This document shows positions 1 to 64,000 of a stretch of 64,000 bases of DNA, in pieces. The notes under the pieces were generated by a model that was not told the DNA's origin, did not search any database, and saw only the letters and a list, made by a program, of their open reading frames with translations. Positions within the stretch are counted from its first letter, which is position 1. Each line of letters starts with the position of its first letter. Location: positions 7,659-71,658 of the forward strand of contig JAZURX010000068.1 of the NCBI GenBank assembly GCA_045606385.1, in the 5' to 3' direction. Origin of the DNA: Bacteroidales bacterium. GTDB taxonomy: Bacteria > Bacteroidota > Bacteroidia > Bacteroidales > UBA11471. Position numbers and translations under genes: made by a program.

Positions 1-1
1 C

Positions 2-1408
2 GATCCTCATTCGACCTATCTCCCCCCCAAAGAAGCCCAACAAACTCTCGAATCATTGTCGGGAAACTTCGATGGTATCGGCGTACAGATTTCCATGCTC
101 AACGACACTATGTATATATCGCAAACTATCGTCGGAGGTCCATCGGAAAAAGCCGGTATACTGGCTGGCGACCGTATCATATCGGTCGATGACTCGATTG
201 TAGCCGGAAAAAATCTCTCATCGGCCGAAATTATCACACTTTTACGTGGGAAAAGAGGTACAAAAGTAGACATCGGTGTAGCTCGCATCGGCACTCCCGA
301 TGTAATACATTTTATTGTTATTCGCGATAAAATACCCGTTCATAGTATCGATGCCCAATATATGATCGACGATACAACTGCGTACATACGACTCAGCCGT
401 TTTGCTCAGAGCAGTAGCGATGAGATGAAAAAAGCCATCAAATCTCTACGCAAAGAGGGCATGAAAAATTTGATACTCGACCTGCAAGGGAATGGAGGAG
501 GATACTTAAATATCGCCGTAGAAATTGCAGATATGTTTCTCGATGACAAACAATTGATTGTATATACCGAAGGTCGCAACGTGCGACGGGCCGAAGAAAA
601 AGCTTCAAGTAATACTCTATTTCCAGATGGACGCGTTGTAATCATGGTAGACGAGACATCTGCATCGGCCAGCGAAATTCTATCGGGAGCCATACAAGAT
701 TGGGACAGAGGCGTAATTGTAGGTCGACGTACATTCGGTAAAGGGCTGGTACAAAGGCCTATCAATCTCCCCGACAAATCTCTGCTTCGACTTACTATTG
801 CCCGATACTATACACCCACCGGTCGTTGTATACAAAGGCCATACGTTAAAGGCGAAAACGACAATTACGAAAACGACCTTATGGAACGCCTCCACAACGG
901 AGAGTTACAACATGCCGACAGCACTCACTTTGTCGACTCGTTGCAATACCGCACTCTGCGCAAAGGCCGTATCGTATATGGAGGAGGCGGCATTATGCCC
1001 GATTATTTTGTAGGGCTCGACACCACTATTTACACCTCATACAATCGTAAACTCATGCGCCAAGGCATACTCAATCGTGCTATATACACATACCTCGATG
1101 CACATCGTAAAGAGATCACCTCAAAATACCGCAAGGAGAACAAGTTTATTGAATCGTACCAACCCGACAGCACACTGCTCTCCATGGTAGAATCGCTTGC
1201 TTTACAAGCCCAAATAAAGCCTATCGACGATGAAGAAAAACTTAAATCCGAAACCATCATAGCTTTACAACTTAAAGCCTTGTTAGCGCGCACAATTTTC
1301 GATACCGACACATATTATAAAATTTATAACCCCATCAGTGACATATATCGACAAGCAATTGACATAATTACGAGCAATAGATACACTGGTTTACTCGAAA
1401 GCAATTAA
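2..1408 (+). CDS. Carboxy-terminal processing peptidase, S41 family (5' end cut by window edge)
   Basis: The frame is open from the window edge (DPHSTYLPPKEAQQTLESLSGNF precedes the listed ORF 56..1408). S41 hallmarks are DLQGNGGGY, ETSASASEI (Ser) and FGKGLVQ (Lys), with a PDZ-like region upstream. Confidence 0.9.
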   Translation, partial: DPHSTYLPPKEAQQTLESLSGNFDGIGVQISMLNDTMYISQTIVGGPSEKAGILAGDRIISVDDSIVAGKNLSSAEIITLLRGKRGTKVDIGVARIGTPDVIHFIVIRDKIPVHSIDAQYMIDDTTAYIRLSRFAQSSSDEMKKAIKSLRKEGMKNLILDLQGNGGGYLNIAVEIADMFLDDKQLIVYTEGRNVRRAEEKASSNTLFPDGRVVIMVDETSASASEILSGAIQDWDRGVIVGRRTFGKGLVQRPINLPDKSLLRLTIARYYTPTGRCIQRPYVKGENDNYENDLMERLHNGELQHADSTHFVDSLQYRTLRKGRIVYGGGGIMPDYFVGLDTTIYTSYNRKLMRQGILNRAIYTYLDAHRKEITSKYRKENKFIESYQPDSTLLSMVESLALQAQIKPIDDEEKLKSETIIALQLKALLARTIFDTDTYYKIYNPISDIYRQAIDIITSNRYTGLLESN

Positions 1409-1412
1409 AAAC

Positions 1413-1450
1413 ATCGAATACGAATGAATATTTTCGTATCCGATTTATTA
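1413..1450 (+). terminator. Hairpin terminator after the S41 peptidase gene
   Basis: atcgaatacgaa / ttcgtatccgat form a 12-position stem with one mismatch and an 8-nt loop, followed by a T-containing tract. Confidence 0.55.
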
Positions 1451-1484
1451 TATAAAAAGCGCCAGCCATTAAGGTTGACGCTTT
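1451..1484 (-). terminator. Hairpin terminator after hup (minus strand)
   Basis: aaagcg..cagcc / ggttg..cgcttt form an imperfect stem. On the minus strand it is followed by TTTTTATA. Confidence 0.5.
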
Positions 1485-1507
1485 CTGTATAATAAAGATA
1501 ATGTATC

Positions 1508-1780
1508 TTATTTAACTTTTTCTGCCAATTCAGCACCAGCTTTGAATTTAACGACTTTCTTAGCAGGTATAGTAATAGTTTGCTTGGTTGCGGGGTTGAT
1601 ACCGGTTCTTTCACCTTTTTCGGCTATAGAGAATGTTCCAAAACCAATTAAAGCGATTTTTTCGCCTTTAGCCAATTCGGCTGATACTGTAGAAATAAAT
1701 GCTTCGAGAGCTTTTTTGGCATCGGTCTTAGCCAATCCTGCTTCAGCTGCCATAGCAGCGATCAATTCTGATTTGTTCAT
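1508..1780 (-). CDS. hup: HU family DNA-binding protein
   Basis: 90 aa. MNKSELI N-terminus, GFGTF motif and the RTGINPATKQ beta-arm are typical of HU/IHF. Confidence 0.93.
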   Translation of the reverse strand: MNKSELIAAMAAEAGLAKTDAKKALEAFISTVSAELAKGEKIALIGFGTFSIAEKGERTGINPATKQTITIPAKKVVKFKAGAELAEKVK

Positions 1781-1841
1781 GATTATTATGTGTTAGTATT
1801 AAAAATATGGTCGATTTCTTATTTTTAAGGGAATCTCCGTA

Positions 1842-1849
1842 CAAATGTA
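1842..1849 (-). promoter_or_regulatory. Bacteroidetes -7 promoter box (TAcaTTTG) for hup
   Basis: The reverse complement of caaatgta matches the TAnnTTTG consensus, about 60 nt upstream of the hup start. Confidence 0.5.
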
Positions 1850-2105
1850 TTATAAAAAATCAGATTTACAAAGATTTGAGTAAAAAAAAACAAAAAAAAC
1901 AGATGCTTTCACCTTTATATATGTTTTTTATCTCAAATAAAGAGAAATATTGTATATCTTCGCAACCAATAAGGCACTGTACTTGTAAAAAAAATAGACT
2001 GCCGGTGTAATGATTTACAAGACAGCTTAAACAAAATAAACATCACGAAGCCGTAATTCAAATATAAAAGATAATAATCACGACTTCAAAATTATACTAC
2101 AAATT

Positions 2106-2807
2106 ATGTATCAAAACAGATCAGGTTTCCTGAGCAGCATACCCCCCGTAACCAAAAATCTCATCATCATCAATTTGCTGATGTGGTTGGCGACCATCTC
2201 GTTACGCAAAGCTTTCGGCATTGACATCATACAATATCTGGGACTGCACTATTTCCAAGCCGAAGGATTCAATGCGGCACAGATGTTCACTTACATGTTC
2301 TTGCACGATACTTCATCACTTGCTCATGTATTTTTCAATATGTTCTCGGTATATATATTCGGACGTACGCTCGAATCGGTATGGGGCAGTAAACGTTTTC
2401 TTCTTTTTTACATTACAGCCGGACTGGGTGCAGCCCTCACACAAGAGATTGTGTGGTACGCCACTTTGCACAATGAAATTTCGATCATGGAACTTCACTA
2501 TGGATTCGCAACGACAAGCCTTTATCTCAATAACATAATCACTATTGGTGCATCAGGTGCCGTATTCGGCATATTATTGGCTTTTGGAATGTTGTTTCCC
2601 AATGCCGAATTATTTCTCATGTTCATACCTATACCCATCAAAGCCAAATATTTCGTGATAGGATATGGCGCAATCGAACTTTTCTTGGGTATATACAACA
2701 GCAGTGCCGACAACATAGCACACTTTGCACACCTCGGCGGCATGTTGTTTGGTCTTATTCTTATATTATATTGGCGCAAGAAAAACAACAACCGTGGATT
2801 TTATTAA
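2106..2807 (+). CDS. Rhomboid family intramembrane serine protease
   Basis: Polytopic membrane protein with catalytic GASGAVFG (Ser) and HFAHLGG (His) motifs. Confidence 0.85.
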   Translation: MYQNRSGFLSSIPPVTKNLIIINLLMWLATISLRKAFGIDIIQYLGLHYFQAEGFNAAQMFTYMFLHDTSSLAHVFFNMFSVYIFGRTLESVWGSKRFLLFYITAGLGAALTQEIVWYATLHNEISIMELHYGFATTSLYLNNIITIGASGAVFGILLAFGMLFPNAELFLMFIPIPIKAKYFVIGYGAIELFLGIYNSSADNIAHFAHLGGMLFGLILILYWRKKNNNRGFY

Positions 2808-3672
2808 CGAACTGAAGCAACGTTATTCACAAGGTGCTTTACACATAAAATTCATTTTTATAAACGTCGCCTTGTTTCTCATCATACGTATTATCGATGT
2901 GATGTGTCTGCTTTTTGGTTTTAACTTTTCGCCTGCTCCCTATCTCGAATTACCATCAAATCTGCAACTGCTATTATATCGTCCATACACGATAATTACC
3001 TATATGTTTTTCCAGTACGATATACTGCATTTACTATTCAATATGCTGTGGCTCTACTGGTTTGGCGCATTATTTTTGCAATTTTTCAATACCAGGCAAT
3101 TAGGAGGATTATATATCCTCGGAGGTCTCTCCGGAGCTATATTATACCTTGCATCATACAACCTACTACCCTATTTCTCCAATATCGACGGCATGCTGTT
3201 AGGAGCTTCTGCGTCGGTACTGGCCATCGTATTTGCCACCTCTGCATACGCTCCAAACTATAAAATACGGCTCTTCCTTATAGGAGAATTATCTCTCAAA
3301 TATCTTGCTCTCATTGTGATACTGATAGATATAATAAGTGTTACCTCGCAAAATGCAGGAGGGCACATTGCACACATCGGTGGAGCTCTACTCGGATGGT
3401 GGTTTGCATCACGCTGGCGACAAGGCAAAGACATCACTCGTGGAATAAATAGCTTTATCGACCGTATAACGCTGTTGTTCAGACGAAGCAAACCTCAAGT
3501 AAAATGGAGGTCGACTCGTCATCGACGCCCGATGAACGATGCAGAATACAACAGACAACGACACAACACAACTGTAGAAATAGACCGTATACTCGATAAA
3601 ATAAAACAATCGGGCTACAATGCACTTACCGCAGAGGAGAAGAAAAAACTCTTCGATGCCGGGAAAAAATAG
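2794..3672 (+). CDS. Rhomboid family intramembrane serine protease (second paralog)
   Basis: GASASVLA and HIAHIGG motifs. The listed ORF starts at 2725, inside the upstream gene. An in-frame GTG at 2794, overlapping the upstream stop by 14 nt, is the more plausible start. The C-terminal tail is basic. Confidence 0.8.
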   Translation: MDFINELKQRYSQGALHIKFIFINVALFLIIRIIDVMCLLFGFNFSPAPYLELPSNLQLLLYRPYTIITYMFFQYDILHLLFNMLWLYWFGALFLQFFNTRQLGGLYILGGLSGAILYLASYNLLPYFSNIDGMLLGASASVLAIVFATSAYAPNYKIRLFLIGELSLKYLALIVILIDIISVTSQNAGGHIAHIGGALLGWWFASRWRQGKDITRGINSFIDRITLLFRRSKPQVKWRSTRHRRPMNDAEYNRQRHNTTVEIDRILDKIKQSGYNALTAEEKKKLFDAGKK

Positions 3673-3678
3673 ACTTAG

Positions 3679-4785
3679 ATGAATCTTTTACTCAAAACCT
3701 ATCGCCTTTTTGCAATCACTGCACACATCGTAGTCGGTTGCTTGCTTCTTATTTCATCATACAGCTATCTCATACCGCCATCGGCATGGAAACTCCCCAT
3801 CTTCATGGCACTGGCTTTCCCTGTATTTTTCTACATAACTATCACGCTCGCCATAGGACAACTCATAGTACGCCCGCGAAAATACGCTCTCATACCACTC
3901 GTCTTTATCATTATATGCAGCCCGGCCATAAACAATTACTTTCCTATACACATCTCAGGAAAAGACAATGGCAACCCCAAAATCACCATCATGTCATACA
4001 ACATCATGATGTTTGGCGAAACAGAAAAAACAAAAAACGGAACGAGCAATAATCTTCTCGATTGGATAAACCAATATGGTGCAGATATTGTATGTCTACA
4101 AGAATACTGCACTGCACAAAAAACCGGTAAGCACAGACCCACTCAACAACAAGTCAACAATGCTTTATCGGCATATCCTCATAAATACATCACATACCCG
4201 CAAAACAGCAATATAGGTCTTGCTTGCTACTCAAAATATCCGATACAAAAAGCCCAGGCAGTGCCATTTTACAATACAAAAACGCCACATCGCGCCTGCA
4301 TATACCACATCGACATCGATGGTAAAACACTGCATTTAATAAATTGCCACATGCAATCCAACCAACTGAATCAATCCGACCGCGAATTATATACACAAAT
4401 CGCCCGCAATCCTTCCCAAACGACCGACTTGCTACCGCAAGTCAGCGACAAACTTTTAAGAAAACTATCAAAAGCCGCTATTTTCAGAGCCGAACAAGCA
4501 CAAATCATAGAAAAAATAATAGGTGAAACACCAAATGGCATTACCGTATGCGGTGATTTCAACGACACCCCGCAATCATATACCTACCGCAAAATACGTG
4601 GAGATATGCACGATGCCTATGTAACCGGTGGATTCGGGCCCGGAATCACTTATAATAGTAATGGCTTTTGGTTCAGAATCGACCATATCATACACGATAA
4701 TCAACTCAATACTATAGATTGTCACATTCCGCACATAAAAATGTCGGATCACTATCCCATAATAGCTACTATACAATGGGATTAA
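3679..4785 (+). CDS. Endonuclease/exonuclease/phosphatase (EEP) family protein with N-terminal membrane anchor
   Basis: Three N-terminal hydrophobic helices are followed by EEP motifs SYNIMMFG, VCLQE, GDFND and SDHYP. Confidence 0.8.
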   Translation: MNLLLKTYRLFAITAHIVVGCLLLISSYSYLIPPSAWKLPIFMALAFPVFFYITITLAIGQLIVRPRKYALIPLVFIIICSPAINNYFPIHISGKDNGNPKITIMSYNIMMFGETEKTKNGTSNNLLDWINQYGADIVCLQEYCTAQKTGKHRPTQQQVNNALSAYPHKYITYPQNSNIGLACYSKYPIQKAQAVPFYNTKTPHRACIYHIDIDGKTLHLINCHMQSNQLNQSDRELYTQIARNPSQTTDLLPQVSDKLLRKLSKAAIFRAEQAQIIEKIIGETPNGITVCGDFNDTPQSYTYRKIRGDMHDAYVTGGFGPGITYNSNGFWFRIDHIIHDNQLNTIDCHIPHIKMSDHYPIIATIQWD

Positions 4786-4822
4786 TATTATTGAAAAATT
4801 GAAGAAATTTTTCAATAATATT
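4784..4822. terminator. Perfect 17-bp AT-rich inverted repeat (terminator or operator) between the EEP gene and frdC
   Basis: aatattattgaaaaatt - gaaga - aatttttcaataatatt. It starts within the EEP stop codon and lies 22 nt upstream of the frdC -7 box. Confidence 0.5.
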
Positions 4823-4843
4823 GTTAAATAGAATAAAACGTAT

Positions 4844-4851
4844 TAAATTTG
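4844..4851 (+). promoter_or_regulatory. -7 promoter box (TAaaTTTG) for the frdCAB operon
   Basis: Matches TAnnTTTG, 58 nt upstream of the frdC ATG. Confidence 0.5.
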
Positions 4852-4908
4852 TAGCCAAAATATAAAGCAATAAATACAACAACAATATTAACTAAAATCT
4901 CAAATCTT

Positions 4909-5571
4909 ATGTGGTTATTAAACTCATCGATTGGAAAAAAGGTGATAATGAGTGTCACCGGTCTTTTTCTTATCTTGTTCCTGACATTCCACATGTCGAT
5001 GAATCTTGTTGCCATCTTCTCGGCAGAAGGTTATAATGCGATATGCGGATTTTTGGGAGCTAATTGGTACGCATTGGCAGGAACAGCCGTAATTGCCGCC
5101 GGTGCCGGTCTGCACATTCTCTACGCTCTGTGGCTGACCTACATCAATCGCCGTGCACGCGGTAACAACAATTACAAAATTACATCGAAACCCAAAGAAG
5201 TAGAATGGGCTTCACAAAACATGCTTGCATTGGGTATCATCGTTGTACTCGGATTGTGCATGCACATGTGGGATTTCTGGGCCAAAATGCAACTTAATGA
5301 AATCACAGACATCATGCCCAATATCGACCCGCATGATGGCTATGCGTTGATTGCAGAGAAGTTCAGCAGTCCGATAGCAACAGTTGCATACTTAATATGG
5401 TTTGTAGCCATATGGTTCCACCTCACACACGGATTCTGGAGCGCACTTCACACATTAGGGCTGAACAACAAAACATGGTTTACACGCTTGAAAAGCATTT
5501 CTTGCATATTTTCGACCATCATCTGTCTCGGTTTTGCTGCTGTAGCCATCTATTTCGGCTTCATTTTATAA
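4909..5571 (+). CDS. frdC: Succinate dehydrogenase/fumarate reductase cytochrome b subunit
   Basis: 220 aa with about 5 TM helices. The MWLLNSSIGKKVIMSVTGLFL N-terminus is typical of the Bacteroidetes type. It is the first gene of a C-A-B operon. Confidence 0.88.
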   Translation: MWLLNSSIGKKVIMSVTGLFLILFLTFHMSMNLVAIFSAEGYNAICGFLGANWYALAGTAVIAAGAGLHILYALWLTYINRRARGNNNYKITSKPKEVEWASQNMLALGIIVVLGLCMHMWDFWAKMQLNEITDIMPNIDPHDGYALIAEKFSSPIATVAYLIWFVAIWFHLTHGFWSALHTLGLNNKTWFTRLKSISCIFSTIICLGFAAVAIYFGFIL

Positions 5572-5597
5572 TGTTGTAACACCATCTTAAAAACAAT

Positions 5598-7604
5598 ATG
5601 ATTATGGCTAACACAGATATTACCCCCGAAGTGGAGGTTCAAGTAAAAGAAGCCCCCGCTACAAAAACAATAGATTCGAAAATTCCTGAAGGCCCCCTCG
5701 CAGAGAAGTGGTCAAACTATAAAAGTCACCAAAAATTGGTAAATCCTGCCAATAAACGTCGCCTCGACATCATCGTGGTAGGTACCGGACTCGCCGGTGG
5801 CTCGGCCGCTGCATCACTCGGAGAAATGGGATTCAATGTACTCAATTTCTGCATACAGGATTCTCCTCGTCGCGCACACTCTATTGCAGCGCAAGGAGGT
5901 ATCAATGCCGCCAAAAACTACCAAAACGATGGTGACAGCGTATACCGCCTTTTTTACGATACAATCAAAGGTGGTGACTACCGCGCTCGCGAAGCAAACG
6001 TTCACCGTCTTGCCGAAGTTTCAAACTCCATTATCGACCAATGCGTAGCACAAGGCGTACCTTTTGCCCGTGAATACGGAGGACTTCTCGACAACCGTTC
6101 GTTCGGTGGTGCACAAGTGTCGCGTACTTTCTACGCCAAAGGACAAACCGGTCAACAACTTCTGCTCGGCGCATATTCTGCCCTCAGTCGCCAAGTAAAG
6201 AAAGGTTCCGTAAAACTTTTCCCGCGTCATGAAATGCTCGACCTTGTAGTAATCGACGGACGCGCACGCGGTATCATCGCCCGCAACTTGGTAACAGGTA
6301 AAATCGAACGCTACGCCGCCCATGCAGTGGTTATCGCAACAGGAGGTTATGGTAATACCTTCTTCCTATCGACCAACGCAATGGGGTCAAATGGTTCGGC
6401 AGCGTTGCAATGCTACAAAAAAGGCGCCTACTTTGCAAATCCCGCATTTGCTCAAATACACCCCACTTGTATCCCCGTTCATGGTGAATTCCAATCGAAA
6501 CTGACACTTATGTCGGAATCACTTCGTAATGACGGACGTATTTGGGTTCCCAAGAAAATTGAAGATGCCGAAGCCATCCGCGCAGGTAAATTGAAACCGA
6601 CAGATATTGCCGAAGAAGACCGCGACTACTATTTGGAACGTCGCTATCCCGCATTTGGTAACCTCGTACCTCGCGACGTGGCATCGCGTGCCGCCAAAGA
6701 ACGTTGTGATGCCGGATATGGCGTAGGTTCAACTGGTTTGGCTGTATACCTCGATTTCTCTTCTGCAATCGACCGTCTCGGCGAAGATGTTGTACGTGCC
6801 CGCTACGGAAACTTGTTCCAGATGTACGAGAAAATCGTAGATGACAACCCCTACAAAACTCCTATGATGATATACCCCGCTATCCACTACACCATGGGTG
6901 GTATATGGGTTGACTATGAGTTGAGTACCTCTATCCCCGGTTTGTTTGCCATCGGAGAAGCCAACTTCTCGGATCACGGAGCCAATCGACTCGGAGCATC
7001 GGCACTCATGCAAGGTCTCGCCGACGGATACTTCGTACTTCCATACACAATACAAAATTACCTTTCGGACCAAATCACCGTACCACGTTTCAGCACCGAC
7101 CTTCCCGAGTTTGTTCAAGCCGAGAAAGATGTCAATGCACGTATCGAGAAATTAATGGCCATCAAAGGTAATCGTTCGGTAGACTCTATCCACAAAGAAT
7201 TAGGTCTCATCATGTGGAACTTCGTAGGTATGGGTCGTACCAAAGAGGGTCTCGAAACAGCATTGGAAAAACTCAAAGAGGTTAAAAAAGAATTCTGGAC
7301 CAATGTACGTATACCGGGTGAAGCAAATACCCTCAACGTAGAATTGGAAAAAGCACTTCGTCTCGCCGACTTCATCGAAATCGGACGTCTTATGGCCCTT
7401 GATGCACTCAACCGTAACGAATCATGCGGCGGTCACTTCCGCGAAGAGTTCCAAACTCCCGATGGAGAAGCACTTCGCCAAGACGACAAATACATGTATG
7501 TCAGCTGCTGGGAATACCAAGGCGAAGACAAAGAGCCGGTTATGTACAAAGAAGAGCTCAAATATGAAGCTATCAAAGTACAACAACGTAATTACAAACA
7601 ATAA
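5598..7604 (+). CDS. frdA: Succinate dehydrogenase/fumarate reductase flavoprotein subunit
   Basis: FAD-binding [22 protein letters not shown] (covalent FAD His) and HYTMGG motifs. Confidence 0.95.
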
Positions 7605-7621
7605 TCTTACAGGCTACGATT

Positions 7622-8377
7622 ATGGAAAAAACCATTAATATAACGCTGAAAATATGGCGTCAAAGAGGCCCCAAAGAAAAAGGTGCCTTCAAAGAGTATG
7701 CACTTAATGGCATCTCTACCGACAGCTCGTTCCTTGAAATGCTCGACATTCTTAACGAACAGCTCATTAATAAAGGCGAAGAGCCTGTAGTATTCGACCA
7801 CGATTGTCGCGAAGGCATTTGCGGCATGTGCTCACTCTACATCAACGGACACCCCCACGGACCCGATGAAGATGTTACAACTTGCCAATTGCACATGCGT
7901 AAATTCAACGATGGCGATGTAATCACTATCGAACCGTGGCGCTCAGCCGGATTCCCCGTAATCCGCGACTTAATGGTAGACCGTGGTGCTTTCGATAAAA
8001 TCATACAAGCCGGTGGCTACGTATCGGTAAATACCGGCGGTGTGCCCGATGCCAATGCTATACCTATTCCCAAAGCCGATGCCGATGAAGCTATGGACTC
8101 GGCAAGCTGTATAGGTTGTGGAGCCTGCGTTGCCGCTTGCAAAAACGGCTCGGCCATGCTTTTCGTTTCGGCTAAAGTAAGCCAACTCGCTCTTCTCCCA
8201 CAAGGTCGCGTTGAAGCCGCTGCTCGTGCCAAAGCTATGTTGGCCAAAATGGATGAACTCGGATTTGGTAACTGCACCAATACCGGCGCTTGCGAAGCCG
8301 AGTGTCCCAAAAGCGTATCGATATCGAACATAGCACGTCTCAATCGCGAGTTTATCAAAGCCAAACTCAAAGACTAA
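7622..8377 (+). CDS. frdB: Succinate dehydrogenase/fumarate reductase iron-sulfur subunit
   Basis: Cysteine clusters [20 protein letters not shown] and [12 protein letters not shown] correspond to 2Fe-2S, 4Fe-4S and 3Fe-4S centres. Confidence 0.95.
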
Positions 8378-8398
8378 ACATATACAATAGTCATAAAC

Positions 8399-8439
8399 GA
8401 CAAGAGCGGGAGGCCGTATAAAGACCTCCCGCTCTTGTC
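8399..8439 (+). terminator. Rho-independent-type terminator after frdB
   Basis: Perfect 15-bp GC-rich stem gacaagagcgggagg / cctcccgctcttgtc with an 11-nt loop. Confidence 0.8.
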
Positions 8440-8583
8440 TTCAATAGAAATTCATCGTCGTATTACGCGCTCAATTATAAATAATTCTGGCTACAAATAC
8501 AAAGAAATCACACGTCTTCAACGAACAATCACACAACACCTTGTTTTCGCAGAATAGTCGAAACAAACATTAGCAAAATGCTT

Positions 8584-8672
8584 TATAGTTGAGCAAAACC
8601 CGTATATACTACATTCGCTGTGATAAATATTGGAGCAAGTTCCATATTTCTCGCTCGTTTATTGTATATTTG
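8584..8672 (+). repeat. Intergenic repeat, copy A (about 85-bp unit with 13-mer ATTTCTCGCTCGT and terminal TAtaTTTG box)
   Basis: The exact 13-mer is at 8646-8658 and TATATTTG at 8665-8672. The copy aligns block by block with those at 45323-45414 and 21546-21647 (minus). A degenerate extra core cgcgctcaattataa lies near 8474-8500. Confidence 0.75.
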
Positions 8673-8756
8673 TAACTTGAATTGGTATATACTTCCGATA
8701 CCGACAAAGGCAAGACAGTTACACCAAAGCAAGATAACCCAACGTAGAAAACAATC

Positions 8757-10394
8757 ATGCAACCCACAAATTTCTCCCTCATAGCCAAAACTTTTCAAGG
8801 ACTCGAAGAGGTCTTGGCTAACGAAATCTCCACACTCGGTGGTGAAAATATAGAAATAGGCAAACGAATGGTTTCATTTACAGGCGATAAAGAATTGTTG
8901 TATAAAGTCAATCTTCATTGTCGTACAGCGCTACGTATACTCAAACCCATACATACATTTACAGCCATCGATACCGACGATTTATACGACGAGATAAAAG
9001 CCTTTGAATGGGATCAATACCTCACACCCGATATGACATTTACCATTGACCCAGTTGTATATTCTGACGAATTCAAACACTCAAAATTTGTAACATATCG
9101 GGCCAAAGATGCCATCGCCGACTATTTCCGCGAAAAATATGACAAACGCCCCTCTGTACGATTATCAGGAGCCGACATATTCATAAATCTGCATATCAAT
9201 GGCACAACATGCACCTTGTCACTCGATAGCTCAGGAGAGTCACTCCATAAACGGGGTTACCGCGTAGCACAGACAGAGGCTCCCCTCAATGAGGTTCTTG
9301 CAGCAGGCTTACTCCTACTCGCAGGCTGGGATGGGACAAAAGATCTTTATGATCCCATGTGTGGCTCGGGAACGCTACTCATTGAAGCAGCCCTCATAGC
9401 CACAGGAACACCTGCCGGTATATACCGCACGGATTTTGCATTCAAACATTGGAACGACTACGACGAAGAGCTATTCGAGACCTTATACAACGACGAGAGC
9501 TACGAACGTCCCTTCTATCACAAAATACATGGTAGCGACATATCACCACGCGCCATAGAAATTGCTACCGAGAACATTAAGAACGCAGGCATGAGCCGCT
9601 ACATTGATATTGCAGTAAAACCTATACAACAGTACACCGAAGGAGAAATCCCGACAGGAGGGCTGCTTGTAACCAATCCTCCATACGGAGAACGCATCAC
9701 AAGCGACGACCTTATGGGGCTATACGAAATGATTGGTAAACAATTGAAATTTGTATTCAAAGGTTTTGATGCTTGGGTCATCAGCTATCGCAACGAATGT
9801 TTCGACCACATAGGACTGAAATCAGCTGCTCGTATAGCCATGATGAACGGCTCTCTCAACTGTGAATATCGCAAATATGAAATATTCGACGGAAAATACA
9901 GCGACTTCAAGCGTGATACAGGAGGTTTCAAGCGTGAAGAGAAAACCGAAAAAACCTCTTTCAAACGCAAAGACTTAGGTGAAACCGCTCGTAAAAATCA
10001 GGGCGAAAGAAAAGCCTTTGATGGTCGTAAATCACACGAAGAAAGAGAGACTCGTGGTAATCACAACCTAAGCCAACGTCAAAATAGAAAAGAGAATGAC
10101 AGAGATACATTCAGTCGCAACGGTATATCATCGAGAACAACAAATTTTCGTGATAAAGAAAGAGAGCGCAAAACATCTAAAGAGGAAATCATTGCCAATA
10201 ATCAACAATTTACGGCCGCATACGACCTCGACGACGAAATAAAGCTCTCGCGCTATCGTCGTTTCAGGCTGCATGGCGATGAAGCCGTAAAAACCTATGT
10301 CAAAGGTCGCCAGCCCTCTATCGGCACAGAGAAAAAGGCGAAAGACAAAAAATCAAAAACGACATCACCTCGCAACAAAAGAGCCAAAAAATAA
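8757..10394 (+). CDS. THUMP domain-containing class I SAM-dependent RNA methyltransferase with long basic C-terminal tail
   Basis: THUMP-like N-terminal region, SAM-binding DPMCGSGT and catalytic NPPYGERI. The last roughly 165 aa are a K/R/E-rich low-complexity tail. Confidence 0.85.
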   Translation: MQPTNFSLIAKTFQGLEEVLANEISTLGGENIEIGKRMVSFTGDKELLYKVNLHCRTALRILKPIHTFTAIDTDDLYDEIKAFEWDQYLTPDMTFTIDPVVYSDEFKHSKFVTYRAKDAIADYFREKYDKRPSVRLSGADIFINLHINGTTCTLSLDSSGESLHKRGYRVAQTEAPLNEVLAAGLLLLAGWDGTKDLYDPMCGSGTLLIEAALIATGTPAGIYRTDFAFKHWNDYDEELFETLYNDESYERPFYHKIHGSDISPRAIEIATENIKNAGMSRYIDIAVKPIQQYTEGEIPTGGLLVTNPPYGERITSDDLMGLYEMIGKQLKFVFKGFDAWVISYRNECFDHIGLKSAARIAMMNGSLNCEYRKYEIFDGKYSDFKRDTGGFKREEKTEKTSFKRKDLGETARKNQGERKAFDGRKSHEERETRGNHNLSQRQNRKENDRDTFSRNGISSRTTNFRDKERERKTSKEEIIANNQQFTAAYDLDDEIKLSRYRRFRLHGDEAVKTYVKGRQPSIGTEKKAKDKKSKTTSPRNKRAKK

Positions 10395-10400
10395 TTTACA

Positions 10401-12551
10401 ATGAAACGTATCCTTTTACTGCTGACACTCATTACCACCATGACAGCCGTAGCAAAAGAAAAGTCACTGACTGCCCACGATGTAATCCCCGGCGGCAAGA
10501 ACTACGCTAAATTTACACCGAAATCGTTACGCCAACTTACAATGGCCGGAGACACATACATCTACCGTCAAGGCGACACATTGTTGGCGACACGTCCGGG
10601 CAGTGAAAAACACGCGATATGGGTCACAAAAGATATACTCAATACCGCCATTGAAAAAGCCGGTATGAAACCCATTAAAACCTTGCCCTCATTCACAATA
10701 GAAGAGAGCGACGGCATTGTAAGACTATCTTTCTGGGCTCAATCGGGAATGAACCTTTATAACCCCGTTTCAAACGAAATAGAACACCGTTTCCTTACAG
10801 AGAAAGGCGATGGGGATTTTGCATATGAGCCCCAACAAAAACGACTCGCCGCAACCCATAATCGCGACCTCATTATAATCGATAGTAACGGAGCACGCAC
10901 CATAGTTGCCCACGAAGATAACGATCAGATATGCTTCGGAGCATCAGACGTGCATCGCAACGAATTCGGTATACACGAGGGCATATTTTGGTCGCCTAAG
11001 GGTAATGCCGTAGCATTCTACCGTATGGACGAAAGCAAAGTAACCGACTATCCTCTTGTAGATATTTCGGCACGCACCGCAGCCCTTCAAAGCGACAAAT
11101 ACCCCATGGCCGGAATGGATAGTCACGAAGTAAAAGTAGGTGTTTTCCATATTGAATCAGGTAATACCGTATACCTGCGCACACCCGGAGCCAAAGATCA
11201 ATACCTCACCAATATTGCATGGTCGCCCGACGAAAAACACATATATCTGCAACGTCTCAACCGCGCACAAGACACTTGCTACAATGAGGTGTACGATGCC
11301 TTCACCGGGAAATTGATAAAAGAACTTTTTGTCGAGACCTCGGATAAATATTTCGAGCCGCAACATCCGGTATTTTTCCTTCCCGGCCACGACGATAAAT
11401 TCATACATTTTACTCGTCGCAACGGTTATCATCACCTCTACCTCTACAACACCGACGGCAAACTGCTGAAACAACTTACCGATGGGAAATGGGAAGTTCT
11501 GTCGGCACAACCCTCCCCCGATGGGAAACACATATTCATCACCTCAACCGAAGCCTCACCTCTCGAAGTAAACCTGTATAAAGTCTCTATATCGACTGGA
11601 AAACGCACTCGTCTCACACCGCAACCCGGTGTACACAACATACAAATAAGTCGGTCGGGGCGATACATTCTCGATGTGTACAGCAACAATGAAACTCCAA
11701 GGGTTGCTCAACTTATTCGCACCTCTACCGGCAAATTGCAAACACTGCATACCGCTACCAACCCTTACAAAGGTTACGCTGTACCTTCAGTTATAAGTGG
11801 TTCTATGAAAGCAGCCGATGGGATTACCGATCTCTATTATCGTGTGACACGCCCGCCACACTTCGACCCTACTAAAAAATATCCCGTCATCGTATATGTA
11901 TATGGAGGCCCTCATGCCCAAATGGTAACCAACCGATGGATGTGGGGGGCATCGGGAAATGACTTACTGATGGCTACACGCGGATACGTAGTGTTTACCA
12001 TCGACAACCGAGGCTCCGCCAATCGCGGTCTTCCATTTGAATCGGTTATATATCGGAATCTCGGTGTCAACGAAATGGCAGACCAAATGTGTGGCGTGAA
12101 ATGGTTAAAAAATCAGCCCTGGTGCGACACCGAACGTATCGGCGTACATGGTTGGAGTTACGGAGGCTTTATGACCACCAATCTCATGCTAAATCATGGC
12201 GACATATTCAAAGTGGGTGTAGCCGGTGGTGCTGTTATCGATTGGAAATATTACGAAGTAATGTATGGTGAACGCTACATGGACACTCCACAAGAGAACC
12301 CCGAAGGCTATAAAAACAGTAATCTATGCGAAAAAGCCGGAAATCTGCAAGGCAATCTCATGCTTGTGCATTGTGATACCGACCCGGTAGTTGTATGGCA
12401 GCACACGCTTTCATTCCTCAAAAGTTGCATTAAAGCCGGCACATACCCCGACTATTTCGTATACCCGGGACACGGACACAATGTCATAGGCCTAGAACGG
12501 GTACACCTCTATGAAAAAATTGTACGATACTTCGACGACTACTTGAAATAA
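10401..12551 (+). CDS. S9 family peptidase, dipeptidyl-peptidase IV-like
   Basis: Signal peptide, propeller-type N-terminal domain, and an alpha/beta-hydrolase domain with the GWSYGGF nucleophile elbow. Confidence 0.9.
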
Positions 12552-12571
12552 TCAAAAAAAACAATTATACT

Positions 12572-13840
12572 ATGAATATTCTGTTATTAGGTTCAGGCGG
12601 ACGCGAAAACGCCTTGGCATGGAAAATAAGTCAAAGCCCCAAAGTAAATAAGCTATACATCGCTCCGGGTAATGCTGGAACCGGCCTTGTAGGGAGTAAT
12701 GTTGCCATTTCGGCTACGGATTTCGAAGCCATTCGCGAATTTGTTCTCAGCCATGACATAAATATGGTGGTAGTAGGCCCCGAAGATCCTTTAGTAAAAG
12801 GAGTGTACGACTACTTCAAAAATGATAATCTCCTCTGTAACATACCGGTAATCGGCCCATCGGCCGAAGGTGCCCGTCTCGAAGGCAGCAAAGATTTTGC
12901 TAAAGCGTTCATGATGCGACACAACATACCCACGGCACGATACGCAAGTTTTACTGCCGACACCATCGACGAAGCCTATAAATTTCTCGAAACTCTCGAA
13001 GCTCCATATGTACTCAAAGCCGACGGGCTTGCAGCCGGAAAGGGCGTACTTATACTTCCCTCCCTCGATGAAGCAAAAGCCGAATTGAAAGAGATGCTTT
13101 CGGGTATGTTTGGCGATGCAAGTCGCACAGTCGTCATCGAAGAGTTCCTCTCGGGTATCGAATGTTCGGTCTTTGTTCTTACCGACGGAAACAGTTATAA
13201 AATACTGCCCGAAGCCAAAGACTATAAACGTATAGGGGAAGGCGATACCGGACTAAATACAGGCGGTATGGGAGCAGTTTCACCTGTACCTTTTGCCGAT
13301 GATACATTTATGCAAAAGGTAGAAGATCGCATCGTGATACCCACTGTCAACGGGCTCAAAGCCGAAGGCATCGACTACAAAGGATTTATATTCTTAGGTC
13401 TTATCAAAGTGAAAGGCGAGCCGATGGTCATCGAATACAATGTACGTATGGGCGACCCCGAAACCGAGGTTGTCATGCTACGTATAAAGAGCGACCTCGT
13501 GGAACTGCTCGAAGGTGTGGCACAAGGGAACTTGTGTGACCGCACACTCGAAGTCGATGAGCGTGCAGCCGTTACCGTAATGCTCGTATCGGGCGGATAC
13601 CCAGGAAATTACGGAAAAGGCAAAGTCATTTCAGGGCTTGACGACGTTACCGATAGTATTGTATTTCACGCCGGCACTGCCGAAAAAGAGGGACAAGTTG
13701 TAACCAATGGCGGTCGTGTCATTGCAGTAAGTTCTTACGGAACAGACAAAACTGACGCACTTGCCTGCTCTTTTGCAAATGCATCGAAAATCAATTTCGA
13801 AAAGAAATACTTCCGCTCTGATATAGGTTTTGACCTATAA
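12572..13840 (+). CDS. purD: Phosphoribosylamine-glycine ligase
   Basis: [22 protein letters not shown] and [10 protein letters not shown] motifs of GARS (ATP-grasp fold). Confidence 0.95.
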
Positions 13841-13900
13841 ATAATCTGTTCTCATCAGATTAAGAATCTCGTTTCCTAACAGTTGCCGACAAGCGACACT

Positions 13901-14890
13901 ATGATATCAAAATATTCCGTATCGATAATCGCCGACAATAAAGCGGTCAACCTCTGTATATGGGGTATCGCCTTATTGTCGGCTGTCATTGCTTATATAT
14001 TTTATATCCCCGACAATAGTATCTTACATTTTACGATAGAGGATAACAACCATTACAAATGGCTTGTCGCTTGTATAAACACAACTGCTATTGCACTCAG
14101 TTGTTTCATGCTTGCACGTATCAATCAAGTACATGCTATCATGCAACAACGCACTCAACTCCCTATAACCCTTTTTTTAGTACTCAATTGTTTCAATCCC
14201 GAACTCATAGCCAATTTCAATTCGGGACTAATCCTCACACCGATATGGTTGCTTATGCTATATCGGATTTACGGAACATATCAAAGCGAAGGGCAATACG
14301 TAGCATTCGGTATAGGTTTTTTATCGATGGCAGGAGCCATTTTATTTCCCCCATTTATATTTTCGGCATTGCTTTTCACCGCAGGTACAGCATACATGCG
14401 CTCTATTAATTGGCGTACGATTGCAGCATGCATCATAGGTATAGTCACCATTGCATGGATCATTTTTTGCGCTTGTACATTGACCGGGTACTCCATGCCA
14501 TACGATATACGGTTGATAGACCCAAACTCGTTCGAAATACAACACGAAAATATCGACTACCGCGATATAATAATCTTTATAATCACAACGGTCATTGCAT
14601 TGTTTACAGCCATCGGAGGAACATACTTTATATCAAGGCATAAAATAAGAATATGGCTTTGCAATCGTTTTACCGTATTGCTTACCATCTGCCTCATATT
14701 ATTAATAGTTACTGATATTGACCATATCAATAACTATTTACCACTTCTCAACGTAACAACTTCAATCGCAGCCTCGAATTATTTTCTTCATACCGTACGC
14801 AAACGCTACGCACTATGGATACTATGTGCCGTAATACTTACATACATTACTTTATATCTATGGAAATTTTGGGAGATTTGGGGTATTTAG
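13901..14890 (+). CDS. Hypothetical polytopic membrane protein
   Basis: About 9 hydrophobic segments and no recognisable catalytic motif. The listed ORF begins at a TTG (13883); the first ATG is at 13901. Confidence 0.6.
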   Translation: MISKYSVSIIADNKAVNLCIWGIALLSAVIAYIFYIPDNSILHFTIEDNNHYKWLVACINTTAIALSCFMLARINQVHAIMQQRTQLPITLFLVLNCFNPELIANFNSGLILTPIWLLMLYRIYGTYQSEGQYVAFGIGFLSMAGAILFPPFIFSALLFTAGTAYMRSINWRTIAACIIGIVTIAWIIFCACTLTGYSMPYDIRLIDPNSFEIQHENIDYRDIIIFIITTVIALFTAIGGTYFISRHKIRIWLCNRFTVLLTICLILLIVTDIDHINNYLPLLNVTTSIAASNYFLHTVRKRYALWILCAVILTYITLYLWKFWEIWGI

Positions 14891-15303
14891 GGCTATTTAT
14901 CGCCTCATTTCTCGCCGGAAGCGTATTACCATTTGCGTCAGAAGCTTTGTTAGGCGTAATGTCGGCATCATCTTTATTTAATATGTGGTTGTGCCTGATT
15001 ATCGCCACAGCAGGAAACACTTTAGGAGGGACCACATGTTACTATATCGGGCGCATGGGGAAAATGGTATGGATAGAAAAATTTCTCCGCATACCACAAA
15101 ATAAACTATCAAAAGCACAACAATTTCTACAAGGCAAAGGATCCTTGTGCGGTTTCTTCGCATTCCTACCATTTGTGGGTGATGCCATCATCGTAGCACT
15201 CGGCCTGATGCGAGCCAATGTATGGGGTGTAAACCTCTCCATGCTCATAGGGAAATTTTTACGCTACTATCTTATCGTCAAGGGTGTAGAACTTACTTTC
15301 TGA
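14860..15303 (+). CDS. YqaA/DedA-type membrane protein
   Basis: GYLGLFIASFLAGSVLPFASEALL N-terminus is typical of the YqaA family. The ATG at 14860 overlaps the end of the upstream gene; the listed ORF start at 14815 is less plausible. Confidence 0.75.
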   Translation: MEILGDLGYLGLFIASFLAGSVLPFASEALLGVMSASSLFNMWLCLIIATAGNTLGGTTCYYIGRMGKMVWIEKFLRIPQNKLSKAQQFLQGKGSLCGFFAFLPFVGDAIIVALGLMRANVWGVNLSMLIGKFLRYYLIVKGVELTF

Positions 15304-15457
15304 TCTCTACAAAATAATACAGAAAGTATTACATACCCAAAATACGTCTCCAAACCGCTAAAACGGTGCATATTCATATAAACCCGTCTACTACCATTCT
15401 CACAAATACATTACTGCACGACAAAATCGAAGTCGTACAAAAACAAAATACGATGTA

Positions 15458-15493
15458 CAAGCAACTTAATCTTTCTCCGCGCTCGCAATAATT
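15458..15493 (+). repeat. Intergenic repeat, degenerate copy E
   Basis: caagcaacttaatctttctccgcgctcgcaataatt aligns with caagcaggcttgacatttctcgctcgtttattatt of copy B. There is no -7 box and no downstream gene (convergent intergenic region). Confidence 0.5.
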
Positions 15494-15619
15494 AGGCAAA
15501 CATACGCAACTTACAATGATAAATACAAACATTACAAAAAACTATATCGGAGAACCATACCCTGTGGTTTGCATGAAAGATATACCGTAAAACATATATA
15601 AACAAAGAGTATTTTTTAT

Positions 15620-15664
15620 TTTCAAAACAAAAGAAACGCCGCCGAGCAATAGCTCGGCGGCGTT
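15620..15664 (-). terminator. Rho-independent terminator after secDF
   Basis: 13-bp GC-rich stem aacgccgccgagc / gctcggcggcgtt with loop aata. It is followed on the minus strand by a T-rich tract. Confidence 0.85.
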
Positions 15665-15688
15665 GTACTTATCAAATATCAATCGATA

Positions 15689-18604
15689 TTAGGCGTCTGC
15701 TTTTGCAATTTTCTTTTTCATCATTTCGTATGCAGTGGGTACGGCAACGAAGAGAGTAGAGAAAGTACCGCAAATTACACCGAGCAACATGGCAAAGGTA
15801 AAGCTACGAATAGTATCACCACCCAAGATAAAGATACAGAGCAATACAAGAATTGTACTCAACGAAGTGCTAAGAGTACGTGCAAGAGTGCTATTGAGAG
15901 CATCGTTGATAACTATACCACGGTCACGTTTTGGATAGAGACCTATTACCTCGCGTACGCGGTCAAATACTACCACTTTATCGTTTACGGAGTAACCGAT
16001 AACGGTAAGAATAGCAGCAATGAATGCTTGGTCTATCTCCATAGAGAATGGTAAAATACCATGGAACCAAGAATAGAACGAAATAATAAGTGTGGTATCA
16101 AATACCAAAGCCAACAATGTACCGATACTGAAAGCAAAGTCGCGGAAACGGAGCAAGATGTAGAGAGCAATGGCAATAAGCGAGAAGAATACCGCCCAAA
16201 TAGCACCTATAGTAATATCTTGGGCAATAGCGGGACCTACTTTCTGTGTACTCATCACATTTTCGGTTTCGAAAGCCACTTGTGATTTACCACCTACTTC
16301 ATCTTTCAACGACACATATATTTTATCTACAATTTCTTGATCGATAGACTCGTCAGCCTCAGCTATACGATAGTTTGTAGAGATACGTACTTGGTTATCG
16401 CCACCGATGGTAATTACACTGGGAGTAGCACCTTCAAATTGGGGTGCAAGGAGTGATGCAATATGCTGTGTGCTTACCGGCTTATCGAAACGAACAATAT
16501 AGTTGCGTCCACCTGTAAAATCAATACCCTGGCTTATACCACGAAGACCTAACGAAACGCCACCGGCAATCACCAAAATAACACATACAATGTACCCTTT
16601 TTTGCGAGCACCGAGGAAATTGATTTCGGGATTAACCAGCAAGTTGCGAGTCATCGGAGTGGTGAAAGTAAGTTTCTTGAACCAATTCTTTTCGATTCCA
16701 CGTTCGTAGAAGAGACGAGTGAGGAACACTGCAGTAAAGAACGAACATACGATACCGATAAGGAGGGTTGTTGCAAAACCTTTGATAGGACCTGTTCCGA
16801 AATAGAACAAGATAATACCGGTAATGATAGAAGTCAAGTTTGAGTCGAAGATAGCAGAGAAAGCATTCTTATAACCATCGGTGATAGCATTTTTGAGACT
16901 CTTACCGGCACGCAATTCTTCTTTCGAACGCTCATAAATAAGCACGTTGGCATCGACAGCCATACCGAGCGAGAGCACCATACCGGCAATACCCGAGAGA
17001 GTAAGCACGGCCTGGAACGATGCCAAAATACCGAGAGTAAAGAAGAAGTTGATAATAAGTGCGCAATTGGCCACCAAACCGGGAACCACACCATATACAC
17101 TTATCATATATATCATAAGGAGAACCAACGCAACGATAAACGAAATTACACCGCTACGAATAGCCTCTTGTCCCAACGAAGGACCGACAATATCTTCTTG
17201 TACGATTTTTACGCTGGCAGCCATTTTACCGGTCTTCAATACATTTGCCAAGTCTTTTGCCTCTTCGGGAGTAAAACCACCTGAAATTTGTGAAGAGCCG
17301 TTAGGGATTTCTGAGTTGACAACAGGGAACGAATAAACATGGTCATCGAGAACCACGGCTACGCAACGACCGATATTTTCACGAGTAAGGAGTGCCCATG
17401 TTTTTGTTCCTTCAGCATTCATCTTCATGCTTACAACAGGTGCATTGGTCAACGGGTCGAAATCTTCGTGAGCATCATTGATAACATCGCCCGAGAGAGC
17501 CGGACGACCACCGGTGCTTGATTTAAGAGCGACCAATTCGTAATATTGTTCTTTGGGATCGATAGCTTTTACAGTCCAAAAGAATTTCACATTCGCGGGC
17601 AACATCTCGCGTACTTGGGGCATTGCCAAGTAAGTATTGATGGTTGCGGTATCGCGATGATGTGCGATACCTACCGCGGGAGTAGCGACTGCTTGTCCGG
17701 TTTGCGAAACATTGGGTTGCAAACGAGAGAAGATGGGATTTTGACGTTTCCACAATTCTACATCAGCACTTTCGCTTTCCAACTCATCGAGTTCTCCTTC
17801 GGTTGCTTCTTTTTCCTCAGCCACAACAGGTTTTCCATTGTTTTCCATACGGGCAATCATATCATTTGCCGATACGAGACGAGAGTAAAGTTCGTTAAGG
17901 TTGTAGGTTTCCCAAAATTCAAGATTTGCACTTCCTTGTAAAAGTTTACGTACACGCTCAGGTTCTTTTACACCGGGGAGTTCCACCAAGATGCGACCAT
18001 CTTTTTCGAGACGTTGTATATTGGGAGAAACCACACCGAAACGGTCGATACGGGTACGCAATACATTGAACGAGTTATCTATGGCACTGTTCAACTCCTC
18101 ACGCAACACATTCAATACATCATCATTCGAAGCCGAAGGTGAAATTTTTTCTTTCAATTGATATGTACTGAAAATCGAAGCCAAACGAATATTGGGATCG
18201 AGTTTTTTGTATTCGCTCATAAATGCAGACAAGAAGTCGGCATTATCGGCTTGGTTTGCCGTAGCTGCAGCCAAAGCCGCATTGAAATGAGCATCGGTAT
18301 TGTTGTTCGACAATGATTTCAACACGTCGGCAACCGAAATTTGAAGTGTAACGTTCATACCGCCTTTGAGGTCAAGACCAAGGCCGATTTCCATTTCGTT
18401 ACATTGTTTCAAGGTGTAATAACCGAGATAAACTTTTTCAGTCGCCATCGAATCGAGATAATTCTTGTAAGCGACAGGGTCTCCATTAGAAATCTCTTCG
18501 GCTTTCTGATTGTAATGACGAGTTACAAACGAGAAAGAGATGTAGAAGAGACACACCAAGGTGAGCAATACTGCTAATACTCTTATAAATCCTTTGTTTT
18601 GCAT
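15689..18604 (-). CDS. secDF: Protein translocase subunit SecDF (fused)
   Basis: 971 aa. Large periplasmic domain plus two RND-like 6-TM bundles, the fused arrangement typical of Bacteroidetes. Confidence 0.95.
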   Translation of the reverse strand: MQNKGFIRVLAVLLTLVCLFYISFSFVTRHYNQKAEEISNGDPVAYKNYLDSMATEKVYLGYYTLKQCNEMEIGLGLDLKGGMNVTLQISVADVLKSLSNNNTDAHFNAALAAATANQADNADFLSAFMSEYKKLDPNIRLASIFSTYQLKEKISPSASNDDVLNVLREELNSAIDNSFNVLRTRIDRFGVVSPNIQRLEKDGRILVELPGVKEPERVRKLLQGSANLEFWETYNLNELYSRLVSANDMIARMENNGKPVVAEEKEATEGELDELESESADVELWKRQNPIFSRLQPNVSQTGQAVATPAVGIAHHRDTATINTYLAMPQVREMLPANVKFFWTVKAIDPKEQYYELVALKSSTGGRPALSGDVINDAHEDFDPLTNAPVVSMKMNAEGTKTWALLTRENIGRCVAVVLDDHVYSFPVVNSEIPNGSSQISGGFTPEEAKDLANVLKTGKMAASVKIVQEDIVGPSLGQEAIRSGVISFIVALVLLMIYMISVYGVVPGLVANCALIINFFFTLGILASFQAVLTLSGIAGMVLSLGMAVDANVLIYERSKEELRAGKSLKNAITDGYKNAFSAIFDSNLTSIITGIILFYFGTGPIKGFATTLLIGIVCSFFTAVFLTRLFYERGIEKNWFKKLTFTTPMTRNLLVNPEINFLGARKKGYIVCVILVIAGGVSLGLRGISQGIDFTGGRNYIVRFDKPVSTQHIASLLAPQFEGATPSVITIGGDNQVRISTNYRIAEADESIDQEIVDKIYVSLKDEVGGKSQVAFETENVMSTQKVGPAIAQDITIGAIWAVFFSLIAIALYILLRFRDFAFSIGTLLALVFDTTLIISFYSWFHGILPFSMEIDQAFIAAILTVIGYSVNDKVVVFDRVREVIGLYPKRDRGIVINDALNSTLARTLSTSLSTILVLLCIFILGGDTIRSFTFAMLLGVICGTFSTLFVAVPTAYEMMKKKIAKADA

Positions 18605-18659
18605 TTTGTTTATGACTTTATGTTTTTGATATTTTTATTATGCAGTTTTTATTAAGGTG

Positions 18660-18667
18660 CAAATATA
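18660..18667 (-). promoter_or_regulatory. -7 promoter box (TAtaTTTG) for secDF
   Basis: The reverse complement of caaatata matches TAnnTTTG, about 56 nt upstream of the secDF start. Confidence 0.5.
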
Positions 18668-18773
18668 TGGCTTTTTTCGGTAACAACGGCAAAAATATGA
18701 TAAATTTGTCATGTTTCGAGGCAAAAGTGAGCCATATTTAGGCAATTGAGGCTCATTTTTTCTATCTTTATCG

Positions 18774-18781
18774 TATCTTTG
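18774..18781 (+). promoter_or_regulatory. -7 promoter box (TAtcTTTG) for the Ig-like lipoprotein gene
   Basis: Exact TATCTTTG, 83 nt upstream of the ATG at 18864. Confidence 0.5.
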
Positions 18782-18863
18782 CCGTGAATAAAGGCGCAAA
18801 ACAAGGACTCAACAGAACTTTTTGCCCGAGATATATGTCTTACTTTTTATAACATACGACGGC

Positions 18864-20792
18864 ATGTACCACCCTCGCCAATATATTGTAACGATATTGC
18901 TCGCAACTTGGATTGTTGCGACACTGCACTCTTGCGCCAACATCGGTCGACCCGGAGGAGGACCAAGAGATGAAACACCTCCCGTACTGAAAAAGGCTAC
19001 TCCTGAAAAAGGGACTCTCAACTATGACAAGACAAAAATCACACTTGAATTTGACGAAATCGTATTGGTTGAGAATGCCAACGAGAAGGTCATCATATCT
19101 CCTCCTCAAAAGCAAATGCCCCGCATATCATCAATGGGTCGCAGCGTAACCGTACAATTAAATGACTCGCTGATACCTAATACGACATACACCATCGACT
19201 TCTCCGATGCGATTGTCGATAATAACGAAAAAAACAAGCTTACAAATTTCAGCACTTTCTTTTCTACGGGCGACCACATAGATACCCTCGAAATATCGGG
19301 GACTCTGCTCAACGCTTCAAACCTCGAACCTATCACCAATATGCTCGTGGGTATATATGCCAACCCCGACGACACAATGTTTACCAAGCAACCCTTTCTA
19401 CGTGTCGCTTTGAGCGATGAATATGGGCGTTTTACCGTGCGTAACATCGCCGAAGGCACATACCGCATTTTCGCACTGAAAGATGGCAATCGCAACTATT
19501 TCTTCGATAATGCGACCGAAGATATTGCTTTTCTCGATACGACATTCACTCCGTCGGTAACCATGGAGTGGCACAACGACACAATTTGGGTCGACAGTGT
19601 AACCGTCGATACCATAGTTTCGGTATTGCGTCCCCATTTTTCTCCGGACAACATTATGCTGAGAGCTTTCAACGAAAACTACAAGGCTGCCTACTTTGAG
19701 AAATACGAGCGACCCGACCGCAAAAAAGTCACTCTCTTTTTCTCAGCTCCACAAGACAGCCTGCCCATTATTACCCCTCTTAACTTTGACTGCAACGACT
19801 GGGCCATCATCGAGGCCAATGCCACCAACGATACCATATCGTATTGGATACGCGACTCGCTTATTTATAACAAAGATACACTACGCATAGCAGCCGCCTA
19901 TATGCGCACCGATACACTACAACAATTATCGCTCTATAACGATACGATGATGTGGAATTATCGCGAGAAAAACTCACGTCGCGATAAGAAGAAAAAGGAA
20001 AATGACACCCTACCACCGCCCATCGAATTTATGTCTATTGATTCAAAATTGGGCTCGACCATCGATATATATGCCTCACCGACTATAACATTTGCACATC
20101 CCATAGAGTCGTTCGACCGCAACACCATACATTTCGAGCAACATGTCGACACTTTGTGGGTGCCTATTACCGATTACACATTCGAAGCCGACTCGGGTTC
20201 CACGCGTAGATATACATTGAAAAACAAATGGAAATCGGGAGCCGAATATCGATTTTCTATCGATTCCGCAGGGATAATAAGTATCTATGGTAATCACAAC
20301 AACGGTATGAGCCAGACATTCAAAGTACGCACCATCGAGGAGTATTCAAATCTCATCGTGAACATTACCGGCATCAAAGATGGCGCATTTGCAGAATTGC
20401 TCAACGACTCGGATATGCCTCTCTATACCGCACCGATAAATAATGGTAAAGCCATATTCCGATATATCAATCCCGGCACATACTATTTACGCCTTTTTAT
20501 AGACCATAACAATAATGGCAAATGGGATACCGGCAATTATGCCGAGCACCGACAACCCGAAGAGGTATATTACTACACGGGGAACATATCTTTGCGAGCC
20601 AATTGGGATATAAACCAAAATTGGGACCTATTTGCCACTCCTCTCGATGCGCAGAAACCTCGCGAAATAGTAAAAAACAAGCCTAAAGAAGAAGGAAAAG
20701 AGAAAAGAGAAGATGATGAAGAGGAAGAACGCCCCTTCTACTCAAATCAACCCTCAGGCGTTGCAGGCAATCGCAACATACGACAATATTAG
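18864..20792 (+). CDS. Ig-like (SbsA/Big_5-type) domain-containing lipoprotein
   Basis: Signal peptide with lipobox (ATLHSC), followed by TPPVL...TLEFDE...TYTIDF, typical of Big_5 domains. The C-terminal tail is charged. The listed ORF starts at a TTG (18822). Confidence 0.7.
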   Translation: MYHPRQYIVTILLATWIVATLHSCANIGRPGGGPRDETPPVLKKATPEKGTLNYDKTKITLEFDEIVLVENANEKVIISPPQKQMPRISSMGRSVTVQLNDSLIPNTTYTIDFSDAIVDNNEKNKLTNFSTFFSTGDHIDTLEISGTLLNASNLEPITNMLVGIYANPDDTMFTKQPFLRVALSDEYGRFTVRNIAEGTYRIFALKDGNRNYFFDNATEDIAFLDTTFTPSVTMEWHNDTIWVDSVTVDTIVSVLRPHFSPDNIMLRAFNENYKAAYFEKYERPDRKKVTLFFSAPQDSLPIITPLNFDCNDWAIIEANATNDTISYWIRDSLIYNKDTLRIAAAYMRTDTLQQLSLYNDTMMWNYREKNSRRDKKKKENDTLPPPIEFMSIDSKLGSTIDIYASPTITFAHPIESFDRNTIHFEQHVDTLWVPITDYTFEADSGSTRRYTLKNKWKSGAEYRFSIDSAGIISIYGNHNNGMSQTFKVRTIEEYSNLIVNITGIKDGAFAELLNDSDMPLYTAPINNGKAIFRYINPGTYYLRLFIDHNNNGKWDTGNYAEHRQPEEVYYYTGNISLRANWDINQNWDLFATPLDAQKPREIVKNKPKEEGKEKREDDEEEERPFYSNQPSGVAGNRNIRQY

Positions 20793-20819
20793 ATATACTC
20801 CTATTATCATAATAAATAG

Positions 20820-20858
20820 TAAACAGCGAAGATTCCTTACAAAATCTTCGCTGTTTTT
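20820..20858. terminator. Bidirectional hairpin terminator between convergent genes
   Basis: Perfect 13-bp stem aaacagcgaagat / atcttcgctgttt, with a T-run on the plus side and an A-run on the other. Confidence 0.8.
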
Positions 20859-20879
20859 ACTTATTTTGGGATTTAATAC

Positions 20880-21500
20880 CTACAACTCTCCGTTGCCACT
20901 ATTTTTATCATAGCCCTTTACATTGATATAAAACATGGCGCGTGCCGTATACCAATATGGCATTATCCACAATAACGGAATAAAGAGCAATATTACCGAA
21001 AACAAAGAAATTATAACAAACCAAAGATCCATCAAAAAAAGTCTCATTTTATGTCCACTCATCATGATACGACTTTCATGTATTGCCTCTACATTGCTCG
21101 CTCCGGTATCGGCCAATATATATGGAACCATTGCATACGAGTAACTTTTAACTATACCCGGTACAATAAGTAACAATGTCCACAAAAAAAGTTGAAGATT
21201 TGTAAGGAACATCGTACAGAATACTCGCGTGAAGTCCTTAAATCCGTCGAATATATTTTTTATATCAAGCACATCACCCCGGCTCAGCCGCAAATACATC
21301 ACGACAATACCCCATGTTATGGGTATCATTATAAGGATTGTGGCAACATTTCCTACATAATGCATACTCCCAAATACAAGCCCTATAACACCCACCAATA
21401 CCGAATATACTACGTAAAAGAGTATTGCCATACCCCATTTTCCCGATAAAACGTCACGAGACTTCTGTCTCAATTCACTGTTTTTGCTAATCTCTTCCAT
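20880..21500 (-). CDS. DUF975 family integral membrane protein
   Basis: 206 aa. N-terminal ...SRDVLSGKWGMAILFYVVY... and 5-6 TM helices resemble DUF975 proteins. Confidence 0.7.
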   Translation of the reverse strand: MEEISKNSELRQKSRDVLSGKWGMAILFYVVYSVLVGVIGLVFGSMHYVGNVATILIMIPITWGIVVMYLRLSRGDVLDIKNIFDGFKDFTRVFCTMFLTNLQLFLWTLLLIVPGIVKSYSYAMVPYILADTGASNVEAIHESRIMMSGHKMRLFLMDLWFVIISLFSVILLFIPLLWIMPYWYTARAMFYINVKGYDKNSGNGEL

Positions 21501-21545
21501 AATTATACATTTTATTATTAACCATCTTCCTATAAAATTGTTCTA

Positions 21546-21647
21546 CAAATATCATGGCACACGAGCGAGAAATAGGAAACTTTTTCAATATTCTTCACTT
21601 TAAATGCAGTATATATTCGATTTCTACCTCAAAAATACGAAAAAAAA
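21546..21647 (-). repeat. Intergenic repeat, copy C (minus orientation, upstream of the DUF975 gene)
   Basis: Reverse complement of the 13-mer at 21561-21573. GATATTTG box at 21546-21553 and TATTTTTG box at 21640-21647. A further degenerate unit lies upstream at roughly 21670-21760. Confidence 0.75.
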
Positions 21648-21785
21648 ATCAAAAGTTAAATTACATAGCTATATTTTGACATATATTCGTAAAATTTATT
21701 CTATGAGAAGAATATATTTTTCGGAATCGGAAGTATCGACATTGCATTTTCAGAGTCAATCTACAAAAGATGTTAAAAAAAATAT

Positions 21786-21793
21786 TACCTTTG
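21786..21793 (+). promoter_or_regulatory. -7 promoter box (TAccTTTG) for the SulP transporter gene
   Basis: Matches TAnnTTTG and implies a leader of about 125 nt before the ATG at 21926. Confidence 0.45.
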
Positions 21794-21925
21794 CGACCTC
21801 AATTTTGAGGGACTCAGCCTACGTCGGTACCAGACACCCTACAATAATGCCTTCTACCCCGCATACTTTATCCCTCGGTTTTCAAAAAAAGTTATTAAAA
21901 TTTTTAAGGTATTATCATTATTGTT

Positions 21926-23611
21926 ATGAAACTCGAATTTCAGCCAAAACTCGTTGAAAGTCTGCGACATTACTCAAAAGAGAAATTTGTGTCCGACCTT
22001 ATGGCGGGTATCATTGTGGGAATAGTGGCATTGCCTTTGGCAATCGCATTCGGTATCGCCTCGGGAGTATCGCCCGAAAAAGGGCTCATTACCGCTATCG
22101 TAGGTGGATTTATCGTATCGGCTCTGGGAGGCAGTTCGGTGCAAATAGGTGGCCCCACCGGAGCGTTCATTGTTATTGTATTCGGCATAATTCAGACATA
22201 TGGACTTGAAGGACTTGCCATCGCTACCGCCATGGCCGGAGCCATATTGGTATTGATGGGTGTATTTCGCTTGGGTGCCATTATCAAATTTATTCCATAC
22301 CCCATTGTCATCGGCTTTACCAGCGGTATTGCACTGACCATCTTCACAACTCAAGTCAAGGATCTATTCGGACTTACCATCGATAAACTACCCGCCGACT
22401 GTCTGTCGCAATGGGCCACCTATTTTCATCATTTCGACACGATAAACATTATGTCGGTTCTTATAGGTATAGGCAGTATCATAATCATAGCTCTCACGCC
22501 CAAAATCTCGCGCAAGATACCCGGCTCATTAGTAGCAATCATCGTCATGACCCTCCTCGCTTATGTATTACGCGAATTTGGAGGTATTAGCGGAATAGAA
22601 ACCATCGGCGACCGATTCGACATCAGTAATAAAATACCCGAACCGCAACCGCTACACATCAATATGACCACCATAAACCAATTATTGTCACCGGCATTCA
22701 CTATAGCTATATTGGGTGCCATCGAATCACTACTATCGGCAACTGTTGCCGACGGTGCCACAGGCGACCATCACAAATCGAATACAGAATTGATAGGTCA
22801 GGGCGTAGCCAATATCGTGGTGCCGTTCTTTGGTGGTATACCCGTAACCGGTGCTATCGCACGCACCATGACCAATATCAACAACGGTGGTCGTACCCCT
22901 ATCGCCGGCATCATACACGCAGCGGTACTCCTGCTTATCTTCTTGATCCTCATGCCTCTCATCAAACTCGTACCGATGGCCTGCTTAGCCGGTGTATTAG
23001 TAATAGTGGCATACAACATGAGTGGCTGGCGTACGGTGCGTTCATTGTTGAAAAACCCCAAATCCGATGTCGCAGTACTTATTACCACATTTACACTCAC
23101 AGTAGTATTCAACCTCACTATCGCCATCGAAATAGGCCTGCTACTTGCAGTACTCCTATTCCTGCGCCGCGTGTCGGAGAATGTCGAAGTATCGGTATTA
23201 CGCGATAAACTTGATGTCGCCGACGGAACAGAGGTAACCCAACACGAAACCCTCAACATCGCCAAAGGCGTAGAAGTGTATGAAATCAATGGACCGTTCT
23301 TCTTCGGTGTAGCCACAAAATTTGACGAATTGATGCGTGATATGGGAGAAAAACCGAATGTTCGTATTTTGCGCATGCGTCGCGTACCTTTCATCGACTC
23401 CACCGGGCTTCACAATCTACAAATAGTCGTGGAATCATCGCACAACGAAAATATTCGCGTTATACTTTCAGGCGTAAATCCTACCGTACATGCTACACTC
23501 AAAAAAGCAGGTCTCGACAAAATCGTCGGTGAAGAAAACATCTGTGACCATATATCCAAAGCCGTAGAAAAAGCCAACGCACTGGTAGAACTCTCCGAAA
23601 AATTAAAATAG
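21926..23611 (+). CDS. SulP family inorganic anion transporter with C-terminal STAS domain
   Basis: 561 aa with about 11 TM segments, GIASGVSPEKGLITAIVGG typical of SulP, and a STAS-like cytoplasmic C-terminus. Confidence 0.9.
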   Translation: MKLEFQPKLVESLRHYSKEKFVSDLMAGIIVGIVALPLAIAFGIASGVSPEKGLITAIVGGFIVSALGGSSVQIGGPTGAFIVIVFGIIQTYGLEGLAIATAMAGAILVLMGVFRLGAIIKFIPYPIVIGFTSGIALTIFTTQVKDLFGLTIDKLPADCLSQWATYFHHFDTINIMSVLIGIGSIIIIALTPKISRKIPGSLVAIIVMTLLAYVLREFGGISGIETIGDRFDISNKIPEPQPLHINMTTINQLLSPAFTIAILGAIESLLSATVADGATGDHHKSNTELIGQGVANIVVPFFGGIPVTGAIARTMTNINNGGRTPIAGIIHAAVLLLIFLILMPLIKLVPMACLAGVLVIVAYNMSGWRTVRSLLKNPKSDVAVLITTFTLTVVFNLTIAIEIGLLLAVLLFLRRVSENVEVSVLRDKLDVADGTEVTQHETLNIAKGVEVYEINGPFFFGVATKFDELMRDMGEKPNVRILRMRRVPFIDSTGLHNLQIVVESSHNENIRVILSGVNPTVHATLKKAGLDKIVGEENICDHISKAVEKANALVELSEKLK

Positions 23612-23617
23612 CATCTT

Positions 23618-23664
23618 CTTGTAATATCGAGTGACGCAAACAACGTACCACTCAATATTACAAG
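23618..23664 (+). terminator. Hairpin terminator after the SulP gene
   Basis: 16-bp inverted repeat cttgtaatatcgagtg / cactcaatattacaag (15/16 paired) with a 15-nt loop. Confidence 0.6.
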
Positions 23665-23865
23665 AAAATAAATTAAAATATTGCACACCTCGCAAAAATA
23701 GTGTTACTTTGCACTCGACAATTTGTGGATGGATTTGGCTGCTTGCAACCACACTAAAAAACTGCTAAAACGGTATCTTTCCATGTGGCTCTTTGCCATA
23801 AAACCGCACGCATTTGAAGTTTTTACTCCATCTCTTGTCGTAGTATAACCAATAAAAACGATAAG

Positions 23866-25155
23866 ATGAATTACCTTTTTACCTCTGAATCGGTATCGGA
23901 AGGACACCCCGACAAAGTTGCCGATCAAATTTCAGACGCACTACTCGATGAGTTTCTCGCCTACGACCCGCAATCGAAAGTCGCATGTGAAACTCTTGTT
24001 ACCACCGGTCAAGTAGTTCTTGCCGGTGAGGTAAAGTCGAACGCATATATCGACCTGCATGAAGTTGCTCGTCGTGTAATAAATCGCATAGGCTACACTC
24101 GTAGCGAATACAAATTCGACGGCGATTCCTGCGGTGTTTTCTCGGCTATTCATGAGCAATCGGCCGATATAAATCGCGGTGTAGAAAGAACAGTATCTAT
24201 GGATCAAGGAGCCGGCGACCAAGGCATGATGTTCGGCTACGCATGCAACGAGACCGACAACTACATGCCTCTTTCTCTCGAACTCTCACACTTGATACTC
24301 ACCACTCTTGCCGATATACGTCGCGAGAACGATACTATTACTTACTTGCGCCCCGATGCCAAGTCGCAAGTGACCATCGAATACGATGAGAATAACCGTC
24401 CGGTACGTATACACACCATCGTGCTTTCGACGCAGCACGACGAGTTTGTATATCCGACCAACGAAACACCCGAGGCTCAAGATATAGCCGACCGTGCGAT
24501 GCTCGACAAAATATCAGACGACGTACGCAATATCGTACTACCTCGTGTCATTGCATCGCTCCCCAAACGCGTACAAGCACTTTTCGACAAGAATCTCATT
24601 TTGCACGTAAACCCTACCGGCAAATTTGTTATCGGAGGTCCACACGGTGACACAGGACTTACCGGTCGTAAAATCATCGTAGACACATACGGAGGAAAGG
24701 GAGCCCATGGTGGTGGTGCATTCTCGGGTAAAGATCCCTCGAAAGTCGACCGTTCGGCAGCGTACGCCGCACGACACATTGCCAAAAACATGGTGGCCGC
24801 CGGTATTGCCGACGAAATGTTGGTACAAGTTTCATACGCCATCGGTGTGGCTCACCCTGTAAGTATCTTTGTCAATACCTATAATACCTCACACGTAGAT
24901 AAAAGCGACGCCGAAATAGCCGCTATAGTAGGCGAAATATTCGATATGCGACCCAAAGCCATAGAGGAACGATTGAAACTACGCAATCCTATATACGAAG
25001 AAACAGCCGCATACGGACACATGGGACGTACTCCCCGTACCGTACACAAAGTATTTTCTTCGCGCTACGAAAAACCGGTATCTATAGATGTAGAATTATT
25101 TACTTGGGAAAAACTCGACTATGTCGACACAATAAAAAAAATATTCAATTTATAG
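23866..25155 (+). CDS. metK: Methionine adenosyltransferase
   Basis: GHPDKVADQISD, GAGDQGMMFGYA and GGGAFSGKDPSKVDRS motifs. Confidence 0.97.
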   Translation: MNYLFTSESVSEGHPDKVADQISDALLDEFLAYDPQSKVACETLVTTGQVVLAGEVKSNAYIDLHEVARRVINRIGYTRSEYKFDGDSCGVFSAIHEQSADINRGVERTVSMDQGAGDQGMMFGYACNETDNYMPLSLELSHLILTTLADIRRENDTITYLRPDAKSQVTIEYDENNRPVRIHTIVLSTQHDEFVYPTNETPEAQDIADRAMLDKISDDVRNIVLPRVIASLPKRVQALFDKNLILHVNPTGKFVIGGPHGDTGLTGRKIIVDTYGGKGAHGGGAFSGKDPSKVDRSAAYAARHIAKNMVAAGIADEMLVQVSYAIGVAHPVSIFVNTYNTSHVDKSDAEIAAIVGEIFDMRPKAIEERLKLRNPIYEETAAYGHMGRTPRTVHKVFSSRYEKPVSIDVELFTWEKLDYVDTIKKIFNL

Positions 25156-25265
25156 TACACATTTGAATTTTTAGAACAAAAAAGACTCTCGGTTTCTCAA
25201 AAACAAAGTTTCGGATAAAAGAAATCTCGAAATTAAATTTATGCAACTTCATAACAAAATCGCTT

Positions 25266-26549
25266 ATGAACAACAATAAACCATTCAGTCCCGAAACTCT
25301 CTGCGTACAAGGAGGGTGGCAACCCAAAAAAGGCGAACCGCGCGTATTACCAATATACCAAAGTACAACTTTCCGTTACGAAACCAGCGAACAAATGGCT
25401 CGTCTCTTCGATCTCGAAGATAACGGATATTTCTATACTCGATTGCAAAATCCCACCAACGATGCTGTAGCGTCTAAAATAGCAGCCCTCGAAGGTGGTG
25501 TGGGAGCCATGCTTACCTCATCGGGGCAAGCTGCCAACTTCTACGCCATATTCAACATCTGCTCGGCAGGAGACCATTTCGTATGCTCCTCTACTATTTA
25601 TGGTGGCACATTCAACCTCTTCGGTGTAACATTGAAAAAATTAGGTATTGACGTAACTTTTATCGACCCCGACAGCGATGAAACGACTATCGAGGCAGCC
25701 TTCCGCCCCAACACCAAGGCTCTTTTTGGCGAGACACTCTCCAATCCAGGCATGCAGGTACTCGACATCGAGAAATTTGCCCGCGTGGCACATCGCAACG
25801 GAGTACCCCTCATCATAGACAATACATTTGCAACCCCTATCAATTGTCGCCCTTTCGAGTGGGGTGCCGACATAGTGACACACTCTACCACTAAGTATAT
25901 GGATGGTCATGCCACGTGTGTAGGAGGAGTAATTGTCGATAGCGGTAATTTCGATTGGGAGACGCATGCCGACAAGTTCCCCGGACTTACAACCCCCGAC
26001 GAATCGTACCACGGACTTACCTATACCAAGGCATTCGGTAAAATGGCCTACATGACCAAAGCCACTGCACAACTTATGCGCGACCTCGGATCCATACAGT
26101 CGCCACAAAACGCATTCCTGCTCAATCTTGGTCTTGAGACACTGCACCTGCGTATGCCACGACACTGCGAAAATGCTCAGAAGGTAGCCGAATACCTCGA
26201 AAGTTGTCCGCAAGTGGCTTGGGTAAATTATCCGGGGCTGAAAAACAACAAATACTATGAGTTGGCTCAAAAATATATGCCAAACGGCACATGCGGTGTT
26301 ATCGCTTTCGGTCTGAAAGGCACACGAGAAGATGCCATCAAATTTATGGATAATCTGAAACTTGCCGCCATCGTCACCCACGTAGCCGATGCTCGCACTT
26401 GCGTGCTACACCCTGCAAGCCACACACACCGACAACTGAGCGATGAGCAACTCATTGCTGCCGGTGTAGCTCCCGACCTTATACGCCTGTCGGTAGGTAT
26501 CGAAGAGGTAAACGATATCATTGCCGACCTGCAACAGGCCATGAATTGA
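25266..26549 (+). CDS. metY: O-acetylhomoserine aminocarboxypropyltransferase / sulfhydrylase
   Basis: Cys/Met-metabolism PLP enzyme with the STTKYMDGH PLP-lysine motif; length 427 aa. Confidence 0.93.
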   Translation: MNNNKPFSPETLCVQGGWQPKKGEPRVLPIYQSTTFRYETSEQMARLFDLEDNGYFYTRLQNPTNDAVASKIAALEGGVGAMLTSSGQAANFYAIFNICSAGDHFVCSSTIYGGTFNLFGVTLKKLGIDVTFIDPDSDETTIEAAFRPNTKALFGETLSNPGMQVLDIEKFARVAHRNGVPLIIDNTFATPINCRPFEWGADIVTHSTTKYMDGHATCVGGVIVDSGNFDWETHADKFPGLTTPDESYHGLTYTKAFGKMAYMTKATAQLMRDLGSIQSPQNAFLLNLGLETLHLRMPRHCENAQKVAEYLESCPQVAWVNYPGLKNNKYYELAQKYMPNGTCGVIAFGLKGTREDAIKFMDNLKLAAIVTHVADARTCVLHPASHTHRQLSDEQLIAAGVAPDLIRLSVGIEEVNDIIADLQQAMN

Positions 26550-26575
26550 TTTTTCTTTGTTCATAATAGTTTTGT

Positions 26576-26615
26576 AACGGGCGCTGAGTATAATGTCTCA
26601 CGCCCGTTGCTGTTT
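26576..26615 (+). terminator. Rho-independent terminator after metY
   Basis: aacgggcgctgag / ctcacgcccgtt stem with one bulge, followed by gcTGTTTT. Confidence 0.75.
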
Positions 26616-26874
26616 TCACCGGCATTACAACCAACTTTCACACCCTTTATCATTGATAAACAACTTTTGTAAGCAAGATTACTCTCAATCAAATTTTTTT
26701 ATGTATGTTTGTATGATTACATTTCATTGTTGAACAATACCGATTTGCAATTACGTATACAAAGCAGGACAAACAGATGAGCTACGACTATCTTTCCGGA
26801 AACGCCAAATGTACGCCTCTGCAATGAAATAAAAAACGAAATTTTTCGAGTAGAAGCATGTAATACACACGCTA

Positions 26875-26882
26875 TAATTTTG
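26875..26882 (+). promoter_or_regulatory. -7 promoter box (TAatTTTG) for the TlpA-like gene
   Basis: Matches TAnnTTTG, 17 nt upstream of the ATG at 26899. Confidence 0.45.
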
Positions 26883-26898
26883 ATTTACAAGACAGAAT

Positions 26899-28074
26899 AT
26901 GAGACAAAATATTATTTTGCTGTGTCTATTGATACTACTCTTTTCGTGCAAAGAGAAAGAACACGACGGATATACCCTTACAGTAGAACTCGATGTGCCT
27001 GAACAAAGTTATCTCTACTTTTGGCAAGAAGAGTTCAAAAAAGGGATACGTGTCGATTCGGTGCTTGTAGAGGAAGGGAAAGGCGTATTCAAAGGCATGT
27101 GCGATGAACTCACTCGCGTAGAAGTATGTACCGAAGCCGGCGACCGCGTATTATGGCTCTATGCGCAAAAAGGGGATAAAATAACCATTAAGGGTAGCAT
27201 AAAATCGCCTTACGAAATAGAATTGAGCGGGACACCCGAGCACGAATTAATAAGCAGATTCCGCAACGAAAATCACAAATTGCTGCAAAAAATATACGAG
27301 AGCGACACAGCGTACTATACACACATGAACGATACGTCCTATCGCAACACCGTCATGTGTGACCACGACTCGCTGCATGCCCGCGTCACCGACTTTGTCA
27401 TGAACAATCCTGCTACAATCGCCTCGACTATACTTATTTATGACTATCTGCTCGACAGTCGCATCACCGAGCATGCCGACACCTTACTTCGACGCCTGCC
27501 CCCCGAGGTAAAACCGGTATCGCTCTTAGCCAAAGCCGAACTTTTCATAGCGGGTAACGACAAGCACCCCGTAGGTAAGATACTTCCATATATGACATTC
27601 CGCACAGCACACGACAGCGTGGTCAATACAGGAGGATTCCGTCGTCGTACAACACTCTTCATCGTATGGGCATCGTATGACACTTTATCGCGCCAGCAAA
27701 TGCAAGTCATGCGTCGTCTCGAAAAAAAATACCCCCGCAATTTTCTCAATTTAGTAAGTGTTTCAGTCGACACCGACCAAGAAGCGTGGCAATCGGCACT
27801 ACAAAACGACAGTATAGGAGGGCGGGCACATTGTCGTCTCAAAGAGGGGTGGTTGGCCAATCAAATCGAGAACCTCGGCGTACGTACCCTCCCTGCAACC
27901 TTCCTACTCAATGCCTCGGGACGTATTGTAGCTAAAAATCTGCTCAACTACGAATTGGAAGCGGCGACCGACTCGCTTGTAGCCGAAATAGGTGAAGATG
28001 AGTCGATGAATAAAAAGAAAGAGTCGTCAAATGGCTCTCAAAAATCTAAAAACACAACATCTAAAAGAAGATAA
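26899..28074 (+). CDS. TlpA-like thioredoxin-fold lipoprotein lacking the CxxC active site
   Basis: Lipoprotein signal (LLFSC). The C-terminal thioredoxin-like region aligns with the TlpA/AhpC-TSA pattern, but FWASWCGPC is replaced by VWASYDTLS. The tail is basic. Confidence 0.7.
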   Translation: MRQNIILLCLLILLFSCKEKEHDGYTLTVELDVPEQSYLYFWQEEFKKGIRVDSVLVEEGKGVFKGMCDELTRVEVCTEAGDRVLWLYAQKGDKITIKGSIKSPYEIELSGTPEHELISRFRNENHKLLQKIYESDTAYYTHMNDTSYRNTVMCDHDSLHARVTDFVMNNPATIASTILIYDYLLDSRITEHADTLLRRLPPEVKPVSLLAKAELFIAGNDKHPVGKILPYMTFRTAHDSVVNTGGFRRRTTLFIVWASYDTLSRQQMQVMRRLEKKYPRNFLNLVSVSVDTDQEAWQSALQNDSIGGRAHCRLKEGWLANQIENLGVRTLPATFLLNASGRIVAKNLLNYELEAATDSLVAEIGEDESMNKKKESSNGSQKSKNTTSKRR

Positions 28075-28091
28075 TCAATTGTCATAAAGCT

Positions 28092-29630
28092 ATGTTGGTA
28101 AAAGTATTTGGAGCTGCCATGCAGGGAATAGACGCCCTCACGGTAACTATCGAGGTAAATTGTTCGCAAGGTGTTCACTTCTACATGGTGGGATTGCCCG
28201 ACGCAGCAGTAAAAGAGAGTCACGAACGAGTGCGCTCAGCACTTTTGCACAACGGATACAAATTCCCTCGCCGACAGACCATTATCAATCTTGCTCCGGC
28301 CGATATACGTAAAGAAGGTTCGGCCTACGACCTACCTATAGCAATAGGTGTATTGGCGGCTTCAGAAGAGTTGATAACCAACAAACTTGACAAATATATG
28401 CTCATGGGAGAATTATCGCTCGACGGCTCGATACTGCCGATAAAAGGAGCATTACCCATTGCTATACAAGCCCGCGCCCAAGGATTCAAAGGGCTTATCG
28501 TACCCAAAGCAAATGTGCGCGAAGCAGCTGTAGTAGATTGTCTCGAAGTGTATGGTGTCGAAAATATTAAAGATGTAGTCGATTTCTTCAGTGGCGAAGG
28601 AGCATTATCACCCACTATTATTGACACCCGCGCCGAATTTTTTGCGGCTCAAGGCAATTTCGACCTCGATTTTGCTGATGTCAAAGGACAAGAGAGTGTA
28701 AAGCGTGCCTTTGAAGTGGCAGCTGCCGGCGGGCACAATCTCATCATGATAGGCCCTCCGGGAGCCGGGAAATCAATGATGGCCAAACGTATCCCTTCTA
28801 TACTTCCTCCGCTTACCCTACACGAGGCTCTCGAAACCACAAAGATACACTCCGTGGCCGGGCGTATGGAACGTAACAGTTCACTACTCTCCCAACGACC
28901 TTTCCGCTCACCCCATCACACAATATCGAGTGTAGCATTGGTCGGGGGCGGCACATTTCCTCAACCGGGAGAAATTTCTCTCGCTCACAATGGAGTTTTG
29001 TTTCTCGACGAATTACCCGAATTTTCGCGCCAAGTGCTCGAAGTAATGCGTCAACCCCTCGAAGACCGAAAAATAACGATTTCACGCGCAAAATATACCA
29101 TAGAATATCCGGCAGGAGTAATGCTTGTAGCCTCGATGAATCCATGCCCCTGCGGATACTACAACCACCCCAACAAAGAGTGTATATGCCAACCGGGTGC
29201 CGTACAACGGTATCTCAATCGCATATCAGGTCCCCTGCTCGACCGCATAGATATACAGATAGAGATTGTGCCTGTACCTTTCGAAAAAATATCGGACAGT
29301 CACCCCGGCGAAGCAAGCGCCTCTATACGCGAACGAGTAATTAAAGCCCGCGAGATACAAGCCGCACGTTTCAAAGACGAACCGGGTATATATTGCAACG
29401 CGCAAATGAACAGCCGATTACTCAATACATACGCACGTCCCGATGCTGCCGGACTTGAACGTCTGCGCACTGCCATGAAGATGTTTAATCTCTCGGCACG
29501 TGCATACGACCGAATATTAAAAGTGGCACGCACCATCGCCGACCTTGCCGGTAGCGAAAACATAGAGGTTGCTCACCTCTCAGAGGCCATAAACTACCGC
29601 AACCTCGACCGAGAAAACTGGGCCGGATAA
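28092..29630 (+). CDS. comM: YifB/ComM family Mg-chelatase-like AAA ATPase
   Basis: Lon-protease-like N-terminal domain, Walker A GPPGAGKSM and Walker B LFLDELPEF. Confidence 0.92.
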   Translation: MLVKVFGAAMQGIDALTVTIEVNCSQGVHFYMVGLPDAAVKESHERVRSALLHNGYKFPRRQTIINLAPADIRKEGSAYDLPIAIGVLAASEELITNKLDKYMLMGELSLDGSILPIKGALPIAIQARAQGFKGLIVPKANVREAAVVDCLEVYGVENIKDVVDFFSGEGALSPTIIDTRAEFFAAQGNFDLDFADVKGQESVKRAFEVAAAGGHNLIMIGPPGAGKSMMAKRIPSILPPLTLHEALETTKIHSVAGRMERNSSLLSQRPFRSPHHTISSVALVGGGTFPQPGEISLAHNGVLFLDELPEFSRQVLEVMRQPLEDRKITISRAKYTIEYPAGVMLVASMNPCPCGYYNHPNKECICQPGAVQRYLNRISGPLLDRIDIQIEIVPVPFEKISDSHPGEASASIRERVIKAREIQAARFKDEPGIYCNAQMNSRLLNTYARPDAAGLERLRTAMKMFNLSARAYDRILKVARTIADLAGSENIEVAHLSEAINYRNLDRENWAG

Positions 29631-29670
29631 TGCTATAAATTTACCTTACATCTATCGAAAAAAATACAAA

Positions 29671-29702
29671 AGACAGCCATCCGGTTTCTCGAGTGGCTGT
29701 CT
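29671..29702. terminator. Bidirectional hairpin between convergent comM and meaB
   Basis: 9-bp stem agacagcca / tggctgtct with a 14-nt loop, flanked by A-rich sequence on the left only. Confidence 0.6.
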
Positions 29703-29719
29703 ACATATAGTACGTAATC

Positions 29720-30811
29720 TCAACACTCAAAATATCGGTCGAGAATATCTTGTGCGGCAGCAAATGGGCTTTGCGCAGCAGCAAGTACAAGGCGCTCTTT
29801 CTCGGCAAGGAGACAGGTTATTTCGGGATTGTTATAAAAATGTGCCCGTAGTTGCTCGTCTATGGTTTCGGTCATCCAATAGCGAGACTGCTCACGACGA
29901 CGATGCTCGAAATAGCCATTTTCTTTCACAAAACGGGTATATTCATCAATCATAGACCACACCTCATCAATACCTATCTCGTAATAACCCGAGTAGGTAA
30001 GCACTTGTGGAGTCCAACCCGATGGTGGAGCGGGAAACAGATGTAAGGCATTACGAAAATGTGCTTGTGCCAATTGGGCTTTCTCTATATTGTTACCATC
30101 GGCTTTGTTTATAACGATACCATCGGCCATTTCCATAATACCGCGTTTGATACCCTGCAATTCATCGCCTGTGCCTGCGAGCTGTATCAGCAAAAAGAAA
30201 TCGACCATCGAATGACAGGCTGTCTCGGACTGACCAACCCCCACAGTTTCCACAAAAATGGTATCGAAACCGGCAGCTTCACACAATATAATGGTTTCTC
30301 GTGTTTTACGCGCCACACCACCTAACGAACCGGCCGAAGGTGAAGGACGAATAAACGCTTCTTTCTGAACAGAAAGTCGCTCCATACGGGTTTTATCACC
30401 AAGAATACTACCTTTGGAACGCTCACTGCTGGGATCGATAGCCAATACCGCCAACTTGCTACCCTTCGATAGCACATGCATACCAAATGCATCGATAGAG
30501 GTACTCTTACCCGCACCGGGCACACCCGATATGCCGATACGCACCGATTTACCGGCATGAGGAAGGCAACCTGCAATTACCTCCTGGGCAATTGCTTGAT
30601 GCTCGGGGAGCTGACTCTCTACCAAGGTAACTGCTTGGCTCAAAATCGAAATATCGCCTTTCAAAATCCCCTCTATATACTCAGATGCAGTATATTCCCG
30701 ACGGCGAAATTTCATACGTTGCGCCAAATAAGGATTTATCGAAGGGGGCTGCACGATACCTTTATTTACCGCCAATCCAGCATATTCACTATTATTTTCG
30801 ATATGGTCCAT
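29720..30811 (-). CDS. meaB: Methylmalonyl-CoA mutase-associated GTPase MeaB (ArgK family)
   Basis: G1 GVPGAGKST, G3 VETVGVGQSE and G4 NKADG motifs. Confidence 0.9.
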   Translation of the reverse strand: MDHIENNSEYAGLAVNKGIVQPPSINPYLAQRMKFRRREYTASEYIEGILKGDISILSQAVTLVESQLPEHQAIAQEVIAGCLPHAGKSVRIGISGVPGAGKSTSIDAFGMHVLSKGSKLAVLAIDPSSERSKGSILGDKTRMERLSVQKEAFIRPSPSAGSLGGVARKTRETIILCEAAGFDTIFVETVGVGQSETACHSMVDFFLLIQLAGTGDELQGIKRGIMEMADGIVINKADGNNIEKAQLAQAHFRNALHLFPAPPSGWTPQVLTYSGYYEIGIDEVWSMIDEYTRFVKENGYFEHRRREQSRYWMTETIDEQLRAHFYNNPEITCLLAEKERLVLAAAQSPFAAAQDILDRYFEC

Positions 30812-30834
30812 AACATCTGTTTTGGGTGATGGTA

Positions 30835-31299
30835 CTATCGTAATTGGGCTTTTTTCATCTGGCTTGACTCGTCACTGCCATTATCAGGCTGCACTACACC
30901 TTTTATTTGCAATACTGTACGGTCGGGCTTGGTATTGGTATATACAAAGATATTTTTGGCAAATTCTCCGGGACGTCCCATAGTTTTATATACGACGGTA
31001 AGCTCAGCAGTATCGCCTGCAGCAATAGGTCGCTCAGGGTATGTAGGTACCGTACAACCGCACGAAGCCGATGCTCTGATAATAACCAGAGGAGTCTTAC
31101 CCACATTTACAAATTTGAAAGTACATTCAGCATCACCGTCTCGCTCATAAATAATACCAAAATCATGAGTCAGCTTCTCAAACTCTATCTTAGTGGCTTT
31201 ACGTTTTTGAGCCGAAAGTGCAAGCACTACCAATAACATGCATACAACAACTGTAACTCTACGTATCATATCAATATTGTATTTTGAAGTTATTACCAT
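30835..31299 (-). CDS. DUF1573 domain-containing protein
   Basis: Signal peptide, then FKFVNVGKTPLVI...SCGCT...G...ELTVVY, typical of DUF1573. An alternative start is Met11 at 31269. Confidence 0.8.
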   Translation of the reverse strand: MVITSKYNIDMIRRVTVVVCMLLVVLALSAQKRKATKIEFEKLTHDFGIIYERDGDAECTFKFVNVGKTPLVIIRASASCGCTVPTYPERPIAAGDTAELTVVYKTMGRPGEFAKNIFVYTNTKPDRTVLQIKGVVQPDNGSDESSQMKKAQLR

Positions 31300-31353
31300 T
31301 TATATAAGGACTGTGTCTTGATGTTATCGCCCTTCATAACAACTATGTTGCAC

Positions 31354-31361
31354 AAAAATAC
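31354..31361 (-). promoter_or_regulatory. -7 promoter box (TAttTTTG) for the DUF1573-meaB operon
   Basis: The reverse complement of caaaaata matches TAnnTTTG, about 55 nt upstream of the start at 31299. Confidence 0.45.
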
Positions 31362-31434
31362 GATTTTTCTTTATTAAACCCTCTGCCATACTCTATTTTT
31401 ATAGAACTTTTACGCATCGCATACCGATAAAGAC

Positions 31435-31470
31435 AATGATGGCGGCCAATGTGCAGTGGTCGCCATCATT
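31435..31470 (-). terminator. Hairpin terminator after fabI
   Basis: Perfect 10-bp stem aatgatggcg / cgccatcatt with a 16-nt loop, 19 nt beyond the fabI stop. Confidence 0.65.
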
Positions 31471-31488
31471 ATTATATAAGTAAAATTT

Positions 31489-32349
31489 CTATCCGTAAAT
31501 GATTTCTCCTGTTTCGGGATTGCGATACTCATCGAAACTCTTGTTGTACTGATCCATGGCACGAAGGCTCATACCCATGCTCGAGAATCCACCATCGTGA
31601 TAGAGATTTTGCATAGTCACTTTACGGGTAAGATCCGAGAACATGACTATACAATAGTCGGCACATTCGGCGGCATCTGCATTACCCAGCGGCGACATAC
31701 GGTTGGCAAAGTCCATCAGTGACTCCATACCCTTCACCCCACTACCTGCAGTGGTCATTGTAGGAGACTGCGAAATGGTATTGATACGCACATGTTTTTC
31801 GCGACCATAAATATAACCAAAGCTACGCGCGATAGATTCCAACAGTGCTTTTGCGTCAGCCATATCGTTATAGCCAAACAGTGTGCGTTGAGCAGCAACG
31901 TATGAAAGTGCCACAATAGAACCATACTCGTTGATAGCATCGAGCTTTTTTGCAGTCTGTATCATTTTATGGAACGAAACAGCCGATATGTCGAGCGTCT
32001 TATCAAGAAGGCTATAATCGAGATCGTCATAGGGACGTTTCTTCCGCACATTAGGCGACATACCTATAGAGTGCAATACAAAATCTATTTTACCACCTAA
32101 TACCTCGACCGAACGTTTGAATACATTTTCCAAATCCTCGACACTTGTAGCATCGGCAGGTATTACTTCGGCATGGAGCTTCTCACTCAACTCCGATACT
32201 TGCCCCATACGCACAGCGACGGGTGTATTTGACAATGTAATGGTTGCACCTTCTTCGACAGCTCTTTCGGCCACTTTCCAAGCAATCGACATATCGTTCA
32301 ACGCGCCGAAGATTATACCGCGTTTACCTTTCAATAAATTGTTACTCAT
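31489..32349 (-). CDS. fabI: Enoyl-[acyl-carrier-protein] reductase (NADH), FabI type
   Basis: SDR fold beginning MSNNLLKGKRGIIFGALNDMSIAWK. The listed ORF runs up to 32772, but the extra 141 N-terminal residues are implausible and overlap the neighbouring gene and promoter. Confidence 0.9.
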   Translation of the reverse strand: MSNNLLKGKRGIIFGALNDMSIAWKVAERAVEEGATITLSNTPVAVRMGQVSELSEKLHAEVIPADATSVEDLENVFKRSVEVLGGKIDFVLHSIGMSPNVRKKRPYDDLDYSLLDKTLDISAVSFHKMIQTAKKLDAINEYGSIVALSYVAAQRTLFGYNDMADAKALLESIARSFGYIYGREKHVRINTISQSPTMTTAGSGVKGMESLMDFANRMSPLGNADAAECADYCIVMFSDLTRKVTMQNLYHDGGFSSMGMSLRAMDQYNKSFDEYRNPETGEIIYG

Positions 32350-32561
32350 ACTTTTCTTTATTTGTAATATATACAAAATTGCACACTTATGATGCTTTTG
32401 TGCGATTTCGAAGACACAAAGGTACACTAATTTTTCTATATAACAATTATTTTGCTGCAAATTGCTATCTATAGTTGACAAAACCAGCCCGCTTTCTACA
32501 ATATTTACAAAAAAAGAATCATTATTTTCACCCTCCATTCGGTCGTTTTCATACCTTTGTA

Positions 32562-32569
32562 ATATCAAT
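32562..32569 (+). promoter_or_regulatory. -7 promoter box (TAccTTTG) for the GH43/FG-GAP gene
   Basis: Matches TAnnTTTG, 31 nt upstream of the ATG at 32600. Confidence 0.45.
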
Positions 32570-32599
32570 ACCTCATGTATAATATAAATAATACACATT

Positions 32600-35500
32600 A
32601 TGAATTTACAACCCACAATTTTTTCTATCACCCTGATACTTGCAATATCACTATCAGGGTACGCCCAACAAAAAACTGCTTTTGAACGAATAGGCAGTAA
32701 AGACGAAACAATACAAGATATGTTCCCGGGGTCGCATCGTGCGCGCCCGGTCATCGCCGACTTTACCAACAACGGGCATTTCGATCTTTTCTACGGAGGG
32801 CAAGACCTCGGAGGGTCGACCGGATGGTATCTCAAAGAGATAATCGACGATACGCGGTGGGGAGATCAAGGGAATGGCAAATATGTAAACCCAATACTCA
32901 ATGCCGACTACTCCGACCCTGATGTAATACGTGTAGGAGATAAATATTATATGATATGCTCGGAATTTCATTTTATGGGCATACCTGTACTCGAATCGGA
33001 AGATATGGTCAATTGGAAGATTATTACTCAGATATATAATGAAATAAATCTACCCGGATACAATAGTATGGAACGATATGGTGGCGGTTCATGGGCACCC
33101 GCCATTCGTTATTACAACGACAAATATTGGGTTTACTTCTGCACTCCGAACGAAGGGCTCTTTATGAGTACTGCCGAAAATCCGGCGGGTCCGTGGTCGC
33201 CCTTAGTGCACGTAAAAACTGTCAGCGGGTGGGAAGACCCTTGTCCGCTGAGGGACGATAATGGAGATGCCTACTTGGGTCGCAGCCAACTCGGTGGCGG
33301 TCCGATAATTATACACAAAATGAGTGCCGATGGTACTCGTCTGCTCGATAACGGAGTGAAAGTGTATGAGGGGCCAACAGCCGAAGGCACCAAAATGTTT
33401 AAAAAGGACGGATACTATTACATAAGTATTCCCGAAGGAGGAGTCGGCACAGGCTGGCAGACCGTATTACGCTCTAAAAATATTTACGGCCCTTATGAGA
33501 AAAAAATCGTGCTGGAACAAGGTGTTACAAAAGTCAACGGGCCTCACCAGGGCGCATTGGTCGACACACCCGAAGGTGAATGGTGGTTTTATCACTTCCA
33601 AACACTCGACCCGCAAGGACGCATCGTACACCTGCAACCGGTAACATGGATAGATGGTTGGCCACAAATAGGGCAAGACATTGACGGCAACGGCATCGGA
33701 GAACCTGTAAAAGAGTGGGAAATACCCATTCCTTCAAAAAATAACAAAGTATATGGTCCAAAGACCTCCGACGAATTTACCGATACCACCAAATCTGCAC
33801 ATTGGCAAATAAACCATAATCCGATACCGGATAAATGGTCTTTTACAGAAAAAGAAGGATATCTGTCTCTACATGCTATGCAAGCCATGAAACTCAAAGA
33901 CGCGCATAACATGTTTACACAGAAAATCATGGGATATTATTCCGAGGCCGTAATAAAACTCGATTGCAGCGAGATGGTCGATGGGCAACGAGCCGGCCTC
34001 TTCTGCATAGGTGGCATATACAATGCCGCAGGCATCTCATGTGCCAACGGCAAAAAATACATCTATTTCGAAAGCGACAGTACAACAAGGAATATAACAA
34101 CAATTACCAAAGATACGGTATTTTTCAAAGTCTACATCAATGGTAATATAAATCAAGCACAACTCTATTTTAGTATCAATAATCAAGGATACGGAAAATG
34201 CGGAGAACCATTCTCTTTACATTCGAGTGATTGGAAAGGTGCAAGAGTAGGGATATTTTCGTATAACACAAAAGCCGATACCGGAGTTGCTCATTTTGAC
34301 TATTTCAGATATGATTACGACGGGCCCGGAGGTTATATCAACACACGCGAGGACCCAGTACTGAACGAAGAGTGGCACGTATGGAACGAAATGGCCGCAT
34401 TAGTAAAAAACAACGGTGATGAAACATTCTCGCTTGTACAAGAATATGATACCGATATACAACAGACCATTTGGGCCAACAGTCTGTTTTTTGACTACAA
34501 CAACGACGGGAATCTCGACTTGCTCATTGTAGGAAAAGGAGGCGATTGGCGTTACTCGATGAATACCAAATATGCATTACTCTACCAAAACACGGGAGAA
34601 AAGGGTAATTATATGTTCAAACAAGTCAACGCGGGATTTGCACAAGAGTGCGACGAAATGTATTTCAACACCATCACAACCGGAGATTACAATCACGACG
34701 GATACACCGATGTTTTGATAATGGCATACGATAAAAACAACAACAAACTTATCAACCTATATCGTAATGAGCATGGGAGCGGCATTTTTTCACTGCAAAA
34801 AAATGCATTACCCAAAGATAGTGATACCCCGGGGAGTTTCGATGGCGCATCGAATGGGTCGGTAATGATGGGCGACATCGATAACGACGGTTGGCTCGAC
34901 ATCTTCTATAACGGATCGGGTAACGATACCCGGTATATTCGCATCTACAAAAATATGCAGAATGGCACATTCAAAGATATAACTCCCGAAAATATCACCG
35001 GAACGTTCGAAAGCCAATGTGCACTTGCAGACATAGATGGTGATGGCGACCTTGACATAATAGTAACCGGACTTGGCGAGAATTTAAAGCTAATTTCGAG
35101 CATATATTACAACAGCATAAATACTCAAACAGGACTGCCGGAGTTTACGCTCGCAGATTCAGGCACAAATGGTATTACGCCGATGACTAAGGCCAATTTA
35201 TTAATTGCCGACTTCAACAACGATGGAACAATGGACCTGATTGCCTCGGCAAACGATGGCACCAATGATCTCACACACGTGCTCTATCAAAACATTAATG
35301 GCAGATTTACCCTCGACACAAAATACCCACTAATCTCTATCAAAGATGGCGGTATCAATATGGGCGACATCGATGGTGACAACAATATGGATATAGTCGT
35401 GGCCGGATATAAAGGGACGAATACAGGTAATGCCTACGGCTCCCCGGTAAGGCTCTATAAAAACGTTCCTGCAAACGCCGGTATTAACTCGAATATGCCC

Positions 35501-36043
35501 CCTTCTGCTCCAAGCAGCATCTCTGTCACAGAACAAGATTATAAACTTCATATATCATGGGAAGCTTCTACTGACGACATATCTTCGCAACAAGCATTGA
35601 GGTACAATATATGTGTTAAAAACAATCATACCGGAGAAATCTGGTCGATAATTCCCGCCGACATAGAGACCGGAGGCATAAAGGTTGGAACCGATTTACA
35701 AACTTCTCTCTCCGCTGCCGTAAAAGAGTATGTAATGACAATACCCGAAGGCGGAAATTACACAATCGGAGTACAAGCATTGGACCAATCGTACGCAGGT
35801 AGTCCATTCACTTTTTTTACCGGCGATTTCTCTGGAGTGAAGGAGGGCTCCAGCCAAACAAAAAAGTTAGTTACCACCATCGACGGAGTGATGGTGGTAA
35901 GCGAAGAAAATGAACCTGTAACCATCTATAACATTGCGGGCAACATCGCCACATACGGCTCAACAAATAACGATATTATTATTAAGGAAAAAGGACTATA
36001 TATTGTCACCTCCGGAAGTACTGCATTCAAATGGGTAAAATGA
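32600..36043 (+). CDS. Multidomain T9SS cargo: GH43 glycoside hydrolase plus beta-sandwich module, seven FG-GAP/VCBS repeats, FN3-like domain and T9SS C-terminal sorting domain
   Basis: Signal peptide. GH43 motifs NPILNADYSDPDV, GSWAPAIRY, EDPCPL and TAEGTKMFKKDGYYY. Seven DxNxDGxxD-type repeats: ADFTNNGHFD near the N-terminus, and six between aa 629 and 930. C-terminal ...VTIYNIAGNIA...GLYIVT...KWVK resembles T9SS CTDs. Confidence 0.85.
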   Translation: MNLQPTIFSITLILAISLSGYAQQKTAFERIGSKDETIQDMFPGSHRARPVIADFTNNGHFDLFYGGQDLGGSTGWYLKEIIDDTRWGDQGNGKYVNPILNADYSDPDVIRVGDKYYMICSEFHFMGIPVLESEDMVNWKIITQIYNEINLPGYNSMERYGGGSWAPAIRYYNDKYWVYFCTPNEGLFMSTAENPAGPWSPLVHVKTVSGWEDPCPLRDDNGDAYLGRSQLGGGPIIIHKMSADGTRLLDNGVKVYEGPTAEGTKMFKKDGYYYISIPEGGVGTGWQTVLRSKNIYGPYEKKIVLEQGVTKVNGPHQGALVDTPEGEWWFYHFQTLDPQGRIVHLQPVTWIDGWPQIGQDIDGNGIGEPVKEWEIPIPSKNNKVYGPKTSDEFTDTTKSAHWQINHNPIPDKWSFTEKEGYLSLHAMQAMKLKDAHNMFTQKIMGYYSEAVIKLDCSEMVDGQRAGLFCIGGIYNAAGISCANGKKYIYFESDSTTRNITTITKDTVFFKVYINGNINQAQLYFSINNQGYGKCGEPFSLHSSDWKGARVGIFSYNTKADTGVAHFDYFRYDYDGPGGYINTREDPVLNEEWHVWNEMAALVKNNGDETFSLVQEYDTDIQQTIWANSLFFDYNNDGNLDLLIVGKGGDWRYSMNTKYALLYQNTGEKGNYMFKQVNAGFAQECDEMYFNTITTGDYNHDGYTDVLIMAYDKNNNKLINLYRNEHGSGIFSLQKNALPKDSDTPGSFDGASNGSVMMGDIDNDGWLDIFYNGSGNDTRYIRIYKNMQNGTFKDITPENITGTFESQCALADIDGDGDLDIIVTGLGENLKLISSIYYNSINTQTGLPEFTLADSGTNGITPMTKANLLIADFNNDGTMDLIASANDGTNDLTHVLYQNINGRFTLDTKYPLISIKDGGINMGDIDGDNNMDIVVAGYKGTNTGNAYGSPVRLYKNVPANAGINSNMPPSAPSSISVTEQDYKLHISWEASTDDISSQQALRYNICVKNNHTGEIWSIIPADIETGGIKVGTDLQTSLSAAVKEYVMTIPEGGNYTIGVQALDQSYAGSPFTFFTGDFSGVKEGSSQTKKLVTTIDGVMVVSEENEPVTIYNIAGNIATYGSTNNDIIIKEKGLYIVTSGSTAFKWVK

Positions 36044-36092
36044 GTTGTAAATATTTTCTTAAGTTGCTGTAGTACAATTTTGAGAACAGAAC

Positions 36093-36130
36093 AATAAGAC
36101 GGAGCAATAAAAGTCCGTCTTATTTTATTT
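36093..36130 (+). terminator. Rho-independent terminator after the GH43/FG-GAP gene
   Basis: Perfect 11-bp stem aataagacgga / tccgtcttatt followed by TTATTT. Confidence 0.75.
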
Positions 36131-36187
36131 GCGTCAAAAGCACTATTTTTTGACTAATTAAACTCAATTACGTCATTATTTAATTTT

Positions 36188-36195
36188 TATTTTTG
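36188..36195 (+). promoter_or_regulatory. -7 promoter box (TAttTTTG) for the GH95-GH36 pair
   Basis: Matches TAnnTTTG, 34 nt upstream of the ATG at 36229. Confidence 0.45.
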
Positions 36196-36228
36196 TACAC
36201 ATATAACTCACTACATATTTCTGTAATT

Positions 36229-38637
36229 ATGAAACGACTTCTCTTATTATTTGCTATGGTTAGCATATTTATGGTACAAGCAAGGGACAACGCAGACTAC
36301 AAAGTTTATGGTACACAAAATTTCGCACCGACCAATCAACTCACTTTGTGGTATGATATGCCGGCAACACTTGCCAATGTACCCAACAAGTGGATGGAAT
36401 ATTCACTTCCATTAGGTAATGGTCAATTTGGTGTTACACTCCTCGGTGGTGTACATAAAGATGAAATATTTTTCAATGAAAAGACGTTATGGAGCGGACG
36501 AAGCACCGACAATGGAGAGTATGGGAAATACGAATGTTTTGGTACAATTGTCGCCGAAATTATTGGCAATGAGTTCGGTACGACCAACGACAAGAGTATC
36601 AAAGAATATTGCCGCTGGCTCGACCTGACCAGCGCCACAGCAGGCGTAGACTTTAAGAGCACCGACCTTGCCACCACATACACACGTCGGTATATCGTAT
36701 CGAACCCCGATAATGTAATGGTTGCCCGATACGTAGCTACCGGCAAAGGGAAGCTCAATATGCGTTTTACATTGCACGCATGTCGTCCCGGGATTATTGC
36801 AGACACATATTATGCCGGCAATCAAGCTACATTCGACGGAAAATTGCAGACTGTGAGCTATAATGCGCGTATGCAAGTCAACAATATCGGCGGTAATATA
36901 ACCTCTGACGCAGACGGCATAGTGATAACCGAAGCCGATGAGATAGTGGTTGTGCTGGCAGGAGCAACCGATTTCGACGCCTACTCACCCACATATATAT
37001 CAGATACAGAAAAACTTACCGATAAAGTGAAAAATCGCATCGAAAATGCATCAGCCAAAGGTTGGAATACATTATACAACGCGCATATCGCCGATTACCG
37101 ACCCATTTTCGAGCGCATGACATTCACCTTAGAAGGTGCCGAGAATACTCTCCCCACCGACCGAATGATACTCAAATATAATACCGAGCGTACAAGCGGT
37201 AAAGAAAATTACGCTTTAATGCTCGAACAACTCTATTTCGCATACGGACGTTACTTGGCGATTGCCTCATCGCGTGGAGTAGATATACCCTCGAATCTGC
37301 AAGGAATTTGGAGCAACAACAGCCATCCGGCATGGAACGGTGACATACATTCCAATATCAATGTGCAGATGAATTATTGGCATGTAGAATCGACCAACCT
37401 CAGCGAGTTGCATATGCCTTTCCTCAACTATATAATCAATATGGCAGTAAATCACGACGAATGGAAACGATATGCCCGTGAGTCGGGACAGAGTGTAGGT
37501 TGGACTTGCTATACCGAAAACAATATTTTCGGAGGTGTCGGCGACTTTGCGCACAACTACGTGATAGCCAATGCATGGTACTGCACACACTTATGGCAAC
37601 ACTATCGCTACACACTCGACAAAGAGTTCTTGGCCAAAGCCTTCCCTGCAATGTGGAGCGCATGTCGTTTCTGGCTTGAGCGCCTGAAACTCGACAAAGA
37701 CGGTACATATGTATGCCCTAATGAATTTTCTCCCGAACACGGCCCGTCGGAAGATGGTGTGGCTCATGCACAACAACTGGTATGGGAACTATTTGACAAT
37801 ACACTTGCGGCAGCAAAAATTCTTGGTTCTCAAAGTGGAGTATCCAAATCTCAACTCGCACTGCTCTCATCTCGATTCAATAAATTGGATAAAGGGCTCG
37901 GTATAGAGACCTACACCGGAGAATGGGGAGAAGAGGTCAATGGGGTAAAGAAAGGCAATAAATTACTCCGCGAATGGAAATCGAGTACATTTGCCTCGGG
38001 CAGTAACGGGCACCGACACATATCGCACATGATGTGCATGTACCCCTTTGCGCAGGTAACCCCCGAAAGCCCCTATTTCGAACCGGCAGTCAATTCCATG
38101 CGTCTGCGTGGCGATATATCTACAGGTTGGTCGATGGGCTGGAAAATAAATGTATGGGCACGCGCACTACGTGGCGATCGTGCACACGACATACTTGAAC
38201 AAGCCTTGAATCATAGCGATAAGGTAGATGTAAATTATCAAAACCAAGGAGGAGTTTACTACAACCTCTACGACTGCCACCCACCCTTCCAAATCGATGG
38301 AAACTTCGGTGCTACAGCCGGTATCGTCGAAATGTTGATGCAAAGCCATAGCGGAACTATAGCCATACTTCCCGCACTTCCCGAAGAGTGGCAATCGGGA
38401 AAAGTCCTTGGCATGAAAGCGATCGGCGACTTTACTGTCGATATCGAATGGGAGTCGGGAAAGGCCACATGCATAAAGATTGTCAACAACCAAGGAGAAC
38501 CCGGTAAAATATCTTACCCCGGCATCGAAAACTATCTATGCTCCGTAAACGAAAAACCCAAAAAACTTAAATCATCAAACGGTGCTCTTTCACTACCTGA
38601 CAAGAAAGGTACAATCATTATATTCAAACAAAAATAA
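36229..38637 (+). CDS. Glycoside hydrolase family 95 (alpha-L-fucosidase-like)
   Basis: Signal peptide MKRLLLLFAMVSIFMVQA. GH95-type motifs GDIHSNINVQMNYW and FQIDGNFGATAGIVEMLMQSH. The listed ORF starts at an upstream TTG (36193). Confidence 0.88.
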   Translation: MKRLLLLFAMVSIFMVQARDNADYKVYGTQNFAPTNQLTLWYDMPATLANVPNKWMEYSLPLGNGQFGVTLLGGVHKDEIFFNEKTLWSGRSTDNGEYGKYECFGTIVAEIIGNEFGTTNDKSIKEYCRWLDLTSATAGVDFKSTDLATTYTRRYIVSNPDNVMVARYVATGKGKLNMRFTLHACRPGIIADTYYAGNQATFDGKLQTVSYNARMQVNNIGGNITSDADGIVITEADEIVVVLAGATDFDAYSPTYISDTEKLTDKVKNRIENASAKGWNTLYNAHIADYRPIFERMTFTLEGAENTLPTDRMILKYNTERTSGKENYALMLEQLYFAYGRYLAIASSRGVDIPSNLQGIWSNNSHPAWNGDIHSNINVQMNYWHVESTNLSELHMPFLNYIINMAVNHDEWKRYARESGQSVGWTCYTENNIFGGVGDFAHNYVIANAWYCTHLWQHYRYTLDKEFLAKAFPAMWSACRFWLERLKLDKDGTYVCPNEFSPEHGPSEDGVAHAQQLVWELFDNTLAAAKILGSQSGVSKSQLALLSSRFNKLDKGLGIETYTGEWGEEVNGVKKGNKLLREWKSSTFASGSNGHRHISHMMCMYPFAQVTPESPYFEPAVNSMRLRGDISTGWSMGWKINVWARALRGDRAHDILEQALNHSDKVDVNYQNQGGVYYNLYDCHPPFQIDGNFGATAGIVEMLMQSHSGTIAILPALPEEWQSGKVLGMKAIGDFTVDIEWESGKATCIKIVNNQGEPGKISYPGIENYLCSVNEKPKKLKSSNGALSLPDKKGTIIIFKQK

Positions 38638-38641
38638 TCTT

Positions 38642-40837
38642 ATGAAAAACATTAAAATTTTATTATCAATTATCGTATTGTTTCTATACAGCTTAGAAAC
38701 AATGGCGTGGGATTACGACATTATAATATCCACTAAAAATACCTCTTTGGTATATTCGGCCAACAAGAACGACGAATTGAGATTTTCACACTACGGAGCC
38801 AAAATCGAAAAAGAAGATGTAACCTCGTTACACAACGTATGGTCGGGAATGAATCGAACAGCTTATCCCACCTATGGTTCTCAATTCAACGTCCTTACAT
38901 CACTGCAAGTGGAACATGCCGATGGGAATCCCACCACGTTCCTTGTATTAAAAGATATTTCACAAACGACCGTCGATGATGGTGAAATCACAACCATTAC
39001 ATTACGCGACAAGCATTATCCGTTTGAGGTAAAACTCAACTACCATGCACGCCAAGCAACCGATATTATTGAAATGTGGGCAGAGATTACCAACTTGGAG
39101 AAAAAAACGGTTACATTACGCCGCATGGACTCGGGATTCTTGCCCATACGCCGTGGAAACGTATGGGTCACCCATATGCACGGCACATGGGGAGCCGAGT
39201 CACAAATAACCTCGGAACCACTTCGTACCGGTGTAAAATCTATTCGCAATCTCGATGGTGTATGTAACGGACATAATGACCGTGCAGAGGTCATGCTGTC
39301 GCTTGATGGTGCCCCACAAGAGAATTATGGTCGTATGATAGGGGCTGCCCTTTGCTGGAGTGGGAATTACGAACTGCGTATCGACACCGACAATGCCTCT
39401 TGTCACAACCTTATGGCCGGTATCAGCTCCGAAATGGCGGAATATCGACTTGCCCCTAAAGCCACTTTCGTAACTCCTCGCCTTGCCATTACATACTCTA
39501 CAGAGGGTATGAGCGGTGTAAGCCGTAATTTTCACCGATGGGCAAGAGCCGGCGCTATTCACGGAGGCTCCACTCCTCGCGATATACTGCTCAATAGCTG
39601 GGAAGGCGTATATCTCAATGTAGAAGAGGAAAAGATGAACGAAATGATGCGCGATTTCGCGGCTTTGGGTGGAGAACTTTTTGTAATGGACGACGGTTGG
39701 TTCGGCGATAAATACCCCCGCAACAAAGATAATTCGTCGCTGGGCGATTGGGTGGTAAACCGTCGTAAACTGCCCAACGGCATCGATGGTCTTATAAATT
39801 CAGCCAAAAAATATGGTATAAAATTCGGAATATGGATAGAGCCCGAATGTACAAATACGCTGAGTGAATTGTATGAGAAACACCCCGATTGGGTACTCAA
39901 AGCCGATAACCGCGACTTGCGCCTCACACGTGGCGGCACACAATTACTTCTCGACTTGACCAACCCCGAAGTACAAGATTTCGTATTTTCCGTCGTCGAC
40001 AATCTTATGACTCAATATCCCGATATTGCCTATATCAAATGGGACGCAAATACCAGTGCCATTAATATTGTTTCGCAATATCTGCCTCACGAAAAGTATC
40101 TGCAAACCAACATCGAATATCATAAAGGACTTGAAAAAACATTGCAACGTATCCGTGCCAAATACCCCGACCTTGTAATACAGGCCTGCGGAGGCGGAGG
40201 TGGTCGTGTGAACTATGGCATAATGCCCTACTTCGACGAGATATGGGTAAGCGACAATACCGACGCACTACAACGTATTTACATACAATGGGGTACCTCG
40301 TTATTCTACCCACCCATGGCCATGGCTCAACATGTAAGCGCATCGCCCAACCACACAACCGGCCGTAGTATTCCGTTGAAATATCGTTTCGATGTAGCCA
40401 TGTCTGGTCGATTGGGCATGGAAATGCAACCCTCGACATTCAATGCCTCAGAGACAGCCTATGCCAAACGTGCCATTGCCGACTATAAACTGATACGAGA
40501 CATTGTTCAATTTGGCGATATATACCGACTCATATCACCCTACGCCGAGCAAGGAGTAGCATCTCTCATGTACGTTAGTCCCGAAAAAGAAAGTGCAGCA
40601 TTCTTTGTATATAAATTATTACACTACCGTAACCACCCGATACCCCGATTCTATATGGCCGGGCTCGATGCCGATAAAATCTATCGCATCAAGGAGTTGA
40701 GTATACCCGAAGGGAAATCGCCAAGCCACCTTCATGGCCGAGAGGTAAAAGGTGATATGCTGATGAATATAGGTATTGAAATACCTCTTGACCAAGAATA
40801 TTCGAGCCGAGTATATCAACTCGAAGAAGTAAAATAA
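38642..40837 (+). CDS. Alpha-galactosidase, glycoside hydrolase family 36
   Basis: DDGWFG, KWDAN, CGGGGGR and VSDNTDA motifs. Signal peptide begins at the ATG at 38642; the listed ORF start at 38582 overlaps the GH95 gene. Confidence 0.9.
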   Translation: MKNIKILLSIIVLFLYSLETMAWDYDIIISTKNTSLVYSANKNDELRFSHYGAKIEKEDVTSLHNVWSGMNRTAYPTYGSQFNVLTSLQVEHADGNPTTFLVLKDISQTTVDDGEITTITLRDKHYPFEVKLNYHARQATDIIEMWAEITNLEKKTVTLRRMDSGFLPIRRGNVWVTHMHGTWGAESQITSEPLRTGVKSIRNLDGVCNGHNDRAEVMLSLDGAPQENYGRMIGAALCWSGNYELRIDTDNASCHNLMAGISSEMAEYRLAPKATFVTPRLAITYSTEGMSGVSRNFHRWARAGAIHGGSTPRDILLNSWEGVYLNVEEEKMNEMMRDFAALGGELFVMDDGWFGDKYPRNKDNSSLGDWVVNRRKLPNGIDGLINSAKKYGIKFGIWIEPECTNTLSELYEKHPDWVLKADNRDLRLTRGGTQLLLDLTNPEVQDFVFSVVDNLMTQYPDIAYIKWDANTSAINIVSQYLPHEKYLQTNIEYHKGLEKTLQRIRAKYPDLVIQACGGGGGRVNYGIMPYFDEIWVSDNTDALQRIYIQWGTSLFYPPMAMAQHVSASPNHTTGRSIPLKYRFDVAMSGRLGMEMQPSTFNASETAYAKRAIADYKLIRDIVQFGDIYRLISPYAEQGVASLMYVSPEKESAAFFVYKLLHYRNHPIPRFYMAGLDADKIYRIKELSIPEGKSPSHLHGREVKGDMLMNIGIEIPLDQEYSSRVYQLEEVK

Positions 40838-40846
40838 AATGTCCGA

Positions 40847-40883
40847 CAGAGAGTCGTTTTTAGAAACGACTCTCTGTTTTTAT
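40847..40883 (+). terminator. Rho-independent terminator after the GH36 gene
   Basis: Perfect 14-bp stem acagagagtcgttt / aaacgactctctgt with loop ttag, followed by TTTTT. Confidence 0.85.
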
Positions 40884-40891
40884 ATACCTAT

Positions 40892-40899
40892 AGTTTTGA
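40892..40899 (+). promoter_or_regulatory. -7 promoter box (TAgtTTTG) for the ROK kinase gene
   Basis: Matches TAnnTTTG, 50 nt upstream of the ATG at 40949. Confidence 0.45.
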
Positions 40900-40948
40900 A
40901 ATACAAAGAATATATCGTAAATTCGTATCATTATAAATAGAATATTTC

Positions 40949-41908
40949 ATGAAACCATACGTCATAGGAATAGATATAGGCGGTACAAATACCGTTATCG
41001 GGCTCGTCGACGCAAGAGGCAATATATTGGGAACGGACACCATAAAAACAACGGCCTATGCTATAATTGAAGAATACGTGGAAGATTTATCCTCTTCCAT
41101 AATTCGATTGATAGACCGGTGCGGTGCTAATAATAAAATTGCAGGAATAGGTATCGGTGCCCCCAATGCCAATTACTACACAGGAGTCATAGAACAAGCG
41201 GCCAACTTGCCATGGAAAGGTCCTATACCGTTAGCACGCATGCTGAATGAAAAAACAGATATTCCCGTAGCAATGACCAACGATGCCAACGCTGCTGCCA
41301 TCGGAGAAATGACGTATGGTGCTGCTCGTGGGGTCAAAGACTTTATTATGATTACCTTAGGTACCGGTGTCGGAAGCGGGATTGTCGCCAACGGACGACT
41401 CATCTATGGTAACGACGGAAATGCCGGAGAGTTAGGTCATATCATCGTGCGTCGTGAACATGGACGCACATGCGGCTGTGGACGCAAGGGCTGCCTCGAA
41501 GCATACACATCGGCCACAGGAGTGGCTCGTACCGCACGCGAGTTTCTGGAAATTGACGATACCCCCTCTTTGTTACGAAACATTCCACCACAAAATATTA
41601 CTTCAAAAGATGTGTACGATGCTGCTATGAACGGAGACAAACTGGCAACGGAGATATTCGATTACACCGGTCGGATATTGGGAGAAGCTTTTGCCGACTT
41701 TATAGCTTTCACCGGTCCTCGAATGATTATTCTATTTGGCGGACTTACACGCGCAGGCTCGCTCATCATGAAGCCGGCAAAAGAGGCAATGGAAACTAAT
41801 TTACTCTCGATATACAAAGGAAAAACCGAAATTGTATTCTCCCAACTCAACGAAGCCGATGCTGCGATCCTTGGCGCTTCGGCACTTGGCTGGGAAGTTG
41901 CCAAATAG
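40949..41908 (+). CDS. ROK family sugar kinase (glucokinase-like)
   Basis: DIGGTN phosphate-1 motif, GELGH, and the zinc motif CGCGRKGCLE. Confidence 0.88.
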   Translation: MKPYVIGIDIGGTNTVIGLVDARGNILGTDTIKTTAYAIIEEYVEDLSSSIIRLIDRCGANNKIAGIGIGAPNANYYTGVIEQAANLPWKGPIPLARMLNEKTDIPVAMTNDANAAAIGEMTYGAARGVKDFIMITLGTGVGSGIVANGRLIYGNDGNAGELGHIIVRREHGRTCGCGRKGCLEAYTSATGVARTAREFLEIDDTPSLLRNIPPQNITSKDVYDAAMNGDKLATEIFDYTGRILGEAFADFIAFTGPRMIILFGGLTRAGSLIMKPAKEAMETNLLSIYKGKTEIVFSQLNEADAAILGASALGWEVAK

Positions 41909-41947
41909 CCTGCTTTTTTGTTTACCTCAAATATAATAATTATTAGA

Positions 41948-41964
41948 TAGTTTTGCTATCTTTG
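41948..41964 (+). promoter_or_regulatory. Two adjacent -7 boxes (TAgtTTTG and TAtcTTTG) upstream of the GNAT-like/ibrAB-like operon
   Basis: tagttttg at 41948-41955 and tatctttg at 41957-41964. They imply a leader of about 105 nt. Confidence 0.45.
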
Positions 41965-42077
41965 CCGTAAACTGCGAAAATGAGGTACCTTTTCCGAAAT
42001 ATCCGGTGTAAACGCCTAAATCATAGGTACTCATCTTCGCCAAAGTTGAATTTTCACAACAAGCAAAAGATATTTGT

Positions 42078-42506
42078 ATGAAAATCGAAAAATTAGGAGG
42101 CACCACTCCCCGATTGTATGCATTGGTTGCACCTTTAGTGCTGAACGCCGCTGTTATAAGACAAAATAATAATAGCGCGTTCAAAACATCTGAACGTCAC
42201 GAATGGCTTGTGGCCATAGACGAAGACAGCGATACCGCTATAGGATTTTTCCCGATAGAACAACGCATGGGGTATATATACATCAACAACTACTACCTGC
42301 CCGTCGAATATGATAACACGTTGCTACCGGCATTTATCAAAGAGGTAAAGGCACTTTATGGTAAAGACACCCCTATCTCTGTAGTAGCACACACGCGCCA
42401 TACCGACATATTTGCAAAAAAAGGATTTGTTGTAGAAAAAGAGTGGAAGTTGTATTCGAAAATGAAATATAGCAAAGTCGATGGGAAAGCACCGGAATGT
42501 GTATGA
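42078..42506 (+). CDS. Hypothetical protein, weak GNAT-like (acetyltransferase fold) resemblance
   Basis: 142 aa. The pattern ...AIGFFPIE...YINNYYL...LLPAFIKEV... and the C-terminal FAKKGFVVEKEW resemble a GNAT core, but the Q/RxxGxG/A acetyl-CoA motif is absent. The gene overlaps the next gene by 26 nt. Confidence 0.5.
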   Translation: MKIEKLGGTTPRLYALVAPLVLNAAVIRQNNNSAFKTSERHEWLVAIDEDSDTAIGFFPIEQRMGYIYINNYYLPVEYDNTLLPAFIKEVKALYGKDTPISVVAHTRHTDIFAKKGFVVEKEWKLYSKMKYSKVDGKAPECV

Positions 42507-43785
42507 AGCGGCTTTGACGCGAATAAAAAAAATTTTTGACGACTTCGACAATATATATGTATCTTTCTCGGGAGGGAAAGACAGTGGTGTATTGCTCAAT
42601 TTATGTATAGACTATATACGCCGCAACAAATTGAATCGACGTATCGGCATATTTCACATGGACTATGAGGTACAATACAACCTCACGATGCAATATGTAG
42701 ATGAAGTACTCGCACAAAATACCGATATTATAGATGTTTATCGCGTATGCGTCCCTTTCAAAGTCCCCACATGTACATCTATGCACCAAAGTTATTGGCG
42801 CCCGTGGGACGATGATCAAAAAGACATATGGGTGCGCAAAATGCCCGAAAAATCATACACAAAAGATTTCTTCCCATTCTACACCGAAGAGATGTGGGAT
42901 TACGATTTTCAAACACAATTTGCCGAGTGGATGCATCATCGTTACAATGCCTCGCGCACTTGTTGCTTGGTAGGGATACGTACTCAAGAGAGTTTCAACC
43001 GATGGCGAGCTATTCACAGTGACCGCAATTATTGTTGCTATGAGCACTATAAATGGACACGCAGAATAGCAGAAAACGTATACAACGCCTATCCTATCTA
43101 CGACTGGAAAACAACCGATATATGGGTTGCAAATGGCAAATTCGGATGGAGCTACAATCACCTCTACGATCTCTATTATCAAGCAGGCGTTCCTCTTGAA
43201 AAACAACGTGTCGCAAGTCCCTTTATTTCTGCTGCCGTACCCAGTTTATCGCTCTATCGGGTCATAGACCCACAGATGTGGGGAAAAATGATAAGCCGCG
43301 TAAATGGCGTAAACTTTGCCAATATATATGGCGACACTACTGCCATGGGATGGTACTCGGTAAAATTACCAAAGGGGTTGACTTGGGAAAAATATATGCA
43401 TTTCTTATTGGATACACTACCGAGGGAAATACGCGAAGGCTATCTCGAAAAATTAAGTACAAGCATCAATTTTTGGCGCACACGAGGGGGTGTACTTGCC
43501 GAGTCGACCATCGAAAAGCTTCGCAACATGGGCATAAAGATAGAAGTGGGCGAATCCTCTTCATATCGTACAGAAAAAAAACCGGTACGCATGGAATACC
43601 TCGATGACATAGACATCGACGAGTTTAGAGAAATTCCTACATTCAAACGCATGTGTATTTGTATACTCAAAAACGACCACACCTGCAAATATATGGGATT
43701 TGCCGCAACCAAAGCCGATAAAGAGCGTCGCGAACGCGTAATGAGTAAGTATAAGAGCTATCTTGAAGGAAATGGAAATGAATAA
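42481..43785 (+). CDS. IbrA-like PP-loop ATP pyrophosphatase (phosphoadenosine phosphosulfate reductase family, with extended C-terminal domain)
   Basis: N-terminal NVYEAALTRIKKIFDDFDNIYVSFSGGKDSGVLL carries the SGGxDS PP-loop. At 434 aa the protein has a long C-terminal extension, as in IbrA/DUF3440-type proteins. Confidence 0.85.
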   Translation: MGKHRNVYEAALTRIKKIFDDFDNIYVSFSGGKDSGVLLNLCIDYIRRNKLNRRIGIFHMDYEVQYNLTMQYVDEVLAQNTDIIDVYRVCVPFKVPTCTSMHQSYWRPWDDDQKDIWVRKMPEKSYTKDFFPFYTEEMWDYDFQTQFAEWMHHRYNASRTCCLVGIRTQESFNRWRAIHSDRNYCCYEHYKWTRRIAENVYNAYPIYDWKTTDIWVANGKFGWSYNHLYDLYYQAGVPLEKQRVASPFISAAVPSLSLYRVIDPQMWGKMISRVNGVNFANIYGDTTAMGWYSVKLPKGLTWEKYMHFLLDTLPREIREGYLEKLSTSINFWRTRGGVLAESTIEKLRNMGIKIEVGESSSYRTEKKPVRMEYLDDIDIDEFREIPTFKRMCICILKNDHTCKYMGFAATKADKERRERVMSKYKSYLEGNGNE

Positions 43786-44296
43786 TAAAGAACGTTACAA
43801 AAGCCCCGTATATAACGTGGTAGCTGTACCTATTGACAAAGTAAAAGCCAACGCCTATAACCCCAATTTCGTGGCACCGCCCGAAATGAAATTACTGGAA
43901 ATCTCGATATGGGAAGATGGCTATACCATGCCTTGCGTGTGCTATTACGACGCCGAAAAAGATATTTACGAACTTGTCGATGGCTATCACCGCTATACCG
44001 TACTGAAAACATCGCGACGTATATATGAACGCGAACATGGATTACTGCCGGTAGTCGTTATCGACAAAGATATGTCGAATCGCATGGCATCGACCATACG
44101 ACACAATAGAGCCCGTGGCACGCACAACGTCGAATTGATGAGTGAAATTGTTACCGAACTTTCCAAGGCCGGTATGTCCGACGCATGGATTTTGCGCAAC
44201 ATCGGTATGGACAAAGATGAACTGTTGCGACTGAAACAAATTACAGGTATAGCCGAATTATTTGCCAACAAAGATTTCAGTATTGCCGACGATTAA
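43772..44296 (+). CDS. IbrB-like ParB/sulfiredoxin N-terminal domain protein
   Basis: NPNFVAPPEMKLLEISIWEDGYTMP...LVDGYHRYT...IRHNRARGTH are typical ParB-N/Srx fold motifs. ATG starts at 43772 or 43778 overlap the upstream stop codon. Confidence 0.8.
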   Translation: MEMNNKERYKSPVYNVVAVPIDKVKANAYNPNFVAPPEMKLLEISIWEDGYTMPCVCYYDAEKDIYELVDGYHRYTVLKTSRRIYEREHGLLPVVVIDKDMSNRMASTIRHNRARGTHNVELMSEIVTELSKAGMSDAWILRNIGMDKDELLRLKQITGIAELFANKDFSIADD

Positions 44297-44301
44297 TCGG
44301 G

Positions 44302-45213
44302 TTACTGCAAACGCAACTCCATACCTGCAACAGGCACATTCTCCTCGGAGATATTGTTTCGTTTTATCAATTTTTTCAATTTTACGCCATATTTCTGCGA
44401 AACATCGTGTAGAGACTCTCCTGCCGATAATACATGTATAGTATTCGGCTTTTGAGCCTTACGGCGTTTGGCTTTCACATATATAATATCGCCCGGTTGC
44501 AATACATAGCCCCGAGGAAAATCATTGAATCGACGCACCTGATAACGATATAATTCAAACTCGCGAGCTATATATTTAATTTTATCGCCTTCACGTGCCA
44601 CAATGTAAGGTAACCCCCATTGTGAAAGAAGATCATGATACTCATATTCTTTGGGCAATCGAGGCATGCTTTTGCCATCATATCGATGCAGTCCATAGAG
44701 TTCAATTGTCTGTATCAACTTACTTGCATATGCTTTATCAGTCGCATACCCACAACGCTTGAGCCCATGAGCCCACCCTTTATAATCGGTCACATCGAGT
44801 TTGAAAAGCACATCGTACCGCGAACTCTTGGTAAGAAACAACGCATGGTCTTCATATGAATATTTTGGATTTTTATATTTTCGAAAACATTCCCCCTTCT
44901 CATCATCGTCATGATATACTTTATCGCCTTCCCACGAATTATGACATTTTATCCCGAAATGATTGTTCGATTTTTTTGCCAATTCACTTGTCCCCGCTGC
45001 CGACTCGATAAGCCCCTGTGCCAGAGTGATACTTGCCGGTATTTTATACTTTCGCTGATGCTCCATGGCAATATCTTTATACTTACGTATATAATCGAGA
45101 TATATAGGATTTTTGTTTTGTCCCAACATTATTGCCGATGACAACAATAGAATACAAACGATACTGTTTTTGAATGTGCACATAAATAGACTTTTTATAG
45201 ATAAAAGATTCAT
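44302..45213 (-). CDS. Peptidoglycan hydrolase: GH73 N-acetylglucosaminidase domain plus two LysM repeats
   Basis: LAQGLIESAAGTSELAKKSNNHFGIK is the GH73 catalytic region. The C-terminus carries LysM-like repeats (YIAREGDKIKYIAREF..., HVLSAGESLHDVSQKYGV...). Confidence 0.85.
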   Translation of the reverse strand: MNLLSIKSLFMCTFKNSIVCILLLSSAIMLGQNKNPIYLDYIRKYKDIAMEHQRKYKIPASITLAQGLIESAAGTSELAKKSNNHFGIKCHNSWEGDKVYHDDDEKGECFRKYKNPKYSYEDHALFLTKSSRYDVLFKLDVTDYKGWAHGLKRCGYATDKAYASKLIQTIELYGLHRYDGKSMPRLPKEYEYHDLLSQWGLPYIVAREGDKIKYIAREFELYRYQVRRFNDFPRGYVLQPGDIIYVKAKRRKAQKPNTIHVLSAGESLHDVSQKYGVKLKKLIKRNNISEENVPVAGMELRLQ

Positions 45214-45233
45214 ATCGGAATAGAATCCTCTAA

Positions 45234-45414
45234 AATTTCTCGTTTTCTACAATAACCGACGAATATAGTACACGGCTCGAATAAAAATCAAATGAAATTG
45301 TTTTTCTTCTCTCGTCATTCGCTATATTTGAGGTAAACCTCGAATATAGTTGCTCTCGCAGTGAAAAATATCCAAGCAGGCTTGACATTTCTCGCTCGTT
45401 TATTATTATATTTG
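45234..45414 (+). repeat. Intergenic repeat, locus B: about 2.3 tandem units ending in the cdd promoter
   Basis: Best unit at 45323-45414, with the exact 13-mer at 45387-45399 and TATATTTG at both 45323-45330 and 45407-45414. A degenerate unit precedes it at 45248-45322 (cgaatatag, aatgaaatt, ttctctcgtcattcgc), along with a partial core aatttctcgtttt at 45234-45246. Confidence 0.75.
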
Positions 45415-45440
45415 CAGTTACTGCAAATATACAATTTGGA

Positions 45441-45908
45441 ATGAAACAAATAGATATATCGACAAAGATAATTGTTTGCCATTACAATGAGTTGTCTGAG
45501 GAAGAAAAAAATTTGGTAAACATTGCCCGTTCCATGCCGGCAAAATCATATGCGCCCTATTCGCGTTTCCGCGTCGGAGCGGCAGTATTACTTGCCGATG
45601 GTCGCATAATTACAGGCAGTAATCAAGAAAACGCCTCCTATCCCAACGGATTGTGTGCCGAGCGTGTAGCACTATTTTCGGCCGGAGCAACCGCACCCGA
45701 CATACCGGCTGTCGCCATAGCTCTTGCCGCCGAAAATGATAAAGGCATACCTATCGAGCCTATCACTCCATGCGGAGCCTGTCGCCAAGTGATGCACGAA
45801 ACAGAAATGCGATACGACACACCTTTGCGTGTGCTTATGTGTGGCTGTGATAAGATATATATTTCCGAGTCCGCAAAAGTATTATTGCCATTGTCATTTG
45901 CGCTATAA
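45441..45908 (+). CDS. cdd: Cytidine deaminase
   Basis: Zinc-binding CAERVALF and PCGACRQ motifs; 155 aa. Confidence 0.93.
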   Translation: MKQIDISTKIIVCHYNELSEEEKNLVNIARSMPAKSYAPYSRFRVGAAVLLADGRIITGSNQENASYPNGLCAERVALFSAGATAPDIPAVAIALAAENDKGIPIEPITPCGACRQVMHETEMRYDTPLRVLMCGCDKIYISESAKVLLPLSFAL

Positions 45909-46052
45909 TCATCCCTTCAACGTTGTCGATATTCCGATGGTGACATTCTTGTACCTACGGAAATAGGTACCGATAACTCAAGATTATAATGAGTAGATAT
46001 GGCACAGCCCTCATAGAAAAAAAATTATCGGCATTGATTCTTTTCTGCACTT

Positions 46053-46114
46053 CACTCAATGAAATATTCGTAATAATATTCTCGCTCATGACTCTTATTT
46101 TGAGACGAATATAA
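46053..46114 (+). repeat. Intergenic repeat, copy D (partial, spans a unit junction)
   Basis: cactcaatgaaatattcg ... tattctcgctcat (46077-46089) ... ttattttgagacgaatataag aligns with the agtgaaaaatat, atttctcgctcgt and tatatttgagg..cgaatatag blocks of copy B. Confidence 0.6.
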
Positions 46115-46309
46115 GTCATTTCAAAATCATTACGGCAGAGGCTACACTGTTTTCCGACTTATAAAACAAAGAAACAGATATTAAAAACGCAAAAAGCCCT
46201 GTTAAATAAATTTTTATAAACTTGCGTACAAGACAAAACAAACAACATATATACCATAAAGATTATTAATGAATGAAAGAATACATCTCCCCATAAATTA
46301 ATTTATCAT

Positions 46310-48070
46310 TTAGGCCAATTCGAGACCAAAAGACTCTTTCAATCGGTTGAGCTCAGGATTTTTTTCTGCCATCACCATAAATCGCTCGGCAGGGCTGAAT
46401 GCCTTGCGACGTTCTTGTTTCTCGCTTTCACGTACCATCATTTCTATATGAGTATTACGTAAATTAGTCCGCAAAAAAGATAACAGATTCAACGAATGAG
46501 AATGTATCTTATCGACTTGAGCATGATTATCGACCACAACCTCGAAATCACGAGCATTAATCATTCGAGGCATGCACGATTGCATGGTCTGTATCATCAA
46601 TGTTTCTCCGGGTATCGTATGAGTAAATTGCAACCACACCGACTCCAATTGCTCTTGAGAAAACATTTCATTCATTTCAGCGACTGCCCGTACTTCTTCT
46701 TTCTTTTGCTCGGTACTCTTGAATCCACCATTTTTGATAGAGAACATTCGGTGTTTGCCCGACGTAGCCACAGAGCTCGAAGAGGGTGGTGGAAGTATAA
46801 TTCTGGAAGACTGTTCTGCCTCTGAAACAGGGGAGGCAGCTTGGACTGCATAACTCTTTACTTTCGGCAAATTTGTATCAGCGGCGGCCGGTTGCACCGC
46901 TGTCGTAGGGTTTTGCTGCGACGGAACAATACGTTGCAAAGATAGTGCAAGCTGCGGCTGCGACTGGGGTGCCATCAATTGACATATCTTTATAAGCATC
47001 AACTCTACAAGCAACCTTTTGTTATTGCTTATACGGTAATCGAGCTCACAACGATTGCTCAGTTCCATTGCTTGATACAAGAACGTGTTGGCGCAACGGG
47101 CCGACTGCTCGGCATAACGCTCGGCAATACCGGCACCAACTTCAAGCAAAGGGAGCGTAACAGAATCACGGCTTACCATCAAGTCACGGAAATGGCTGCT
47201 TAGTCCATTAACAAAAAGCTGCGCGGCAAAGCCTGCTCGCAACACCTCATCAAAAATCATCAATGCATCGGGCACGTTGTTTGCAAGCAACGCATCGGTG
47301 AGGCGGAAATAGTAATCGTAATCGAGAATGTTCAGATTGTCGATAGCAGAACGGTAAGTAATATTACCACCCGATGAACTTGCCACCTGATCAAAGATAG
47401 AAAGCGCGTCGCGCATACCGCCATCGGCCTTTTGCGCAATGACATTCAATGCCTCATCTTCGGCAGAAATACCTTCTTGAGATGCCACATAACGAAGATG
47501 ATCTACAATATCGGTCAATGTGATACGCTGAAAGTCGTATATTTGACATCGCGACAATATAGTAGGCAACAATTTGTGTTTTTCTGTCGTTGCCAATATG
47601 AAAACCGCATGATGAGGAGGTTCTTCGAGAGTTTTCAAAAAGGCATTAAACGCAGCAGTAGAGAGCATATGCACTTCATCAATGATATACACTTTATATT
47701 GTCCCAATTGCGGTGGAATACGCACTTTATCGATAAGTTGACGAATATCTTCAACAGAATTGTTCGATGCAGCATCGAGTTCCATTATATTGAGTGAACG
47801 CTGCTCGTTAAACGCTCGACACGATTCACATTCGTTACAAGCTTCGCCCTCATGCGTCGGATTCAAACAATTGATTGTTTTGGCAAAGATTCGGGCGCAC
47901 GTTGTTTTTCCTACTCCCCGAGTACCGCAAAAGAGATAGGCATGAGCCAATTTTCGAGTAGACACCGCTGCCTTGAGCGTTTGCACAAGAGCCTTCTGCC
48001 CCACAACCGATTGAAAGGTCGTCGGACGATACTTACGCGCCGAAACTATATAATTATCCATATCAGTCAA
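46310..48070 (-). CDS. dnaX: DNA polymerase III subunit gamma/tau
   Basis: Walker A GTRGVGKTT, zinc module CNECESC and Walker B IIDEVHMLS. Confidence 0.95.
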   Translation of the reverse strand: MTDMDNYIVSARKYRPTTFQSVVGQKALVQTLKAAVSTRKLAHAYLFCGTRGVGKTTCARIFAKTINCLNPTHEGEACNECESCRAFNEQRSLNIMELDAASNNSVEDIRQLIDKVRIPPQLGQYKVYIIDEVHMLSTAAFNAFLKTLEEPPHHAVFILATTEKHKLLPTILSRCQIYDFQRITLTDIVDHLRYVASQEGISAEDEALNVIAQKADGGMRDALSIFDQVASSSGGNITYRSAIDNLNILDYDYYFRLTDALLANNVPDALMIFDEVLRAGFAAQLFVNGLSSHFRDLMVSRDSVTLPLLEVGAGIAERYAEQSARCANTFLYQAMELSNRCELDYRISNNKRLLVELMLIKICQLMAPQSQPQLALSLQRIVPSQQNPTTAVQPAAADTNLPKVKSYAVQAASPVSEAEQSSRIILPPPSSSSVATSGKHRMFSIKNGGFKSTEQKKEEVRAVAEMNEMFSQEQLESVWLQFTHTIPGETLMIQTMQSCMPRMINARDFEVVVDNHAQVDKIHSHSLNLLSFLRTNLRNTHIEMMVRESEKQERRKAFSPAERFMVMAEKNPELNRLKESFGLELA

Positions 48071-48159
48071 TTCACTTATCTTTATAAAGCAAAGATAGAA
48101 AAGAAATTCGGTATATTCGTCCTTTCAAACAATAAAAATATATACACCTATATATAGAG

Positions 48160-48190
48160 CGATGGCGGTATAATGTATACCGCCATCGCA
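48160..48190 (-). terminator. Hairpin terminator after the GH3 gene
   Basis: Perfect 14-bp stem gcgatggcggtata / tataccgccatcgc with a 3-nt loop, 18 nt beyond the GH3 stop. Confidence 0.75.
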
Positions 48191-48207
48191 TATTTGTTAC
48201 AAATTTC

Positions 48208-50796
48208 CTATTTTACGGAGACAATGAAAGACTGTAAGCCCTTATTGTCCGATGTTCCTCCATAAAGAATTTCATATTTTCCGGGTTTACACCACACCGT
48301 ATTGGTCTGCGGGTCGAAAAATTGGAATGTCGATGCTCGCAAAGGCACTTCTATACGACGAGTTTCGCCGGCACGGAGATGCACCCGCTCGAAAGCCCTT
48401 AATGATTTTATCGGGCCCTCTTCATCTTGCAAATTGCGCACATATACCTGCACTACCTCATCGCCATCACGTGTACCACTATTGGTAAGAGTTATATACA
48501 GCGTATTTTCCTTCCCATCTTTCACTTTATGTGCCAACTTGGCTTTGCCATACTCGAAAGTAGTGAAACTCAATCCATGTCCGAATGGGAAAAGAGGTTC
48601 ACCTTTGAAATAACGATAGGTACGTCCTTTCATATTATAATCGAGGAAGTCGGGCAACTGAGCAGTACTCTTGTAGAAAGTAACCGGCAGACGTCCGGCC
48701 GGATTATAATCACCAAAAATAACATCTGCAATGGCCGTACCGCCTGCTTGTCCCGCATACCATACCTGCAATATTGCATCGACACAAGGTAATTCTTGCT
48801 CGAGACCTATAGCACTACCCGAGCAAAGCAACAATACGACTTTCTTTCCGGCTTTTTTCAAAGCCTTTATTACATCGCGTTGTATCTGAGGCAATTCTAT
48901 AATCTCTCTATCTCCACCACGGAATCCGGGATATTTTACACGCATCTCTTCACCTTCGAGTTGGGGCGATATACCTCCGGCAAACACGACAATATCCTCT
49001 TTGATACTACGAGCAAGAGCATCGGTATTGACGAAAGAATATTTACCAATATCGAAACGCATATAGCCATTACCTCCTCCTTGTACAAATTCGATGATAA
49101 TGTCGTATTTTTCGCCTTTACGTACCGGAAAATTGATGTCGTTATTGTCAAATGCGCGATTATCCCACCACAGAGAGGAGACCGTATCACCATTGATAAT
49201 AAGACGCCAACCATCATCAGCGGCTATTGCCAACGTATATTCTCCGTCGACATCGGAAGTAAATGTGGTTGTATAACGTGCCGACATATCATACATAGGC
49301 ACTCCTACGGCAAATCCGTCGGCATTGCTTATATCGAATTGGGGCGGACGACTGACATGCATCTTGGCTATAGGTTCACCCTTCATTTCGGTATTTGCCC
49401 AATAGGTCGCCGAAAATCCCGGGACACCTTGTGACATACAGCGGTCGAATACGCTTATAAATATTCTATTTTCTACCCAATCACAACCTCGGGTATAGTA
49501 GGTATTTGGAGCCTTTTTGAGTACTGCTTCGAGAATAGTCTCGGTGTGCGAAGGGAAACCGTTGTAATTACCCCACATCATTACCGAGTCTGCGGCATTA
49601 GGGCCTATCAGTGCTATACTTTCATTCTTGTCGAGAGGCAACAGATTGTCTTTATTATATAACAACACCATACTCTTACGCGCCATCTCCAAAGCTTTCT
49701 CCCGATGTTTGGCACAATCGACAACGGAATGTGGAATTTTAGACCACTCGACAAAAGAGTCGTCGTCCATCAAGCCTAATTCAAATCGAGCGATAAGCAA
49801 TCGACGTAACGATGTATTTATCTGCTCCTCTGTAATAAGTCCCTTTTTTACGGCTTTCACCAACGATCGATACTCCGAACCACACTCAAGGTCGGTTCCG
49901 GTAATAACCGCATCGGCCGATGCCGACTCACGATTGGCATGCGTTTCGTGATGGCCTTGACGAAAGAAGTCTCCTATAGCACCACAATCCGATACCACAA
50001 TACCATTGTACCCCCATTGTTCTCTCAATATGTGCATCAAAAGGCGGTCACTACCACAACAAGGTTTTCCTTCGTAACGATTGTAAGCACACATCACCTC
50101 TTTTACACCGGCTTCCTGTACCAGTTCTTTGAATGCCGGCAAATAAGTTTCCCACAAATCACGAGGAGAAATATTTTCCGCATCGAATGAGTGGCGATTC
50201 CATTCCGGGCCACTATGTACCGCATAGTGTTTTGCACAAGCATGTAACTTATCATATTTGGCAGTAGTATCGCCCTGCAAACCGTTTACGACAGCTACCC
50301 CCATACGACCGGTAAGATAGGGGTCTTCTCCGTATGTCTCCTGTCCACGCCCCCACCGCGGGTCACGGAATATATTGATATTGGGTGTCCAAAAAGTAAG
50401 TCCCTGATAACGAAGCCCGTTTTCTTTGTGCTTGAAATAATGATGTTTTGCACGCGCTTCTGTCGACACAATATCAAATGTCTCATACACGGCTTCATCG
50501 TCGAAAGTTGCAGCCATGGCTATCGATTGCGGGAAAACAGTAGCAATACCGGCACGACCTACGCCATGCAACGCTTCATTCCACCAATCATATTCTTTGA
50601 TACCAAGTCGCTCGATGGGAGCAGACACATTGGTCATCAGCGAAACTTTCTCATCGAGAGTCAATCTCTGGAGAAGGTCATCAGCACGTTCTTCAGCAGT
50701 CAAATCGGGATTGCAGAAAGGCATTTTCTCTTGCGCATATGCAAATGACGCACAAAGGAGTCCTACCATCGCAAGCATAAGTTTTGTTCTTTTCAT
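48208..50796 (-). CDS. Glycoside hydrolase family 3 (beta-glucosidase/beta-xylosidase type) with PA14-like insertion
   Basis: Signal peptide, KHYAVHSGPE, nucleophile region GIVVSDCGAI, a PA14-like segment (GEYTLAIAADDGWRLIINGD) and a C-terminal FN3-like domain. Confidence 0.9.
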   Translation of the reverse strand: MKRTKLMLAMVGLLCASFAYAQEKMPFCNPDLTAEERADDLLQRLTLDEKVSLMTNVSAPIERLGIKEYDWWNEALHGVGRAGIATVFPQSIAMAATFDDEAVYETFDIVSTEARAKHHYFKHKENGLRYQGLTFWTPNINIFRDPRWGRGQETYGEDPYLTGRMGVAVVNGLQGDTTAKYDKLHACAKHYAVHSGPEWNRHSFDAENISPRDLWETYLPAFKELVQEAGVKEVMCAYNRYEGKPCCGSDRLLMHILREQWGYNGIVVSDCGAIGDFFRQGHHETHANRESASADAVITGTDLECGSEYRSLVKAVKKGLITEEQINTSLRRLLIARFELGLMDDDSFVEWSKIPHSVVDCAKHREKALEMARKSMVLLYNKDNLLPLDKNESIALIGPNAADSVMMWGNYNGFPSHTETILEAVLKKAPNTYYTRGCDWVENRIFISVFDRCMSQGVPGFSATYWANTEMKGEPIAKMHVSRPPQFDISNADGFAVGVPMYDMSARYTTTFTSDVDGEYTLAIAADDGWRLIINGDTVSSLWWDNRAFDNNDINFPVRKGEKYDIIIEFVQGGGNGYMRFDIGKYSFVNTDALARSIKEDIVVFAGGISPQLEGEEMRVKYPGFRGGDREIIELPQIQRDVIKALKKAGKKVVLLLCSGSAIGLEQELPCVDAILQVWYAGQAGGTAIADVIFGDYNPAGRLPVTFYKSTAQLPDFLDYNMKGRTYRYFKGEPLFPFGHGLSFTTFEYGKAKLAHKVKDGKENTLYITLTNSGTRDGDEVVQVYVRNLQDEEGPIKSLRAFERVHLRAGETRRIEVPLRASTFQFFDPQTNTVWCKPGKYEILYGGTSDNKGLQSFIVSVK

Positions 50797-50819
50797 GTTA
50801 TTACAATTTAATGATTATT

Positions 50820-52562
50820 TTACAATTTTTTTTCGTAATTGACTATATATAATCCGTAAGGTAATGTACCAATATCACTATATGGAATTTTTACGGCAAC
50901 CAATTTTCCCAAGGTATTATATACGTCGACATAGGTCTCTACACCAGAACCGTCATCTATAAAATTGTCGTTTATGGCAAGAATTTCACACGCAATCTTC
51001 AATGCGTCGCGCACCGCATAATAAGCAGGCTTTGCCACAAAAAAATTATCAAACAAGAGTGGTTCGCCACGACTATATCCTGTAAATCCGGGAATCCATG
51101 ACACTGCATCACATACGCCCCATACAAGCACCGATGCGCAATTTTTATTGCCAAGTGCCACATTTACGACTTTACGATAATCGGCAGCTTGCTCAATATA
51201 TGCCGATTCCTGACCGAATCTCTCACGAGGCAAGCTCAAGTCGAGTTCGGTAATAGCACACGACAATCCCAGCGCATTATATCGCTTCATGTTGGTATCG
51301 AGTTTGACCGAGTCGACCGTCCCGACATAGAGATGCGATTGCATGCCTACACCATCGATAGGGACTCCTCTGTTTTTCATTTTTTTTATAAGAGCATAGT
51401 ATCGGTCGGCTTTATCGTATCCACAAAATTCTACGCTGTAATCATTTATATAAAGTTTTACATTCGGGTCGGCTCTATGAGCATATACAAAGGCCGAATC
51501 GATAAAATCTTCGCCTATGACATTTTTCCATATAGAGGGTCGTAGTATCTCTCTATTGTTGTCGCTCACACATTCATTCACAACGTCCCATTCGTGTACT
51601 TTACCCCTATAATGAGAGACAACGGCGGTTATGTGTTGCTCCATGATTGCGAGCAGCTGTTCGCGGGTATAGTTATTGTTGTTCTGCATGCCTTCGGGGC
51701 CGGCTCCCAACCACTCCGGCAACTGAGAGTGCCATATCAATGTGTGACCGCGCACTTTCATGCCATGCTTTGAGGCATAAGCGACCAACTTGTCTCCATT
51801 TGTAAAGTCAAATTCACCCTCTGATGGTTGTAACGCATCGAATTTCATTTCATTGCCGGCCACCACCATGTTGAATTGGCTCGCCACAGTACGGTTAATA
51901 ATTTTGGTATTATCTTCTATGTCGGCATAGAAATTGGCATCGCCTGCTGCAACTGCCACACCAATATTTTTCCCACACATCGCAGCATAGTGACGCAGGC
52001 TTTGCCGCTCATCGGCATGGTCAAACCCGAAATCAATATTTTTCAACACCCTCACATTGTCGATAAAATACTCACTATTATTGGAATTGAAGCCAAACGA
52101 CAACACATCGCTTTCCTCATCGGTCATATTCAACTGATAGCATTTTATACTCCATCGGTCGTGAGGTCCCTGCGACACAAACGAACCATCAATATATACC
52201 CTCTCATTTCCGTAATATATCATTAACTGCTTGTAACTACCATCGGTCGATGGGCGATATAAGTCATAGACCAAGAGGGCATTTTCACCGAATAAATCAT
52301 CTTTTATCTCTTGGGATATGGTAATATTTACCAATGTATTCCATGAAGTACAATTGACATGAAGTACTTTATTTTCACCACCACAAGGATCAATACACGC
52401 TACTGCCGAAGCCGAAAAGTCAGAACCATAAATATTCCTCATCGATATCGAATCACCTATATTATACGACTCGAAATCTTGCAATATCACCTTATCAATT
52501 GCCTGCATCGAAATCACAACAGATACCGCAATTATAAATGTAATTATCTTTTTCATATACAT
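50820..52562 (-). CDS. Endo-1,4-beta-xylanase, glycoside hydrolase family 10, with N-terminal carbohydrate-binding-like domain and probable T9SS C-terminal domain
   Basis: GH10 motifs NEMKFDALQP, RGHTLIWHSQLP, WDVVNE (acid/base Glu) and ITELDLS (nucleophile Glu). The C-terminus VDVYNTLGKLVAV...GLYIVNYEKKL is CTD-like. Signal peptide begins at MYMKKIITF; the listed ORF start at 52604 is probably too early. Confidence 0.9.
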   Translation of the reverse strand: MYMKKIITFIIAVSVVISMQAIDKVILQDFESYNIGDSISMRNIYGSDFSASAVACIDPCGGENKVLHVNCTSWNTLVNITISQEIKDDLFGENALLVYDLYRPSTDGSYKQLMIYYGNERVYIDGSFVSQGPHDRWSIKCYQLNMTDEESDVLSFGFNSNNSEYFIDNVRVLKNIDFGFDHADERQSLRHYAAMCGKNIGVAVAAGDANFYADIEDNTKIINRTVASQFNMVVAGNEMKFDALQPSEGEFDFTNGDKLVAYASKHGMKVRGHTLIWHSQLPEWLGAGPEGMQNNNNYTREQLLAIMEQHITAVVSHYRGKVHEWDVVNECVSDNNREILRPSIWKNVIGEDFIDSAFVYAHRADPNVKLYINDYSVEFCGYDKADRYYALIKKMKNRGVPIDGVGMQSHLYVGTVDSVKLDTNMKRYNALGLSCAITELDLSLPRERFGQESAYIEQAADYRKVVNVALGNKNCASVLVWGVCDAVSWIPGFTGYSRGEPLLFDNFFVAKPAYYAVRDALKIACEILAINDNFIDDGSGVETYVDVYNTLGKLVAVKIPYSDIGTLPYGLYIVNYEKKL

Positions 52563-52635
52563 CGTTCTATCTGTACAAAGATAGAGATTCTTGCTTTTTG
52601 TCATATTCTCAATTTGATAAAAATTTTTTTAATAT

Positions 52636-53416
52636 ATGCGCGCCAATTCCCGTATATTACAAAAATACGACGCCAGCACCACATCGATACCCGCTGTAAC
52701 AATAAATCCCGAACTTATCTCTTTTGTATCAGAAAGTAGTCGCCGATACATGCGTACTATGGGATTCAATCTCGATGCTGATATCGCCACCGACTATATA
52801 CTCACCCTTACAATCAAAGAATATAATGTGTCATTCTTGTCAGGAATAAGATGGTCAAGTACAATACAGATGAACGTGGAGGTACATGATCGTAATCGTA
52901 CACTCATATATCCTAATGTCGCAGCAGTAGGATGAGCCTCTATGCAAAAAAAGTGCTACAAATTTCACTGCAGCAAATGAGGTTTTAAATTTGGCATACA
53001 CTCGCGCTCTGGAAGATATTGATTGGGATCGTATAGCATTCTTTTTGAAAAAATCCGATAGTCCATCGCTCGAAAAAAACAAAAAAGTTAGCGGTAATGG
53101 CGACACAGCCTTGGAATCGACAATAATACGTCGGTACTTAGATTCAACCTCAAAAGGAGCCGATGTATCTATGCGTATTGTCTCATCTACCCCCGATGTC
53201 AAAAACACCAATCAGAACTATGTAGGAACAACACCATACGAATCGACAGAGGCATTTGATATTAAAGGTTTGACATTCAATAATTCAGGCGATGTGCAAA
53301 TAGAAGTTACTTGCGAAAAATCGGGTTATATTACTCAAAAGAAACGCTTCAACCTGCGACAAGCCATCGAACAAAAAGAAATTTCCACAAAATTTAATTT
53401 GATTAAAGAAGAATAG
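52636..53416 (+). pseudogene. Disrupted YajG-like lipoprotein / PEGA-like domain gene (frameshift near 52931-52935; signal peptide missing)
   Basis: ORF 52636-52935 (frame 1) and the open frame 52931-53416 (frame 2) together resemble one YajG-like domain followed by a PEGA-like beta domain. The second part has no ATG (only a TTG at 52991). An in-frame stop lies 6 nt upstream of the first ATG, and there is no signal peptide or lipobox. Confidence 0.5.
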
Positions 53417-53444
53417 TGTGTAGTCGCAATAATAGCTTTTCATT

Positions 53445-53478
53445 AAGACGCCCATAATATAACGGGCGTCTTTTTTTA
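53445..53478 (+). terminator. Rho-independent terminator after the disrupted lipoprotein gene
   Basis: 9-bp GC-rich stem aagacgccc / gggcgtctt followed by a T-run of 6. Confidence 0.8.
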
Positions 53479-53542
53479 TAAATATACGATATAATCTCAA
53501 AATTCTTTTTACTTTTACAATGTCAAATTAAGACTCGCGAAT

Positions 53543-55066
53543 ATGAAAAAAATCTTTCTATCTATATTTATCGCTTATTTCGGAATAGGTTCACTATCGG
53601 CCCAAAATACTTTTGAAGAATACTTGAAAGCCTCACAACAAGAATATTCTCAATACAAAAGTAATAAGGATAAAGAGTTTGAAGAATTTCGTTCGAAAAC
53701 AAATGCCGAATATACGCGTCTGATGCGCCGACAATGGAAAGAGTATAATAGTGAAGACGCTATACCTACACCCGAAAAAGAGCCAACGCCACCGGTGCCA
53801 ATACCGGCTCCCATAGAGGAACAGACGCTTCCGGCCAAGGACAATCCGATAAAAATAGAAACCGTGGTGAAAGCATCTCCTATAACGAAAGAAGAAAAAC
53901 CTCAACCCATAGTAAAAACCGACCCCGTACAAAAAGAACCCACACACACACCCGACTACGTAAAGGGTCGCCATACGTTTACTTTTTATGGTACATCGTG
54001 CGGAATAACCTGGGAGAGAGGAATGTCTTTTTCACTGAAATCGGTAGAAGAAAACGATGTAGCCAACGTATGGGAACATCTTTGTGACAATAACGCGTAT
54101 GCACAATTGGTAAAAGAGTGCATTTCCATACGTGAAGAGATGAACCTTTGCGACTGGGGATATTTATTGCTCTCACAAACCGTTTGCGAATCGGTATTAG
54201 GGAACTCCGGTAACGAAACAACACTTTTACAAGCATTTATACTCAATCAATCGGGATATAAAATACGCATAGCACGCAGCCCCGAGGAGCAACTGTTTCT
54301 GCTTGTGGCAAGTAACTATACAATTTATGACAAAAAATATTTTATACTCGACAATGAACGTTTCTACCTCATAAAATCGTACTCGGGGAAACGACTCAAA
54401 ATTTTTGATCGCAAATTTCCAAATGATTGTGCATTGGATATGACAATAAGCAATGTACCCAAATTTACGCGTAAATTTGCCAACAAACGAACTCTTACCT
54501 CGAAACGCTACCCCGAAGTATCTATAACATTGGCAACCAATCGTAATCTTATCGATTTTTATAATGATTATCCCTCGTCTGCCGTCGTTCAGAATGAAAA
54601 TTCAAAATGGAGTATATATGCCCAAGTACCATTGAGTTTCGAAAGCAGAGCCTTACTATATCCCACATTGAAAAAAGCGATAGCCGGTAAAACCGAAGCT
54701 GAAGCCGCAAACATTTTGCTCAACTTTGTACAGACCGCATTCACATATGAATACGACAACAAAATATGGGGAAAAGACCGCATATTTGCGGCCGACGAAA
54801 CATTATATTATCCATACAGCGATTGCGAAGATCGTTCAATACTATTTTCTCGATTGGTACGCGATCTGTTAGGTCTTGACGTGATACTCATATACTATCC
54901 GGGACACTTGGCAACAGCAGTAAAATTCAATCAGAATATTACCGGAGATCACCTGATTCTGAACGGAAAACGTTATCTCGTTTGCGATCCGACATTTATC
55001 GGAGCCTCTATCGGACGCACCATGACGGGAATGGACAACCACAAGGCACAAGTCATTATGTTATAA
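53543..55066 (+). CDS. Secreted hypothetical protein with C-terminal transglutaminase-like cysteine peptidase core
   Basis: Signal peptide, a coiled-coil-like charged region and a Pro-rich linker. A C-terminal Cys-His-Asp arrangement (YSDCEDRS ... PGHLATAV ... VCDPT) is typical of transglutaminase-core folds. Confidence 0.6.
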   Translation: MKKIFLSIFIAYFGIGSLSAQNTFEEYLKASQQEYSQYKSNKDKEFEEFRSKTNAEYTRLMRRQWKEYNSEDAIPTPEKEPTPPVPIPAPIEEQTLPAKDNPIKIETVVKASPITKEEKPQPIVKTDPVQKEPTHTPDYVKGRHTFTFYGTSCGITWERGMSFSLKSVEENDVANVWEHLCDNNAYAQLVKECISIREEMNLCDWGYLLLSQTVCESVLGNSGNETTLLQAFILNQSGYKIRIARSPEEQLFLLVASNYTIYDKKYFILDNERFYLIKSYSGKRLKIFDRKFPNDCALDMTISNVPKFTRKFANKRTLTSKRYPEVSITLATNRNLIDFYNDYPSSAVVQNENSKWSIYAQVPLSFESRALLYPTLKKAIAGKTEAEAANILLNFVQTAFTYEYDNKIWGKDRIFAADETLYYPYSDCEDRSILFSRLVRDLLGLDVILIYYPGHLATAVKFNQNITGDHLILNGKRYLVCDPTFIGASIGRTMTGMDNHKAQVIML

Positions 55067-55131
55067 AACGACTTAAACCTTTTCCGAACAATGAGGTCTA
55101 ATACAACAAAATATAGATTTTCCCCAAAACC

Positions 55132-55686
55132 ATGTCGTACACATATAACGAAGAGAACATCGTAGCCCAATTGCAAGACCCACGCCGATGTCGGTCTGCA
55201 TTCGGAGAAGTGGTGCGACATTACAGCGAATCGCTATATTGGCAGATACGAAAAATGGTAATCTCGCATGACGATGCCGACGATATACTCCAAAATACAT
55301 TTCTCAAAGCTTGGCAAAGTATCGGTTATTTCAGAGGTGATGCCCGCATATCGACATGGTTGTATCGTATAGCAGTAAATGAGACTCTTACATTTCTGGC
55401 AAAACAGCGTCAACAAAACAATGTTCCCATCGACGGAGAAGATTCATTCCTCATAGAACAACTCGAGAGCGACAAATGGTTCGATGGAGATGAAGCACAG
55501 AAACTATTGCAGGAGGCCATTGTGCGTCTTCCGGAAAAGCAACGACTCATATTCAATATGCACTATTTCGACGAATTGAAATACGAGGAGATTTCACGCA
55601 TATTGGGAACATCGGTTGGTGGACTGAAAGCCTCATATCATCATGCCGTAAAAAAAATAGAAGAATATTTAACATCAAATAATTAA
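55132..55686 (+). CDS. RNA polymerase ECF-type sigma-70 family factor
   Basis: Region 2 (DDILQNTFLKAW...RISTWLYRIAVN) and region 4 HTH (YEEISRILGTSVGGLKASYHHAVKKI). Confidence 0.9.
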   Translation: MSYTYNEENIVAQLQDPRRCRSAFGEVVRHYSESLYWQIRKMVISHDDADDILQNTFLKAWQSIGYFRGDARISTWLYRIAVNETLTFLAKQRQQNNVPIDGEDSFLIEQLESDKWFDGDEAQKLLQEAIVRLPEKQRLIFNMHYFDELKYEEISRILGTSVGGLKASYHHAVKKIEEYLTSNN

Positions 55687-55726
55687 ACCTTTATCTAAAA
55701 TATAAGTCTAATAACAAAAAGATATT

Positions 55727-56080
55727 ATGGGAAAGAAACACGAAATATGGCAACAAGTTGATCGTCGGCACGGATTTACCGAGCCGGGCAACGACTATTT
55801 CGAGAAGTTCTCCGCCCGATTAATGGACAACCTGCCCGAGCCGGAGTTTCCCGAACAAAAGCCTATTACCTTGTGGTCACGCATACAGCCATGGGTATAT
55901 ATGGCAGCAATGTTTGCAGGCATAGCATTGGTGGTACGTATCTTCACCACTCCATCGACAGAGACAGACCTATACTCCGAAGAACCCTGTTACGAAGAAT
56001 ACTACGAGGAACTTATATGGTCATCTAATGTCAGTGATTGCGCTGTATATGAATACATTGCCGATGTATACGAGCATTAA
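55727..56080 (+). CDS. Hypothetical single-pass membrane protein, candidate anti-sigma factor
   Basis: 117 aa with one TM helix (PWVYMAAMFAGIALVVRIF), located immediately downstream of the ECF sigma gene. The call rests on position only. Confidence 0.5.
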   Translation: MGKKHEIWQQVDRRHGFTEPGNDYFEKFSARLMDNLPEPEFPEQKPITLWSRIQPWVYMAAMFAGIALVVRIFTTPSTETDLYSEEPCYEEYYEELIWSSNVSDCAVYEYIADVYEH

Positions 56081-56188
56081 GATCTGAAATCTTTTGAAAA
56101 ATCATTTCTAGTTTCCATTTCAAAATTTAAGTAATACTAATAACACTACCTGAAAATATTATCAATAAGCACATAAATCGTTATAGCC

Positions 56189-56812
56189 ATGCGTAATACA
56201 TTTATACTCATATTATTACTATGTGTTTTTTCTTTTACCTCCATATCGGCACAAGAAAAATTATTGACCACACCCGAGGCCGAAGTTTTACTGAAAAAGG
56301 CCACGGAAAAATACGAAAGAGAAAAGGCCGCCTTTGATGCACTATCGAGTAGAGAAGATAAAGAAAAAGCACGTAAAAATCTGCGTAGCGCGGGCTGGGA
56401 AGTCGGAAAATACCGTATAGAGCTTTTCAAATCACGCAAAAGAGATTTTATACGCCAACAAGCCAATCTCAGCGAAGAAGATGCCAATCGATTCTTTCCG
56501 GTATATGAAGAGTTGCAAGACACAATATTCCGTCTCAATGACAAAGTGCAACGTGCAACAAAACGAATACTACGTTCAAAAGAAAAAATTTCTGATGCCG
56601 ATTACCTTGCCATAACAAAACAGCGCATTGATGCAGATGCCACAAAAGCACAAATACAAGCACAATATTACGAAGAGTTCAAAAAAATACTCTCACCCAA
56701 AAAATTATTGTTGATGTACGATGCAGATTCTCGATTTTCACATGAAATGATTCGACGCCAAGAGCAACGCAAACCACAAGCATCGTCGCCATCACATACT
56801 CATAAAAAATAA
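56189..56812 (+). CDS. Periplasmic alpha-helical protein, Spy/CpxP-like
   Basis: Signal peptide and charged helical repeats, with LSEEDANRFFPVYEELQ resembling the periplasmic Spy/heavy-metal-sensor family. It is the third gene of the ECF module. Confidence 0.5.
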   Translation: MRNTFILILLLCVFSFTSISAQEKLLTTPEAEVLLKKATEKYEREKAAFDALSSREDKEKARKNLRSAGWEVGKYRIELFKSRKRDFIRQQANLSEEDANRFFPVYEELQDTIFRLNDKVQRATKRILRSKEKISDADYLAITKQRIDADATKAQIQAQYYEEFKKILSPKKLLLMYDADSRFSHEMIRRQEQRKPQASSPSHTHKK

Positions 56813-56865
56813 TAATTATCAGATGATAAAGGAATTGTCCCACATAGAATAGGCAACTCTCTTTT

Positions 56866-57399
56866 TTATTTCCTGCTAACTATCTTCTGCAATCCGATAA
56901 TCGTTTCGTAGTGGTCGTTGCGCAATACCCAATCACGAAACTCGGCACATCGCACAAAACCTTCACTCTCGAACAGAGATAAACTCGCTTCGTTGTTTAC
57001 CGCCACTTGGGCATAGAGTTGGTGCAATTGCAGAAAGTCAAAAGCATATATACACAATAATTTCAAAGCCTCACGAGCCACACCGGCCCGACGATATTCG
57101 TGCGCCACATACACCCCGACAGAGGCACGCCGATGCAACGGATCAAAATCAAACAAATCAATCATTCCATAGAGAGCTTCGTCGTTATTACTCGCTATCA
57201 TGAGTCGCAATTGTCGCGATTGATAAATGTCTTGCGACACACTTTCTTCGATATATCTGTGTATTGCATAACGCGAATATGGAGCCAACGTACAACCATC
57301 GCCCCACTGTGCGGAGTCGTTTTCCCACGCATAAATCACACGCATATCTTCAGGTTCGGGAGCACGCAAATGAAGTCGTTCGTTTATAAGATACTGCAT
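56866..57399 (-). CDS. GNAT family N-acetyltransferase (RimJ/RimL-like)
   Basis: Acetyl-CoA motif YRRAGVAREALKLL; 177 aa. Confidence 0.85.
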   Translation of the reverse strand: MQYLINERLHLRAPEPEDMRVIYAWENDSAQWGDGCTLAPYSRYAIHRYIEESVSQDIYQSRQLRLMIASNNDEALYGMIDLFDFDPLHRRASVGVYVAHEYRRAGVAREALKLLCIYAFDFLQLHQLYAQVAVNNEASLSLFESEGFVRCAEFRDWVLRNDHYETIIGLQKIVSRK

Positions 57400-57404
57400 A
57401 ATCG

Positions 57405-58040
57405 CTATTGATTGTATATTGTAAATCTAACCTTTTCTCGAGTAAGAAGTGATATGGTTTTCGGAGACGGATTTACCAAAAAATTCTGTCCATCACGGTT
57501 GGCACGAAGTATAGGCAAATCGTCGATATGGTCAGTAAACACCTCACTCATATCAACATTGTTTTTTTGTAGAACGTTCTCTATATTACACAACTTTTCT
57601 TCGCTTTTATTCTCCTTCCAATGCAAAAAAGACACATTGGGCATTGATGTGGCACAACAAGCGTCAAACCCCAAGCGTGATGCCAGGATCTGAGCATAAC
57701 TGTCGGGAGCTGCCGTAGCCATACATATATAGCACCCAGTTAACCGACGGCTACAAATATCCTCGACAAGGCACAAATATATCTTCGTTGCCAAAATATC
57801 GACCAAACGCGACAAACGCTCGTCGGTCATAAATCGACGTGTCAATCGCAAAATATAATATTTCATGTATTTATGAGAAACTATACGTGCACGACGCATA
57901 CCGACATACCAAAGCAACTCGCAAACGATGTCGAATCGCAATGTTTTGAAAGCCTCCTTCATTACAAAAACCACATACATCTCGAAACTATTTCCTTGCA
58001 GGAGCGTTCCGTCTAAGTCTACTATTACTCCTCGTTTCAT
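57405..58040 (-). CDS. HAD superfamily hydrolase (subfamily IB-like)
   Basis: N-terminal motif I VDLDGTL and a C-terminal Asp-containing motif (FTDHIDDLP). Confidence 0.7.
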   Translation of the reverse strand: MKRGVIVDLDGTLLQGNSFEMYVVFVMKEAFKTLRFDIVCELLWYVGMRRARIVSHKYMKYYILRLTRRFMTDERLSRLVDILATKIYLCLVEDICSRRLTGCYICMATAAPDSYAQILASRLGFDACCATSMPNVSFLHWKENKSEEKLCNIENVLQKNNVDMSEVFTDHIDDLPILRANRDGQNFLVNPSPKTISLLTREKVRFTIYNQ

Positions 58041-58621
58041 TGCTTCATATCATTAGACCATGGGAAACGTATCAGCACGCAATCATTATACAAATAATAG
58101 TCGGCCTCCATATCCGGAGATGGATTGGTTATCGTAAGTACAGCCGTTCTTATTTCGCAACCCGGAAAATTTTTATCGATATAATCATAAGCGCATCGCA
58201 ATGTAGTTCCGGAATCGAGAGCATCGTCGACAATCAACACCCGAGAGGCATGAGATGAGAGCAGTTCCGAAACGTTTTTAGGCGGATTCATCGAAAAATT
58301 TCGTTCTTTCGTCCCAGGGAAAAGACGTAACCACCAAGATTCAAATTTGCGTAACGCATCAAGGATGACACGGGGGAAAAGAGAGAGTAACGCTCTTTTT
58401 TTTGACTTTGTTCCGGGACGTGAAGCAGAAGCTTCTACATACATGAGCATAGGCTTTGCTTTTTGCATATAGGTAAAAAGAAGCCGTCCCACCCTATCGC
58501 CACCGGTGGCAATACCCACAATTACATCGGGATCAAACGATTTGCATACCTTGGTGACCAATTGTCTACAAGCTCGAACCAAAGCCTCATTATCCAGTGT
58601 GATTACGCGCATATCTTTCAA
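58037..58621 (-). CDS. Phosphoribosyltransferase-domain protein with internal insertion
   Basis: PRPP-binding motif [14 protein letters not shown]. About 95 aa separate GIATGG from the PRPP loop. A 4-nt overlap occurs at both ends with recR and the HAD gene. Confidence 0.75.
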
Positions 58622-59244
58622 CTATGAAATGTCTCGTCGAAAGGCAACCTGTTGACAATGGATCGTCCCAAAGTCACTTCGTCGGTATACTCCAATTCAT
58701 CACCTATGGAAACACCCCGAGCAAGAATAGAGACCTTGACTTGATAAGGAGCCAACTTACGGAAGATATAAAAATTGGTGGTATCGCCTTCCATTGTAGG
58801 GCTTAGTGCCAAGATTACCTCTTTTACCTCGCCCGAAGCGACACGCGAAACCAATGAATCTATCTCTATATCAGATGGTCCGATTCCGTCCATAGGCGAA
58901 ATTATGCCCCCCAGCACATGATAGAGTCCACGATATTGGCGAGTATTTTCCACAACCATCACCTCTTTGATATTCTCGACCACACACACTATCGAGCGGT
59001 CACGCGAAATATCGGAACAAATCGCACACGTTTCTGCATCGGAGATATTATGACACACATTACAATAATGCACTTCATTGCGCAGACGTATTATCGCATT
59101 TCCAAAACTCTCGGCAACAGTTTCATCTTGGCGTAAAAGATGCAATACCAATCGCAATGCAGTTTTGCGACCGATACCGGGAAGTTTGGAAAATTCATTC
59201 ACTGCATTCTCCAAAAGAGGCGATGCAAAAGGCTGTGTATCCAT
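58618..59244 (-). CDS. recR: Recombination protein RecR
   Basis: HhH motif, zinc finger [16 protein letters not shown] and a Toprim domain. Confidence 0.95.
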
Positions 59245-59247
59245 TGA

Positions 59248-61254
59248 TTATGTTTTTTCTTGTATAAATCCGTTACGATAAGCCGCCAACAGTTTATTGA
59301 GATTATATATTTGTTTTTCGAGTTCACGTCCTATATCGGTATCACGCACCATCATACGTTGCTGACTCAGTTCGAGCAATATATTGGTAGATATAATGTC
59401 TATACCATCTTCGATGGCTTTCTGTGTCGACTCAAACGGCTCATGTTGTACCAATTCCAAACCGCGCGAATGAAAAATCAGCGTATAACCGGCAATACCT
59501 GTCGTAGGTTGATAAGCCTTAGAAAATCCTCCATCAATAACCAACAATTTTCCATCGGCTTTGACAGGCTTTTCACCTTTCAAAATTCTTACCGGCACAT
59601 GACCGTTTATGATATGAGAGTGACGATTGGTAAGTCCGAATTCAGCCAATATCATTTCACAGACTTTACGCTCGTCGTTGAGTTTATAATAGGCTGTCTT
59701 TTGCTCCTTCCACAACTCTTTATCATCGGTAAAATATCGCTCAAAAGTCGCCATCTTGTCTTTACCGAATGAAGGCGCATCTTCTCCACACCATAAATAC
59801 CATATATAGTCGAGAGCATACTGCTTATCCTCCCCATCTACCCCGAAATAGGCCAATCGTATGAGCTGATCGATTTTATCGAGCAAGGCTTTCCCTTTAT
59901 ACATTTTACCTTGTATTGAGACATCTTTCAATGTTCCATCGTCGTTGAGAGGGATAGAAGCATGGTAAAGCAAATTGTTGTTACGAACCAAATACATGCT
60001 GCCATAAGAAAATAAACATCGCATGTGCTTACGCAACTTTTCGCTATTGATAAAAGAATGACGCAGACGATTGACAAGCACTTTTTCGTCGGGAGTGAGT
60101 GCAAACGGGTCTTGGGGATCAATAGTCGGGAATATTTTATCGGTAAGTTCATATTCCGCACCATCGAGAATGAGCACACCACGTTCATAATCGATTTTAT
60201 CGAGCAACAAGCGACTATCCATTTTGAAATCGGGATGCTCGAGTATCAGTTGCGACTCGAGTTTGAATTGTATGATGGTAATAGCCTTATGCATTTGAGC
60301 CAAAAGTCGTCGTGTTTTATCGTCGAGTGAGGCTTCCAAGTCCTTAGGCATAAAGAGAGTACAGGGATCGTCTTTATAGTGTTCTATGGCAAATGTAGCC
60401 AATGGCACAAGATTTATACCGTAACCATCTTCGAGTGTAGCATGGTTGCCATATCGCATCGACATACGTATCACATTGGCAATGCAACTATCATTGCCCG
60501 AAGCTGCCCCCATCCACAAAATATCGTGATTACCCCACTGTATGTCAAAATTATGATAATTACACAACTTATCCATAATAATCTCGGCACCGGGACCACG
60601 GTCGAAAATATCGCCCACAATATGCAATGTATCGATGGTCAATCGTTGTATAAGGTTACAAATAGCACAGATACATTCGTCGGCGCGTCCCGTAGAAATA
60701 ATAGAGGTAATAATGGCATTGATATAAGCCTGCTTGTTGGGATCGATTTGCGACTCATGCAACAACTCTTTGAGAATATATGAATACTCTTGAGGCAAAG
60801 CTTTATGGACTTTGGAACGAGTATATTTCGACGACACATTCTGACATACACGTATCAATTGGTGCATCGTGATACGATACCAATCTTCCATATCTTTCTC
60901 TTCGGACTTAACAAGTTCGAGTTTCTGTTCGGGATAATAGATAAGAGTACACAACTCTTTCAACTCGCTCTCACGCAATGTCTGTCCGAAAATCTCTGCC
61001 ACTTTACGGCGCACCGACCCGGAAGCGTTTTTCAATACATGTATAAAAGCCTCATACTCTCCGTGCAGATCGGTAAGAAAATGTTCGGTACCTTTGGGCA
61101 GATTGAGTATTGCTTCAAGGTTTATGATTTCGGTACATGCCTCGGATATAGTTGGGAATCTTGTCGCCAACAATTGCAGGTATCGCAAGTCGTCGAATAC
61201 CGATTGGGGTGTAATAGGCGGTCGTTTTTCCATATCAAGTTTTGTTTTGAGCAC
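59248..61254 (-). CDS. fbp: Fructose-1,6-bisphosphatase, class 3
   Basis: 668 aa. Metallophosphoesterase motifs HIVGDIFDRGP and WGNHDILW; length and layout are typical of class 3 FBPase. Confidence 0.93.
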   Translation of the reverse strand: MLKTKLDMEKRPPITPQSVFDDLRYLQLLATRFPTISEACTEIINLEAILNLPKGTEHFLTDLHGEYEAFIHVLKNASGSVRRKVAEIFGQTLRESELKELCTLIYYPEQKLELVKSEEKDMEDWYRITMHQLIRVCQNVSSKYTRSKVHKALPQEYSYILKELLHESQIDPNKQAYINAIITSIISTGRADECICAICNLIQRLTIDTLHIVGDIFDRGPGAEIIMDKLCNYHNFDIQWGNHDILWMGAASGNDSCIANVIRMSMRYGNHATLEDGYGINLVPLATFAIEHYKDDPCTLFMPKDLEASLDDKTRRLLAQMHKAITIIQFKLESQLILEHPDFKMDSRLLLDKIDYERGVLILDGAEYELTDKIFPTIDPQDPFALTPDEKVLVNRLRHSFINSEKLRKHMRCLFSYGSMYLVRNNNLLYHASIPLNDDGTLKDVSIQGKMYKGKALLDKIDQLIRLAYFGVDGEDKQYALDYIWYLWCGEDAPSFGKDKMATFERYFTDDKELWKEQKTAYYKLNDERKVCEMILAEFGLTNRHSHIINGHVPVRILKGEKPVKADGKLLVIDGGFSKAYQPTTGIAGYTLIFHSRGLELVQHEPFESTQKAIEDGIDIISTNILLELSQQRMMVRDTDIGRELEKQIYNLNKLLAAYRNGFIQEKT

Positions 61255-61305
61255 TCAAAAGTAACTCTTTTTTTTACAATAACAGCCCGAAAAGCAACTT
61301 CTCAG

Positions 61306-61313
61306 TCAAAAAT
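61306..61313 (-). promoter_or_regulatory. -7 promoter box (TAttTTTG) for the fbp-recR operon
   Basis: The reverse complement of caaaaata matches TAnnTTTG, about 52 nt upstream of the fbp start. Confidence 0.45.
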
Positions 61314-61350
61314 AGACCTTTTTTTTATATTATTTACTGGAAAAACTTAT

Positions 61351-61358
61351 TACTTTTG
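61351..61358 (+). promoter_or_regulatory. -7 promoter box (TActTTTG) for engB
   Basis: Matches TAnnTTTG, 24 nt upstream of the ATG at 61382. Confidence 0.45.
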
Positions 61359-61381
61359 TAAAGTATTAAACGGAAGTATCC

Positions 61382-61996
61382 ATGGAAATAAAGTCAGCAC
61401 GATTTGTAATAAGCAATACCGATATAAAAAAATGTCCTGCCGGTGACCGTCCCGAGTACGCATTTATCGGCCGCTCCAATGTAGGCAAATCTTCGCTCAT
61501 CAACATGCTCACCAACCGCAAAGGGTTGGCGATGACCTCCTCCACACCGGGAAAAACGATGCTTATCAACCATTTCGATATAGATGACTCTTGGTATATC
61601 GTCGACCTGCCAGGATATGGCTATGCCCGTCGCGGGAAAGAAGGACGCGAAAACATTCGCCGTATCATCGAAACATATATTTTGGGGCGCGAATCGATGA
61701 CTTGCTTGTTTGTACTCATCGACAGTCGCCATGAAGCTCAAAAAATAGACCTCGAATTTATCAATTGGCTCGGTGAGAACGGAATTCCTTTCGCCATAAT
61801 ATTCACGAAAGCCGATAAATTGGGGGTCGTACGCTTACAAGAAAATATAGAAGCATATAAAAAACGATTACTCGAAGAGTGGGAAGAGCTTCCCCCCATA
61901 TTCGTCACATCATCAGAAAAAAGCCTTGGTCGTAAAGATGTTCTCGACTACATCGGTAACCTCAACGAAATGGCAAGGAACAATTTCTCCGAATAA
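61382..61996 (+). CDS. engB: Ribosome biogenesis GTP-binding protein YsxC/EngB
   Basis: G1 [13 protein letters not shown]3 DLPGYGYA and G4 TKADK motifs. Confidence 0.93.
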
Positions 61997-62030
61997 AACA
62001 ACCTAAATCAAATTATATAAAACAAAAGAT

Positions 62031-62492
62031 ATGAGTTCTTGGTTCGAATGTAAAGTAAAATACGATAAAGAGGTAGAAGGTGGCATGCAAAAGAGCGTAA
62101 GCGAGCCCTATATAGTCGATGCACTCTCTTTCACCGAAGCCGAAGCACGCATCATCGAAGAGATGCGTCCATTTATATCTGGAGAATTCAGCGTTGCAAA
62201 CATCAAACGTGTAAAAGTAAGTGAAATGTTTTTTGACGAGACCGGAGACAAATGGTATCGTTGCAAAGTAAACTACATCACTCTCGACGAGAAAAGCGGC
62301 CTCGAAAAACGTACCGCCTCATACATAATGGTACAAGCCATAGACTTCAAAACAGCACTCAATAACCTGCTGAAAGCGATGCAAGGGACTATGGCTGATT
62401 ATGAAGTAGCCGCCATTACCGAAACCCCAATTATGGATGTATACCGCTATGATGCCGATGCAGTACCTGCAGCCGAAACACCGAAAGAATAG
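62031..62492 (+). CDS. DUF4494 domain-containing protein
   Basis: 153 aa. The MSSWFECKVKYDKE... N-terminus and overall pattern resemble the Bacteroidetes-conserved DUF4494 family. Confidence 0.7.
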   Translation: MSSWFECKVKYDKEVEGGMQKSVSEPYIVDALSFTEAEARIIEEMRPFISGEFSVANIKRVKVSEMFFDETGDKWYRCKVNYITLDEKSGLEKRTASYIMVQAIDFKTALNNLLKAMQGTMADYEVAAITETPIMDVYRYDADAVPAAETPKE

Positions 62493-62495
62493 CAT

Positions 62496-63164
62496 ATGAA
62501 AGAAATAGCCCGTAATATTGCCATTGTAAAATCGGAATTACCACCTCAAGCACGATTGGTGGCAGTATCGAAATTTCATGCCGTTGAGTCTTTACAAGAG
62601 GCATATGATGCCGGGCAACGTATCTTCGGAGAAAGTCGCGTACAAGAACTACTCGCAAAGCAAGCAATCATGCCTGCCGATACCGAATGGCACTTTATCG
62701 GGCATTTACAGACCAACAAAGTGCGTCAAATAGTACCTTTCATAGGGCTTATACATAGCATCGACTCTCCTCGCCTACTGATAGAGATAGAGAAAGAGGC
62801 CGCTCGTTGCAACAGAGTCATAGACTGCTTATTACAACTACACATTGCCGAAGAAGATTCCAAATACGGATTTTCATTCGACGAATGTAGAAGTTTCTTG
62901 GCATCGAACGTATGGAAAGAAATGGAACACATACGCTTATGCGGAGTAATGGGTATGGCCACATACACCGATTGCGAAACAACTATACGAAAAGAGTTTG
63001 CCTCGTTGCAAACATTCTTCTCCGAAATAAAAGCAGACTTCTTTCCCAACGAAGATTCATTTTGCGAAATATCAATGGGTATGTCACATGACTATCATAT
63101 AGCCGCCGAATACGGTTCTACCTTGATAAGAGTGGGCAGTCTCATCTTTGGAGAAAGGATATAA
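62496..63164 (+). CDS. yggS: YggS family pyridoxal phosphate homeostasis protein
   Basis: PLP lysine in VAVSKFH, plus HFIGHLQTNK and the GMSHDY...IRVGS motifs. Confidence 0.92.
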   Translation: MKEIARNIAIVKSELPPQARLVAVSKFHAVESLQEAYDAGQRIFGESRVQELLAKQAIMPADTEWHFIGHLQTNKVRQIVPFIGLIHSIDSPRLLIEIEKEAARCNRVIDCLLQLHIAEEDSKYGFSFDECRSFLASNVWKEMEHIRLCGVMGMATYTDCETTIRKEFASLQTFFSEIKADFFPNEDSFCEISMGMSHDYHIAAEYGSTLIRVGSLIFGERI

Positions 63165-63223
63165 ATGATTATAAATACCTCTACAATGGAATAGACTCAT
63201 TTGTAGATTTTAATATTAATAGT

Positions 63224-64000
63224 ATGACAAATCTAATCGAAAAAACACAGTCCGGCCTTATTCCGGCCGACTTCGATACCGTTATTGACGGGAAAAAAGT
63301 TTCTCTCTACCGACTTACAAACGAGAATGGAGCAGAGATATGTATAACAAACTTTGGCGGTATTGTTGTAACCTTGCTTGTCCCCGATTGCAATGGCAAT
63401 ATGACCGATGTAGTATTAGGGCACAACACCATCGACGAATATCTGCATACCCCCGAAAAATACCTCGGAGCATTGATAGGTCGCTATGGCAACCGCATAG
63501 GTCGTTGCCAATTCAACCTCGATGGTAATACGTATGAAATACGTTCGAACAACCCCGATTGCGCTCTGCACGGTGGTATTAAAGGATATAACGAAGTCGT
63601 ATGGGACGCCAAACAAATAGATGCGCAAACCTTACACCTTACATACCTCTCGGTCGATGGAGAAGAAGGATTCCCTGGTAATTTGAAAATAGACGTTACA
63701 TACCGTCTTACCGACGACAATGCCATGGATATTCAATATCGCGCCACTACCGATAAAGCTACGGTATGTAACCCCACACATCATTCATTTTTCAACCTCA
63801 ACGGAGATGGCGGCGGCGAAGTAACCAATCACATCGTAACCATCGATGCGCCATTCTATACCCCAATGGATGACAAATCGGTACCGACAGGCGAAATAGC
63901 TCCGGTAGCAGGCACGCCGATGAGTTTCCTCTCACCTATAGCCGTAGGCGATCGTATTGACGATGACTTCGAACAGCTACTATTCGGCCGCGGATACGAC
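63224..64000 (+). CDS. galM: Aldose 1-epimerase (galactose mutarotase), 3' end beyond window
   Basis: My translation from the ATG at 63224 is open to the window end. It contains GRYGNRI, ALHGG, SVDGEEGFPG and NPTHHSFFNL motifs. The ORF is absent from the track because it has no stop in the window. Confidence 0.88.
   Translation, partial: MTNLIEKTQSGLIPADFDTVIDGKKVSLYRLTNENGAEICITNFGGIVVTLLVPDCNGNMTDVVLGHNTIDEYLHTPEKYLGALIGRYGNRIGRCQFNLDGNTYEIRSNNPDCALHGGIKGYNEVVWDAKQIDAQTLHLTYLSVDGEEGFPGNLKIDVTYRLTDDNAMDIQYRATTDKATVCNPTHHSFFNLNGDGGGEVTNHIVTIDAPFYTPMDDKSVPTGEIAPVAGTPMSFLSPIAVGDRIDDDFEQLLFGRGYD

Follow-up and report, generated by a model that had tools for sequence, protein, structure and literature searches.

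A candidate 84-bp promoter cassette repeated upstream of unrelated genes in uncultured gut Bacteroidales

The window analysed here, a 64,000-nt stretch of contig JAZURX010000068.1 from a Bacteroidales bacterium, contains three exact matches to the 13-mer ATTTCTCGCTCGT, whereas only 0.01 is expected from dinucleotide-preserving shuffles, none of 100 of which reached three matches. The matches are located at 8646–8658 (copy A) and 45387–45399 (copy B) on the plus strand and at 21561–21573 (copy C) on the minus strand. Around each of them, ~90 nt can be aligned with the conserved blocks in the same order, and each copy is oriented at its adjacent gene, identified by Pfam as encoding an RlmL/THUMP methyltransferase (A), cytidine deaminase (cdd; B), and a DUF975 protein (C). 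The first box and the 13-mer are spaced 62 nt apart in copy A and 64 nt apart in both copies B and C, and the gap between the 13-mer and the downstream box is 6, 7, and 7 nt, respectively. The original prediction, which was made from the letters of the window, had described the 13-mer matches, the spacings, the block order, the orientation, and the downstream genes in these terms, and all of them were confirmed. Searches of the window with an HMM of the unit returned exactly the same three sites (E = 4e-18 to 4e-25), with the remainder at E ≥ 0.08.

Copy A is one type I unit (8584–8672, plus strand; nhmmer with the 84-unit family HMM, E = 4e-18, model positions 4–96). It starts with a degenerate upstream box, TATAGTTG (8584–8591), and contains a CTCGCT-type box, CATTCGCTGTGA (8612–8623), just 5' of a dyad designated H2 (AAATATT-GGAG-CAAG-TTCC-ATATTT; 8625–8649), the pairing scheme of which is backed by covariation in alignment A2. 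The 13-mer occupies the region in which the canonical −33 element is expected. The gene-proximal box TATATTTGT (8665–8673, with TATATTTG at 8665–8672) fits TANNTTTGY, the Bacteroides −7 promoter consensus (PMC12632263), and the ATG of the RlmL/THUMP methyltransferase gene (8757–10394, plus strand) is located 84 nt after the box end (8672). Copy C is also one type I unit (21546–21638, minus strand; nhmmer E = 2.6e-16), comprising an upstream box within a second dyad, H1 (21612–21637), dyad H2 (21570–21593), the 13-mer, and a gene-proximal box, GATATTTG (21546–21553), located 45 nt from the DUF975 ATG (21500, minus strand). This box is imperfect, and its extended form, GATATTTGT, has one mismatch to TANNTTTGY; this imperfection is a point against a promoter function.

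Site B is a two-unit array, a feature overlooked in the original prediction, in which a variant unit of type II (...GGCTCGAATAAAAATCAAATGAAATTGTTTTTCTTCTCTCGTCATTCGC TATATTTG; 45236–45332, plus strand; unit HMM E = 0.08) precedes the type I unit. The latter contains dyad H1 (TATATTTGAGG-TAAA-CCTCGAATATA; 45323–45348), which shows central-stem covariation in alignment A2 and the 5' arm of which is an internal −7-like box (45323–45330), and dyad H2 (AAATATC-CAAG-CAGG-CTTG-ACATTT; 45366–45390), which is likewise backed by covariation in A2. The gene-proximal box TATATTTGC (45407–45415, with TATATTTG at 45407–45414) fits TANNTTTGY, as does that of copy A. It is enclosed by a perfect palindrome (TATATTTGCAGT-T-ACTGCAAATATA; 45407–45431), which also creates a perfect minus-strand −7 box (45431–45423), and the cdd ATG (45441, plus strand) lies 26 nt beyond the box. 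The type II unit of copy B and those of a Coprobacter MAG (L008, L023, and L044) share a mean column identity of 75% in a five-sequence alignment (A4), and blastn aligned window positions 45262–45431 to L008 with 80% identity.

A pattern scan identified the family in 60 Bacteroidales MAGs, including Barnesiella, Coprobacter, and many animal-gut "Bacteroidaceae", and no fewer than 60 uncultured species of gut Bacteroidales carry it; because the scan demanded the exact 13-mer, the conservation of that segment is partly due to how the copies were found. In the window and these loci, the unit HMM gave 166 matches in 61 genomes. The original prediction would have been refuted had there been neither further copies nor conservation in relatives; this is clearly not the case. 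The units occur singly or in head-to-tail arrays of two to five units with a period of 81–87 bp (most commonly 84–85 bp), and unit types can be mixed in either order, namely II then I in the window and I then II in the Coprobacter MAG. The 5' boundary of the arrays is variable, in that they may begin with H1, H2, or the 13-mer, and approximately one-third of the arrays lack the first box or H1 at the upstream end while retaining H2 and the 13-mer. Whether the copies are always intergenic and gene-oriented had been asked; a bias in position and orientation was observed, with 104 of 109 arrays being intergenic and a same-strand ORF of at least 60 aa being found within 350 nt 3' of 82 of 98 arrays. 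No description of this ~84-bp family was found in the literature by searches with full-text sequence strings and keywords (string matches were due to chance, and keywords gave conceptual analogues only), and it is apparently undescribed.

No common family unites the ~66 distinct proteins encoded downstream, and the genes concerned are heterogeneous housekeeping genes. Orthologues carrying the element in several species include cdd, efp, recF, and genes for a POT transporter, a TamL-like protein, and a GlcNAc-kinase-like protein. Near-identical upstream regions thus precede non-homologous genes, as in the concept of promoter reuse (PMC3575422). A conserved cdd operator was rejected on the basis of 80 metagenomic cdd loci, a single one of which has the unit, oriented away from cdd. 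With at most 56% identity in protein, these loci did not permit the alignment of an empty site. No recurrent candidate regulator gene adjoins the element across the carrier loci.

By its sequence, the TAnnTTTG-like box of the original prediction is an ordinary Bacteroidota sigma-70 −7 promoter element. TANNTTTGY is enriched in the window (54 matches versus 29 expected), and within the family a perfect TAnnTTTG is found in 93 of 104 terminal (gene-proximal) boxes, compared with 33 of 44 internal and 52 of 74 upstream-most ones. Ninety of the 104 terminal boxes are exactly TATATTTG, and C or T directly follows the box in 86/100 terminal versus 16/43 internal cases. The median distance from the gene-proximal box to the ATG is 38.5 nt. 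Because the terminal box is the best conserved, the gene-proximal box appears to be the one under selection. The two boxes had initially been treated as equivalent, but only the downstream one looks functional, the upstream one being the start of the repeat unit. Readings as sigma-54, ECF-sigma, or CRP/FNR sites were rejected on inspection of the unit consensus by eye, the GG/GC, AAC/CGT, and TGTGA-N6-TCACA signatures being absent or incomplete, and a small coding ORF was rejected, also by eye, on account of stop codons in the unit and a length that varies from 81 to 87 nt.

The units differ from the ordinary promoters of the same loci (n = 94), which carry TT(G/T)(G/T) 19 nt before the box: TTG is present at this offset in 3 of 92 family promoters versus 37 of 94 ordinary ones, and TA occupies the 'nn' positions in 90/104 family boxes versus 10/94 ordinary ones. 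The family resembles canonical Bacteroidota sigma-70 promoters (sigma-ABfr; −33 TTTG and −7 TANNTTTGY) in its −7 match with a trailing pyrimidine and its short distance to the start codon, and ordinary promoters of the same genomes in its A-rich phasing upstream, but it has ATTTCTCGCTCGT instead of the −33 TTTG at 19 nt, an invariable TA as 'nn', another ~60 bp of upstream sequence shared between genera, and a tandemly repeated unit. On these features, the family would be classed as a distinct promoter class. The alternative that nothing special is present, i.e. that the blocks are generic to all promoters here or similar by chance, may be regarded as already refuted and retains practically no weight. 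It is true that TAnnTTTG boxes are generic, with 54 in the window, and that the A-rich positions of the unit (the central AA of H2 and the A-tract in its 5' arm) coincide with the ordinary-promoter peaks at −28/−27 and −39/−38. However, the unit occurs at only 3 sites in the window as opposed to those 54 boxes, the chance expectation of the 13-mer and the HMM matches across 61 genomes argue against coincidence, and the 13-mer, the dyads, and TA at 'nn' are absent from ordinary promoters.

Two AT-armed dyads are located upstream of the box, with the centre of H2 at 28.5 nt (exactly so in 73 of 84 units) and that of H1 at about 72 nt; the median distance between H1 and H2 is 44 nt. In the alignment, 90% of the dyad cells are paired, compared with 27–54% in slid controls; covariation scores 0.196, versus 0.09 in shuffles. 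H1 exists in at least 10 complementary stem types, and in H2 the pair 62/73 occurs as G-C (39 times) or C-G (32 times) and the pair 66/69 as C-G (57 times) or T-A (22 times). There are about as many G.T as A.C mismatches (21 versus 20 in H1 and 13 versus 10 in H2), suggesting a strand-symmetric constraint, as expected for DNA. The innermost pair of H2 closes a 2-nt AA loop; a hairpin loop of this size can form in DNA but not in RNA. Single-sequence folding proposed that H2 extends into the CTCGCT boxes; this was discarded, since the A2 columns, inspected by eye, show no compensating changes, the 3' partner positions being invariant. The persistent self-complementarity of the variable dyad centres indicates that hairpins or cruciforms form, or that palindromes are repaired by template switching. 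It is left unexplained by a protein-binding platform and is a point against the promoter-cassette model preferred below.

The dyads bear directly on the possibility that the element acts as RNA, namely that the upstream box fires to produce a ~70-nt sRNA or a long 5' leader carrying H2, which acts on the downstream gene or in trans, with CUGCACUCGCUGUG and CUCGCUCGUUUGUU as conserved single-stranded segments. Conserved unpaired segments between covarying stems are a classic signature of structured RNA, the upstream box is a perfect TAnnTTTG in 70–75% of units, and a T.G pair in H1 (70/84 units) is tolerated on the plus strand only. Nevertheless, the promoter box itself forms the 5' arm of H1, which hence lies outside a transcript begun there, no conserved promoter is found upstream of H1, and the arrays that begin without the first box or H1 yet retain H2 and the 13-mer are difficult to reconcile with such a transcript. 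The internal boxes mostly violate TANNTTTGY, the 2-nt loop of H2 is unsuited to RNA, no GC-rich stem with a U-run terminator is present, and G.U is not favoured over A.C. The folding energies of the window copies are unexceptional (z = −1.6, −0.6, and +0.1 with DNA parameters), and RNAalifold retains only a 4-bp stem. The Rfam search suggested in the original prediction gave no match at any copy, either at the gathering threshold on the window or in permissive scans (E ≤ 10) of the sites and of arrays. The Bacteroidetes FopS family (RF04319) is likewise unmatched by the copies and was detected elsewhere in a carrier MAG (L023). An RNA element is therefore quite improbable, and the small structured RNA family is the least supported of the readings in the original prediction, in view of the box serving as the H1 arm, the H2 loop, the equal mismatch frequencies, the arrays without the first box or H1, and the Rfam result.

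The element is more strongly conserved than the surrounding genes: identity between the window and foreign MAGs is 84–90% for the element and 65–71% for coding DNA. Different loci within a MAG are barely more similar (0.84) than copies between the 61 genomes (0.81), and the three copies of the window are 72–74% identical to one another and up to 90% identical to foreign copies. This pattern suggests selection rather than a recent burst. The ~60 contiguous conserved bases exceed the needs of a typical operator, which is a point against a platform for factor binding.

A selfish hairpin-based mobile or duplicating DNA element with an incidental outward promoter (of the REP/REPIN type, derived from IS200/IS605, or a promoter-bearing miniature element) was also considered. 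A transposase or nuclease would recognize the dyads as single-stranded DNA hairpins, and the element would spread upstream of genes. The compensatory changes that preserve both dyads, the strand-symmetric mismatches, the DNA-compatible loop of H2, the dispersal 5' of unrelated genes, and the mixing of unit types in either order are all consistent with this explanation, as are the restriction to a lineage (with the single, outward-facing unit among the 80 cdd loci) and the possible relics at non-promoter positions described below. On the other hand, the within- and between-genome identities give no sign of a recent burst, orthologous loci retain the element across species, and terminal inverted repeats are lacking while the 5' boundary is variable; the ends AGGTAAACC... 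and ...CGTTTGTTnn, compared by eye in the unit sequences and the alignment, are not the inverted repeats expected of a MITE. Apart from three chance 13-mer matches outside any family context, viral contigs, GenBank phages, and PLSDB plasmids contain no copies. A tblastn search of ~900 kb of carrier DNA, a weak one performed with an approximate query, detected no RAYT/Y1-transposase-like ORF, IS200-like transposase, or TnpA. Taken with the −33 result given next, a selfish element of this kind appears rather unlikely.

Every unit is flanked by TATATTTG, an 8-mer that behaves as part of the repeat; the search for a target-site duplication yielded no empty site. A model in which the unit inserts into an existing −7 box and duplicates 8 bp, which is attractive as an explanation of the arrays, was rejected, since a −33 signal is present 5' of the leftmost box in only 1 of 64 cases and the box itself is family-specific.

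In palindrome-associated elements derived from IS200/IS605, TnpA recognizes subterminal hairpins as single-stranded DNA, and insertion occurs 3' of a fixed short target; the units here have hairpin-capable dyads with DNA-like features and always follow TATATTTG, and the weak search described above found no TnpA. Pneumococcal BOX elements (with tandem boxB modules) and the Neisseria Correia elements are small intergenic repeats with stable dyads, variable tandem modules, or outward promoters that change the expression of the neighbouring gene, but they have defined ends or inverted repeats and act largely when co-transcribed. The present family belongs to another phylum, has a different sequence, and faces genes with its conserved part upstream of the inferred start site. 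REPs are mostly located at gene 3' ends in alternating orientation and are GC-rich, whereas these units are AT-armed, lie 5' of genes head to tail, and keep one consensus across genera; the two have in common clustered extragenic palindromes kept as hairpins. REP/BIME and REPIN sequences, whose partners are RAYT transposases, are short extragenic palindromes found in many copies and composite arrays (PMC2817692, PMC8049555), and REPs co-evolve with a species-specific RAYT.

BrickBuilt, a MITE/minisatellite of Porphyromonas gingivalis, is built of 23-nt repeats together with leader and tail subunits, ends in small inverted repeats, and is present in about 19 copies in one species, with bidirectional transcription (Klein et al. 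2015, PMC4596501). It is similar to the present family in its occurrence in Bacteroidales, its intergenic location, its tandem repeats, and its promoter elements, which in BrickBuilt influence neighbouring genes, but by its description it differs from a family with a unit of 81–87 nt, no inverted-repeat ends, and at least 60 host species. Putative mobile promoters (Nijveen, Matus-Garcia, van Passel 2012, PMC3575422) are a statistical category rather than a sequence family. They share with the present units highly similar promoter regions before non-homologous genes within and between genomes, whereas the present family has a defined 84-bp unit, covarying dyads, head-to-tail arrays, and a conservation between genomes as high as that within them.

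Three degenerate copies had been proposed in the window, none of which was picked up by the unit HMM or a junction HMM. In gapped alignments to a two-unit consensus, the site at 46040–46120 (plus strand; TTCTGCAC..CACTCAATGAAATATT..TTCTCGCTC..TATTTTGAG..CGAATATA), located between the convergent cdd and dnaX genes, had the top score of 3161 background windows and is probably a decayed unit-junction relic of the family. The site at 15440–15510 is borderline (within the top 5 of the 3161 windows), and that at 26660–26730 is background, as 508 of the 3161 windows score as high. The latter two of the proposed copies were not upheld. Convergent genes flank both possible relics, the probable and the borderline one; a promoter would serve no purpose there, which favours the promoter-cassette model.

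On balance, the element is most likely a DNA-level promoter cassette, the upstream 75 bp of which docks a host factor or RNA polymerase and which has been tandemly duplicated. The mobile or duplicating promoter cassette of the original prediction is accordingly the best supported of its readings, by the canonical −7 boxes, the conserved gene-proximal box, the promoter-like distance, and the arrays. Its shared operator is compatible with the data and forms part of the preferred model, but the alternative sigma factor coupled with it is unlikely in view of the housekeeping −7 consensus. What has been observed is the family itself, with its architecture, its bias in position and orientation, its box quality, its lack of a −33 element, and its conservation pattern; the start site, protein binding to the module, and the direction of any regulation are inferences. 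The gene-proximal TATATTTG(C/T) would serve as the −7 element of a housekeeping (sigma-70-type) Bacteroidota promoter, and RNA polymerase would start a few bases 3' of it, giving a short leader with 26 nt (cdd), 45 nt (DUF975), or 84 nt (RlmL-like gene) between the box and the ATG. The fixed ~75-bp upstream module would substitute for the usual −33 TTTG. Relative to this start site, the 13-mer would lie at about −32 to −20 and the centre of H2 at about −41, with H1 44 nt further upstream (about −84) on the same helical face; the module also contains two CTCGCT boxes. The module may dock a clade-specific DNA-binding factor, in a class II/III-activator-like geometry, the alpha subunits of the polymerase, or both, and selection for that contact would hold the copies near one consensus. 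New units would arise by tandem duplication with a period of ~84 bp, about eight helical turns, each added unit contributing in-phase dyads and a weaker internal box (TATATTTGA...), and copies that no longer face a gene would decay.

It is also conceivable, but distinctly unlikely, that the two dyads must be extruded as hairpins or cruciforms, with 2-nt loops of the DNA type, in order to be read by a dedicated clade-specific protein, which could be a regulator or else an HUH-type enzyme by which the unit is copied as well. The element would then be a self-propagating domesticated promoter, an 84-bp cassette that installs and tunes promoters of housekeeping genes across a gut Bacteroidales family.

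If the promoter-cassette model is correct, roughly 1 in 10 promoters in these genomes would be a copy of one 84-bp cassette rather than a sequence that evolved independently, a figure roughly extrapolated from the 3 sites in the window, which has a few dozen candidate promoter boxes. In at least 60 species, the cassette would have been kept closer to its consensus than the genes downstream of it, and an unrecognized trans-acting partner or mode of polymerase recruitment would operate in an abundant, largely uncultured branch of gut Bacteroidales. The arrays of one to five units would represent a natural experiment in which promoter copy number tunes expression. For the engineering of Barnesiella- and Coprobacter-like bacteria, the cassette would offer a promoter part that is portable and probably strong, and in the MAGs of this clade it would be a clean marker with which to annotate promoters and the starts of operons.

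The 13-mer ATTTCTCGCTCGT has exactly three matches in the window (8646-8658 and 45387-45399 on the plus strand and 21561-21573 on the minus strand), as originally predicted, compared with 0.01 expected from dinucleotide-preserving shuffles. Approximately 90 nt are alignable around each match, with the conserved blocks in the claimed order; the claimed spacings from the first box to the 13-mer (64, 64, and 62 nt) and from the 13-mer to the second box (6-7 nt) also agree with the coordinates. When HMMs built from these three copies and from 84 family members were applied to the window, matches were limited to the same three sites (E = 4e-18 to 4e-25), namely copies A (8584-8672, plus strand), B (around 45387-45399), and C (21546-21638, minus strand). 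The genes located 3' of the three copies encode an RlmL/THUMP methyltransferase, a cytidine deaminase, and a DUF975 protein. Among the degenerate copies also proposed, that at 46040-46120 ranked first of 3161 background windows when compared, with gaps allowed, to a two-unit consensus and is probably a relic, that at 15440-15510 is borderline, and that at 26660-26730 is background. The former two, which resemble the unit more closely than any other sub-threshold site, are each flanked by convergent genes, a location consistent with the decay of copies no longer facing a gene.

Site B, although this was missed in the original prediction, is a two-unit array, the upstream part of which (45236-45332) is a type II variant unit with a good alignment to type II units of a Coprobacter MAG. 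In copy B, the gene-proximal box resides within a perfect 12-1-12 palindrome (TATATTTGCAGT T ACTGCAAATATA, 45407-45431), generating a perfect TATATTTGC box on each strand with putative start sites separated by only a few nt. From the minus-strand box, antisense transcription could run across the array toward the divergent glucosaminidase/LysM gene (44302-45213). Directly 3' of an Fe-S subunit gene (7622-8377) is a strong GC-rich hairpin (ACAAGAGCGGGAGG...CCTCCCGCTCTTGT, 8400-8440, plus strand), likely a terminator insulating copy A from the preceding operon. The window also contains a SAM-II long-loop riboswitch (23719-23778, plus strand; 68 bits versus a gathering score of 44) directly 5' of metK (23866-25155), and the next gene encodes a Cys/Met PLP-dependent enzyme (25266-26549).

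One genome per species was scanned with the pattern ATTTCTCGCTCGT-N6-10-ATTTG, and at least 118 loci were identified. Among the matches listed, approximately 95 loci from 60 MAGs are true family members, found in Barnesiella, Coprobacter, 'Porphyromonadaceae', one Muribaculaceae MAG, and many animal-gut 'Bacteroidaceae bacterium' bins, and the others are chance matches in unrelated phyla. The units form head-to-tail arrays at many loci, with a period of 81-87 nt (most commonly 84-85 nt); of the 109 arrays among the matches listed, 66 consist of a single unit, 33 of two, 7 of three, 2 of four, and 1 of five. The unit has the consensus TATATTTG-AGGTAAACCT-CGAATATA-nn-CTGCACTCGCTGTG-AAAAATATT-SAAGC-AA-GCTTS-ATATTT-CTCGCTCGTTTGTT-nn, followed by the next TATATTTG, and it includes two AT-armed dyads, H1 (distal) and H2 (nearer the gene). 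This plan also underlies variant types II and III and a 'leader' variant. The 'leader' variant opens some arrays (L001, L020, L028, L050, and L098; e.g. L028 4254-4351, minus strand) and has H1 and its flanks replaced by a short hairpin, GGAGCTAAAGCTCC, and a second hairpin, CAACGC-TnnTTC-GCGTTG, which shows compensatory changes of its own.

The unit matches no Rfam family; no description was found by sequence-string and keyword searches of the literature, and IMG/VR, GenBank phages, and PLSDB plasmids lack the unit. One of 80 metagenomic cdd loci (protein identity to the window cdd of at most 56%) carries the element, there facing the divergent gene. By its distribution, the element is lineage-restricted. 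Its nearest counterparts among described systems are putative mobile promoters (PMC3575422), the P. gingivalis promoter-bearing minisatellite BrickBuilt (PMC4596501), pneumococcal BOX and neisserial Correia elements, and REP/BIMEs, but the family belongs to none of these. Four MAGs share a ~140-nt non-coding sequence (GATGTAGTTTGATTAAGATTCTTTGAGTATCAAACC...; 95-100% identical) after the terminal box (L033 4859-5000; L083 7121-7262; L095 2796-2928; and L026 1-126, minus strand). The repeat units upstream of it differ between loci, and the contigs stop 0.13-1.7 kb downstream; this sequence has no Rfam match and may represent either a conserved RNA of unknown type or the border of a multi-copy or mobile element. 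A FopS-family small RNA (RF04319, 78.5 bits; L023 1318-1386, plus strand) found in the same Coprobacter MAG is ~1 kb away from the repeat and has no relation to it.

TANNTTTGY, the Bacteroides -7 promoter consensus (PMC12632263), is approximately two-fold enriched in the window (54 matches versus 29 expected). This enrichment, the SAM-II riboswitch ahead of metK, and the best nucleotide matches identify the window as Bacteroidales DNA. The '(T/G)ATATTTG boxes' of the original prediction are thus ordinary -7 elements, the unusual part being all of the sequence upstream. Among terminal (gene-proximal) boxes, 93 of 104 match TAnnTTTG perfectly (90 of them exactly TATATTTG), and 86 of 100 have the consensus pyrimidine next, whereas internal boxes, mostly TATATTTGA, are perfect in 33 of 44 cases and have a pyrimidine next in only 16 of 43. 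The distance from the box to the ATG has a median of 38.5 nt (interquartile range, 26-95). Of the 109 arrays, 104 are intergenic, and the 5' neighbour is divergent in 47 and co-directional in 40. The genes that follow are a heterogeneous set with housekeeping functions (e.g. gyrase/topoisomerase IV subunit A, AspRS, EttA, EF-P, SSB, RecF, SbcD, Udk, Cdd, TamL, type IX secretion parts, and NspC), and carrier orthologues recur between species. The gene-proximal box is thus very probably the promoter of the adjacent gene.

In 94 ordinary TAnnTTTGY promoters drawn from the same loci, a -33 signal, TT(G/T)(G/T), ends 19 nt before the box, and AA peaks at offsets -28/-27 and -39/-38. The -33 signal is present at canonical spacing in 3 of 92 family promoters versus 37 of 94 ordinary promoters. 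The family promoters are a distinct class, and the reading of the blocks as generic promoter features or chance, which retains a negligible probability, is refuted. The 13-mer occupies offsets -20 to -8 from the box. In the '-7' convention, the start site lies some 11-12 nt downstream of the box's first T, and we infer that the 13-mer spans approximately -32 to -20 relative to the start site. The H2-centre AA (offsets -29/-28) and the A-tract of the H2 5' arm coincide with the A-rich positions of ordinary promoters. Spacing is rigid: the H2 centre is 28.5 nt from the box in 73 of 84 units, and H1 is located a median of 44 nt upstream of H2, or about four helical turns. The dyad centres would lie near -41 and -84, the geometry of class II/III activator sites.

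In 84 units, the proposed pairs are complementary in 90% of cells versus 27-54% with partners slid by 1-3 columns, and the covariation score is 0.196 versus 0.09 in shuffles, none of 500 of which reached 0.196. The H1 centre takes at least 10 self-complementary forms (e.g. GAGG/CCTC, GCGG/CCGC, GTTG/CAAC, and GATG/CATC), and all four combinations at H2 pairs 62/73 (G-C, 39 times; C-G, 32 times) and 66/69 (C-G, 57 times; T-A, 22 times) are common. H1 is found after 37 of 38 internal boxes, compared with only 23 of 96 terminal ones, and is therefore part of the upstream module, not of the firing promoter. We argue that the dyads are probably constrained at the DNA, not the RNA, level, because G.T mismatches are as common as A.C mismatches (21 versus 20 in H1; 13 versus 10 in H2), because the innermost H2 pair would enclose a 2-nt loop, and because the H1 5' arm, which is the -7 box itself, lies upstream of any transcript begun at that box. 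The same features make a transcribed RNA element improbable. A function as a cruciform or hairpin may account for the complementarity, as may templated repair of quasi-palindromes.

The best nucleotide matches of the window are Bacteroidales MAGs, with 65-71% identity in coding regions versus 84-90% for the element. Units are 84% identical between loci of one MAG versus 81% between MAGs, and the three window copies are 72-74% identical mutually and up to 90% identical to foreign copies. This is the pattern expected of many old copies kept at one consensus by selection, not the one expected of a recent intragenomic burst. The 5' ends of arrays are ragged, and insertion into pre-existing -7 boxes is not supported because no -33 signal was found upstream of the leftmost box. 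At orthologous recF (L020 and L032) and efp (L030, L040, and L090) loci, the gene-proximal core and 5' UTR are identical but the number and type of upstream units differ, which suggests that the distal part of the array undergoes turnover or gene conversion.

A hairpin-based selfish DNA element with an outward promoter, in keeping with the lineage restriction and compatible with a promoter cassette, is unlikely. We lean toward the promoter cassette as the best explanation: its upstream 75 bp would be a docking platform for a clade-specific factor, RNA polymerase, or both (an activator platform is much less certain than the promoter role of the gene-proximal box), and the cassette would have been amplified by 84-bp tandem duplication.

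Follow-up and report, generated by a model that had tools for sequence, protein, structure and literature searches.

A three-gene operon in Bacteroidales chromosomes

The window analyzed here, a stretch of 64,000 nucleotides from a Bacteroidales bacterium, contains three genes on the plus strand, between positions 42078 and 44296, that overlap one another according to ORF calling and pair the known IbrA/IbrB family with a previously unnamed GNAT-fold protein that is kept order-wide in Bacteroidales. The locus includes the following features.

41948..41964, plus strand: twin adjacent boxes of the Bacteroidetes -7 type, TAGTTTTG and TATCTTTG, located by motif search; putative promoter
42078..42506, plus strand: ORF1, 142 aa, ATG start; GNAT-fold protein without the CoA pyrophosphate-binding loop, third partner of IbrA/IbrB
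42481..42506, plus strand: end of ORF1 overlapping the beginning of IbrA by 26 nt, read as translational coupling
42481..43785, plus strand: IbrA/YbdN homologue, 434 aa, ATG start; PP-loop domain of the PAPS-reductase fold (about residues 1-235) and DUF3440 (about 236-434)
43772..43785, plus strand: overlap between IbrA and IbrB, 14 nt (start at 43772) or 8 nt (start at 43778)
43772..44296, plus strand: IbrB/YbdM homologue, 174 aa; ParB/Srx N-domain and a conserved helical C-terminal part

A first-pass annotation, made from the sequence of this DNA, had described coupled, overlapping plus-strand ORFs behind two adjacent TAnnTTTG boxes, and all these elements were found again, including the 26-nt overlap and the IbrB start inside the end of IbrA. 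For IbrB, the possible starts are the TTG at 43763, where the ORF opens, and the ATG codons at 43772 and 43778, either of which is favored by the N-termini of homologues. In every one of 65 related loci that were measured, ORF1 and IbrA overlap or are no more than 6 nt apart, and in 69 of 70 IbrA and IbrB overlap or are no more than 9 nt apart. The boxes (41948-41955 and 41957-41964, about 115-130 nt 5' of ORF1) probably act as a promoter. The TAnnTTTG motif is enriched across the whole window (90 matches against 57 +/- 7 expected), and 47 of 63 related loci have it within 200 nt 5' of ORF1, compared with 10% of random 200-nt stretches. A k-mer search of the 63 upstream regions recovered AT-rich promoter-type words but no conserved operator, and an Rfam scan of positions 41800-44500 (E <= 1) gave zero matches and hence no riboswitch clue to a ligand.

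The linkage of the three genes in Bacteroidales is obligate. The complete trio is found at 77 of 80 loci across Bacteroidales families, on one strand and, in nearly all of them, with adjoining genes that overlap or are separated by no more than 9 nt; ORF1 lies directly 5' of IbrA in 78 of the 80 and IbrB 3' of IbrA likewise in 78, so that ORF1 does stay beside the pair, the point on which the first-pass annotation had made its grouping of the three genes depend. IbrA/IbrB-type pairs are carried by abundant Bacteroidales of the human gut, namely Alistipes, Barnesiella, Parabacteroides, Butyricimonas and Bacteroides stercoris. No fourth gene recurs beside the trio in the 80 loci, the next commonest neighbor being present in at most 8, all close relatives, and neither DndA, DndD, DndE or a cysteine desulfurase nor a recurring transporter, other biosynthetic gene or immunity gene was detected in this set. 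Equally, no ParA gene was seen near the trio, no nuclease, reader, effector or restriction partner beside it, and no known pathway that co-occurs with it. The Pfam-verified flanks in the window (GH95, GH36, ROK, glucosaminidase-LysM, cytidine deaminase, DnaX and GH3) agree with the earlier description of a pair that sits in a housekeeping neighborhood with no cysteine desulfurase, DndD/E or restriction module. The GC content of the operon equals that of the window, and among close relatives IbrB is 82-94% identical, compared with 67-77% for the flanking DnaX. In viral data, ORF1 is present on 11 of 2.9 million contigs, and the inspected ones, from IMG/VR, carry the trio at the contig edge beside host-type genes; unannotated GenBank records labeled 'Bacteriophage sp.' are 64-69% identical, and the one inspected, MT835983, is a fragment of a bacterial chromosome. 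A phage origin of this locus was rejected in view of the housekeeping flanks, the native GC content and the lack of a PHROG match for ORF1. The Bacteroidales module has the appearance of an operon long resident in the chromosome and not of a mobile defense island.

The three proteins and their relatives

The middle protein, IbrA, was described earlier as an SFSGGKDS PP-loop in a PAPS-reductase-like N-domain with a long C-terminal extension, and the Pfam matches bear this out: PF01507 (E 5e-11, 43.3 bits, cut-off 22.5) is followed by PF11922 (E 3e-91, 304.4 bits, cut-off 25). The N-domain, up to about residue 235, belongs to the ATP pyrophosphatases or adenylyltransferases of the PAPS-reductase fold. 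The SFSGGKDS segment spans residues 28-35, and S30-G31-G32-K33-D34-S35 does not vary among 83 sequences, nor among 13 highly diverse ones, so the PP-loop residues whose loss in orthologues would have counted against the first reading are retained; D61/E63 and GIRxxES are invariant as well, and SGGKDS and GIRxxES persist from Bacteroidales to phages and E. coli. By its motif IbrA falls among the N-type PP-loop ATP pyrophosphatases, and the corresponding activity is predicted. In Foldseek searches, the N-domain of the AF2 model matches FMN adenylyltransferase (Fad1), CysH and CysD (E about 3e-7, probability 1.0); the whole-chain search matched this domain alone and gave no PDB match for the DUF3440 half. 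With these enzymes IbrA has the fold of residues 1 to about 235 in common, and it differs from them in its canonical SGGKDS PP-loop and the added 200-residue DUF3440 half. A CysH-type PAPS reductase is ruled out, despite the common annotation, by the score against the CysH model NF002537 (15.4 bits, cut-off 154) and by the lack of a conserved C-terminal catalytic cysteine of the ECGLH type; indeed, no cysteine is invariant across the Bacteroidales, phage and E. coli members. Among the long 'IbrA' proteins checked, the sole clean fusion is P0064, an in-frame ORF1::IbrA fusion in a single MAG that arose from a 2-nt deletion; P0031 and P0083 turned out to be internal-duplication artefacts, and P0095 and P0224 are frameshifted.

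Precedents for such a pair come from DNA modification, namely DndC/DndB and the combination of DpdA and DpdB, a ParB-like ATPase (PMC10853773, PMC12839542). As in DndC and DndB, a PAPS-reductase-like PP-loop ATP pyrophosphatase goes together with a ParB-superfamily protein that bears a DGxHR-type motif. However, IbrA scores 21.7 bits against the DndC model TIGR03183 (cut-off 290.4), possesses the DUF3440 part that is absent from DndC, and lacks invariant cysteines altogether, whereas DndC has three conserved ones for a 4Fe-4S cluster and, in addition, a cysteine dyad (PMC10853773). The association of DndC with DndA/IscS, DndD and DndE is not seen for the trio in the 80 loci. The score and the missing cysteines rule out membership of IbrA in the DndC family, and the earlier conclusion that this is not a classical Dnd system stands. 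A defense assignment by PADLOC was also rejected, IbrA giving just weak partial matches to DndC and BrxP, and ORF1 and IbrB none.

IbrB belongs to the ParB superfamily but lies outside the canonical family: its score against Pfam ParB_N (PF02195), 18.9 bits, is below the cut-off of 26.3, and yet a profile of 12 diverse homologues reaches Noc (7ol9) with E 7e-7 and ParB with E 3e-5, followed by SbnI (E 0.026) and the free serine kinase SerK (E 0.25). The ParB-N/sulfiredoxin motifs noticed at first, DGYHRYT and RHNRARGTH, are present in the translation and correspond to the N-domain motifs DG[YF]HR and STIRHNRARG, which accompany NPN; STIRHNRARG and LRLKQ are invariant in the 12 homologues, so that the ParB-N residues, too, are conserved in orthologues. 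As in the ParB, Noc and KorB clamps, the N-domain, aligning to Box I-II of Noc/ParB, is followed by a conserved helical part, which we read as a ParB-type helix-turn-helix; unlike these proteins, IbrB is only 174 aa long, has no C-terminal dimerization domain and shows DG[YF]HR (DGYHR in the window) where canonical ParB has GERR in Box II. In further contrast to ParB, there is no parS-like repeated site 5' of the operon and no ParA nearby. IbrB is acidic (pI 5.6) and, besides phrog_2159 (E 8e-76), matches phrog_498, which is annotated as DNA methyltransferase.

ORF1 has no match in Pfam or NCBIfam at E <= 1, nor in PADLOC or PHROG, but is a real gene, as indicated by tblastn E-values down to 1e-75 among relatives and an AF2 model with pLDDT 91 (pTM 0.85). 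In Foldseek searches of the PDB, this model matches the GNATs ElaA, PA0115, YjcF and GCN5 with probability 1.0 and TM up to 0.71, among them ElaA (5z6n, E 7e-8, TM 0.71). With ElaA, PA0115 and YjcF, ORF1 has in common the alpha/beta fold and a similar size (TM 0.69-0.71); unlike them, it has a sequence in which no Pfam GNAT model is recognizable, and it lacks the CoA loop, the Q/RxxGxG/A signature of motif A in the beta4-alpha3 segment being absent from all 67 family members. The earlier suggestion of a degenerate GNAT-like core devoid of the acetyl-CoA loop has thus gained a structural footing: the protein is confidently modeled as a GNAT fold that lacks this loop. Sequence homology to GNATs can be demonstrated only indirectly, via a GNAT linked to IbrA and IbrB in Ralstonia that passes the PF00583 cut-off and aligns to ORF1 (hhalign probability 95.8%, E 8e-9, 117 columns). 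The conserved surface of ORF1 is formed by the N-terminal LVAPLVM...RQNNNYPFKT segment and the NNYY strand.

IbrA/IbrB pairs and their partners in other lineages

The IbrA/IbrB architecture that the first-pass annotation had recognized is borne out by direct comparison: IbrA shares 32% identity with E. coli YbdN (residues 6-427, E 8e-68) and 31% with IbrA of phage PhiR5_2, IbrB is 49% identical to YbdM (E 1e-51), and the annotated IbrA and IbrB of Streptococcus phage CHPC877 match the window proteins at 56% and 64% identity, respectively. E. coli IbrA/IbrB and YbdN/YbdM have the same core in the same order, PAPS_reduct plus DUF3440 and then the ParB-like protein, the two reading frames overlapping at their junction, and show full-length homology and the invariant motifs in common with the window proteins. 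The differences concern the context. Neither ybdNM nor any of the E. coli ibrAB loci inspected has the GNAT-fold first gene; the window operon is chromosomal and syntenic within its family, whereas E. coli ibrAB resides on an island or prophage; and the operon has no LysR (CitR) neighbor, in contrast to E. coli ybdNM. The Bacteroidales proteins are nearer to those of Firmicutes phages (56-58% for IbrA, 64% for IbrB) than to the E. coli ones.

Outside Bacteroidales, the IbrA/IbrB core is strongly associated with phages and plasmids, an aspect missed by the first-pass annotation. Homologues are present in 225 phage records and in 727 records of plasmids, many of them from Klebsiella and E. coli; IbrA also matches the phage family phrog_2302 (E 9e-105); and in E. 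coli ibrAB is accessory, being found in 1930 of 5426 complete genomes (36%). The phage copies lie in early, replication or recombination regions, near genes for RecT, ERF, DnaB and N6/N4 methylases, and also beside cro-like and anti-repressor genes. In Firmicutes phages, a gene for an SNF2-like helicase is located upstream of IbrA and overlaps its start, and in marine phages an EctC-like cupin (PF06339, 1.7e-35) adjoins IbrB or, often, is fused to it. The small proteins encoded 5' of IbrA in phage CHPC877 show no sequence relationship to ORF1. Bacteroidales, Streptococcus phages and E. coli have almost the same sequence in the C-terminal region of IbrB.

Another partner that had gone unnoticed is the Ralstonia GNAT. 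The Ralstonia solanacearum megaplasmid carries an operon with the same three components, IbrA, IbrB (27% and 47% identical to the window proteins) and a GNAT homologous to ORF1, annotated 'transcriptional regulator'. The gene order differs, with the GNAT between IbrA and IbrB, and this GNAT keeps an RGRG-type CoA loop in addition to passing the PF00583 cut-off, neither of which holds for ORF1.

As for function, searches of the literature yielded no biochemical function or mechanism for IbrA/IbrB, ybdNM or DUF3440. Records of IbrA and IbrB carry the annotation 'co-activator of prophage gene expression', and the two proteins reportedly activate expression of the prophage eib genes in E. coli, which is, to our knowledge, the sole phenotype that experiments have revealed for the family.

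Possible functions of the trio

So what could this operon do? The first-pass annotation had inferred a nucleic-acid or nucleotide adenylation/modification module. Tentatively, we favor the view that the three proteins form one ATP-using complex for the chemical modification or processing of nucleic acid, with DNA as the most probable target. Under this hypothesis, IbrB would be a minimal ParB, an NTP-binding ParB/Srx domain with a helical C-terminal part, that binds nucleic acid and gates or positions the enzyme; IbrA, with its PAPS-reductase/FMN-adenylyltransferase/CysD fold, would adenylate a target oxygen in a phosphate or base carbonyl; and the GNAT-fold protein would bind the incoming group or the acceptor and complete the transfer. 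Given the absence of the canonical CoA loop, the Bacteroidales ORF1 may not use acetyl-CoA directly and might instead act on the adenylated intermediate or as a specificity subunit. A single complex is suggested by the retention of the trio, the conserved overlaps and the ORF1::IbrA fusion in one MAG. Catalytic potential is indicated by the invariant SGGKDS and GIRxxES, by nearest folds that are adenylyl-transfer or adenylyl-binding enzymes, and by the preservation in IbrB of the Box II-equivalent DG[YF]HR and of RHNRARG, the nearest solved relatives being the CTP-binding Noc and ParB. DNA as the target is suggested by the overlapping SNF2-like helicase gene, the replication and recombination neighbors in phages and the phrog_498 match; the Ralstonia GNAT and the marine-phage cupin point to a recurrent tailoring partner. 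The DndC/DndB and DpdA/DpdB pairs set a precedent.

Several of the same observations can be turned against this scenario. Every solved relative of the IbrA fold takes a small molecule as substrate (FMN, sulfate or PAPS), SbnI and SerK, both small-molecule kinases, are among the matches of the IbrB profile, and small molecules are also the usual substrates of GNATs and EctC-like cupins, the lineage-specific third partners, whose folds typically bind amino-acid derivatives. Together with the very high conservation in unrelated hosts, which fits a universal metabolite substrate, this makes room for a pathway in which IbrB would be a kinase akin to SerK or SbnI, IbrA would adenylylate a phosphate or carboxylate, and the GNAT or cupin would handle an amino-acid-like moiety, the product being a nucleotide-conjugated signal, an antimetabolite or a cofactor-like compound. 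We nevertheless consider such a pathway rather unlikely: the best solved relatives of IbrB are DNA-clamping CTPases and not kinases, its C-terminal helical part resembles the region of ParB that bears the DNA-binding helix-turn-helix, the SNF2-like helicase is translationally coupled 5' of IbrA, and no transporter, biosynthetic or immunity gene recurs beside the trio.

The acidity of IbrB, the lack of a conserved DNA site 5' of the operon and the absence of a restriction or reader partner, which leaves no obvious use for a DNA mark, also count against modification, and the eib phenotype fits a regulator equally well. In that case, IbrB would be an NTP-switched DNA-binding protein of the KorB or DndB kind, for which IbrA and the GNAT-fold protein sense a ligand or serve as co-activators, with little or no catalysis on nucleic acid. 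The co-activator annotation and the cro-like and anti-repressor neighbors are compatible with this role, as are the tight repression of E. coli K-12 ybdNM by CitR/YbdO, the listing of YbdM as a predicted transcription factor (PMC9068703) and the reported function of DndB as an ATP-dependent regulator (PMC10853773). Still, a mainly regulatory role strikes us as improbable, because invariance of SGGKDS, the D/E pair and GIRxxES over very large distances argues for retained catalysis; moreover, a near-identical IbrB C-terminal region in unrelated genomes is unexpected for a site-specific regulator, and no operator-like motif is conserved in the 63 upstream regions. Least probable of all, in our judgment, is a conflict system, be it anti-phage defense or a domesticated phage or plasmid counter-defense that marks or shields DNA during infection or conjugation. 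The established phage families phrog_2302 and phrog_2159, the phage and plasmid records, the accessory distribution in E. coli and the weak PADLOC matches to DndC and BrxP are what one would expect of it; the Bacteroidales trio, however, lies among housekeeping genes at native GC, has no nuclease, reader or effector partner, includes an ORF1 that matches nothing in PADLOC or PHROG and is hardly ever found on viral contigs, and is better conserved in its IbrB than the adjacent DnaX, unlike fast-evolving, patchy defense genes.

Returning to the nucleic-acid-modifying complex, whose assembly, substrate and chemistry we infer from the above features, a broader and more doubtful proposition can be put forward. 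The GNAT-IbrA-IbrB trio, and IbrAB generally, might represent a hitherto unrecognized ATP-dependent system that attaches a new mark, possibly acyl- or amino-acid-derived, to DNA or RNA; it would serve phages and plasmids in the course of takeover, and in gut Bacteroidales it would have become fixed as a resident function of the chromosome with a GNAT devoid of the CoA loop, the GNAT, cupin and SNF2 proteins being interchangeable tailoring or delivery subunits.

Members of the IbrA/IbrB family are routinely mis-annotated, either as 'PAPS reductase' genes of sulfur metabolism or as 'ParB partition proteins'. The present analysis adds that, in Bacteroidales and Ralstonia, this core has taken on a GNAT-fold protein as an obligatory subunit, with an EctC-like cupin in marine phages and an SNF2-like helicase in Firmicutes phages as further partners, and these third partners provide concrete handles on IbrA/IbrB chemistry in genetically tractable hosts. 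If the trio indeed makes a new nucleic-acid mark or nucleotide metabolite, this would bear on phage-host conflict, plasmid biology and the physiology of gut commensals.

Organization of the operon and its conservation in Bacteroidales

The trio in the window comprises three plus-strand genes that are coupled by overlaps and preceded by two TAnnTTTG boxes, as the first-pass annotation had proposed from the sequence:

41948-41955 and 41957-41964: two TAnnTTTG boxes
42078-42506, plus strand: ORF1, GNAT-fold protein, 142 aa
42481-43785, plus strand: IbrA-like second ORF, 434 aa
43763-44296, plus strand: IbrB-like third ORF, open from 43763, with ATG codons at 43772 and 43778

ORF1 and the second gene overlap by 26 nt, and the stop of the second gene overlaps the start of the third by 14 or 8 nt. 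The motifs ascribed to the proteins are likewise present: SFSGGKDS occupies residues 28-35 of the middle protein, and the last one contains DGYHRYT and RHNRARGTH. A TAnnTTTG box lies upstream of ORF1 in 47 of 63 loci, compared with 10% of random 200-nt stretches, so that ORF1 is to be regarded as the first gene of the operon. The trio does not differ from the window in GC content (0.42-0.44 against 0.43), the flanks encode GH95, GH36, a ROK kinase, glucosaminidase-LysM, cytidine deaminase, DnaX and GH3, and a search of the trio region for RNA families detected neither a riboswitch nor any other family. The glucosaminidase-LysM gene is convergent with IbrB, the two ending 5 nt apart (stops 44296 and 44302), and no terminator-like hairpin was detected between these stops. 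On the minus strand, an 85-aa ORF with a TTG start (41927-42184) covers the promoter region and the ORF1 start; its overlap with the conserved start and 5' leader of ORF1 makes it most likely a spurious ORF.

A scan of one genome per species with exact peptide patterns yielded 80 loci, a number that is not a prevalence, from Barnesiellaceae, Odoribacteraceae, Tannerellaceae, Rikenellaceae, Prevotellaceae, Bacteroidaceae, Muribaculaceae and Dysgonomonadaceae. ORF1 is located immediately 5' of IbrA in 78 of the 80, IbrB immediately 3' in 78, and the trio is complete in 77, the exceptions being two contig ends and one solitary IbrA; as a rule, the genes overlap or are separated by a few nucleotides. 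Clustering of all flanking ORFs revealed no fourth recurrent gene; the next commonest neighbors are shared by no more than 8 loci, each of them closely related to the window, and synteny of the flanks (glucosaminidase-LysM, cytidine deaminase, DnaX) is confined to such relatives. Among these, identity is higher for IbrB (82-94%) and IbrA (74-88%) than for DnaX (67-77%); ORF1 evolves faster (54-78%). Among the carriers with species names are Alistipes putredinis, A. communis, A. shahii and A. indistinctus, as well as Barnesiella intestinihominis, Bacteroides stercoris, Butyricimonas virosa, Parabacteroides goldsteinii and P. distasonis. In NCBI records, the genes are labeled 'hypothetical', 'DUF3440 domain-containing' and 'ParB/RepB/Spo0J'.

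Several individual loci deserve comment. The only solitary IbrA of the 80 loci (L074, 1986-3278) is an intact homolog of 430 aa with 62% identity, from one Bacteroides MAG, flanked by a prolyl-tRNA-synthetase-like gene on one side and a sulfatase-like gene on the other, without adjoining ORF1 or IbrB. In one Rikenellaceae-like MAG, ORF1 and IbrA form a 562-aa in-frame fusion (P0064; L112, 1501-3189) that arose by a 2-nt deletion relative to genomes in which the genes overlap at ATGA; this single case could be real or an assembly error. Five other over-long 'IbrA' database proteins (P0031, P0083, P0095, P0110 and P0224) are artifacts, namely two in which some 100 residues are duplicated internally in tandem, two frameshifted read-throughs and one IbrA::IbrB chimera lacking the IbrB N-terminus. 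In the 93-kb 'Parabacteroides distasonis plasmid 10' (L109, NZ_OY725755.1), which is typed as a non-mobilizable plasmid, the trio lies amid GH92, RND efflux and thiazole-synthase genes; what was deposited may in fact be a piece of chromosome. Genes that are conflict-type by putative labels assigned from N-terminal sequences only lie ahead of the trio in two IMG/VR contigs: methyltransferase-like and DUF262-like ORFs in L093 (188-7024), and reverse-transcriptase-like, thymidylate-synthase-like and Dam-like ORFs in L097 (1-3868).

The three proteins

ORF1 has no match in Pfam, NCBIfam, PADLOC or PHROGs. The AlphaFold2 model, built from an alignment of 26 homologs, is confident (pLDDT 91, pTM 0.85), and a Foldseek search with it retrieved GNAT acetyltransferases, ElaA (5z6n; E 7e-8, TM 0.71) followed by PA0115, YjcF and GCN5. 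GNAT motif A, the Q/RxxGxG/A sequence between beta4 and alpha3, is missing from every one of the 67 full-length representatives of the family, whose conserved residues are found elsewhere, in an N-terminal segment (LVAPLVM...RQNNNYPFKT...W) and a strand reading NNYY. The family is small (350 proteins at E <= 0.001 when 1.84 billion representative proteins were searched with a profile) and hardly occurs in viral data: among 2.9 million IMG/VR contigs, only 11 encode it, and in those inspected the trio is found at contig ends, beside host-type genes.

IbrA matches PAPS_reduct (5e-11), DUF3440 (3e-91, 304 bits) and phrog_2302 (9e-105). Aligned with E. coli K-12 YbdN, it is 32% identical along its whole length (E 8e-68), and its identity to the Streptococcus phage CHPC877 protein labeled IbrA is 56%. 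In 13 very diverse sequences from Bacteroidales, four phages and E. coli, SGGKDS, D61/E63, G165-x-R167-x-x-E170-S171, the YPIYDW and NxLYxLxYxAG blocks, RVASPF and several DUF3440 residues are invariant. In the AlphaFold2 model (pLDDT 82), the N-terminal ~230 residues match FMN adenylyltransferase, PAPS/APS reductases and CysD, and the DUF3440 half gave no whole-chain structural match. Taken together, the invariant motifs and the model matches point to IbrA as a predicted active ATP pyrophosphatase or adenylyltransferase. No cysteine is invariant among the 13 sequences, as confirmed in 83, and the DndC model gives 21.7 bits against a cut-off of 290; a CysH-type reductase and a DndC-type Fe-S sulfurtransferase are both rejected.

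IbrB is 49% identical to YbdM (E 1e-51) and 64% to its counterpart in phage CHPC877, and matches phrog_2159 (8e-76). Pfam ParB_N scores 18.9 bits, under the threshold of 26.3; a profile of 12 diverse homologs matches the N-domains of Noc (7e-7) and ParB and, more weakly, the ParB/Srx kinases SbnI and SerK. The conserved helical part C-terminal to the ParB/Srx domain (MSDxWI...GMDxDELLRLKQ) is read as a ParB-type helix-turn-helix, and a C-terminal dimerization domain is absent.

The core pair and its other partners

The IbrA/IbrB pair is far from Bacteroidales-specific. IbrA matches were found in 225 phage records, 41 of them at full length, and in 727 plasmid records (Klebsiella 323, Escherichia 190, Ralstonia 129), and E. 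coli-type ibrAB is present in 1930 of 5426 complete E. coli genomes. The 'Bacteriophage sp.' records with 64-69% identity are unannotated, and the one inspected (L086, MT835983.1, 'UNVERIFIED: Bacteriophage sp.') is a Bacteroides-type chromosome fragment that encodes MATE efflux, aminotransferase, chromate transporter, epimerase and AddB-like proteins, contains no phage genes and is syntenic with locus L089.

The third partner differs by lineage. The pair stands alone in E. coli ybdNM, in the inspected ibrAB loci and on a Klebsiella plasmid; in the K. pneumoniae IncFIB plasmid pTMTA63631 (L111, 6962-8823), it lies between the fecIRA and iroBCD siderophore loci. On Ralstonia megaplasmids, among them CP052117.1 of R. 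solanacearum (L110, 4977-7256), the order is IbrA, a 145-aa protein, IbrB. The 145-aa protein is annotated 'transcriptional regulator', yet matches Acetyltransf_1 (PF00583; 25.3 bits, cut-off 20.7), so that the label looks like a mis-annotation. It is a homolog of the ORF1 family (hhalign 95.8%, E 8e-9, 117 columns) but, unlike ORF1, retains an RGRG-type CoA loop. The Ralstonia operon is thus a second GNAT-IbrAB trio, independent of the first and differing from it in gene order. In a Ralstonia preprint, IbrAB and a protein with an N-acetyltransferase domain, not necessarily the IbrAB-linked GNAT, are among the nine genes up-regulated in one mutant.

In phages related to Pseudoalteromonas phage XCL1123, IbrA is directly followed by an ectoine-synthase-like cupin (PF06339, 1.7e-35), either as a gene of its own (~130 aa) before IbrB or fused to IbrB (~300 aa), the fusion being found in three independent marine contigs. 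In Streptococcus and Lactobacillus phages, the stop of an SNF2-like helicase gene overlaps the IbrA start within a module of five overlapping genes (two small no-family proteins, the compact helicase of ~390-410 aa, IbrA, IbrB) that has the lysis genes on one side and the cro/anti-repressor region on the other.

Loci with cupin or helicase partners (coordinates of each locus)
L103, 7310-8233: cupin-carrying marine contig
L106, 7323-8222: cupin-carrying marine contig
L107, 1580-2479: cupin-carrying marine contig
L084, 5305-6235: cupin-carrying marine contig
L105, 7304-8234: cupin-carrying marine contig
L081, 2984-6768: Firmicutes-phage module, Streptococcus phage CHPC877
L083, 1804-5771: Firmicutes-phage module, Lactobacillus phage AQ113

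The single ORF1::IbrA fusion would predict a contact between ORF1 and IbrA, and the EctC-like::IbrB fusions one between the cupin and IbrB.

Possible functions and significance

What could such a trio do? The best-supported reading, which we favor only tentatively, is that the three proteins are subunits of an ATP-dependent machine whose target is nucleic acid. IbrB would bind the nucleic acid under the control of an NTP, adenylation of an oxygen on the target would fall to IbrA, and the group to be added would be bound or transferred by the GNAT-fold subunit. The conserved catalytic motifs and obligate linkage argue for this possibility, as do the coupled SNF2 helicase and the replication/recombination context in phages, and DndB/DndC and DpdA/DpdB provide supporting analogies (PMC10853773, PMC12839542). 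A small-molecule pathway, although unlikely in our estimate, is a serious rival: the solved relatives of the IbrA fold all act on small molecules, kinases exist among ParB/Srx proteins, and amino-acid derivatives are the usual ligands of GNATs and EctC-like cupins.

That the trio is a gene regulator, as its history as a 'co-activator of prophage gene expression' and the phage neighbors might suggest, appears improbable considering that the catalytic residues are invariant, that the C-terminal region of IbrB is near-identical across unrelated genomes, and that a conserved operator was not found. The occurrence of the core in phages and plasmids would fit a defense or counter-defense system, but the conserved, housekeeping-embedded, partner-less operon of Bacteroidales does not, and we consider this explanation the least probable.

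CitR/YbdO represses ybdNM (PMC9068703); this repression and a generic 'co-activator' annotation are the only functional statements found in the searchable literature, where we found no mechanism for IbrA/IbrB, YbdN/YbdM or DUF3440, and no description of the GNAT partner, the Bacteroidales-Ralstonia GNAT homology or the EctC-like cupin fusions. The trio therefore counts as a new three-component form of a known, mechanistically unsolved gene pair. This is not astonishing to specialists, but the family is very widespread and routinely mis-annotated, and clear experimental handles on it are now available.
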